Shown here: one piece after another, positions 1 to 12,065 of the stretch | How the letters are laid out: each line of letters starts with the position of its first letter | How positions within the stretch are numbered: the first letter of the stretch is position 1 | Virus record (IMG/VR): IMGVR_UViG_2579778856_000001 | Strand: one strand, 5' to 3' | Origin: a virus | Taxonomy: Duplodnaviria; Heunggongvirae; Uroviricota; Caudoviricetes | DNA: 12,065 nt | Program-made: the position numbers and the translations under genes | The notes under the pieces: generated by a model | The model's database searches: none | The model's input: the letters and a program-made list of their open reading frames with translations, nothing else | What the model was told of the DNA's origin: nothing

Positions 1-156
1 CCTGAGCCATTTGAAAATAACATTATCATTGACGCCATTTTCACGTGCAATCTGTGCAACACAAGCTCCAGGTTGTGATGCCAGTTCCACCATACGAAGT
101 TTGAATTCATTCGAATAGTTTTTACGAGGTTCTTTTCGCCAGTCCTGTAATTCCAT
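1..156 (-). CDS. tnpA: IS66-family accessory transposase TnpA (OrfA), N-terminal 52 codons; the rest runs off the left edge
   Basis: Not in the ORF track (partial, short). The reverse complement of 1-156 reads without stops from ATG (154-156) as MELQDWRKEPRKNYSNEFKLRMVELASQPGACVAQIARENGVNDNVIFKWLR. The pattern R-x-NYSxEFK ... GVNxNxxFKWxR matches the HTH_Tnp_1 fold as found in IS66-type TnpA. Confidence 0.7.
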   Translation of the reverse strand, partial: MELQDWRKEPRKNYSNEFKLRMVELASQPGACVAQIARENGVNDNVIFKWLR

Positions 157-196
157 ACTTAGATGTCCGTCTATATCAGATGGGCGTCTAAGTTAC
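1..196 (-). mobile_element. Left end of an IS66-family insertion sequence (terminal region plus start of tnpA); boundary approximate
   Basis: tnpA starts at 156. The minus-strand sequence from 196 reads GTAACTTAGACGCCCATCTGATATAGACGGACATCTAAGT-ATG. IS66-family ends classically begin GTAA..., and the flanking reading frame changes character here. The exact terminus is not proven. Confidence 0.4.
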
Positions 197-197
197 C

Positions 198-395
198 AAT
201 TCTCGTCTGATGGCTACATACGGCGGTCAGTTTACGCTTACGTCCCTTCTGGTCAAAATGGACGAAGAAATGCTCTGCTTCTTCGACAGCAACGGGCGAA
301 CCACCATGCCCCGTAAAGCTTTCTCCCTGCGTACTGGCGTAACCCGCCGCCAGCTGTTTCCAGACGCCATTTACTTCATTGAACGGGAGTTCTGA
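198..395 (+). pseudogene. 3' remnant of an unidentified gene truncated by the IS66-family insertion, translationally coupled to the radC-like gene
   Basis: Track ORF 210-395 stays open back to 198, and the in-frame TAA at 189-191 lies inside the IS end. Codon usage is coding-like (TTC x6, ACC x3, GAC x3, CTG x3). The stop TGA 393-395 sits 1 nt before the radC-like ATG (tgacATG). No own start or RBS, and no family recognised. The antisense ORF 171-449 is the competing reading. Confidence 0.4.
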
Positions 396-396
396 C

Positions 397-849
397 ATGA
401 CCATGTTTACCCAGCGTGAAACCCGTATCCTTGACCAGGCGCGTGACATTATTAGCCGGTACTACCAGCGTGGGGTTCAACTCTGTTCCCCTGATGATGT
501 TCGACGGTGCGTGATGGTTGAGCTGGCACCGCTTGAACATGAAGAGTTTGGCATCATCCTACTCGATAATCATAATCAGCTGCTGCACCGCGAAATCCTG
601 TTCAGGGGTACGCTAAACTCGGTCAGCGTTCACCCCCGTGAAGTTATTAAGCGTGTGCTGAAACATAACGCCGCCGCCGTCATCCTTGTCCATAATCACC
701 CCAGCGGCGAGCCTGAACCCAGCCGGTGTGACATCCAGTTGACCAAAAAGCTTCAGGAGCTGCTGGAAATACTGGATGTGCGGTTACTTGATCACTTTAT
801 CGTGGCAGGAACTGAAACGGTGTCGATGGCTGAGCGAGGACTGGTGTGA
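397..849 (+). CDS. radC: RadC-like JAB-domain protein (DUF2466; YeeS/YkfG/YfjY-type of CP4-like islands)
   Basis: Track ORF 379-849 starts at TTG; ATG 397 is preferred (MTMFTQRETRIL...). Typical RadC-like core: EEFGIILLDNHNQLLHREILFRGTLNSVSVHPREVIKRVLKHNAAAVILVHNHPSGEPEPSRCDIQLTKKL...LDHFIV, including the HNHPSG metalloprotease-like motif. Confidence 0.85.
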   Translation: MTMFTQRETRILDQARDIISRYYQRGVQLCSPDDVRRCVMVELAPLEHEEFGIILLDNHNQLLHREILFRGTLNSVSVHPREVIKRVLKHNAAAVILVHNHPSGEPEPSRCDIQLTKKLQELLEILDVRLLDHFIVAGTETVSMAERGLV

Positions 850-895
850 TGCTGAAAGTTACTTGGTTTAATGTACGTTATTGCGGGTTACGCGC

Positions 896-1825
896 ATGAG
901 CAGGACAGCGTTGCGTCAGGTCGTGCCGGTGGTGCAAACCACCGTGTTCGATGCGTATATTGTCGGTCTGGCCCCCTCGGGACGGCGAGGTATCACCAGC
1001 CTGTTAAACCGCAGCGCCAGCATACTTAAACACGGTGCGGATGCAGCAGACTATCCGTGGGAACAACTTAACTACGCCGCCGTTGCCAAAGTGCGCGCGG
1101 CACTGCTGGATGACGGTTACGCCGTGTCATCGGTCAACATGGCGCTGTCAGCACTCCGGGGCGTAGCGCAGACGGCCTTTAACCTCAATTACATGGATGC
1201 CGAAACGCTGGCACGTATCCGGTCAGTTAAGCGCGTGAGCGGCGATGTCCAGCGCAAGGGAAGGGCGCTGGGCAGGCAGGAAATCCGGGTACTGATTCAG
1301 GCTGCAAAACAGCATCCGCAATCTGTACGGCGCTGTCGCGATGTCGCCATTGTGCTGATGCTTTGCGGAACGGGCCTGCGGGCCGGGGAACTGGTTAAAC
1401 TTGAGCGCCGGGACTATGACAACGGCATCCTGACGGTGAGGCAAGGGAAGGGGCGTAAATACCGTGAAATTCACGTGGCGGATGCGGTGGACAAGGCTAT
1501 TCGTGCGTGGCTGAAAGTTGGCGCAGACGAGGCTGACAGTGCGTTGTTTAGGCGAATTCAGCGCAGTGGTAAGGTCGCAAGCCAACCGCTGACTACGACC
1601 GGGTTAACGGGTATCCTGGCTGAGTTACAGCAAACGGCAGGTATAGCACGTTTTACCCCGCATGATATGCGGCGCACCTTCATCACCCGTTTGCTGGAGC
1701 AGGGCGTGGATATCAATACCGTCCGCCAGTTGGCAGGCCACAGCGACATATCCACGACGACGCGCTATGACTGTCGTGGTGATACTATGAAGATCAGTGC
1801 CAGCAAGCGCATCAGATGTTTTTAG
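896..1825 (+). CDS. Tyrosine site-specific recombinase (XerC/XerD-like phage integrase family)
   Basis: Track ORF 881-1825 (TTG start); ATG 896 gives MSRTALRQ.... The catalytic signature is in the correct order: GTGLRAGEL (Arg), GKGRKYREI (Lys), HDMRRTF (His-x-x-Arg), GHSDISTTTRYD (His ... Tyr nucleophile). An N-terminal SAM-like core-binding segment is present (VSSVNMALSALRGVAQ). Confidence 0.9.
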   Translation: MSRTALRQVVPVVQTTVFDAYIVGLAPSGRRGITSLLNRSASILKHGADAADYPWEQLNYAAVAKVRAALLDDGYAVSSVNMALSALRGVAQTAFNLNYMDAETLARIRSVKRVSGDVQRKGRALGRQEIRVLIQAAKQHPQSVRRCRDVAIVLMLCGTGLRAGELVKLERRDYDNGILTVRQGKGRKYREIHVADAVDKAIRAWLKVGADEADSALFRRIQRSGKVASQPLTTTGLTGILAELQQTAGIARFTPHDMRRTFITRLLEQGVDINTVRQLAGHSDISTTTRYDCRGDTMKISASKRIRCF

Positions 1826-2426
1826 CAGTTGAGGCGTTGCCAGACTCGGTTTCAGTTTCATCTTCAGCACTCAACCGCGCGTACTTTTGATTCTGGATGT
1901 TAATTTGTGCATTGATATTTTCAGGCTGAAGCATCCACGCAACATCCTCACGCGCCCATTCTTTACCGTCAGAGAGTCGTTTTAACCGGGGTTTCCATAT
2001 TCCATACTCATTAAGTTTTTCTGCTACCGAAGCATATTTCTCACGATCTGACTCCCCCGTATGAAGCTTGTCAAAACGACCTTTTACAAGCTGGTAAACA
2101 GTATAGATTTCCAGTGCCTTAGGGGACCTGGCCGGGACTATCATGGGGTGTTCCTCCGGCCTATAAATCCCGTTTGGCTCTCCCTCATTGAGCAGGTCAT
2201 TAAACATGTGGTTCACGCAGGCACTCAGCACATCTGCCGCTTTCTCCGCAGCGAATTTATCCGGGCTAAAACCCGCTCCCGTCAGTTTCCGGGCAATCAG
2301 TGCCAGTTTTTGCCGGGTATCCCGTCCCAGATAAAGCTTCTTCTCCAGAAATTCAAAGACCTCGTTACTGCTTTTCCGTTCCCGGTGGCATCTGGCGTCA
2401 GCCTTGTTGCTTTGGTTACCAATCAT
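1812..2426 (-). CDS. Hypothetical 204-aa protein, divergent from alpA; possible ribbon-helix-helix-type island regulator
   Basis: Track ORF 1812-2438. The second ATG (2426) is preceded by GGAGGT (2431-2436, minus) and is preferred. KKLYLGRDTRQKLALIARKL weakly resembles an RHH strand-helix. Acidic C-terminal tail (SAEDETETES). Its 3' end overlaps the recombinase 3' end by 14 nt. No confident family. Confidence 0.6.
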   Translation of the reverse strand: MIGNQSNKADARCHRERKSSNEVFEFLEKKLYLGRDTRQKLALIARKLTGAGFSPDKFAAEKAADVLSACVNHMFNDLLNEGEPNGIYRPEEHPMIVPARSPKALEIYTVYQLVKGRFDKLHTGESDREKYASVAEKLNEYGIWKPRLKRLSDGKEWAREDVAWMLQPENINAQINIQNQKYARLSAEDETETESGNASTAKNI

Positions 2427-2648
2427 AGTCACCTCCATGACAGTGTTTTGTACAAAATATCACCATTGAGCCTCAGTGAAAATTGCTTCTTTATATGACC
2501 GTTCTGGAGACAGAAATAGATGATCTCGAATGACATCCACATTAAAGATGCCCTTAACGTGCTCAACGAAGGCATCGTTGAGTGAATCCTTGCGTTTTTT
2601 GGTGGTTGTAAATAACCCGCTCCTGAAACAGCTCAAAGGAGCACAAGC

Positions 2649-2846
2649 ATGAACACCAACCGTATTTTGCGTAAAAAAGAGGTACTTCATCTGACGGGGA
2701 ACTCGTCAGCGACGTTGTACCGACTCATCTCGAAAGGATTCTTTCCTTTGTCAAAGAGGCTAACGGGCGACAATGGCCGGGCGGTAGGCTGGCTGGAGAG
2801 TGATATCAATAACTGGGTTAACAGCCGTATGCAGGCGGGAGAATGA
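2649..2846 (+). CDS. alpA: AlpA-family phage/island transcriptional regulator (excisionase-like HTH, MerR superfamily)
   Basis: 65 aa. ILRKKEVLHLTGNSSATLYRLISKGFFPLSKRLTGDNGRAVGWLESDINNWVNSR matches the AlpA signature (LRxKEV...TGxSxSTLYRLI..G.FP.P.KLG.RAVGW.ESEI..W). AAGGAG lies 8 nt upstream of the ATG. Confidence 0.9.
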   Translation: MNTNRILRKKEVLHLTGNSSATLYRLISKGFFPLSKRLTGDNGRAVGWLESDINNWVNSRMQAGE

Positions 2847-2847
2847 A

Positions 2848-3315
2848 ATGAAAGAGATAAAATCGAAAACCAGTTCTGCGAAAAAAACGCTGGTTCCTTG
2901 GTTCGAAACTATGGGGAAACAGGTTGGTTTATCACAAGAAACGATATCAGCAGTGTTAAAGGAGCAGCGTTTACGGATACGTAAGCTTAACTACGCATCT
3001 GCATATACAGTGTCCAATATTCTCATACAGGATTGCGGCGGGGCCGATGACATGTGGAGCAACTACGCTAAACTGGCGCTTATCCTTGAGCGTTGTAAAT
3101 ACATTCCCTGCGGGAGCAGGGCCTGTGCATATTGTTCTACCGCTCAGCAATTACATTATCAGGGGGTGGATGTAACCGGGGAATACGCTTTATATCAGTT
3201 GCCTGAGTTATTTTTAGATTTTTTAGAAACAAACGACAAAAATTCCTCTTATCATTGGGATTACAATAAGTTAGTTGAGCGGCATGAAGATGCTCAGGCG
3301 AGGTCATTCGGGTAA
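2848..3315 (+). CDS. Hypothetical 155-aa protein with an N-terminal HTH-like segment and a Cys cluster
   Basis: Track ORF 2800-3315. The internal ATG 2848 follows the alpA stop (2844-2846) by 1 nt and has GGGAGA 6 nt upstream, so alpA-coupled translation is preferred. MGKQVGLSQETISAVLKEQRL looks like a helix-turn-helix. CKYIPCGSRACAYC is a possible metal site. No family recognised. Confidence 0.65.
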   Translation: MKEIKSKTSSAKKTLVPWFETMGKQVGLSQETISAVLKEQRLRIRKLNYASAYTVSNILIQDCGGADDMWSNYAKLALILERCKYIPCGSRACAYCSTAQQLHYQGVDVTGEYALYQLPELFLDFLETNDKNSSYHWDYNKLVERHEDAQARSFG

Positions 3316-3346
3316 TAGCCATTTCTGTATGGTGAAAAACTGACAT

Positions 3347-3381
3347 ATTACCCTGCCACTGCATTTTGGTGGCAGGGTAAT
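3347..3381. other. Perfect 13-bp stem-loop between the 155-aa and 284-aa genes
   Basis: ATTACCCTGCCAC (3347-3359) pairs with GTGGCAGGGTAAT (3369-3381) around a 9-nt loop. No T-run follows on the plus strand, so it is not a canonical terminator. The arm and loop contain CCACTGCATTTT, which recurs at 4335-4346. Confidence 0.6.
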
Positions 3382-3402
3382 CAATACAGCTAGGAATATT
3401 AA

Positions 3403-4257
3403 ATGAACGATTCTTATTACTTCAGAACATCTGACCCGGATTACATTCGTCACGCACCGTCAATGCTTGAGATTTTAAGTAAAGCATTCCCCACTATTAT
3501 TACCCAGCAGGAAAGTGAGTATGAACTGCAGCGTCTTAACCATTTACTAAATAAACTGAAAGGCAGCAATCGCTGCTACAACATCATTGCTCAAAAACTA
3601 AGGCAGTGCAGAAACGGATCTCCATGCAACAGTCTTATATGCCCGCATTGCCAGCGGGAACGCATTCTGGCGCAACTGGCTATGTTGCATGTCTTGCCGG
3701 GGAATTCAGCAGAATACGTGGGAGTGGTCCTGTTTTTCAACAAGGATACGCAAACTCCGCCGCCATGGAAGAACATTGGGGCGCTCAGGGCGCAAATCGG
3801 TCGTTATAAGCAGAGGATAAGCCGGGTACTTAACCGCCTGGGGTACGCCGGTCCGGCCACAGGCACCTTCAGTATGATGCGACATATGCCTGATGGCCCA
3901 GAAGAGCGTATTTTCTGGGTTCCACAGTTGTGTTTGTTCCTGCCCAATGACAGTACGTTGATTAAGGGGCTAAAAGCGCATATGTCGCGAAGTGGTGGGG
4001 CATTCATTGATGCATCGACGCTTAACACACCAGTGATCGTGCTCAGGTATAAAGATCCCGCGAGACTGATTTCATGCGCCCTGAATCCAGTCTGGCACAC
4101 AGCAGATTACACACTGACTGATAAAGACGCTCTTGTTAAGTCAAGAATGGAGCTACTGAAAGGCCGGACACTGTTAAAAAGTCTGCTTACCCTGGACTCA
4201 CTCGGAACAGGTGTCGTTTCTTTTTCGTTTGGGCAACCCCCAGGGAAAGTGCACTGA
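3403..4257 (+). CDS. Hypothetical 284-aa protein with a C-x5-C-x4-C-P-x-C zinc-ribbon-like motif
   Basis: Track ORF with ATG start and AGGAA 8 nt upstream. The motif QCRNGSPCNSLICPHCQRERILAQ falls at about aa 68-90. It recalls the PCGxCxxCR zinc motif at the N-terminus of some rolling-circle Rep proteins, but no HUH histidines are seen at the expected place (FWVPQLCLFLPN). The function call is therefore open. Confidence 0.7.
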   Translation: MNDSYYFRTSDPDYIRHAPSMLEILSKAFPTIITQQESEYELQRLNHLLNKLKGSNRCYNIIAQKLRQCRNGSPCNSLICPHCQRERILAQLAMLHVLPGNSAEYVGVVLFFNKDTQTPPPWKNIGALRAQIGRYKQRISRVLNRLGYAGPATGTFSMMRHMPDGPEERIFWVPQLCLFLPNDSTLIKGLKAHMSRSGGAFIDASTLNTPVIVLRYKDPARLISCALNPVWHTADYTLTDKDALVKSRMELLKGRTLLKSLLTLDSLGTGVVSFSFGQPPGKVH

Positions 4258-4270
4258 TTTACCGGTAATG

Positions 4271-4401
4271 CAGCAACTGCAATGCACTTTTGCTGTTGAT
4301 TAAATTGCAGTGGAACGACGAATAACAGCGGCAACCACTGCATTTTCGTTGTTGTAAAACTGCAAAGCTTGCCAGTGATTTTGATGGCGCTGATGCACTT
4401 T
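4271..4401. repeat. Iteron/operator-like cluster of ACTGCA(A/T) and ATGCACTTT motifs with two hairpins
   Basis: ACTGCAA at 4276-4282, inverted copy TTGCAGT at 4305-4311, ACTGCAT at 4337-4343, ACTGCAA at 4359-4365. ATGCACTTT at 4282-4290 and 4393-4401. Hairpin CAGCAA/TTGCTG at 4271-4276/4290-4295. Hairpin TGCAGTGG/CCACTGCA at 4306-4313/4335-4342, followed by TTTT. Confidence 0.5.
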
Positions 4402-4439
4402 AACATTCCAACTGTCTCGATTTTAACGCAACCGTCTGT

Positions 4440-4833
4440 TTTCTGCAGGGGCTCACGGATGCCTCTGCACACCCGATCCTTACCATCAACTGACGAGTTA
4501 GCGCATCTGTGAGGGCTTTCTGTGTTTCTGTCAGTGAATATTCTACACACAATGGGGGGAGCGGTCAGCGAGCACCATTGCCATTGAGCGCAACGGAGAG
4601 CTTGGGGACATGCAGCACTACGGAGGCTTCATCTCCTTCTCATGTCATTAAACGATACGGCGAACGAGCGCAGCGAGTGAGGGAAGGCGTCAGCCTGAAC
4701 AGGGGGAAAGATTTGCGACCGGAGTGGAGCAAATCATGGGCGGAGCCCATCCTCGCGACTGGGGTTTTGACTTTCGAATTGCCCAGCGTTGAGTTTGGTT
4801 AATGTAGTGAGACGAGGATGCTGAGAGGGGACC
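4440..4833 (+). other. ORF-poor, more GC-rich leader upstream of the polymerase-like gene; candidate structured RNA or 5' UTR
   Basis: Only alternative-start or antisense ORFs with implausible composition cover it. Local hairpins: TGCAGGGGC/GCCTCTGCA (4444-4452/4461-4469, one G-U pair) and ATGGGC-gga-GCCCAT (4736-4750). Micro-tandems: TTTCTGTG/TTTCTGTC (4517-4532) and CCATTG x2 (4575-4586). Direct repeats GAGCGCA, CAGCGAG and GCGACYGG. No known RNA family recognised. Confidence 0.3.
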
Positions 4834-6231
4834 GTGAGTACTGAAAAGGATTATCCAGTGAAGATCCCTAAGTGGGTTTATGACCGTATTACTGAAATAA
4901 CGGATTATGTCGTGGGGGATACGCAATGGGCTGTTACCCGGCGGCAGACAGTACGGTGGTTCCTGGCTCACATATGGCTGGAAACAGACGATGATGGCTG
5001 GACTATATGCACTGTCCGGGATATCCGTAGCAGCTATGCCAGTCTCCTGGGACAGTGTGAAATTAGTTACCAGGGGGAGTGCTTTATGTCCACGCTAACT
5101 GATTTCCTGCCGACACTTTCGGATATTGAATTTCGTGCAGGAAAAGCGAGCAAAGACCCGGAAAAGCGTAGAGCCAGTGCATGGCGGTTCAACCCCCTGC
5201 TGCCTGTGTGTGATGAGTCTGCCAGGGGTAAGTTAAATCTGGTTGACTTGGATACTGGTGAGTCTGTTAGTTTTAGAGCTCTGCTTCAGGGGAACGGGAA
5301 AGCTCCTGGGCATGCGATAGATGTAGAGAAACGCCAGACGGCCCTAAAACAAACGGAAAAGGACTTCTTGGCCAAAGTTGGGCGGGGGCGCATGAGTATA
5401 CAGTTTGTGAAGGAATTGCGTAGCCGTGAGCCGGATCACTATTACCGCGCAGGAATACGCAGCCTTAACCATCTCTACAATGGCAGGATTGAGGGACAAT
5501 ATGTCACTTACGACCATCATTATCGTCTGACGTTTGGAGGGCGGTATTATGATCAAGCTTTCCAGAATCTGCCCAATGAGTTCAAAGCTAAATTTCGGAC
5601 CGGGTTACTCAACTATGACATCGAAGCGTGCAATCTGGCCTGTCTGAACCATCTGTTCAGACAGTATGACGTCGATTATCGTGTGAAGTCATCGATATAT
5701 AAAACCATGATGGAACATACCGGGCTGACCCGTAAACAGTGCAAACAGATGGTCCATACCACCACCTACAGAATTGGGCGTGTGACTATTGGTGTTAATG
5801 ATGGCCTTGGGGCAAAAGTGTATGGATGGTGCGGTAACAGCAAAAAAAAGGCGCTAAAGATTTTGCGTTGGTGGAACCGTTATATCAGTCCATTGAAATC
5901 TGCGCTTGAGTCATTGCTGGAACGTGTGCATGGCGCACACCGCAAGAGTTGTTCATCACCGCGTAACTATCACAGGTACGCTAATGAAGTCGGATTAATA
6001 CTGGATCTTAATAGTGAGGTGTATCAGCGTGAAAAGACTCACCATCATCAATATGCGCGGAATAAGGCACTGTTGGCGTTTATGATCTGTGGTGTGGAGC
6101 AGGCGTATATCCGTGAGGTTGTCAGTATGAACCCTGGTCGTGTCTGCATGCTGGATCATGATGGGGTAGTGGCAACGGGCGCGCTTTCACTACCGGACTG
6201 GCGTGGTTTCACGATGAAAGTGAAGGACTAG
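4834..6231 (+). CDS. Compact family-A DNA polymerase-like protein (palm/fingers motifs present, no exonuclease domain); putative island replication polymerase/primase
   Basis: GTG start directly after an in-frame TGA (4822-4824), with GAGGGG at 4825-4830. Ordered PolA motifs: TFGGRYYDQAFQNLP (aa 233-247, compare TGRLSSxxPNLQNIP); LLNYDIEACNLACLNHL (aa 258-274, compare DYSQIELRxxAHL, motif A); RKQCKQMVHTTTYRIG (aa 300-315, exact R-x3-K-x7-Y O-helix spacing, motif B); VCMLDHDGVVA (aa 437-447, compare QVHDE, motif C). Inter-motif spacings resemble those of Pol I. Confidence 0.75.
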   Translation: MSTEKDYPVKIPKWVYDRITEITDYVVGDTQWAVTRRQTVRWFLAHIWLETDDDGWTICTVRDIRSSYASLLGQCEISYQGECFMSTLTDFLPTLSDIEFRAGKASKDPEKRRASAWRFNPLLPVCDESARGKLNLVDLDTGESVSFRALLQGNGKAPGHAIDVEKRQTALKQTEKDFLAKVGRGRMSIQFVKELRSREPDHYYRAGIRSLNHLYNGRIEGQYVTYDHHYRLTFGGRYYDQAFQNLPNEFKAKFRTGLLNYDIEACNLACLNHLFRQYDVDYRVKSSIYKTMMEHTGLTRKQCKQMVHTTTYRIGRVTIGVNDGLGAKVYGWCGNSKKKALKILRWWNRYISPLKSALESLLERVHGAHRKSCSSPRNYHRYANEVGLILDLNSEVYQREKTHHHQYARNKALLAFMICGVEQAYIREVVSMNPGRVCMLDHDGVVATGALSLPDWRGFTMKVKD

Positions 6232-6297
6232 CTTACTTTCTTGAATTTAACTATCTGCGATCTCTGATAAGGGCGTATTACGTTGTCAATCATAATG

Positions 6298-6328
6298 GGA
6301 TATGCGCATTGGAACGATGTGCATATCC
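6298..6328. other. 12-bp stem-loop between the polymerase-like gene and the IS30-type inverted repeat
   Basis: GGATATGCGCAT (6298-6309) pairs with ATGTGCATATCC (6317-6328), with one G-T position and a 7-nt loop. No flanking T-run on either strand. Confidence 0.5.
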
Positions 6329-6355
6329 AGTAAGTGATCCATGTCCGCTTTGAGC

Positions 6356-7045
6356 TGTGAGTTCAACGGGTCGATGCAACGCTGTCCCTAATCAAGGGGG
6401 ACGTTGCCATGAAACGAAGAACTCGTATTAACTACACGCCAGAGCAAAAGGTGATTATTTGGGACAGATATAAGCAAGGTGATTCCCTGCATGATATCCC
6501 CCAGAATGTTCGACAGATTTCACTCTACTATCATGCCTACAATCCACCAGGCCGGTGGCTACCGTCCTCCCGTGCGAAAGCGGCACCGGTTAGCGTTTTC
6601 GCTTGATGAAAAAGAGGAGATATCCAGAGGACTGGTAGCAAAACGCATCATCAGGGACATCGCTGCTAAATTATCAATAGCTCCCTCAACGATTAGCCGC
6701 GAGATCAGGAGGCACGGCGGTGCAAAACAATACCGTGCAGCAAAAGCCGATCCTGCTGCGTGGGAAAATGCTCTGAGACCAAAACCTTGCAAGCTAATTG
6801 AAAGCCCCACATTGTGTAAAATCATTGCAGAGAAGATGCATCAGGACTGGTCGCCGGAACAAATTGGCGGTTGGCTAAAACGCTGTTATCCCGATAATCA
6901 GGAAATGCATGTGTCACATGAAATGATTTATAAAACGCTTTTTATACCAACCCGGGGAGCTTTAAAAAAAGAGCTGCAGCAATGCCTCAGAAGCGGAAGA
7001 GTAGTGCGTAGATCCAAAACCTCATCACTTAAAGTAAACAGAGAT
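6356..7045 (+). mobile_element. IS30-family insertion sequence remnant: left inverted repeat plus a 5' portion of the transposase gene; right part deleted
   Basis: TGTGAGTTCAACGGGTCGATGCAACGCTG (6356-6384) resembles, from memory, the IS30 IRL (TGTAGATTCAATTGGTCAACGCAACAG). It is followed by an IS30-type transposase N-terminus. No DDE catalytic domain and no right IR occur before the next gene. Confidence 0.65.
6409..7045 (+). pseudogene. IS30-family transposase pseudogene (frameshifted and 3'-truncated)
   Basis: Two track ORFs (6409-6606 and 6479-7090) join into one IS30-like N-terminus, MKRRTRINYTPEQKVIIWDRYKQGDSLHDI / (P)RMFDRFHSTI...STISREIRRHGG...WSPEQIGGWLK...HVSHEMIYKTLF...LRSGRVVRRSKTSSLK, if one C is removed from the C5 run at 6498-6502. 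Similarity ends near aa R188 of the second ORF (about 7042), before the DDE domain. Confidence 0.75.
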
Positions 7046-7227
7046 ACATTCTGGTCACGAATGCCCGGTTGTTCGTGCTTTGCGTTTTAATCGCATTTTA
7101 CAGTTTCTGCCTGCGTGCAGAGGTTGATGGTATTTTCTGAAAAAGCGGCTCGCTTTGCTAATGCATATGGCACAAATACAACAGTTTGTGTCATTCTGAC
7201 CCATCTTTATACCGCGACGGTGGAAAC

Positions 7228-9798
7228 ATGGATGAGCTGCTAACCCTTGGCTGCATTGCTTTATTCTTCGCACTGGTGGTGGTTCCCATCCTCGCGATTA
7301 TCGCGCTCAGCCGCAGCACGGCTGTTCGTTCTGAGCTGGCGACCCTGCGTCGCCGGGTGGAGGTGCTTGAGCAGCGCGGTGTGACTGAAGCACCCGCCAC
7401 AGTGGTAACAACTGTGCCGCAGAGTGTTTCGCAGATGGTTGTGCCTGTTGAAACGTCTTCGCCTGCGGTTAACATCGTGCTGTCGGAGCCTGTGGCTGAT
7501 GTCACGCCTGAGTCCGTTGACCCCTGGCGTCCACAACCGAAGCCGCAAAACGAGGCGCTACCCACACCAGCGGTCGAACAATCTTCCGCTTTTGGTGGGG
7601 TGATGTCGTCCCTGGTGCGCTGGTTTATGCAGGGCAACCCGCTGGCAAAGCTGGGTATTCTGCTTCTCTTCCTTGGCTTCTCCTTCCTGCTGCGTTATAC
7701 GGTTGAACACTCCCTGTTCCCGCTTGAGCTACGTCTGGTGGCGACTTCGCTGTTTGCGATTGCCCTGCTGGTAGTGGGCTGGCGATTGCGGCATAAACAG
7801 CTGGTTTATGCGCTGATCATACAGGGTGGAGCTACGGGGACGCTCTATCTCACCGTTTTTGGCGCATTCTGGCTCTGGCAGATGCTGCCGATGACGCTGG
7901 CGTTTGCATTACTGGTGGCGATTTGCGCGGCGAGCGTGGGACTGGCGATTATGCAAAAAGCGCTCAGCCTCGCGATGCTGGCAAGTATCGGTGGCTATCT
8001 GGCACCGCTGTTGCTTTCCACCGGCGGCGGTAGTCATGTGGCGCTCTTCTCTTTCTACCTTCTGCTTTCCGTCGGTATTCTCGCCATCAGCATCTGGCAA
8101 CACTGGCGCGAGCTTAATCTGCTTGGCCTGTTATTTACCTTTGGTATCGGCGGTCTTTGGGGACTCGACGGCTATCGATCAGAGTATTACCTGAGCAGTC
8201 AGCTTTTCCTGATAGCCAATACGATCATTTTTGGTGTGCTGAGCGTGGCGCTATCGCTACGAGCACAGGAGAAAGGTAAGCAGATTATTGATGGCGTGCT
8301 GTTGTTTGCATCGCCGCTGGTCGGTTTTGGCATGCAGTACGCCATAACCCGGCATATGGAATATGGTCCGGCGCTTAGCGCGCTGGGTTACGGCGGTTTC
8401 TATCTGGCGTTAGCATGGCTTGCATTGCGTCGCTATCCCTCTTTGGGGAGGCCGCTGGTGCTGGCGGCGCTGGCGCTGGGTGGGGCATTTACCACGCTCG
8501 CTATCCCACTGGCGCTTTCGGCCCGCTGGACGGCGATGGCCTGGGCGCTGGAAGGTCTCGGCATCCTCTGGCTGGGCGTGCAACAGCAGCAGCGGCGTAT
8601 GAGCTATAGCGGCACTGCGCTGCTGGTGCTGGCAGTGTGCAGCGCGCTGTGGGCGCAGATGAACGGGATGAGCGCGCTTTCTCTGGTGCTAATCTTTGCC
8701 GTACTCAGCCTCAGCTGGCTGGCTGCCGCCTGGCTGTGGCGCAATATTCAGTTGCAGGGTAGTTGGGTTCTGTTGGCTGGCGGTTTGATCTTCTGGATAA
8801 TCGCGCTCATTGGGGCATCGCAACTGGTGCTGAAAAAGGACTCGCTGGTGCTGTCTGGCGTGCTGGCGTTAATGGCGATATCGGTCTGGGGCTGGCGGAT
8901 TGTCTCTGGTCGTCTGGCCTGGTGGGAGCTGGATGTCAGCAAATGGTTGCTGTGGCCGACGATGCTGGTGATGCTGCTGTCTCAAATTTCACAACATGAG
9001 ATTTTTGCTGCGGGCTGGCAGAATCTGGCCTGGTGTCTGGCGTTACCCGCTGCGGGGGCATTGCTCTGGCGTGATGCTGAGACGTTGCCGCCGCGCCTCT
9101 CCAGACTGGCGCACCTTTCACTCTTCTGGATGATTCTGCTCGCGCTGGCGGCGGAGCTATTCTGGTTTGCGCAAGATCTGCCATGGGGCATGGCGGCGTG
9201 GGGCTCCGGCCTGATGATGGCCGCGGGGGGCCTGCTCATCTTTCTCGTTCATGAGGCGGTTCATCGTCAGCTATGGCCATTCCGAAGCTGGCCCGCACTC
9301 TACGCTTCTCAGGCGATGATACCGGTAGCTGCGGTATTGGTTGTTCTGCTAGTACTGACGAATTTGCAGGATGGCGTAGTTTATCGCCAGACCTGGCTGC
9401 CGCTGGTGAATCCACTGGAGGAGGGGGCCGCTTTTGCGCTACTGGGACTCATTGTATTTTATCGCGTTTCGCAGCGCTTTTTCCCGGTGCAGATTTCGGT
9501 ATGCCGTCCCTGGCCGCTCATTGCACTGCTGGCGCTTAGCTTCTGGTGGCTGAATGGCATCCTGCTGCGCGCATTGGCCTGGTACGGCGAAGTGCCCTGG
9601 AGCGCGGAAACACTGTGGCATTCGCGGCTGATTCAGACCTGTTTTGCCCTGTTCTGGATGCTGGCGGCATTAGTGGTGATGCTACGTGCGACCCGGCGTT
9701 GCTCACGTCGCGAATGGCTTTGTGGATCCGTATTGTTAGGGATTGTTATTGTGAAACTGATGTTGGTAGACAGTGCGCGTGGCGGCGGCCTGGCATGA
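7228..9798 (+). CDS. DUF2339-type polytopic inner-membrane protein (856 aa), apparently lacking its natural C-terminus
   Basis: Track ORF 7186-9798 (TTG start). ATG 7228 with GGTGGA upstream gives MDELLTLGCIALFFALVVVPILAIIAL. The layout is one TM, then a coiled LATLRRRVEVLEQRG segment, then a Pro/Val-rich linker, then more than 20 hydrophobic helices. This is the architecture I recall for DUF2339. It ends ...KLMLVDSARGGGLA, and the TGA stop is supplied at the sequence-character break (9796). Confidence 0.8.
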   Translation: MDELLTLGCIALFFALVVVPILAIIALSRSTAVRSELATLRRRVEVLEQRGVTEAPATVVTTVPQSVSQMVVPVETSSPAVNIVLSEPVADVTPESVDPWRPQPKPQNEALPTPAVEQSSAFGGVMSSLVRWFMQGNPLAKLGILLLFLGFSFLLRYTVEHSLFPLELRLVATSLFAIALLVVGWRLRHKQLVYALIIQGGATGTLYLTVFGAFWLWQMLPMTLAFALLVAICAASVGLAIMQKALSLAMLASIGGYLAPLLLSTGGGSHVALFSFYLLLSVGILAISIWQHWRELNLLGLLFTFGIGGLWGLDGYRSEYYLSSQLFLIANTIIFGVLSVALSLRAQEKGKQIIDGVLLFASPLVGFGMQYAITRHMEYGPALSALGYGGFYLALAWLALRRYPSLGRPLVLAALALGGAFTTLAIPLALSARWTAMAWALEGLGILWLGVQQQQRRMSYSGTALLVLAVCSALWAQMNGMSALSLVLIFAVLSLSWLAAAWLWRNIQLQGSWVLLAGGLIFWIIALIGASQLVLKKDSLVLSGVLALMAISVWGWRIVSGRLAWWELDVSKWLLWPTMLVMLLSQISQHEIFAAGWQNLAWCLALPAAGALLWRDAETLPPRLSRLAHLSLFWMILLALAAELFWFAQDLPWGMAAWGSGLMMAAGGLLIFLVHEAVHRQLWPFRSWPALYASQAMIPVAAVLVVLLVLTNLQDGVVYRQTWLPLVNPLEEGAAFALLGLIVFYRVSQRFFPVQISVCRPWPLIALLALSFWWLNGILLRALAWYGEVPWSAETLWHSRLIQTCFALFWMLAALVVMLRATRRCSRREWLCGSVLLGIVIVKLMLVDSARGGGLA

Positions 9799-9915
9799 TC
9801 AGACATGAGATAAATGAAGGGGGATCCGTGAGATAAATAACGAATTGGAGTGGGTTAACATGGGTTCTGGTGAACAGAACTGAAATTCTTTTCCGCTATA
9901 CGATAGATAAGTCGG
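9796..9915. repeat. Putative transposable-phage terminus with repeated transposase-binding-like sites
   Basis: The junction begins TGATCAGA.... CATGAGATAAATGA (9804-9817) and CGTGAGATAAATAA (9827-9840) share an exact TGAGATAAAT core (9806-9815 and 9829-9838) 23 bp apart. A degenerate third copy is ACGATAGATAAGT (about 9900-9912). From memory these resemble the CACGATAAATGCGAAA element of the Mu right end. Confidence 0.45.
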
Positions 9916-9918
9916 GCA

Positions 9919-9948
9919 TTGAAATCATCCTTCCTGGCAACTTAGAAT
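9919..9948 (+). promoter_or_regulatory. Candidate sigma70 promoter for the 53-aa ORF
   Basis: TTGAAA (9919-9924), 18-nt spacer, TAGAAT (9943-9948), lying about 45 nt upstream of ATG 9992. Sequence match only. Confidence 0.3.
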
Positions 9949-9991
9949 CGAGTTTGCTGAAACATGACCCGCAACAAAAAGGATGATTCCA

Positions 9992-10153
9992 ATGACTACT
10001 CAAAACAATAAGCATGATAGCCTGGATTACTCAGAAAAGCCCAAAAGCAAGCACATCGTGACGTTCGAGCGCGATTCCGGTAGAAAAGGAGAATCGTCTT
10101 CCTCTGCCAATAAAACCACTATGCCGGCAGCCCCTGCCCCAGGGAAAAAATAA
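9992..10153 (+). CDS. Small hydrophilic 53-aa hypothetical protein
   Basis: Not in the track (under 60 aa). ATG 9992 with AAGGA (9979-9983) upstream. Translation: MTTQNNKHDSLDYSEKPKSKHIVTFERDSGRKGESSSSANKTTMPAAPAPGKK, stop TAA 10151-10153. Convergent with the 3-TM gene, with only 3 nt between the stops. No family recognised. Confidence 0.35.
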   Translation: MTTQNNKHDSLDYSEKPKSKHIVTFERDSGRKGESSSSANKTTMPAAPAPGKK

Positions 10154-10156
10154 ACA

Positions 10157-10789
10157 TCATTCATCGTTCGTTGCACGAACGCGCCTGATCTCCACTCTGG
10201 CAATCTGATCTGCTGGAATATAGGTTGCCAGAGCTCCCCAGTACTTATCAACCACGCCTTTATACTCTTCCCATTCGTTACTGCCTGAAGGGCTGCTGTG
10301 CGTGACGTAAAGAACCATATCGCCTTTATTCCCCAGGGTAAACGGACCGTTAGGCCACTCTTCAAAGTTCCCTGGCAGCCGTGACATCATACCGGAACCA
10401 TCGCGAAGAATCACTCTGACCTCGGTAACGCTGAAGCCTGTTTGATCAAACATTGCCTGCCATGCTGAGCTGGTATCGTCAGACCATGAAATATCATTAT
10501 TCCACAGTAATCTGTACATCCATTTGCGACCGTACCTGCGCCACCACGCACCGCATGTAAGGGCACACAGAAGTGCTGGTGGTGTTGCCAGCCAGGCATT
10601 CAGACCTGCCCACATAACAGCCTGGTAAGCCATCATTGCTGTCAGGCCAAAAATCAGCGAAGAAAAAGTCACCTCAATGGGCTTGTGGTGATCCTTCAGT
10701 CCCACATTCGCAATAAAATACCCAATATAGCCACTGGTCAGGGTCACCAGTGTTGCCCATGGCAGATTTAACAACGAAACGTCAAACAT
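10157..10789 (-). CDS. 210-aa membrane protein: three N-terminal TM helices plus a soluble C-terminal domain of about 110 aa (prophage cargo, unknown function)
   Basis: Track ORF 10157-10867. Its first 26 codons span the mor terminator, so ATG 10789 with AGGGAGAA upstream is preferred (MFDVSLLNLPWATLVTLTSGYIGYFIANVGL...). TM helices: LPWATLVTLTSGYIGYFIANVGL, VTFSSLIFGLTAMMAYQAVMWAGL, AWLATPPALLCALTCGAWW followed by RRYGRK. The C-terminal domain is W/E/D-rich. No family recognised. Confidence 0.7.
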   Translation of the reverse strand: MFDVSLLNLPWATLVTLTSGYIGYFIANVGLKDHHKPIEVTFSSLIFGLTAMMAYQAVMWAGLNAWLATPPALLCALTCGAWWRRYGRKWMYRLLWNNDISWSDDTSSAWQAMFDQTGFSVTEVRVILRDGSGMMSRLPGNFEEWPNGPFTLGNKGDMVLYVTHSSPSGSNEWEEYKGVVDKYWGALATYIPADQIARVEIRRVRATNDE

Positions 10790-10827
10790 ATTTTCTCCCT
10801 GCATCCTGAATACTAAAGAGAGAGCAT

Positions 10828-10861
10828 AAAAAAAGCACGGTAAGGGGTCTACCGTGCTTTT
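10828..10861 (-). terminator. Rho-independent terminator downstream of mor (bidirectional geometry, stronger on the minus strand)
   Basis: Stem GCACGGTA (10835-10842) pairs with TACCGTGC (10850-10857) around the loop AGGGGTC. It is flanked by A7 (10828-10834) and T4 (10858-10861). Read on the minus strand, the hairpin is followed by TTTTTTT. Confidence 0.8.
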
Positions 10862-10903
10862 ATACAATAAGGAGATTTTTGAAAGGACTTTAACAAGCAG
10901 GAA

Positions 10904-11302
10904 TTATCTGGATTTGTTAACGTCTTTCGTCTCCTCTGGCAGATCTTCATCAAACAACCTGCCCTGCATCCGATCCAGTTCTTCTTTTCTGACCCGCTTA
11001 ACCACGCTGTAGACCCACTGAAGCGAAACACCAAACTTGCGGGCCAGTTCGTGGTGGTTGCGTCCGTTAAACTCCCTGAAGATTTCCCGGTCGCGCTGAC
11101 TGACCTTCCATACCATGCCCATCGGGAAATAAACGTTTTGCCCGCCCCAGACCTGCATCATTCGGTTCGCGACGGCCTGACCAATCTGGTCGGCAACTTC
11201 GGGCTCAATATCAATAATCTCGCGAACGGTCTCAGAGGTATGCTGTGCCAGTTCCACCAGGAGTTCCGGCCCCTTACTTCGAAACTGATTCAGGTCGCTC
11301 AT
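10904..11302 (-). CDS. mor: Mor-family middle-operon transcriptional activator (Mu gp17-like)
   Basis: 132 aa with GGGAG upstream. The central GGQNVYFPMG...REIFREFNGRNHHELARKFGVSLQWVYSVVKRVRK parallels Mu Mor (GGGQVYIPRG...IWNDFNGRNVSELTTRYGVTFNTVYKAIRRMRR). Located immediately downstream of gemA, as in Mu. Confidence 0.85.
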   Translation of the reverse strand: MSDLNQFRSKGPELLVELAQHTSETVREIIDIEPEVADQIGQAVANRMMQVWGGQNVYFPMGMVWKVSQRDREIFREFNGRNHHELARKFGVSLQWVYSVVKRVRKEELDRMQGRLFDEDLPEETKDVNKSR

Positions 11303-11726
11303 GTTTGACTCCCGCAGCTCTGCGCTGCCACTTCTTCAGTTTCTCAATAACACTGCTTGCCTGTTCAGTACTGAGCCAGCGCAGGGCGCTGATGCCCGTT
11401 TCCCGCTTGATCCACCGCGCTAATGCATTTTCTGAACGGTCACGAACAATGCCGGCAGCAGCCATTTCAAGCCATAGCGCACGGATTTTCCTGGACTGCG
11501 GATGGTTATCCAGCGGTAAACCGGAGCTGGCTTTTCCGGCAGGCTTAACGCGAAAGCCTTTCCTTTTCATGGATTCCAGCACGCAGTTTAGTTGTGTGGT
11601 ATCCATTCCTTTGGTTGAGGCTTTACCGGTCAGCCCCTGTAACATCTGGCGGTAGGTGTCTTCATCCATACCCAGTTCATTACGGGCAATATGAATGAGC
11701 TGGATAAGACGTTGTTTAGTCATCAT
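11274..11726 (-). CDS. gemA: GemA-like regulatory protein (Mu gp16, DUF1018)
   Basis: Track ORF 11274-11765. ATG 11726 has AAGGAG 5 nt upstream (MMTKQRLIQLIHIARNELGMDEDTYRQML...). IHIAxxxLGxDxDTYRxxL...RKIRALW...ALxRWIKRETGISALRWL is the DUF1018/GemA pattern. It overlaps the mor start by 29 nt. Confidence 0.8.
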   Translation of the reverse strand: MMTKQRLIQLIHIARNELGMDEDTYRQMLQGLTGKASTKGMDTTQLNCVLESMKRKGFRVKPAGKASSGLPLDNHPQSRKIRALWLEMAAAGIVRDRSENALARWIKRETGISALRWLSTEQASSVIEKLKKWQRRAAGVKHERPESVSK

Positions 11727-11931
11727 CGTTGCTCCTTTTACCTGCGCCACCGATATAATCGACATATAAAGGAAGCGCCACAGGCCAGCACAGGAACATC
11801 ACCGACCAGCTAATCCAGTAGCCAGCACCACTGTAACGTGAATAAAACCCTGAACGGCGGTGCAGTTCAGCAGTACACCAACCGACAAAACAATACCAGA
11901 ACAGGGCACATACAACAGATTCAGCCGTCAT
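11716..11931 (-). CDS. Small 71-aa two-TM membrane protein of the Mu-like early region
   Basis: Track ORF 11716-12045 (GTG start). The internal ATG 11931 is preferred because a better-looking upstream gene in another frame ends at 11921. MTAESVVCALFWYCFVGWCTAEL...YWISWSVMFLCWPVALPLYV gives two hydrophobic helices. Its stop overlaps the gemA start (ATGATGACTAA). Confidence 0.5.
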   Translation of the reverse strand: MTAESVVCALFWYCFVGWCTAELHRRSGFYSRYSGAGYWISWSVMFLCWPVALPLYVDYIGGAGKRSNDDD

Positions 11932-12064
11932 TCTGAATATCCCCCCAACTGATATGAATATTACGGGCAGCAATGACAGGGTCGTTATTCCACCATGCAC
12001 CTGACATGTATTTTTCAACCTGTTCGCGTCCGGCAATAACACCAATTGTGATCCCCGGCCTGAC
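11921..12064 (-). CDS. C-terminal 47 codons of an unidentified Mu-like early-region protein (5' part beyond the right edge)
   Basis: Not in the track. The minus frame from 12064 reads VRPGITIGVIAGREQVEKYMSGAWWNNDPVIAARNIHISWGDIQNDG then TGA (11921-11923). This overlaps the ATG of the next gene by 11 nt, a typical phage operon overlap. Globular-looking composition. Confidence 0.45.
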   Translation of the reverse strand, partial: VRPGITIGVIAGREQVEKYMSGAWWNNDPVIAARNIHISWGDIQNDG

Positions 12065-12065
12065 G

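Follow-up and report, generated by a model that had tools for sequence, protein, structure and literature searches.

The window, by which we mean the whole stretch of 12,065 nucleotides analysed, belongs to an island family whose core comprises DUF2787, orphan genes, a Tyr recombinase and AlpA, here an excisionase-type protein of 65 aa, and whose cargo of retrons, restriction-modification, SIR2 and other defence genes is variable. Among complete E. coli genomes, about 11% contain such an island, and some of the copies, in O25b:H4/ST131 strains, are 100% identical. The conserved core has no evident helicase or primase, and in it a polymerase gene (orf465) and the gap directly upstream of it form a module beside AlpA and the integrase. 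The related lineages represent ten or more enterobacterial genera, and all of them keep a gap of 500-700 nt at the same place. The locus is organized as follows:

3403-4257, + strand: orf284, an orphan protein with an invariant four-Cys motif
4258-4833: the gap, 576 bp, flanked by orf284 and the GTG start of orf465 (4834)
4246-4401: module 1, half-site array of six TGCAnTTT in strictly alternating orientation
4402-4543: spacer of fixed length, with the short conserved words AACTGT, GTAAC, GATGC and GAGTTAGCG
4544-4750, + strand: module 2 (the core), TACACAC and then four hairpins with compensatory changes and G-U wobbles in purine-rich blocks
4544-4553, + strand: TACACACAAT, common to both island subfamilies, including one without orf284
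4550-4580, + strand: hairpin HB1, stem CAATGG/CCATTG, 6 pairs, 100% paired
4587-4660: inter-block spacer, variable (identity 0.15-0.27), with large indels among lineages
4661-4681, + strand: block 2, a symmetric 21-nt hairpin motif, CGAACGAGCG-C-AGCGAGTGAG
4685-4696, + strand: hairpin H0, AGGC-GTCA-GCCT, 4 pairs, 97% paired, compensatory change in 2; weak
4710-4735, + strand: hairpin H1, GATTTGC-(12-nt loop)-GCAAATC, 7 pairs, 100% paired
4736-4750, + strand: hairpin H2, ATGGGC-GGA-GCCCAT, with a second GCGNAGC mini-hairpin at 4740-4746
4751-4833, + strand: 3' part, poorly conserved (identity 0.22-0.42), containing the ribosome-binding region
4834-6231, + strand: orf465, a small protein of the family A polymerase / T7-RNAP-superfamily fold, always directly downstream of the region

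Coding potential and conservation of the gap

The gap is a genuine non-coding control region. In agreement with the initial annotation, which saw no credible ORF in these 576 bp, no ORF within 4258-4833 is conserved among lineages. The program-made ORFs that overlap it (4509-4802 on the + strand, 97 aa; 4107-4550 and 4690-4971 on the - strand) have no Pfam match, and the single PHROG match, to a - strand ORF (E 5e-4), covers residues 99-131, by arithmetic about 4158-4256, a segment outside the gap and antisense to orf284; inside the gap there was no PHROG match. A decayed protein-coding gene had also been envisaged, and the 97-aa ORF, whose equivalent is annotated as a gene in one public contig, could be taken as its remnant. 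This reading is refuted, and we give it practically no chance: the phase between conserved blocks varies by lineage, stops occur in all three + frames in five lineages and in every - frame in nearly all lineages, Pfam and PHROG are silent within the gap, and the blocks contain long runs of consecutive invariant columns, which leave no room for third-position variation.

The bins 4543-4572 (mean pairwise identity 0.90, 23 of 30 columns invariant) and 4663-4692 (0.86, 22 of 30) are the most conserved 30-nt bins of the orf284-gap-orf465 stretch, against an identity of 0.81 in the highest-scoring coding bin, which lies at the active site of the polymerase; the comparison covered seven lineages whose polymerases are about 60% identical to that of the window. 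The CCATTGCCATTG duplication (4575-4586), in which CCATTG of the HB1 stem recurs at 4581-4586, and the direct repeats GAGCGCA and CAGCGAG, all listed previously, are real and part of the ultraconserved blocks. A hairpin at 4444-4469, a tandem at 4517-4532 and a mini-ORF at 4818-4844, the last running beyond the gap, likewise exist but are confined to the window's own clade. The 5' third was described as AT-richer and is modestly so (GC about 0.46 vs 0.55), and no clear AT-rich unwinding element was seen in the region. H105-type strains carry an insertion of the IS3 family (ISEc52) at about 4475.

Half-site array and orf284

The 5' portion had been described as having the look of an iteron-type origin or a multi-site operator, on the basis of four ACTGCAW words, which are indeed found at 4276(+), 4305(-), 4337(+) and 4359(+) (the word is not enriched over the whole window, with 6 found and 4.5 expected), and of two ATGCACTTT copies, recovered at 4282 and 4393 (0.15 expected). 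The array is better described by alternating TGCAnTTT half-sites at 4246(-), 4283(+), 4302(-), 4339(+), 4357(-) and 4394(+), six of the eight present in the whole window, for which 3.35 are expected. They build three 45-bp units (4246-4290, 4302-4346 and 4357-4401) with a period of 56/55 bp, the first overlapping the stop codon of orf284. The half-sites lie at -298, -261, -242, -205, -187 and -150 from the core in both the window and Cedecea, with subsets at the same offsets (at most 2 nt off) in Edaphovirga, Budvicia and Yersinia loci and in Logan/metagenome contigs, and the array-to-core offset of 150 nt is constant across lineages to within about 2 nt. The origin or operator look is thereby supported and made more precise, as a position-locked, conserved array of inverted half-sites, but "iteron" is the wrong word for it, since the 8-bp half-sites alternate in orientation instead of forming the tandem direct repeats of about 17-22 bp of iteron-type origins; a repeat search found no direct-repeat family with more than two copies.

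Homologues of orf284 (281-301 aa) lie directly upstream of the gap in every examined locus with a TGCA array and are missing from loci without one. Because of this co-occurrence, orf284 is the best candidate for a protein binding the half-sites. It matches nothing in Pfam and belongs to no known family of Rep proteins or helicases, a profile search added one further distant homologue only, and its AF2 model (pLDDT 48) is unusable. The island subfamily without orf284 has neither the array nor blocks 1 and 2 and keeps only TACACAyWAT and the first hairpin, so the blocks are not indispensable to the polymerase.

Core hairpins, the polymerase and the 21-nt motif

TACACA is present in every lineage except one (L011, TACTCA). 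A -10-like hexamer (CACAAT/CATAAT/CACTAT) lies inside the TACACACAAT motif, at whose 5' edge TTCTACACA (4541-4549) has one mismatch to a relaxed DnaA-box pattern, the only such degenerate word. The HB1 stem shows an A-U to U-A compensation (CAATGG/CCATTG vs CTATGG/CCATAG) and has equivalents in subfamily 2 (AATGGG/CCCATT) and in L011 (TATGGGGC/GCCCCATA); its apex (4559-4571, GA-GC-G[GTC]A-GC-GA) is a relative of the block 2 hairpin. For block 2 we propose a fold with the successive pairs C-G, (G-A, A-G), A-T, C-G, (G-A, A-G), G-C and C-G and a triloop G-N-A, that is, with two tandem G-A pairs and an apical GCGNAGC mini-hairpin at 4668-4674. The middle loop base is its sole freely variable position, and natural variants with deletions within block 2 exist (L020, L168).

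H1 is closed by G-C in 12 sequences, by A-U in 6. One pair of H2 is U-A in 8 sequences, U-G in 5 and G-U in 4, the wobble states being valid on the + strand only, and its apex GC-GNA-GC reads GGA in the window clade, GCA in L167 and L015, and GTA in L008. Taken together, the four hairpins are 97% paired, versus 28-38% in slid controls, with compensatory change in five pairs and a covariation score matched by 0 of 500 shuffles. The covariation also supports the hairpin already noticed at 4736-4750 (H2). The description of the 3' part as a structured leader is true for these local hairpins only, since over its full length it has no folding advantage over shuffles (z +0.81 for the + strand, z -0.75 for the - strand).

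Every hairpin could form equally in a + strand transcript of a 5' UTR. The gap might be an extended 5' leader through which the polymerase mRNA is regulated, with transcription starting at or near the -10-like CACAAT and the G-run, with the TGCA array as upstream operator and with hairpins and purine blocks of the leader RNA controlling elongation, stability or translation of orf465. The -10-like hexamer within the sole motif common to all lineages, the coding-sense hairpins with their G-U wobbles, a long additional hairpin directly upstream of the RBS in many lineages and a weak terminator-like site (4751-4764, plus T-run) in the window clade are all compatible with it, as are the -10-like pause elements and leader terminators of Q-type and P. 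aeruginosa AlpA regulation (PMC9371919). However, the hexamer has no -35 partner, and a sigma-70 promoter scan returned no + strand site, its lone - strand site (4568-4540) not being conserved. The P. aeruginosa antiterminator is larger than the AlpA found here, with DNA-contact residues at 128-142 (PMC9371919). The lack of a folding advantage over shuffles, the lack of an Rfam match, the perfect conservation of about 50 plus 35 largely unpaired nt, which is unusual for leaders, and the lack of coding-strand bias of the 21-nt motif in viral contigs (see below) also count against a leader, which we regard as possible but unlikely.

The gene downstream, previously called polymerase-like, encodes palm, fingers and thumb of Pol I type, in accordance with a family A polymerase / T7-RNAP-type fold. 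Its residues D262, R300, K304 and D443, assigned by eye to motifs A, B (Arg/Lys) and C, are invariant in 21 sequences, the catalytic Asp residues being intact, and the AF2 model suggests an N-terminal domain resembling a winged helix. Neither orf465 nor ten distant relatives have a Pfam match, and a profile search of PDB sequences gave nothing relevant. It is most likely a small, previously undescribed polymerase of enterobacterial defence islands. In Budvicia, a second paralog is likewise preceded by 831 nt of ORF-free, repeat-rich DNA.

A region that lies directly upstream of a polymerase-fold gene and is always linked to it, that has covarying local structure on the sense strand and that belongs to an island rich in defence cargo could, as the initial annotation suggested by analogy with retron/DRT systems, encode a non-coding RNA partner of the polymerase, which would act as scaffold or template. 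The searches brought this suggestion no positive support, and we judge it improbable: cmscan of the whole window against Rfam gave 0 matches at E <= 1, no retron-like flanking or long-range inverted repeats were seen, and the region has no global fold. Moreover, orf465 is not a reverse transcriptase (family A fold, no RT Pfam match), and the module sits in the conserved core by AlpA and the integrase, not in the variable defence cargo. The most conserved parts are short hairpins and unpaired purine tracts, and the inter-block spacer is hypervariable in length and sequence, so that no conserved template is apparent.

The mini-hairpin GCGNAGC / GCGNNAGC has a 2-bp stem with a G-A-closed triloop, and hairpins of this class are reported for the complementary-strand origin of G4, for ssiA of RSF1010 and for the hairpin promoters of the N4 vRNAP (Hirao 2026 review, PMC13037366). 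By sequence, GCGCAGC (4668-4674) and GCGGAGC (4740-4746) belong to this class and are predicted to fold likewise; GCGNAGC is not enriched over the whole window (6 found, 8.75 expected). The full 21-nt motif is present in at least 92 distinct viral 46-mers from contigs, where it caps long hairpins with variable stems. Five upstream bases that were not part of the query fit the fold (C 85%, A/G 80%, A 63%, G 55%, C 50%; background 24-27%), and most matches of an IMG/VR scan with GAGCGNAGCGAGTGAG are real, not chance. A scan with TACACAYWATGGGGGG gave 8 matches, which look like chance because the other blocks and an orf465 relative are missing from all of them. The viral-contig motif is mostly located outside same-strand ORFs of at least 100 aa and has no coding-strand bias, which argues for a role at the DNA level; in a T4-like phage, copies on both strands flank an AT-rich stretch. 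Identification with the complementary-strand origin of single-stranded phages was rejected, since this would place the motif on the coding-sense strand, as in only 15 of the 40 strongly biased loci. As a text string, the 21-nt double-G-A version with its fully fixed sequence did not turn up in the literature that could be searched.

Hairpins of this kind might also be promoter- or primase-like sites, read directly by the PolA/T7-RNAP-superfamily enzyme, which would start de novo on hairpins of single-stranded DNA as the N4 virion RNA polymerase does at its hairpin promoters. H2 (GGGC-GGA-GCCC) and block 2 are GNA-triloop hairpins, as are the mini-hairpins of the class to which N4 early promoters belong (PMC13037366), the predicted N-terminal domain of orf465 is winged-helix-like, and the orf465 family has N/S/C in place of the steric-gate Glu if, from our reading of the alignment, D262 corresponds to Klenow D705. 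On the other hand, the TGR..QNLP motif is nearer to DNA polymerases than to RNAPs, the H2 loops are not GNA in every lineage, and block 2 is absent where orf284 is absent. Furthermore, the motif occurs in many viral contigs, and a relative of the enzyme in none of the 120 loci retrieved, which favours a shared host factor. We consider a de novo start of this kind rather improbable.

A putative replication-initiation region and its parallels

Our analyses lead us to favour, at slightly less than an even chance, the reading of the gap as a cis-acting replication-initiation region of a pipolin-like island, whose replicase would be the downstream PolA-like protein. A sequence-specific protein, for which orf284 is the best candidate, would occupy the six half-sites, and the array, at its fixed distance of 150-298 nt from the core, may position strand opening or transcription. 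Once single-stranded, through displacement in rightward synthesis, as at ColE1 ssiA, or through local melting, the core + strand would fold into HB1, the 21-nt double-G-A mini-hairpin, H1 and H2. We infer that DNA, rather than RNA, is the active form, in which these hairpins may serve as single-strand initiation signals marking primer synthesis or primosome loading, the primer then being extended by the PolA-like enzyme. In favour of this reading are the conservation and layout of the region, the covarying hairpins, the spread of the 21-nt motif among viral contigs, the neighbouring polymerase fold, the Budvicia paralog and the pipolin-like island context. Against it are the want of a clear AT-rich unwinding element, the single degenerate DnaA-box-like word, the unenriched GCGNAGC, the deletions within block 2, the subfamily that lacks the blocks, and a core with no evident helicase or primase. 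If the reading is right, these islands would be replicating elements with a defined origin and mini-polymerase, which would help to explain their persistence and spread.

A bolder version, which we think unlikely although worth stating, is that orf465, as a minimal PolA/T7-RNAP-superfamily enzyme, itself recognizes the G-A mini-hairpins upstream of its gene when the DNA is single-stranded, and initiates there without a separate primase. In that case, the polymerase and its hairpin region would constitute a self-contained replication module, the islands would form a new class of defence islands with a family A equivalent of the pipolins' primer-independent PolB, and phages and mobile elements would widely share the 21-nt double-G-A hairpin as an initiation signal that is still without a name. 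The motif is in any case sharply defined, experimentally tractable, common to many viral contigs and similar to the core of a hairpin in the ColE1 origin region; if the replication-initiation reading is right, it could serve to mark replication starts in phage and island genomes.

Returning to the replication-initiation region, the closest parallels of its hairpins are the initiation signals of G4, RSF1010 (ssiA/ssiB) and N4, likewise GCGNAGC-type G-A-closed triloops in non-coding DNA, located at sites where synthesis on a single-stranded template starts (PMC13037366). The window has two such mini-hairpins and the related HB1 apex, and differs in the two tandem G-A steps and the fully fixed 21-nt sequence of block 2. 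This 21-nt version is not known to be linked to any primase.

In a ColE1-type plasmid (L171), positions 1207-1230 are identical to window 4661-4681 at 20 of 24 positions, with the core C-GA-GC-GNA-GC-GA-G on the RNA II-direction strand, adjoining a DnaA box and upstream of rop. A ColE1 49-mer is present in 2,067 plasmid records. We take the segment with the similar core to be ssiA, following the mapping of the 1980s. The n'-pas/ssiA is near a dnaA box (PMC3640518). Homology was rejected, given a local alignment score of 28 against 22.8 +/- 2.3 in shuffles (15 of 300 reach 28) and an nhmmer E of 3.8; RNA I and the other Rfam families are unmatched as well. The likeness is a structural resemblance only and statistically not significant, and as a possible PriA-type primosome assembly site block 2 has a hairpin core that resembles the ColE1 segment. 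Mimicry of oriT or plasmids was also discarded: when the core was compared with 72,556 plasmids by distant blastn, the sole matches were 100%-identical copies in two large E. coli records, with nothing divergent, and the same comparison with 50,697 phage records gave none. In layout, the origin of ColE1/pMB1 and the window share about 600 bp of non-coding DNA paired with a Pol I-type polymerase, a purine-rich hairpin on the strand expected to be displaced in rightward synthesis, and a DnaA-box-like word nearby. Unlike in ColE1, the polymerase is here encoded by the element, and a half-site array lies upstream.

In phage-inducible chromosomal islands and iteron plasmids, the origin repeats adjoin the rep gene. 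The window resembles them in having a repeat array directly 3' of a candidate initiator gene, within an AlpA-containing island module. It differs in its alternating inverted half-sites, which replace tandem direct iterons, in that orf284 is of no known Rep or helicase family, and in the PolA-like gene that takes the place of a primase-helicase.

Pipolins, finally, which are self-replicating defence islands, carry their own polymerase (PMC11551731). They share with the islands studied here DUF2787, orphan genes, a Tyr recombinase, an excisionase-type gene, variable defence cargo and an element-encoded DNA polymerase (PMC11551731). The paper mentions only "piPolB-less, pipolin-like islands", and when its main text was searched by terms, neither replication origins nor non-coding regions nor PolA came up (PMC11551731). 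No PolB was seen in the window or the examined related loci, and where pipolins have a piPolB gene, the polymerase here has a family A fold. Should the gap act in replication initiation as we suggest, the island would represent a family A parallel to pipolins.

Conservation and coding potential of the gap

The gap at 4258-4833, between orf284 (3403-4257) and orf465, is as the initial annotation had described it, and the words listed there are present where they had been placed. Related loci, drawn from GTDB genomes, from Logan, NCBI and JGI contigs and from metagenomes, fall into two island subfamilies. In subfamily 1 (the window, Cedecea, Edaphovirga, Yersinia, Serratia, Budvicia, Pectobacterium and others), an orf284-like gene is followed by 500-700 nt of ORF-free DNA and the polymerase gene. 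Subfamily 2 (L009 and L011-L014) lacks orf284, the TGCA array and blocks 1 and 2, and retains TACACAyWAT followed by a hairpin.

Features of the gap and its downstream neighbour
4246-4401, module 1, array of TGCAnTTT half-sites
4544-4750, module 2, the core
4550-4580, + strand, hairpin HB1
4661-4681, block 2, the 21-nt motif
4685-4696, + strand, hairpin H0
4710-4735, + strand, hairpin H1
4736-4750, + strand, hairpin H2
4834-6231, orf465, member of a very small unannotated family (~460 aa; family A polymerase / T7-RNAP fold)

Of the 30-nt bins in the 2.8-kb orf284-gap-orf465 alignment, the two best conserved both come from the gap: 4543-4572 has an identity of 0.90 with 23 of 30 columns invariant, and 4663-4692 one of 0.86 with 22 of 30. 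The top coding bin reaches 0.81. None of the ORFs called mechanically across the gap has a family match within it, and they are not conserved, since the distance between blocks shifts phase among lineages; stops occur in all three + strand frames in several lineages and in every - strand frame in nearly all. The earlier suggestion of a decayed gene was therefore rejected. The feature is real; it is non-coding and under strong selection.

Half-site array and core hairpins

The array consists of six half-sites of strictly alternating orientation, forming three 45-bp units, at offsets of -298, -261, -242, -205, -187 and -150 from the core; other lineages match these within 2 nt, with the least variation in the trio -205, -187 and -150. 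The invariant position of the array and its correlation with orf284 suggest that it may carry a nucleoprotein complex, held at a set distance from the core. In subfamily 2 (L009, L011, L012 and L014) a perfect 24-bp palindrome, TTTTCCATTTTTAAAAATGGAAAA, lies just after alpA and occupies the place of the array, which suggests a swapped DNA-binding specificity. Between orf155 and orf284, a perfect 10-bp hairpin at 3350-3378 (ACCCTGCCAC-TGCATTTTG-GTGGCAGGGT) displays a TGCATTTT half-site in its loop, and its 12-mer CCACTGCATTTT is an identical copy of 4335-4346. The position of orf155 (2848-3315) is held in several lineages by a second, distant orf284 paralog (L005 3559-4419, L008 3584-4504, L022 2585-3430), so that orf284-like genes form tandem pairs there, with 21-25% identity and a common four-Cys motif.

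Downstream of TACACAC, the core forms four + strand hairpins (HB1, H0, H1 and H2), in which 97% of cells pair, versus 28-38% with slid partners, across 18 distinct sequences. Compensatory change affects five pairs, and the covariation score was reached by none of 500 shuffles; HB1 equivalents with compensatory changes also occur in subfamily 2 and L011. One H2 pair varies between U-A, U-G and G-U, which identifies the + strand as the functional one. The structured leader proposed initially thus stands only for local hairpins and not for the region as a whole, which folds no better than shuffled sequence. Many lineages carry, in addition, a long GC-rich hairpin directly upstream of the polymerase RBS, with a conserved apex (GCGCC-N3-4-AAGCGC) and covarying stems; the window's clade lacks this hairpin.

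Long GC-rich hairpins upstream of the polymerase RBS
L005-L007, ~5900-5960
L015, ~4880-4930
L009, L012 and L014, ~130-200 nt downstream of TACACAT

Block 2 reads CGAACGAGCG-N-AGCGAGTGAG, the middle loop base being its sole variable position, and may fold as C-G, [G-A, A-G], A-T, C-G, [G-A, A-G], G-C, C-G with a G-N-A triloop. Its centre, GCGNAGC, belongs to the extraordinarily stable "mini-hairpin DNA" class; a second GCGNAGC lies inside H2, and HB1 has a closely related sequence at its apex. The 16-mer GAGCGNAGCGAGTGAG alone retrieved more than 120 loci in an IMG/VR scan. Chance was ruled out as the explanation of most of these matches, as the five unqueried upstream bases agree with the fold (C 85%, A/G 80%, A 63%, G 55% and C 50% of 92 distinct sequences). 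The motif often caps long hairpins whose stems differ from contig to contig; it shows no coding-strand bias, and only 23 of 123 viral occurrences lie within a same-strand ORF of at least 100 aa. The searchable literature neither names it nor gives it as text. As CGA[AG]CGAGCGNAGCGAGTGAG, a double-G-A mini-hairpin, it is widespread in viral contigs (IMG/VR loci L031-L150), mostly away from long ORFs, and a T4-like Enterobacter phage (L173, 583-740) carries copies on both strands flanking an AT-rich stretch. Among natural variants, deletions of 13 nt between short direct repeats inside block 2 (L020 ~4825, L168 ~340) and several substitutions there (L153) may mark decaying copies.

The PolA-like neighbour and the role of the region

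The GTG at 4834 is a plausible start for orf465, because homologs carry ATG at the same position; PGAP annotates a shorter, truncated 381-aa protein in ST131 genomes. The family comprises 78 clusters at 90% identity, all annotated "hypothetical" and, where the source is named, all from Enterobacterales. None of the 78 matches Pfam, which has no model for the family; when 1.84 billion representative proteins were searched exhaustively with a profile, no more than 70 relatives emerged, the distant ones likewise without a Pfam match. Each of the 50 listed Foldseek matches to the AF2 model (pLDDT 82) is a family A DNA polymerase, and the invariant D262, R300, K304 and D443, together with LTFGGRYYD..FQNLP, fit Pol I motifs A, B, C and TGR..QNIP, as assigned by eye. 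The label "polymerase-like" was therefore correct. By the same visual assignment the family does not conserve the steric-gate Glu of motif A, and the modelled N-terminal domain resembles a winged helix. This family and the 21-nt mini-hairpin motif are the more novel by-products of the analysis.

Budvicia L008 encodes a second, distant PolA-like paralog downstream of the first (483 aa, 8215-9666), preceded by 831 nt of ORF-free DNA (7384-8214) with two ~130-nt direct repeats (7470-7600, 7730-7860) plus an inverted partial copy (7918-7933). Mini-polymerases of this kind may thus generally be preceded by long regions that contain repeats. A fragment of a similar paralog occurs in L005.

The best-supported reading of the gap is a cis-acting initiation region for the element's own PolA-like enzyme, its most probable role being that of an origin or priming region. 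A protein-bound array would stand at a fixed distance from the hairpin cluster, single-strand hairpin signals would be clustered on the + strand, and initiation would serve the island's enzyme. The analysis shows the conservation and architecture of the region, the covariation of its hairpins and their strand, the class and distribution of the motif, and the fold of the polymerase; we infer that the region acts as DNA and not as RNA, that the island replicates, and which proteins would bind. The main rival is a regulatory leader RNA, which would fit the sense-strand position of the hairpins and the -10-like hexamer embedded in a motif common to the lineages; however, a promoter scan detected none on the + strand, and AlpA here is of the small excisionase type, not the larger antiterminator. 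The retron/DRT-like RNA partner of the polymerase raised initially is an unlikely alternative that gained no positive support.

Host islands and comparison with known systems

The gap is 100% identical in the chromosomes of many E. coli strains, including several O25b:H4/ST131 isolates, and a search of 5,426 complete E. coli genomes detected it in 585, with identities of ≥99% in 507 records and of 90-95% in 76. In strain O25b:H4 it lies within an island adjoining dhaR; the ST131 island corresponds to L001/L016 (NZ_CP015085 5149453-5172788). Its conserved core runs from an HTH gene, orphan genes, DUF2787, RadC and a Tyr recombinase to a divergent orphan gene, alpA, orf155, orf284, the gap and orf465, flanked on one side by a retron Ec67-type RT and an ABC-three-component system and on the other by IS-riddled, IS-degraded cargo (DUF2339, DUF3999). 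Among the cargo in the fetched flanks of related islands are genes for SIR2, type I R-M, OLD/UvrD, a DEAD-box helicase and CdiA. In H105-type strains ISEc52 (IS3-family, frameshifted; L003 2823-3992) is inserted at ~4475, in the spacer between array and core, splitting the region.

Block 2 resembles a pBR322 sequence downstream of ori, which we take to be the factor Y / n'-pas (ssiA) primosome assembly site of ColE1. The match covers 20 of 24 nt, with a common core C-GA-GC-GNA-GC-GA-G, and is not statistically significant; given this, and a mapping that is presumed, homology was not adopted and ColE1 serves as a structural analogy. The pBR322 49-mer is present in 2,067 plasmid records, most of them from small mobilizable plasmids; its copy in a ColRNAI-replicon plasmid occupies the RNA II-direction strand, adjoining a DnaA box, upstream of rop. 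According to reviews, Pol I extension exposes ssiA, which is located near a dnaA box (PMC3167613, PMC3640518). A review of mini-hairpin DNA, the class to which the GCGNAGC at the centre of block 2 belongs, discusses the G4 complementary-strand origin, RSF1010 ssiA and the N4 vRNAP promoters (PMC13037366).

The pipolin paper mentions piPolB-less, pipolin-like islands without further analysis (PMC11551731). The island core described here resembles pipolins in its DUF2787, orphan genes, Tyr recombinase, excisionase-type gene and variable defence cargo, but carries a family A-fold polymerase in place of piPolB.

Follow-up and report, generated by a model that had tools for sequence, protein, structure and literature searches.

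Transposons and viruses are predicted to encode a divergent clade of minimal A-family-like polymerases, the TV-Pols (Iyer, Abhiman and Aravind 2008, Biol Direct 3:39; PMC2579912). The type was predicted in 2008 to be a minimal, ancestral-like form of the Pol I/T7 RNAP superfamily whose members act as primase-polymerases, and the clade was noted beside lambda-type integrases in integration hotspots (PMC2579912). The TV-Pol core occurs without any fused or linked nuclease domain; it has an absolutely conserved Arg in a β-hairpin before the palm and a thumb built as a two-helix antiparallel coiled coil, and an all-helical N-terminal domain (TV-PolN) is found in a subset of TV-Pols only (PMC2579912). 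CcPol sits with the Cch2 helicase and serine recombinases in SCCmec and needs an adjacent OB-fold protein, MP (Bebel et al. 2020, PMC7581432); primases of the CcPol type have been reported only from Bacillota (Rice 2023, PMC10061031). CcPol lies near canonical Pol I, nearest of all to the CHEAP subfamily, and keeps three exonuclease helices as well as the E710 and F762 equivalents. To our knowledge, this atypical, Pol I-like enzyme is the only TV-Pol-type polymerase ever to have been tested.

The window (the whole stretch of 12,065 nucleotides that was analysed) carries on its plus strand, at 4834..6231, a gene for a 465-aa product identified as a minimal family-A-like polymerase of TV-Pol type from its ORF, its homologs and fold and profile evidence; a GTG at 4858 is a possible alternative to the GTG start at 4834. 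The initial annotation had read this ORF as a family-A polymerase homolog, and the reading is borne out: in structure comparison the model of the 465-aa protein significantly matches the palm/fingers fold of family A, the relationship is also matched at the profile level, and the catalytic residues are conserved. The two results named beforehand as grounds for rejecting it, namely the lack of a fold or profile match and unconserved catalytic residues, were looked for and neither was seen. The Pfam family DNA_pol_A (PF00476), which had been proposed as part of the same check, was not matched by the query, by 10 distant relatives or by any of the 23 members of set A2; the polymerase of phage DS1, used as the positive control, matched at 1.1e-58. 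The family HMM scores MAP_030 of Microcystis phage Ma-LMM01 at 49 bits (E=2e-17, a single comparison), and in hhalign the family against MAP_030 reaches 96.1% (P=3e-9) across 189 aligned columns; Ma-LMM01 is a named TV-Pol carrier, and MAP_030, which adjoins two transposases, is presumably the TV-Pol ORF of the 2008 paper. The N-terminus of MAP_030 is unrelated to that of the 465-aa protein, the latter being α+β and winged-helix-like. By profile the 465-aa protein belongs to the TV-Pol clade, a kind with precedent, which had been seen next to lambda-type integrases before.

Searches of Pfam, PHROGs, NCBIfam and PADLOC returned nothing for the 465-aa protein; its 78 homologs are all unnamed, and a Pfam domain was found in none of the 78. 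PDB sequences gave no match with phmmer or with a narrow family profile, and a broad family profile gave sub-threshold matches only, 14 of the 18 being to PolA. Searched with the query by tblastn, the phage collection had no match and the plasmid collection yielded two large E. coli replicons only; the scan of genome contigs gave 7 loci only, and a homolog search with the broad alignment the close clade alone. Neither Pfam nor NCBIfam detects a TOPRIM, AEP primase or SF3/DnaB-type helicase domain in the protein, and homology to YfjI or YfjH of K-12 was considered and rejected (hhalign probability for YfjI, 0.35%).

The polymerase begins with a winged-helix-like N-terminal domain (~residues 10-120; 4861..5193, plus strand) that is best explained as clade-specific and may be a sequence-specific DNA-binding module. 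A linker follows (~residues 121-215; 5194..5478, plus strand) that is possibly the thumb region in a low-confidence model; pLDDT is 38-73 across residues 121-215, and helices are predicted at 147-153, 166-181 and 201-211 in an arrangement that is unreliable. The palm/fingers catalytic domain (~residues 216-465; 5479..6228, plus strand) holds a β-hairpin with R237 and Q244, and a motif-6-like G420/E422. The lack of 3'-5' and 5'-3' exonuclease domains and the ~200 unrelated N-terminal residues had been described correctly in the initial annotation: Pfam finds no exonuclease domain in the 465-aa protein, and the N-terminus is the winged-helix-like region. One phage-borne member of the family adjoins a separate 5'-3' exonuclease gene. 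The best explanation of the 465-aa protein is a TV-Pol-type member of the family-A superfamily, a minimal polymerase that has neither a proofreading nor a 5'-nuclease domain.

The palm/fingers core carries what looks like a complete complement of residues for binding metal and for contacting nucleotide or primer. D262 of motif A and D443 of motif C, which had been proposed as catalytic, are invariant in 58 sequences; in the predicted structure a strand ends at D262, and a β-turn holds H442-D443. R237 is invariant as well, and the modelled strands flank it in a β-hairpin before the palm. Helix 300-312, the O-helix spanning R300-K304-Y312, is confidently modelled; of this proposed motif B the Lys held up, as K304 is invariant, and the other two positions are less conserved than had been implied, with Y or F at position 312 in 91% of sequences and R300-x3-K304 invariant in the query (enterobacterial) clade, while the wider family keeps the Lys universally and the Arg not. 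When located by ungapped motif spacing, the E710 position (D262+5) is N, H or Q and the F762 position (K304+4) is H, I or L; the hhalign residue alignment to Klenow near motif A was unreliable and was left out of the residue mapping.

The enzyme resembles the described TV-Pols in its minimal core of 400-600 aa without a nuclease, the hairpin Arg, the two catalytic Asp residues and the fingers RxxxK, as well as in a variable extra N-terminal domain and a mobile-element context (integrase, resolvase, transposase or helicase). It differs in that the enterobacterial clade, the winged-helix N-terminus, the position in an AlpA operon and the upstream motif and leader are not described in that work (PMC2579912), and in that the Arg of RxxxK is retained only in the enterobacterial clade. 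The analogy to CcPol drawn in the initial annotation is apt, since in both cases a core gene of the integrative island encodes an A-family domain without proofreading; a further likeness, an operon with a Cch-type (DUF927) helicase, is found in the S. fonticola sister island only. Unlike CcPol, the 465-aa protein is missed by Pfam DNA_pol_A, lacks both sugar-discriminating residues (as judged by motif spacing), has a winged-helix N-terminus and is enterobacterial; a tyrosine recombinase gene lies in its neighbourhood, and next to it there is neither a helicase nor a recognisable SSB. Canonical family-A enzymes (Pol I/Klenow, Taq, T7 gp5, Pol theta) share ~11-14% identity with the 465-aa protein, which has no Pfam match; it differs from them in an HDG rather than HDE motif C, the absence of exonuclease domains and of E710 and F762 equivalents (again by motif spacing), a short or uncertain thumb and its unrelated N-terminal residues. 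The likeness to piPolB of pipolins is conceptual, that of an integrative element whose self-priming replicase is a polymerase-family enzyme.

The AlpA/tyrosine-recombinase island context had been recognised correctly and is seen across related loci. Upstream backbone genes on the plus strand are a RadC-like JAB protein (379-849; Pfam RadC 6.7e-46) and a XerC-type tyrosine integrase (881-1825; Pfam Phage_integrase 1.4e-31); their order (379..1825) is repeated in Klebsiella and Salmonella loci. A 208-aa ORF on the minus strand (1812..2438), divergent from alpA, has no Pfam domain and belongs, in diverged form, to a ~220-aa family (BLASTP E 1e-6 to 1e-12 against the counterparts in L002, L008, L020, L022 and L023); members of this family occur with AlpA and the polymerase in every locus, and the 208-aa ORF is possibly an island regulator. 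The AlpA-family regulator/excisionase (2649..2846, plus strand; Pfam Phage_AlpA 2.6e-12) comes first in the rightward gene set and the polymerase gene last, and AlpA lies upstream of the polymerase in all enterobacterial loci. Between them on the plus strand are a 155-aa ORF of the AlpA operon (2848..3315; 171 aa from GTG 2800; a 155-aa hypothetical protein in RefSeq) and a 284-aa ORF (3403..4257) with a conserved C-x6-C-x4-C-x2-C cluster, neither of which has a family match. The 284-aa ORF is a frequent companion between AlpA and replication-type genes, with 42% identity to a 285-aa ORF of L004 and homology to a 300-aa ORF of L022 and to a 263-aa ORF of L042, the latter preceding a Cch-like helicase; it was rejected as an obligate partner of the polymerase, being missing in L002, L020 and L023 and unrelated to the 381-aa ORF of Klebsiella. 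At and after its 3' end is a cluster of short AAAnTGCA/TGCAnTTT repeats in both orientations (4245..4370), which are limited to loci with the 284-aa ORF family and are possibly protein-binding sites. The downstream neighbour of the polymerase gene is an IS30 remnant. The slot filled by the polymerase is shared with P4 alpha, PICI Pri-Rep and CP4-57 YfjI (integrase, divergent ORF, alpA, then a ~460-550-aa protein), yet the 465-aa protein is not homologous to these and lacks their TOPRIM, AEP or helicase domains.

Intact copies of the polymerase gene are present in ~11% of complete E. coli genomes, those of the pandemic ST131 lineage among them. An IS disrupts it in at least one ST131 strain with no obvious consequence; the gene was not taken to be a pseudogene in ST131, as the ISEc52 disruption is strain-specific.

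A previously undescribed conserved DNA element precedes the gene. The invariant motif ATATTCTACACACAAT-GGGGGGAGC (4538..4562, plus strand) is a candidate promoter or initiation/origin site; its consensus runs from an AT-rich stretch through CTACACAYWAT to GGGGGGAGC, and it occurs once per island, on the same strand and 185-360 nt before the start codon, in every close-clade locus. The gene follows in 11 of 13 metagenome matches of the motif, and there were zero exact matches in 2.9 million viral contigs; a decoy promoter for infecting T7-like phages is unsupported, given the lack of viral-contig matches and a weak T7 matrix score. Alignments show a conserved non-coding leader from the motif to the gene (4554..4790, plus strand) with highly conserved 5' and 3' blocks, repeated AGCGAG and a hypervariable middle; distant family members have no leader. 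RNAalifold predicts local hairpins only (two, with some covariation; 7 of 27 pairs compensatory), Rfam has no match at E<=1, and a large structured leader RNA was rejected for now on the grounds of the short hairpins and a covariation term of -1.3 kcal/mol. A small leader protein (97-aa ORF, 4509-4802) was likewise rejected, there being no conserved frame and no codon-phase bias. The search for origin signatures turned up no standout iteron family or tandem repeats, no DnaA boxes and no AT-rich unwinding element.

The polymerase gene belongs to the backbone of an integrative island under AlpA control, and we consider it moderately likely that its product starts the replication of that island. 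Following induction of the AlpA operon and excision of the island, the N-terminal domain would target the enzyme to a cis element, probably the motif and leader upstream of its own gene; a first strand would be made there, either by de novo priming or by extension of a transcript, and the host replisome would then take over. Several observations count against the polymerase as a replication starter: CcPol alone cannot prime and needs its SSB-like MP; the window contains no helicase, no evident SSB-like partner and no origin signature, and the ST131 island has no helicase either; the Arg of RxxxK is unconserved outside the enterobacterial clade, and a distant member beside Gabija is cargo-like; the thumb is not confidently modelled; and there is the IS disruption in the ST131 strain.

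A defence or counter-defence enzyme that makes nucleic acid on infection, for example in a retron-like manner from the leader or with neighbouring defence genes, is unlikely. The islands, which carry retrons, Gabija, R-M, SIR2 and CBASS-type cargo from one member of the Enterobacterales to another, are packed with defence systems, a conserved non-coding element lies before the gene, and both residues that exclude rNTPs in Pol I and CcPol are absent as located by motif spacing, all of which would suit such an enzyme, as would the distant member lying 87 bp downstream of GajA-GajB. That member looks like cargo in its island, which already has AlpA and an AEP primase. The polymerase gene, however, stays constant across loci while the defence cargo differs, and because of this it is considered a backbone gene and not cargo; the defence option raised in the initial annotation is not favoured for the same reason. 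PADLOC does not match the protein, the evidence for RNA structure in the leader is weak and distant members lack the leader, and in the S. fonticola sister island (L042) the family member shares an operon with the Cch-type replicative helicase.

It is unlikely that the polymerase makes up, with the motif and leader, an initiation module that is self-contained and needs no helicase. The winged helix would dock on CTACACAYWAT-GGGGGGAGC, and the enzyme, lacking the rNTP-excluding residues, would begin synthesis either de novo at the G-run, in the manner of a miniature T7-type RNAP/primase, or by extension of a G-rich R-loop transcript; the latter has precedent in ColE1 and mitochondrial replication.

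An accessory polymerase for repair or gap filling during integration, excision or entry of ssDNA, for instance together with RadC, and not an initiator, is improbable. RadC and DUF2787 are backbone genes typically seen in elements whose DNA enters the cell single-stranded, CcPol without its partner only extends primers, and the missing helicase, SSB and origin signature would fit this role too; against it, the contexts of TV-Pol and CcPol point to priming alongside helicases, Pol I is already available from the host, and the conserved cis element, like the specific N-terminal domain, hints that the enzyme acts at a particular site. A promoter-specific RNA polymerase or primase, that is, a minimal enzyme like a single-subunit RNAP that starts at the G-run of the motif, is quite improbable; the motif layout recalls T7-group promoters, but the protein did not display the features of T7-like single-subunit RNAPs that were looked for (as promoter-recognition elements the specificity loop, the AT-rich recognition loop and the N-terminal domain, and RNAPs as the nearest fold). 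That the protein is a remnant without catalytic activity, serving in structure or regulation, is highly improbable: some PolA-like ORFs of Bacillota elements lack catalytic residues (PMC10061031) and the gene tolerates IS disruption, but the metal-binding and substrate-contacting residues are all invariant across ~20% identity and the ORF is intact in most of ~580 E. coli genomes.

The 465-aa polymerase provides a genetically tractable member of the TV-Pol type, and the upstream element is a concrete candidate substrate for it. Pfam, NCBIfam, PHROGs and PADLOC all miss the family, and a profile of its own would therefore annotate a recurrent "hypothetical protein". If the polymerase replicates the island, this would explain how defence islands without a helicase or primase are amplified or transferred, and would offer a simple system for primer-free initiation by an A-family active site. 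If the self-contained initiation module proved true, it would be the first site-specific A-superfamily primase-polymerase from a Gram-negative bacterium and a present-day representative of the ancestor that has been proposed for both Pol I and T7 RNAP.

The polymerase ORF (4834-6231, + strand) has a GTG start and encodes 465 aa; the peptides quoted from it in the initial annotation are found at their reported places, and the GTG at 4858 is a possible true start, since most homologs begin at MKIPKW. Single-sequence and narrow-profile searches with the 465-aa protein give no match in Pfam (including DNA_pol_A), PHROGs, NCBIfam, PADLOC or PDB sequences. None of the 78 close homologs has a name or a Pfam domain; they come from the Enterobacterales (Escherichia, Salmonella, Citrobacter, Yersinia, Serratia, Pectobacterium, Raoultella and Klebsiella). 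An exhaustive profile search over 1.84 billion representatives yields 70 relatives, in the majority of which similarity is confined to the C-terminal ~240 aa at ~20-25% identity. The profile of this wider family aligns with the Klenow polymerase domain (hhalign 85.5%, P=5.7e-6) and with the polymerase of Cellulosimicrobium phage DS1 (93.5%, P=2.3e-7), itself a bona fide member of Pfam DNA_pol_A (1.1e-58) that one family member matches by plain tblastn (E=1e-4); family-A polymerases make up 14 of the 18 weak matches of the broad profile to PDB sequences.

The residues agree with the profiles. Among 58 sequences no variation is seen at R237, Q244, D262, K304, G420, E422, H442, D443 or G444, while Y or F stands at position 312 in 91% of them; as a consensus the family has sGRLYa.g.slQN.P / YDh..CH / AK.....hhYGA / LAHhhQGhE / LLQHDGF. 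In the HMM alignment GGR...QNLP falls on TGRLSS..PNLQNIP of Klenow (R668, Q677), and K304...Y312 on K758...Y766. The catalytic assignments proposed initially hold for D262, K304 and D443; Y312 varies within the close clade and R300, like D441, is specific to the enterobacterial clade. That the protein is a family-A polymerase homolog is supported with high confidence at three independent levels, as first proposed from the sequence, although canonical Pfam DNA_pol_A detects no member of the family.

The architecture of the protein is that of TV-Pol, a group of minimal A-superfamily polymerases of 400-600 aa from transposons and viruses (Iyer, Abhiman and Aravind 2008; PMC2579912). TV-Pols share an invariant hairpin Arg, two Asp and RxxxK, and never have an attached nuclease; some carry an extra N-terminal domain and are neighbours of lambda-type integrases at integration hotspots (PMC2579912). 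A carrier named in that study is Microcystis phage Ma-LMM01, whose putative TV-Pol, the 506-aa ORF MAP_030, adjoins two transposase genes and has no match in a Pfam search. MAP_030 scores 49 bits against the family HMM (E=2e-17, in a single comparison) and aligns with the family profile over 189 columns (hhalign 96.1%, P=3e-9), sharing NYD..CH, Q.iE and QHDG; the family matches it better than any canonical Pol I. The 465-aa protein has an A-superfamily core with an intact active site and belongs to a TV-Pol-type family; judged by these alignments it is a new enterobacterial member of a computationally defined, almost untested kind, not a new kind. Both what the initial annotation observed and how it read the protein are supported. 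The gene is real, widespread (ST131) and unannotated; it is less unprecedented than first thought, TV-Pol having been predicted in 2008.

The AlpA/integrase island setting described in the initial annotation recurs across loci from Providencia, Serratia, Klebsiella, Salmonella and metagenomes, as a module that runs from a ~220-aa ORF divergent from alpA through alpA itself, zero to two ORFs and a gap of 350-670 bp to the polymerase gene. It is preceded by RadC, an integrase and DUF2787, and the variable downstream cargo includes Gabija, type I R-M, AAA_15, SIR2, CDI toxin and CBASS-like genes. A Klebsiella polymerase of only ~22% identity occupies the same module, which makes the gene island backbone rather than cargo. 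K-12 CP4-57 has the same layout (intA, divergent yfjH, alpA, yfjI) with the slot filled by a non-homologous DUF3987 protein. Family members also occur in other settings, among them a minimal Polynucleobacter element (HTH repressor, two small ORFs, polymerase and integrase) and an 83-kb phage-like contig; on the latter P0087 (7132-11599 of locus L010) has as neighbours a 5'-3' exonuclease, a DHH-family protein, ThyX, PhoH and Acb1, and may be the replicative or priming polymerase of its phage. In ST131 E. coli the region sits in a large island flanked by dhaR and ychF, with a P4-type integrase adjoining ychF, and containing retron Ec67, ABC-three-component genes, DUF2787, RadC and an internal XerC-type integrase; the retron Ec67-type RT/endonuclease and the ABC-three-component system (2099-7630 of the ST131 locus L001) underline the defensive nature of this module-hosting island. 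In the window a frameshifted IS30-family transposase remnant (6409-7090) lies directly downstream of the polymerase gene and marks the end of the conserved module. Farther on, at 10157-12045 (- strand), are Mu-like phage genes: a Mor-type late activator, a GemA-like protein and phrog_12870. They are 88-96% identical to Escherichia phage PhiKM and Klebsiella phage KP12; since in the ST131 reference island DUF2339 is followed by DUF3999 instead, the window's genome carries a Mu-like insertion or remnant that begins near 9.8-10.1 kb.

The 208-aa ORF (1812-2438, - strand) belongs, as a diverged member, to the ~220-aa family, which lacks a Pfam domain, accompanies AlpA in every related island, including one with a Cch-like helicase, and is a candidate island regulator. 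A search with the ~220-aa protein leads to that island, in Serratia fonticola, which holds, in this order, AlpA, a 263-aa ORF, a DUF927 protein matching the NCBIfam 'SCCmec Cch1 replicative helicase' (4.4e-13) and a family member (91 bits, E=1.9e-29); this sister island links the module to a helicase and mirrors the polymerase-helicase partnership of SCCmec. The 284-aa ORF of the window (3403-4257), which has a conserved C-x6-C-x4-C-x2-C cluster at residues 69-83, is homologous to the 263-aa ORF (E=3e-24); in several islands a homolog follows AlpA and precedes the polymerase, in S. fonticola it precedes the Cch-like helicase, and the product may be a zinc-binding accessory factor.

The 575-bp 'gap' before the polymerase gene (4258-4833) is not neutral. 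In every close-clade locus an AT-rich stretch and then CTACACAYWAT-GGGGGGAGC occur once, on the same strand as the gene and 185-360 nt before its start codon (4538-4562 in the window), invariant between loci whose proteins share only 45-60% identity. A relaxed form occurs 13 times in 241 million metagenome records, with a polymerase gene within ~290-350 nt after it in 11 (one of the others is truncated, one unrelated); it is not found in 2.9 million viral contigs or in distant family members. This cis element (motif and leader, 4538-4790) was previously unnoticed, and the clade-specific motif co-occurs with a clade-specific, DNA-binding-like N-terminal domain of the polymerase. In 'type 1' loci near-identical blocks follow the motif (GGGGGGAGCGnnCAGCGAGC..CCATTGCCATTGAGC; CGAACGAGCGnAGCGAGTGAG; ATTTGCGAC..GCAAAT) and flank a hypervariable insert, while the encoded proteins are just 54-61% identical; 'type 2' loci have the motif alone in common. 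Leader conservation is non-coding, and a leader-encoded small protein was rejected, as none of the frames is maintained and changes fall evenly on the codon phases. Rfam returns no match for the leader and RNAalifold gives only short hairpins with few compensatory pairs, so that a large structured RNA is weakly supported; recognition of its primary sequence by a protein seems likelier. At least six AAAnTGCA/TGCAnTTT repeats in both orientations (4245-4370, at the 3' end of the 284-aa ORF) occur only in loci with that ORF family and may be operator or binding sites. Inside the leader, at 4751-4773 and ~60 nt ahead of the start codon, lies a terminator-like hairpin with a T-run after it (CCTCGCGACTGGGG TTTTGACTTT); this is confined to leaders of the type seen in the window and in loci L013, L029 and L031, and could be an attenuator.

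We consider it somewhat more probable than the opposite that the enzyme starts replication of the excised island. It would initiate at the conserved element as a primase-polymerase, or extend a leader transcript, after which the host replisome would take over; DnaA boxes and iteron arrays were sought in the window and not found. The relative on which experiments have been done, CcPol of SCCmec, is closest to the canonical CHEAP subfamily (PMC10201439) and has Cch2 as its helicase partner (PMC7581432); reports of PolA-SSB pairs are so far from Bacillota only (PMC10061031). CcPol keeps the ribonucleotide-excluding equivalents of E710 and F762; the present family appears to have N, H or Q at the first of these positions and H, I or L at the second, as counted without gaps from the invariant Asp and Lys in a segment where hhalign is unreliable. 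Against a replication-starting role, CcPol primes with dNTPs only in complex with the OB-fold protein MP (PMC7581432), whereas no SSB or helicase partner is recognisable in the window. A further weakness is that a distant member, P0112 (6420-11410 of locus L011), starts 87 bp past GajB of a GajA-GajB (Gabija) pair, in an island that also has AlpA and an AEP primase; P0112 may represent a distinct, defence-associated use of the same core, and a defence-type nucleic-acid synthase is for the window's enzyme an unlikely reading, the gene being backbone in AlpA-controlled islands. Accessory gap filling has a slimmer chance. A promoter-specific RNA polymerase or RNA primase is slightly less credible again. 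The motif's layout loosely resembles T7-group promoters, and scored against a matrix derived from the 17 annotated promoters of T7 it comes third among 24,086 window positions (15/23 consensus matches). Its score is 7.6, where real promoters reach 26-39, and two unrelated sites rank above it. A T7-like promoter is a weak lead; the motif can be read just as well as a sigma-70 -10 box with a GC-rich discriminator. A dead remnant is highly improbable: 591 of 5,426 complete E. coli genomes carry gene and leader, the gene mostly intact, and the ISEc52 within the ORF of ST131 strain MB1341 (L001 17392-18561) is strain-specific, most other carriers having an intact ORF. In several carriers ISEc52 lies elsewhere, in the AlpA operon region.

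The polymerase family is unannotated in every profile library tried, and the conserved cis element makes the mechanism proposed for it directly testable.

Follow-up and report, generated by a model that had tools for sequence, protein, structure and literature searches.

Based on analysis of a 12,065-nt stretch of DNA (hereafter the window), which forms the final 12,065 nt of scaffold KK736311.1 in assembly GCA_000692435.1, we propose with high confidence that a BcepMu-like prophage, of which the window contains the left end, entered the 3' part of an accessory DUF2339 gene by transposition in a single E. coli lineage. Host and phage DNA meet exactly between positions 9795 and 9796, with a gene lacking its last 29 codons to the left (7228..9795, plus strand) and the left arm of the transposable prophage to the right (9796..12065, 2,270 nt), where the scaffold stops. 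The phage is of a known type and the event an ordinary one, with little significance beyond correct annotation.

The interrupted ORF (7186/7228..9798) encodes a membrane protein of the DUF2339 family (PF10101, Pfam E = 1.5e-146), an accessory gene in E. coli, of which 856 codons are present from the ATG at 7228; a TTG at 7186, upstream of this ATG, also lies in the open frame. The last residues, ...KLMLVDSARGGGLA, are followed by the TGA at 9796-9798, correctly read as the stop codon in an earlier note made from the sequence alone. These are at the same time the first three bases of the prophage on the plus strand, including the TG of its TG...CA termini, and the terminal TGA of the phage thus ends the protein in frame with zero residues added. 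The intact E. coli allele encodes 885 aa, the 29 codons beyond the truncation point reading RAVTFIGVAILVLIVGYFSPLPPKAGEEK, and overlaps the downstream DUF3999 gene. Among enterobacterial homologues, 29 or 35 further codons (34 at one locus) are present past GGGL[A/S] at 27 of 27 loci (RAVAFIGVAILVLIVGYFSPLPPK...), in line with the 25-35 missing codons that the earlier note had estimated, and at none of these loci does the gene end naturally at the last residue of the truncated copy. The lost C-terminal segment comprises one transmembrane helix (hydropathy peak 2.3, Kyte-Doolittle) and a short charged tail. This final hydrophobic helix, also anticipated in the note, follows K-L-M-L-V-D-S in all 27 homologues and in the intact E. 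coli allele and is absent from the window copy, which is therefore truncated.

The boundary is equally sharp at the DNA level. Compared to the intact allele of SK1144, the window has 0 mismatches in the 5,000 nt up to 9795 and only 26% identity beyond. The G+C content falls from 0.58 (9196-9795) to 0.47 (9796-10395), as the previously described switch in composition at the stop codon implies, and among the best-matching prophage copies of other E. coli genomes, most align from 9796 (query position 497) onwards. Only one observation, that a stop codon occurs in frame, speaks for the TGA at 9796-9798 being native, with the DNA downstream of it as the normal neighbourhood of the gene and no insertion at all. 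This reading retains virtually no probability, as it is refuted by the comparisons to homologues, to complete genomes and to the intact allele: the gene extends past 9795 in all 27 homologues and in every one of the 507 complete E. coli genomes that possess it, and the DNA from 9796 onwards adjoins many unrelated genes elsewhere. The site is uninterrupted in each of the 507 genomes, where the native downstream DNA, with its DUF3999 overlap, differs from that of the window. Truncation by a TG-terminated transposable phage end, as first suggested in the earlier note, is thus upheld, both by the position of the boundary at 9795/9796 and by mobile copies of the same element elsewhere.

We also considered that an island contig and a phage contig have been joined artificially during assembly. 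The junction of the DUF2339 gene and the phage is found in 0 of 5,426 complete RefSeq E. coli genomes, as would be expected of such a chimera, and its carriers amount to one NCBI assembly and one SRA-run assembly, which may represent the same isolate. Two further contigs that encode the exact 856-aa protein (L043 and L044) were rejected as additional samples of the junction, as both end either right at the junction or 2 nt beyond and do not display it; L043 continues with 'CG' past this point, as in the intact allele, which likewise fits a chimera. However, the break falls exactly at the true terminus of the phage, at base 1 of TGATCAG, which is not expected of a random chimera, and the junction is read through identically for 1.19 kb in a separate Logan assembly of run SRR1187796, which argues against a scaffolding artefact. 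We therefore regard a chimeric origin as very unlikely. In an exact-pattern scan of JGI metagenomes, the left junction had 0 matches. The same start, TGATCAGAC..., is found beside unrelated flanks in five copies of the element (L040, L049, L050, L057 and L059), and in the window the sequence after the DUF2339 boundary begins TGATCAGACATGAG....

Immediately inside the terminus, two 14-bp repeats are located on the plus strand, 23 bp apart from start to start, in agreement with the earlier description. Repeat 1 (CATGAGATAAATGA, 9804-9817) holds the core GAGATAAAT at 9807-9815, i.e. nt 12-20 from the terminus, and repeat 2 (CGTGAGATAAATAA, 9827-9840) holds it at 9830-9838, i.e. nt 35-43. These are the sole occurrences of the 9-mer core in the 12-kb window, compared to a chance expectation of 0.07, and two or more occurrences were obtained in 0 of 200 shuffles. 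Both termini of the E. coli element start with TGA and have the core, as G[AC]GATAAAT, both at nt 12-20 and around nt 34-43. The combination of TGA and twin core is found also in two right-end variants, in divergent left ends of the E. coli family and at both BcepMu ends, while the B3 termini have a looser twin motif at about nt 12 and 34/35. PMC2920897 describes the ends of BcepMu and phiE255 as having '23-bp imperfect direct repeats', and the two repeats of the window are these published conserved sub-terminal repeats of the BcepMu-type phage family. Judging from their conservation and position, they are putative transposase-binding sites.

A degenerate third site at about 9900 had also been suggested (ACGATAGATAAGT, 9900..9912, plus strand), and it did not hold up. 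It has two mismatches to the core, a quality reached 59 times in the window, or about 1.5 times per 300 nt, which is the chance level. Two left ends of the E. coli family were scanned, and neither has a match with at most one mismatch there; four more left ends were aligned, and these do not preserve the motif either. The region around 9900 borders a moderately conserved block (about 9881-9907) among related left ends.

Across the 2,270 nt from 9796 to 12065, the window shares 99.6-99.8% identity with prophages carried by 86 complete E. coli genomes. The first feature beyond the repeats is a hairpin with a 7-bp stem and a T-rich run (GAAATTCTTTT, 9863..9881, plus strand), detected by consensus scan only, which looks like a putative terminator facing host transcription that reads inward. 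An ATGnAATT..TT block that follows this hairpin is partly conserved in related left ends. Next is a two-gene module, consisting of a 53-aa ORF (9992..10153, plus strand; phrog_15726, E = 1.2e-41; WP_001571575.1 in identical copies) and the gene of a 210-aa predicted membrane protein (10157..10789, minus strand; phrog_12870 in PHROGs). It is followed by a strong terminator-like hairpin with 13 pairs and a T run (10831..10861, minus strand), again from a consensus scan only, just downstream of the mor-type gene of a late transcription activator (10904..11302, minus strand; Pfam Mor E = 1.1e-43; phrog_532), and by a gemA/gp16-family gene (11274..11765, minus strand; Pfam GemA E = 1.3e-40), whose annotated start in identical copies corresponds to position 11723. 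Rfam gave zero matches in the 12-kb window.

The two-gene module occupies 1.1 kb from the terminus to mor. It is missing in BcepMu and B3, where the distance of mor from the end is 365 nt and 124 nt, respectively, and also in a sister enterobacterial lineage, yet Klebsiella, Salmonella, Proteus, Serratia and Arsenophonus have it with 55-77% conservation. Its two proteins have no match in Pfam or PADLOC, and PHROGs places them in families of unknown function only; a homologue has only a sub-threshold match to DUF6338. We tentatively raise the possibility, which we consider rather unlikely, that the module is an end-located accessory ('moron') cassette benefiting the lysogen, e.g. in superinfection exclusion or defence.

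The element is a BcepMu/B3-type transposable phage, i.e. a prophage of a Bcepmuvirus-type myovirus, and not Mu proper. Its transposase gene lies beyond the window and was analysed in a complete copy of the same element, the left arm of which is 99.8% identical to the window. The transposase, of 589 aa, is 68% identical to gp09 of BcepMu over 98% of its length (about 68-69%), 57% identical to that of B3 and 98% identical to that of Escherichia phage PhiKM (PQ738613; taxonomy Bcepmuvirus). Its sole Pfam domain is rve, with no Mu transposase domain at E <= 0.001, and a tblastn search of 50,697 phage records returned no match to Mu. The gene order of a complete copy (L040) matches that of BcepMu, including mor and gemA adjoining the left end. 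Both genes point towards the terminus at 9796 from 1.1-2.0 kb inside it, and the early operon to which they belong is transcribed outward in this direction. A repressor-like HTH gene and a divergent early promoter region lie some 9.3-9.6 kb inside the element. A Gin-like invertase and an invertible tail-fibre segment are located at the opposite end. The distance of mor and gemA from the terminus had been given correctly as 1-2 kb in the earlier note, but their orientation was taken to indicate the right end of the phage. As mor is gene 1 in both BcepMu (genes 1 and 2 being mor and gemA) and B3 (ORF1 being mor), the end in the window is the left end by the BcepMu/B3 convention.

In phage Mu, the transposase MuA has Mu-specific DNA-binding domains and the target duplication is 5 bp, the c repressor adjoins the left end, from which the early operon reads inward, and each end has three transposase sites. 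The E. coli element resembles Mu in being temperate, in integrating and replicating by DDE transposition, in its TG...CA ends with sub-terminal transposase sites, in its Gam, GemA and Mor proteins, and in the Gin-type invertible tail-fibre segment at the right end. The terminus starting with TG, the mor and gemA genes and the transposable behaviour would fit a genuine Mu (Muvirus) prophage of which the window contains the right end, its ends being of MuA type and its target duplication 5 bp long. In contrast to Mu, however, the element has an rve-only transposase without tblastn match to Mu, a 6-bp duplication, two evident sites per end and an early operon reading outward; mor and gemA adjoin the terminus and read towards it, as at the left end of BcepMu and B3, and the gin-like invertase is at the other end. 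None of the Mu hallmarks, i.e. a MuA-type transposase, a 5-bp duplication and a repressor at the left end with an inward early operon, was found, and we hold a Muvirus origin to be extremely improbable. Of the designation Mu-like, the TG-terminated transposable phage stands and the assignment to Mu proper does not, the transposase being of the BcepMu/B3 rve type.

BcepMu (Summer et al. 2004, cited via PMC2628397 and PMC2920897, with phiE255 as a close relative) and the E. coli element share an rve/Tn552-type transposase with an ExeA-like AAA+ partner, and an early operon that runs towards the left end with gemA and mor last, followed rightward by lysis, head and P2-like tail modules. They also share TG...CA termini starting with TGA and two repeats spaced by 23 bp, whose core G[AC]GATA[AT][AT]T occupies nt 12-20 and 35-43 at either end. 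Likewise, PMC2628397 and PMC2920897 attribute TG...CA termini and a Tn552-like transposase to BcepMu-type phages. Use of many sites with a short duplication, a further BcepMu-type trait, is evident from other copies of the element, the insertion in the window displaying its left junction only. The two phages differ in host, in the extra 1.1-kb module between terminus and mor of the E. coli element, and at the right end, where BcepMu has an acyltransferase and the E. coli element the Gin-like invertase and invertible tail-fibre segment. B3 (Beetrevirus) is similar in its inverted early operon, as reported for B3-like phages (PMC5977238), with mor close to the left end and the looser twin motif at its termini, but differs in having siphovirus-type late genes, in belonging to a different genus and in its weaker motif matches. 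Bcepmuvirus-type prophages have been reported in ST131 E. coli genomes (bioRxiv 10.1101/2022.05.07.487787), and those of E. coli, e.g. PhiKM, represent the same element as in the window, with only the insertion site differing.

Tn552 itself duplicates 6-7 bp of its target, a length consistent with the 6 bp found for the E. coli copies. The BcepMu annotation and the literature (PMC2628397) place the BcepMu transposase in the Tn552/IS1604 clade, through which the E. coli element would be related to these transposons, which are small and not phages.

The same prophage, about 38.3 kb long, is present in many complete E. coli genomes, complete copies measuring 38,335-38,342 bp with the ends TGATCAG...GCGCATCA. 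The right end of the prophage reads ...GCATTTATCGCGCGGCGCATCA. Insertions were found in at least 17 different genes, the flanking genes including rfaH, phnP, yfaV, flgJ, gabP, irp1, cheA, ptsP, adeP, malZ, rstB and others. Where the earlier note had expected a target duplication of 5 bp, it is 6 bp in five of five complete copies (CATTCC, CCTCGC, GTTGCG, GCTGCA and GCTGGC), as measured in E. coli copies only, and a model of the empty site with a single CATTCC matches intact gabP at 140 of 140 positions. By extension from these five copies, the target site in the DUF2339 gene is predicted to be CTGGCA at 9790..9795. The right junction of this insertion would, by analogy, read ...GCGCATCA-CTGGCA-CGCGCGGTC..., with the predicted DUF2339-side sequence after CTGGCA being CGCGCGGTCACG... 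/ CGCGCGGTCACGTTTATC....

The 12-kb window holds neither right-end sequence nor the missing 3' gene fragment. The predicted right junction (GGCGCATCA-CTGGCA-CGCGCGGTC) was sought as an exact pattern in JGI metagenomes, with 0 matches, and the contigs on which the E. coli DUF3999 fragment (P0054) is encoded represent uninterrupted loci only. Since the scaffold includes no more than the first 2,270 nt of the phage and the searches for the right junction failed, we infer both the completeness of the prophage and the duplication of CTGGCA. With the remainder of the element unseen, the window could instead display a solitary or defective left-end remnant, produced by deletion or rearrangement after insertion, as for the fossil left ends on APEC plasmids; fossil left-end fragments of about 150 nt do exist beside IS elements elsewhere in E. 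coli. These fossils differ, however, in being 88-90% identical and in having lost the terminal 9 nt, whereas in the window the exact TGA terminus and all ORFs are intact and the 2,270 nt are collinear with, and 99.6-99.8% identical to, complete 38.3-kb copies. It would moreover be quite ordinary for an assembly to break within a phage that often occurs in several copies, and the repeated, mobile phage explains why the scaffold ends at 12065; the break may point to more than one related copy in the strain. We consequently find a remnant improbable, and favour insertion of a complete prophage.

Such an insertion may have proceeded as follows, by analogy with the biochemistry of Mu and Tn552. The rve-type DDE transposase would bind the paired repeats at both ends and, together with the ExeA/AAA+ protein as a MuB analogue, join the 3'-CA of each terminus to a pair of target phosphates with a 6-bp stagger. 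As the gaps are repaired, the CTGGCA of 9790-9795 would be copied to the far junction, some 38 kb distant.

With regard to annotation, GCA_000692435.1 should list its DUF2339 gene as a prophage-disrupted pseudogene. The insertion sites, which number in the dozens and include rfaH, cheA, flgJ, ptsP and irp1, show that BcepMu-type phages transpose actively within E. coli populations, and their insertions can matter for strain phenotypes. Prophage-finding tools are often imprecise at the borders of such prophages, for which the 6-bp duplication and the exactly placed twin repeats provide practical rules of delimitation. As an outcome of the insertion described here, the DUF2339 protein is left without its C-terminal helix and the DUF3999 gene is separated from the gene upstream of it. 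We note that the DUF3999 gene downstream of DUF2339 is already frameshifted in the E. coli copies examined.

The DUF2339 gene (ORF at 7186/7228-9798, plus strand; Pfam E = 1.5e-146) is truncated. Its product terminates in ...KLMLVDSARGGGLA at the TGA stop codon at 9796-9798, where the G+C content falls from 0.58 in the preceding 600 nt to 0.47 in the 600 nt after 9796. Relatives of the last 299 residues are encoded by 37 loci fetched from other Enterobacteriaceae, and all 27 homologues examined run on past the final alanine as RAVAFIGVAILVLIVGYFSPLPPK..., by 29 or 35 codons (34 in one locus). Together with the intact 885-aa gene of E. coli SK1144, the stop codon of which overlaps the start of a DUF3999 gene, this bears out the earlier proposal that the 3′ end of the gene has been lost. 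The suggested comparison with an uninterrupted allele agrees: window and SK1144 show 0 mismatches across the 5,000 nt ending at 9795, whereas identity over the following 100 nt is random (26%). The gene is accessory in E. coli (507 of 5,426 complete genomes); a 200-nt empty-site probe matches over its full length in each of these 507, and no complete genome matched a 120-nt junction probe of the window with a coverage of at least 80%. The 29 lost residues include a hydrophobic stretch (19-residue Kyte-Doolittle mean up to 2.3), corresponding to a transmembrane helix. The neighboring DUF3999 gene is intact (~464 aa) in Citrobacter, Klebsiella and Leclercia, and is frameshifted in SK1144 (5087-6482 of the intact-allele locus L039) and split into ORFs of 70 and 362 aa in another E. 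coli contig with an uninterrupted locus (L046); hence, the DUF2339-DUF3999 two-gene unit was probably already decaying in E. coli before the phage inserted.

From 9796 onwards the window is prophage DNA. The arm 9796-12065 is 99.6-99.8% identical to DNA of many complete E. coli genomes. For most of the top matches, 9796 (query position 497) is where similarity starts, and the whole arm is present in 86 complete E. coli genomes. The flanks of the copies are different each time (rfaH, phnP, yfaV, flgJ, gabP, irp1, cheA, ptsP, adeP, malZ, rstB and others); in strain G749, the element measures 38,335 bp and splits gabP. From the window-side end inward, a complete copy starts with the 53-aa ORF and the gene for a 210-aa membrane protein, followed by mor, gemA, several small ORFs and gam; next come genes for an ExeA/AAA+ protein, a 589-aa transposase with an rve domain, and small DNA-binding proteins. 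This early block, from the small DNA-binding genes to the 210-aa gene, reads toward the end, the 53-aa ORF reading the opposite way. Beyond it lie an HTH repressor gene in divergent orientation and a Dam methylase gene, then the lysis, Mu-like head and P2-like tail genes and, at the far end, an invertible tail-fibre segment with a Gin-type invertase. As previously noted, Mor (10904-11302) and GemA (11274-11765) are encoded further in, at 1.1-2.0 kb from the boundary; both are on the minus strand. Many complete genomes hold 2-4 places matching the prophage.

The transposase is 98% identical to that of Escherichia phage PhiKM, a Bcepmuvirus according to NCBI, and shares 68% identity with that of the Burkholderia phage BcepMu, 69% with phiE255 and 57% with Pseudomonas phage B3; it gave no match to Mu. 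BcepMu-type phages possess Tn552-like rve transposases and 5′-TG...CA-3′ termini (PMC2628397), and in B3-like phages the early operon is inverted and the transposition proteins are unlike those of Mu (PMC5977238). The description of the element as Mu-like holds only if the term covers transposable phages in general; the defining Mu features tested are absent. Nor is the junction at 9796 a right end: the records of BcepMu and B3 number mor and gemA as genes 1 and 2 and place them on the minus strand, adjoining base 1, making this the left end by convention, and the Mu-right-like features (invertible segment, gin) are found at the opposite end. Published work mentions Bcepmuvirus prophages in E. 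coli ST131 (bioRxiv 10.1101/2022.05.07.487787). The event is an ordinary one, in which a BcepMu-type transposable prophage that is already known and common in E. coli disrupts an accessory membrane-protein gene.

Read inward, the left end is TGATCAGACATGAGATAAATGAAGGGGGATCCGTGAGATAAATAACG and the right end TGATGCGCCGCGCGATAAATGCACTCTATCTTGTGCGATAAATGGCA; both start with TGA, and the motif G[AC]GATAAAT occupies nt 12-20 and 35-43 of each. The two repeats reported earlier, CATGAGATAAATGA (9804-9817) and CGTGAGATAAATAA (9827-9840), spaced 23 bp start to start, are the conserved sub-terminal repeats of this phage family. Within the window their 9-mer core GAGATAAAT occurs only in these two repeats (chance expectation 0.07), and 0 of 200 shuffles contained two or more copies. 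The layout recurs at a variant right end and at divergent left ends from enterobacteria (E. coli SCU-105, IMG/VR contigs), amounting to 13 distinct ends altogether; BcepMu has the same layout at both its ends, and B3 looser versions at both. For BcepMu and phiE255, '23-bp imperfect direct repeats' have been described at both ends, with possible transposase recognition (PMC2920897). Position, symmetry and conservation point to the repeats as putative transposase-binding sites. In an alignment of six left ends, nt 1-43 are near-invariant and the interior is patchy, with conservation at about nt 56-58 and 86-112. All elements of the earlier observation are real except a degenerate third site near 9900, which is not supported: it has 2 mismatches to the core, and the window contains 59 matches of this quality, or about 1.5 for every 300 nt; none of the E. 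coli-type ends has a third copy with at most 1 mismatch in its first 150 nt. Positions 9881-9907 (alignment columns 86-112) form a moderately conserved block, ATGnAATT..TT..GTATGTGAAA in relatives, common to divergent left ends; it may serve as a binding site for a host factor, as a weak third site or as a signal related to pac.

The 6 bp immediately left of TGATCAG recur immediately right of ...CATCA in each of five complete copies, namely CATTCC (gabP), CCTCGC (phnP), GTTGCG (yfaV), GCTGCA (adeP) and GCTGGC (ptsP), with the seventh base matching in none, and a modelled empty gabP site with a single CATTCC matches intact gabP of other genomes (140/140). Collectively, this demonstrates that the phage family duplicates 6 bp, rather than the 5 bp anticipated earlier. 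Mu duplicates 5 bp of its target, and a 6-bp duplication is consistent with a Tn552-like transposase. For the insertion in the window, the predicted duplicated hexamer is CTGGCA (9790-9795), and the right junction is predicted to read ...GCGCATCA followed by CTGGCA and CGCGCGGTC....

While positions, ends, duplication length in sister copies and gene truncation are direct observations, we propose the following mechanism by analogy to Mu and Tn552 biochemistry. Either upon infection or in the course of lytic replication, the paired repeats at both ends would be bound by the rve transposase, which would nick beside the terminal CA and, helped by its AAA+ partner, join both termini to target phosphates that lie 6 bp from each other; subsequent repair would then duplicate the hexamer. 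As both termini read 5′-TGA inward, about one third of insertions into coding sequence are expected to stop the host protein right at the junction, and the truncated protein of the window indeed ends there with no foreign residues added.

The window comprises the final 12,065 nt of scaffold KK736311.1 (E. coli assembly GCA_000692435.1), i.e. a genomic island (1-7186), the DUF2339 gene and 2,270 nt of phage DNA up to the scaffold end. A search for the other junction of this insertion found none, the scaffold ending inside the phage. A truncated remnant instead of a full prophage in the source strain is an unlikely alternative, the remainder and the right junction falling beyond the scaffold end. 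The arm is intact and near-identical to complete copies, and known fossil ends look different: the ~150-nt left-end fragments of a related element in L053 (plasmid NZ_CP059908.1) and L054 (NZ_CP019903.1), at locus positions ~2492-2650, show 88-90% identity and have other sequence in place of the terminal 9 nt, next to a LysR gene and IS debris. The scaffold break 2,270 nt into the element hints at a second copy, or a related element sharing the sequence onward, in the same strain. An independent assembly, that of run SRR1187796, contains the same junction; the run may share its isolate with GCA_000692435.1. Two unrelated SRA-run contigs that match the exact 856-aa protein, L043 (SRR24204318) and L044 (SRR35015014), break off precisely where the phage inserted or 2 nt beyond, one continuing with 'CG' like the intact allele, and the junction is seen in neither; the assembly graph may have branched here because the samples were mixed and held both alleles, or the ends may be a coincidence. 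Fossil left ends occur on ~190 kb plasmids of poultry and human E. coli and also on some chromosomes, and the left-end probe matches 109 places on plasmids.

Between the phage terminus and mor lies a two-gene module (9992-10789), consisting of the 53-aa ORF (9992-10153, plus strand) and the 210-aa membrane-protein ORF (10157-10789, minus strand). BcepMu and B3 lack it, their mor genes being 365 nt and 124 nt from the respective ends, as does a sister enterobacterial lineage, where the mor stop codon is ~174 nt from the terminus. The extreme ends of BcepMu and phiE255 hold lineage-specific genes (PMC2920897). The module may represent end-located accessory gene(s). Proteins 55-77% identical to the 210-aa protein are found in Klebsiella, Salmonella, Proteus, Serratia and Arsenophonus, and one homologue has a sub-threshold DUF6338 match. 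A strong terminator-like hairpin (10831-10861, minus strand; 13 pairs and a T run) directly after mor suggests that this is where the early operon stops, the 210-aa gene forming a transcription unit of its own. A second, weaker hairpin with a T-rich run (9863-9881, plus strand), 68-86 nt inside the terminus, faces incoming host transcription. The right ends of L060 (NZ_CP054662.1) and L040, two prophage copies, differ, the L060 variant having other DNA without the Gin-type invertase but still carrying both repeat cores (nt 12-20 and 34-42); end-proximal cargo is thus exchangeable while the terminal ~45 nt are retained.

The island carries genes for a tyrosine integrase, an AlpA-type protein and RadC, as well as two large ORFs and a broken gene for an IS30-type transposase. 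The ORFs at 3403-4257 (284 aa) and 4834-6231 (465 aa), both on the plus strand, with the integrase and AlpA genes on one side and the DUF2339 gene on the other, gave no Pfam or PADLOC match. Directly upstream of the DUF2339 gene, the IS30-type fragment (6479-7090, plus strand) retains the HTH_38 domain only and is annotated elsewhere as frameshifted or partial.

Follow-up and report, generated by a model that had tools for sequence, protein, structure and literature searches.

An accessory two-gene cassette next to mor, at the left end of a BcepMu-like prophage, pairs a predicted inner-membrane protein with a proline-rich peptide

Classical membrane exclusion proteins, such as gp15 of HK97, Imm of T4, and SieA and SieB of P22, are encoded by morons. 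In CBASS, the membrane effector Cap15 carries a small cytoplasmic beta-barrel as its sensor. The channel protein MscS has three transmembrane (TM) helices with the N terminus out and the C terminus in, the third running straight into an Sm-like beta domain, and rings of 6 or 7 members are typical of Sm-like domains. To our knowledge, no proline-rich peptide partner belongs to Cap15-type or abortive-infection systems. Such a partner is found beside a membrane protein of the DUF6338 family in Pseudomonas stutzeri, as described in a proteomics study that was the one paper found in the DUF6338 literature (PMC10433244). There, the DUF6338 gene Pstu14405_RS12030 is directly followed by three genes for proline-rich small proteins of 36 to 47 amino acids ending in ...PPPPKK, two of which are MVSSPGSGVQTNGANPPAPANVRPAMAPTAPPPPKK and MTKKIGGNPGSPVQGGVNKETTSQRPSAPPSAPPPPPKKGG (PMC10433244). 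The peptides were abundant by mass spectrometry and were recovered full-length and unmodified, from samples that did not include membrane fractions. The authors considered the genes an operon that is not conserved beyond P. stutzeri, raised a possible antimicrobial role of proline-rich small proteins, and noted DUF6338 in biosynthetic gene clusters as well (PMC10433244).

Here, we analyzed a 12,065-nucleotide stretch of DNA (the window) in which a host DUF2339 gene is interrupted by a BcepMu-like prophage. Each query match was confined to the host part or to the phage part, never spanning both, which places the junction at 9795/9796 and confirming the initial annotation, made from the sequence alone, that the gene under study lies at a prophage end. 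Its likening of the site to the end at which Mu keeps mom is only loosely apt, since the end concerned is that of the early operon (mor) in a genome of the BcepMu type. The 10-bp direct repeat TGAGATAAAT occurs at 9806-9815 and 9829-9838, and the end sequence including both copies is invariant in three further prophages (L013 to L015). By analogy with the ends of Mu and KS10 (PMC2628397), the repeats are probably transposase-binding sites. Coordinates are collected in Table 1.

Table 1. Features of the prophage end and its cassette (window coordinates; ".", no strand assigned)
Feature	Coordinates	Strand	Details
Early-side (left) prophage end	9796..9864	.	Begins with TG; two 10-bp direct repeats
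Accessory cassette	9865..10943	.	1,079 bp; includes the last 13 mor codons
Predicted sigma-70-type promoter of peptide gene	9919..9948	+	TTGAAA, 18 nt, TAGAAT
Peptide gene (53 aa)	9992..10153	+	phrog_15726, E 1e-41; annotated in RefSeq
Inner-membrane protein gene (210 aa)	10157..10789	-	Three TM helices and cytoplasmic domain (98-210), predicted
Ribosome-binding site	10795..10799	-	GGGAG, 5 nt before ATG; read from sequence
Weak candidate promoter of membrane gene	10823..10851	-	TAGACC 10851-10846, 17 nt, TATGCT 10828-10823
Intrinsic terminator, between mor and membrane gene	10828..10861	-	Stem 10861-10831, 13 bp; 5-nt loop; seven Ts, 10834-10828
mor, late or middle transcription activator	10904..11302	-	PF08765, E 1e-43
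gemA (gp16 family)	11274..11735	-	PF06252, E 1e-40; upstream of mor

The membrane gene is optional cargo. Among complete E. coli genomes, gemA-mor of this type is present in 640 and the membrane gene in 132, i.e., in only about one fifth. Mor is the last backbone gene of the early operon, and in closely related E. coli prophages, in the isolates PhiKM and KP12, and in BcepMu (whose gene 1 encodes the Mor homolog, 364 nt from the end of the genome), it adjoins the phage end directly, which agrees with the earlier statement that the gene stands outside the conserved gene order. Homology to the cargo-less prophages ends at 9864, and their matches begin at query position 41, which is window position 10944; a local alignment with L013 likewise gave homology at 9796-9864 that resumes from 10944 onwards. 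The GC content of the region 9950-10943 is 47.4%, versus 55.2% for the prophage in L001. Furthermore, sequence identity varies independently among the membrane protein, Mor, and the transposase: in L045, the transposase is 99% and the membrane protein 72% identical, and in L010, the membrane protein is 65% and Mor 34% identical.

In the terms used for morons by Hendrix and Juhala, the segment is an insertion (1,079 bp between phage end and mor where cargo-less relatives have 126 bp) that contains its own terminator, the position of which is conserved while the stems differ. As for promoters of its own, the peptide gene has a conserved predicted one and the membrane gene a weak candidate. The locus is best explained as an accessory cassette of two genes and about 1.1 kb, a self-contained moron lying between the left prophage end and mor.

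We place the start of the membrane gene at the ATG at 10789, as the RefSeq protein and all homologs begin with MFD; the TTG at 10867 given by a mechanical open reading frame list was rejected. That the gene is real follows from a dN/dS of 0.10 (at a dS of 0.47) and from a family profile that finds 522 cluster representatives (50% identity) with conserved architecture. The AlphaFold model (mean pLDDT, 84) has helices at residues 11-27, 37-60, and 65-97, followed by a helix and a beta domain, in line with the three TM helices described initially. The predicted topology is N terminus out and C terminus in, so that the C-terminal domain would be cytoplasmic. Hardly any of the protein would then be exposed to the periplasm. 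Conservation is very strong in the first TM helix. The Trp- and acid-rich soluble domain of about 110 residues noted earlier corresponds to the C-terminal 113 amino acids, with 5 Trp and 17 Asp/Glu versus 10 Lys/Arg. In the model, this part (residues 98-210) has an N-terminal helix, five bent strands, and structural matches to Sm proteins, suggesting a small beta-barrel of the Sm/LSm-like (SH3-like) kind.

The initial annotation recognized no family. This holds for Pfam, NCBIfam, and PADLOC, none of which gave a match, but PHROG 12870 matches residues 1-210 of 210 (E 2.8e-133). The window protein does not match Pfam DUF6338 (PF19865) even at an E of 10. Weak DUF6338 matches do occur in 18 of 33 family members (best E, 8.5e-6), and two relatives carry the NCBI name "DUF6338 family protein"; from these similarities, we treat the protein as a distant DUF6338 relative outside the family proper. 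Searching the literature for its accession returned nothing. Two other identities were rejected: that of a holin, for which there were only generic TM-helix matches (E of 0.06 or higher), and homology to MscS, with no Pfam MS_channel match and with MscS absent from the best fold matches listed. Positive or diversifying selection on the C-terminal domain was likewise rejected, dN/dS being 0.07 to 0.25 throughout. In three loci (L045, L048, and L050), the C-terminal half is older (dS of 1.7 to 1.9, versus 0.7 to 0.9), a pattern that points to recombination at the domain boundary rather than to positive selection.

A small convergent open reading frame at 9992-10153, together with a conserved promoter, was missing from the initial annotation. 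Its product is a basic, disordered peptide of about 50 amino acids with a proline-rich PxxPxK(K) tail; the window copy is hydrophilic, has a net charge of +4 (that of the cytoplasmic domain is -7, i.e., complementary) and a DYSEKPK motif, and ends in PAAPAPGKK. The stop codons of the two genes are 3 nt apart. Both are under purifying selection, the peptide gene having a dN/dS of 0.11 at a dS of 0.47, with no sign of diversifying selection in the dN/dS of the cassette genes. The predicted sigma-70-type promoter of the peptide gene agrees with the consensus at 10 of 12 positions in the scan. Both hexamers are clearly recognizable in seven other loci amid diverged DNA, and less so in L019. From a conserved sigma-70 promoter at the prophage end, constitutive expression would be expected, and the peptide is thus probably made continuously in the lysogen.

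The peptide accompanies the membrane gene from Enterobacterales to Alphaproteobacteria. In both enteric and alphaproteobacterial loci, a small convergent open reading frame lies directly against the membrane gene, also where all neighbors are on the other strand. A strict count of proline tails (at least 4 Pro in the last 20 amino acids), which undercounts and misses the window's own peptide, was positive in 19 of 35 loci versus 94 of 1,377 control windows. The peptide profile, a better measure although built from the same family, found 54 open reading frames in 928 kb of loci, every one directly downstream of and convergent to a membrane gene. Family peptides are 33 to 57 amino acids long and include a polyproline subtype; in places, there are two or three tandem genes with variable N-terminal parts and a conserved tail. 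The peptide gene is absent beside apparently intact membrane genes in three Arsenophonus-type prophages, in L061, and perhaps in a Rhizobium locus (L074), which makes strict antitoxin dependence unlikely.

Upstream of the membrane gene, the minus-strand terminator with its T7 tail lies exactly where the initial annotation had put it. It is the top-scoring terminator-like site within the window, and the hairpin (-14.8 kcal/mol alone) forms the core of the region's predicted fold. The distance of 38 nt from the last T to the ATG and the gene's own ribosome-binding site were also as described. At least nine divergent prophages have a hairpin with a T-run at a similar place, about 70 nt before the ATG (ten loci with differing stems). 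No consistent intrinsic terminator was found upstream of the membrane gene in alphaproteobacterial loci, and the hairpin is thus a trait of enteric Mu-like prophages. Because an A-run flanks it on the other side, the terminator may also end plus-strand transcripts, albeit weakly, with four Ts only.

The hexamer TATAAA, proposed initially as a possible -10 element, is present one base away from the span given (10864-10859, not 10858-10863). As a promoter of the membrane gene, it fares poorly: it has no -35 element at 16 to 18 nt, is absent from the promoter scan, and lacks conservation among relatives with the same hairpin. The suggested Mor-dependent promoter was dropped as well, since the region before the membrane gene and two upstream regions from late operons of this prophage type had only two 10-mers in common, with one mismatch, about as many as expected by chance (about 0.7 per comparison). 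Neither the promoter scan, the relatives' upstream regions, nor the late-operon comparison yielded a convincing promoter for the membrane gene. Purely as a hypothesis, the pair TAGACC/TATGCT could serve; it matches 8 of 12 consensus positions, under the scan threshold, with TAGACC inside the hairpin loop and TATGCT directly after the T-run. The motif TAT[TG]CT stands right behind the T-run in the window and in eight other loci.

Homologs of the membrane gene were found in cargo slots of unrelated prophages (HK97-like, P2-like, and siphovirus-like), in a conjugative element, and in defense islands, and not as conserved core genes of virion or lysis modules, an outcome that would have refuted the initial reading. 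A Rhizobium homolog has an Avs2-like gene on one side and the Shosta (ShosT/ShosA) and PARIS (AriA/AriB) systems on the other, and the homolog on the conjugative element has genes for a methylase-Mrr fusion and a DEDDh exonuclease as neighbors; these defense contexts are a handful of loci among about a dozen non-enteric contexts read. On plasmids, the cassette is rare (1 full-length match among 72,556 records), and Bradyrhizobium plasmids carry fragments of the membrane gene. The PADLOC check suggested initially gave no match for either the membrane protein or the peptide (PADLOC-DB 2.0 models, E of 1), and the membrane protein had no Pfam match to SieB or other Sie families. The genomic contexts are consistent with a defense or exclusion role, which is plausible; the missing PADLOC match and the dN/dS values without a sign of diversifying selection speak against it.

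As a whole, the locus is tentatively best explained as a moron cassette that serves as a defense or toxin-antitoxin-like module on a mobile element (probability of about 0.4). The membrane protein would be the effector, perturbing the membrane or causing exclusion from the cytoplasmic face, and the peptide would restrain or tune it, through convergent transcription, through a polyproline tail that docks on the beta-barrel, or through both. The effector could then be released by a change that a phage induces, such as the disappearance of the continuously made peptide. The hairpin would shield the membrane gene from early-operon transcription and could also end transcription of the peptide gene, which necessarily continues across the membrane gene in the antisense direction. 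Control by antisense cannot hold throughout the family, since the P. stutzeri peptides share the strand of the DUF6338 gene. In its boldest form, the proposal would be a new class of two-component defense or toxin-antitoxin module, in which a polyproline microprotein restrains a membrane effector via its SH3/Sm-like barrel. As the tail should be made only with EF-P and unimpaired translation, the microprotein would serve the cell as a sentinel for its translation state: once a phage shuts down translation, the peptide would disappear and the membrane protein would fire. We regard this version as improbable.

Several readings compete with a defense module. The pair could be a pure addiction system that stabilizes its carrier selfishly, with the membrane protein as toxin, the labile peptide or an antisense transcript as antidote, and no anti-phage role. 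Convergent toxin/antitoxin pairs overlapping at their 3' ends are known from Bacillus prophages, and the present pair is compact and convergent, its transcripts must overlap at the 3' ends, and its small gene has a strong conserved promoter. The cassette also occurs on many kinds of mobile elements, including a plasmid-like record and the conjugative element. However, the loci with a membrane gene and no peptide gene, the codirectional genes in P. stutzeri, and the rarity on plasmids all speak against addiction, which we consider rather unlikely. The reading that transposable-phage ends accumulate foreign DNA, and that the cassette is decaying or functionless DNA hitchhiking at a recombination-prone end, could draw on the gene fragments in Bradyrhizobium plasmids. 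It is already contradicted by the dN/dS of about 0.1 for both genes, the architecture conserved over the 522 representatives, and the conservation of promoter, ribosome-binding site, and hairpin, and we give it almost no weight.

The cassette may instead act in lysogenic conversion or the phage life cycle, as an MscS-like channel, a factor for stress or ion homeostasis, or a holin-like regulator of lysis timing. Three TM helices with an Sm-like beta domain are the core MscS layout too, the TM part weakly matches phage holins in Foldseek (E of 0.06 to 1), and the membrane gene follows the activator gene mor in Mu-like prophages. A place in the lysis cassette is not supported: this phage type has its holin and transglycosylase genes where the late operon starts, at a distance of about 11 kb, and the membrane gene is absent from most relatives. 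We think a conversion or life-cycle role improbable. Slightly harder still to credit is that the peptide is the active component (antimicrobial or binding the ribosome or a chaperone) and the membrane protein its exporter, immunity protein, or receptor. Short motifs such as SYTPRTT and RPVYIP recall insect proline-rich antimicrobial peptides, a resemblance that may be due to chance. Against this reading, the peptides have no signal or leader sequence, and the membrane protein has neither a transporter-like fold nor more than minimal periplasmic exposure. The tandem peptide genes with variable N-terminal parts would fit an active peptide, as would the antimicrobial role and the biosynthetic gene clusters raised for P. 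stutzeri, whereas the full-length, unmodified recovery of those peptides (in samples without membrane fractions) would not (PMC10433244).

If the cassette protects lysogens, it would be a compact, widespread, and so far unlisted addition to the anti-phage repertoire and would provide a function for DUF6338-type proteins. The constant partner, a peptide of 33 to 57 residues with a polyproline tail, is unusual. In P. stutzeri, relatives of the peptide rank among the unannotated small proteins of highest abundance (PMC10433244), making the cassette a tractable case for microprotein function. Well-studied E. coli strains, among them ABU 83972 and several of the ST131 type, carry the cassette, so experiments should be straightforward.

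Compared with known systems, the cassette resembles membrane-exclusion morons in being an optional unit between backbone genes, present in some but not all close relatives, with its own terminator, predicted promoter signals, and a predicted inner-membrane protein. It differs in showing no sequence or Pfam similarity to them and in the large, predicted cytoplasmic domain, the minimal periplasmic exposure that goes with it, and the peptide partner. With MscS, the protein shares the layout only, three TM helices running into an Sm-like domain, and it lacks the C-terminal alpha-beta domain of MscS. Cap15 and abortive-infection modules likewise combine a TM segment with a small beta-barrel, or a compact module with residence on mobile elements, and some homologs of our protein lie inside defense islands; unlike those modules, it has no PADLOC homology and no signal-producing enzyme nearby. 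DUF6338 and PHROG 12870 proteins are similar in size (about 200 amino acids) and in their N-terminal TM region, although the window protein itself gives no DUF6338 match, and as both families lack a known function, membership sheds no light on mechanism. The P. stutzeri locus shares the pairing of a DUF6338 membrane protein with proline-tailed peptides, a likeness of arrangement and tails. There, three peptide genes lie on the same strand as the membrane gene, whereas here, a single convergent gene is present, and the pairing is seen across Proteobacteria.

Positions 9796-12065, the right-hand 2.27 kb of the window, represent the early-side terminus of a transposable prophage. When positions 8800-10200 were compared by megablast with 5,426 complete E. 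coli genomes, matches covered either 8800-9795 or 9796 onwards, and none of the 5,426 genomes had both sides of the 9795/9796 junction in one record. Because the matches split there and never span the junction, we place the prophage start at 9796. The left side belongs to a DUF2339 membrane-protein gene, identical (100%) in many ST131-type genomes, and the matches from 9796 onwards are prophages at other insertion sites. Its sequence opens with TG, with two copies of TGAGATAAAT thereafter, and the element interrupts the DUF2339 gene (PF10101; E = 1e-146; window 7186-9795) in its 3′ part. Related prophages reside in gabP, near ycaL, xylR, and at other sites, a pattern that random transposition would be expected to give. 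Strain G749 has this 2.27-kb segment (99.8% identity) at the end of a full prophage, whose early operon (repressor, ner-like gene, transposase, ExeA-like B protein, gam, gemA, and mor) runs toward that end and whose lysis and virion genes are oriented oppositely. The transposase shares 98% identity with its counterpart in Escherichia phage PhiKM (assigned to Bcepmuvirus) and 68 to 69% identity with those of BcepMu and phiE255; gene 1 of BcepMu, which lies 364 nt from the genome end, is the Mor homolog.

Features of the early-side prophage end
Feature	Position	Strand	Remarks
Predicted peptide gene promoter	9919-9948	plus	TTGAAA-18-TAGAAT; conserved and clearly recognizable in 7 more divergent loci
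Peptide gene	9992-10153	plus	53-aa hydrophilic peptide; phrog_15726; annotated in RefSeq
Membrane gene	10789-10157	minus	210 codons; ATG at 10789, preceded by GGGAG (spacing, 5 nt)
Hairpin	stem 10861-10831	minus	13 bp; 7-T run, ending at 10828
71-aa membrane ORF, gemA (PF06252), mor (PF08765)	part of 9796-12065	minus	mor stop at 10904

Farther left, positions 379-6231 resemble a small integrative island, with genes for RadC (379-849), a tyrosine recombinase (881-1825), and an AlpA-type regulator (2649-2846); searches of Pfam, NCBIfam, and PADLOC gave no match for its ORFs of 208, 156, 284, and 465 aa. Immediately ahead of the DUF2339 gene is a pair of overlapping ORF fragments (6409-7090) that carry HTH_38 and HTH_32 domains; to judge from this domain pattern, they look like a disrupted N-terminal portion of an IS30-type transposase. 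At ∼90% identity, 144 bp of the prophage end (window 9805-9949; 4001-4144 in locus L073) recur at 106 sites on large plasmids of E. coli, where they lie in DNA that lacks annotation, next to fragments of IS3 and IS1; they resemble a remnant of the end of a Mu-like phage.

The initial annotation had regarded the membrane gene as cargo at the prophage end, correctly, and the E. coli counts show it to be optional: gemA-mor (≥80% DNA identity) is present in 640 complete genomes, and the 210-codon gene (searched to ∼65% identity) in 132. In the cargo-less relatives L013 and L014, host DNA starts ∼150 bp past mor. Homology with these relatives covers 9796-9864 and resumes at 10944, within the last 13 codons of mor; therefore, 1,079 bp in the window (9865-10943) replace 126 bp in the cargo-less relatives. 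The GC content of the cassette region 9950-10943 is 47.4%, versus 55.2% for the prophage in locus L001. Throughout the Enterobacterales, the membrane gene always comes after mor, in last place ahead of the prophage end, and membrane protein identity is uncoupled from backbone identity (99% for the transposase and 72% for the membrane protein in prophage L045; 65% for the membrane protein and 34% for Mor in L010). Among 50,697 phage records, the gene was found only in a plasmid-like “Synechococcus phage” record, at 30% identity. Some relatives carry an additional ORF (range, 78 to 95 aa) between mor and the membrane gene (L015, 3720-3956; L008, 7690-7977; L055, L056, and L058, upstream of 7001); in L055, L056, and L058, its stop codon directly abuts the ATG (...GGAGGACTGA/GGAGGATTGA then ATG). 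The cargo slot thus has more than one cassette layout.

The hairpin and its T-run rank as the strongest terminator-like site in the window in a terminator scan, and the hairpin is the core of the predicted fold of this region. The terminator coordinates and the 38-nt spacing from T-run to ATG in the initial annotation were exact, and it was right about the insulation. As it is located within the inserted segment, the hairpin belongs to the cassette. At least nine divergent enteric prophages have a hairpin and T-run ∼70 nt upstream of the ATG, with differing stem sequences. The flanking As opposite the Ts suggest that the hairpin may also terminate plus-strand transcripts, weakly. The TATAAA hexamer proposed as a promoter is present, but at 10864-10859, one base off the original span, and its promoter role is not sustained: there is no −35 element, and relatives that retain the hairpin have unrelated sequence there. 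TAGACC-17-TATGCT, with its −10 right after the T-run, is a weak, partly conserved alternative candidate and is offered as a guess. No motif common to the membrane gene upstream region and late promoters exceeded chance.

The membrane protein had no match in Pfam, NCBIfam, or PADLOC and matched PHROG 12870 (unknown function) end to end. Its family has 72 close clusters and, at 50% identity, 522 representatives with a common ∼205-aa architecture, all annotated as “hypothetical” or “DUF6338 family protein”; Pfam DUF6338 matched 18 of 33 aligned members weakly. An AlphaFold model (33-sequence alignment; pLDDT, 84) has helices at 11-27, 37-60, and 65-97 (the long one), then a further helix and five strands. 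Lys and Arg residues cluster in loop 29-39 and beyond helix 3, with none at the N terminus or in the 59-66 loop; therefore, the large domain is predicted to be cytoplasmic. The layout of three TM helices and an Sm-like domain is similar to that of MscS; no MscS structure was among the best fold matches listed. Conservation is highest in TM helix 1 and the next loop (NLPWATLVTLxSGYxGYFIANVG-K/R-D/E-HHK), and aromatic and acidic barrel residues (W110, Y161, W184, D104, and D157) are also conserved. The dN/dS of 0.10 (dS, 0.47, against the related locus L071) indicates purifying selection.

The peptide gene, absent from the initial annotation, has a dN/dS of 0.11, and its stop codon lies 3 nt from that of the membrane gene. 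Peptides of the same kind, convergent and abutting, occur in Serratia, Klebsiella, Citrobacter, Salmonella, and Symbiopectobacterium prophages and in Bradyrhizobium, Afipia, Devosia, and further alphaproteobacterial loci, as well as in loci whose neighboring genes are all on the opposite strand. They start with MT(T/E/D)K, contain one to three (N/S/D)-(Y/F/H)-x-(P/E) motifs, and end with PPxPxKK. A remoter subtype (...QPKAPPP...PPPPPP(S/K)(R/K)) sometimes occurs in two or three tandem copies, and the peptide of locus L080 (...DYRENSVQPKAPSPAPAPPPPPPSR) is intermediate between the two types. A profile built from 20 peptides and searched against 20,833 six-frame fragments (928 kb) matched 54 ORFs, all 54 in this convergent, abutting position. 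Apparently intact membrane genes that lack a peptide gene alongside occur in Arsenophonus-type prophages, L061, and perhaps L074. An inverted repeat, AATCATCCTT/AAGGATGATT (9923-9932 and 9978-9987), connects the −35/spacer part of the predicted peptide gene promoter with the RBS region; L008 (14 nt), L010, L016, L017, and L022 retain it, with matching substitutions, and it could be an operator or provide anti-Shine-Dalgarno pairing in read-in transcripts. Upstream of this promoter, just inside the cassette, a 7-bp hairpin followed by GAAATTCTTT (9863-9881, plus strand; partially conserved in L017 and L018) may block transcription from host DNA.

Outside Mu-like phages, the contexts of homologs are typical of cargo slots and defense islands. 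Homologs lie beside a serine resolvase (L023 and L026), after the gene for a gp6-type connector (HK97-like head module; L064), a Mu-F-like head protein (L069), or an Ogr/Delta activator (L061), in tail modules adjoining tape-measure genes (L067, L068, L077, and L080), and between replication genes and DUF1441, which we take to be the small terminase (L081). On a conjugative element (L076), a methylase-Mrr fusion and a DEDDh exonuclease flank the homolog, and in Rhizobium leguminosarum (L074), it has an Avs2-like/SMEK protein on one side and ShosT/ShosA (E = 1e-70), AriA/AriB, and IS66 on the other. Positions 1872-6313 of L074, by the Rhizobium homolog, encode a radical-SAM/SPASM enzyme, small ORFs of 121 and 131 aa, and the 884-aa SMEK/Avs2-like protein. 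Peptide-maturing defense systems with HxS-repeat effectors were recently described (PMC13128918), and this stretch may be a separate system of that kind.

Together, these data show a conserved cassette of two genes that is under selection and moves among defense islands and prophage cargo slots. As to function, we tentatively favor, at a probability of roughly 40%, a defense or toxin-antitoxin-like module, with the membrane protein as the presumed effector and the peptide as its presumed regulator; the proline-rich, Lys-ended tail of the peptide and the acidic, aromatic small barrel would match SH3-type recognition logic. The remaining probability is shared by a pure addiction module, a system centered on the peptide, and a physiological or life cycle function at the membrane. 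The earlier suggestion of an exclusion or defense gene is reasonable, if unproven.

Independent support for the existence of such peptides comes from P. stutzeri. The DUF6338 and peptide genes of CP036186.1 lie ∼14 kb from a DUF1156 methylase and SNF2/PLD helicase pair that looks like part of a DISARM-type system. The regions compared were 2646334-2652095 and 2666115-2667116 (PMC10433244, supplement). A proteogenomics study detected three proline-rich proteins that had escaped annotation (36, 47, and 41 aa; 44 to 114 spectra; coverage up to 100%), two of them ending in ...TAPPPPKK and ...APPPPPKKGG, with genes directly downstream of a DUF6338 gene; the authors considered this an operon, found no function, and regarded the peptides as not conserved beyond P. 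stutzeri (PMC10433244). The peptide genes in P. stutzeri are codirectional with the DUF6338 gene, whereas the one in the window is convergent, and the general feature is therefore the pairing rather than the convergent layout.
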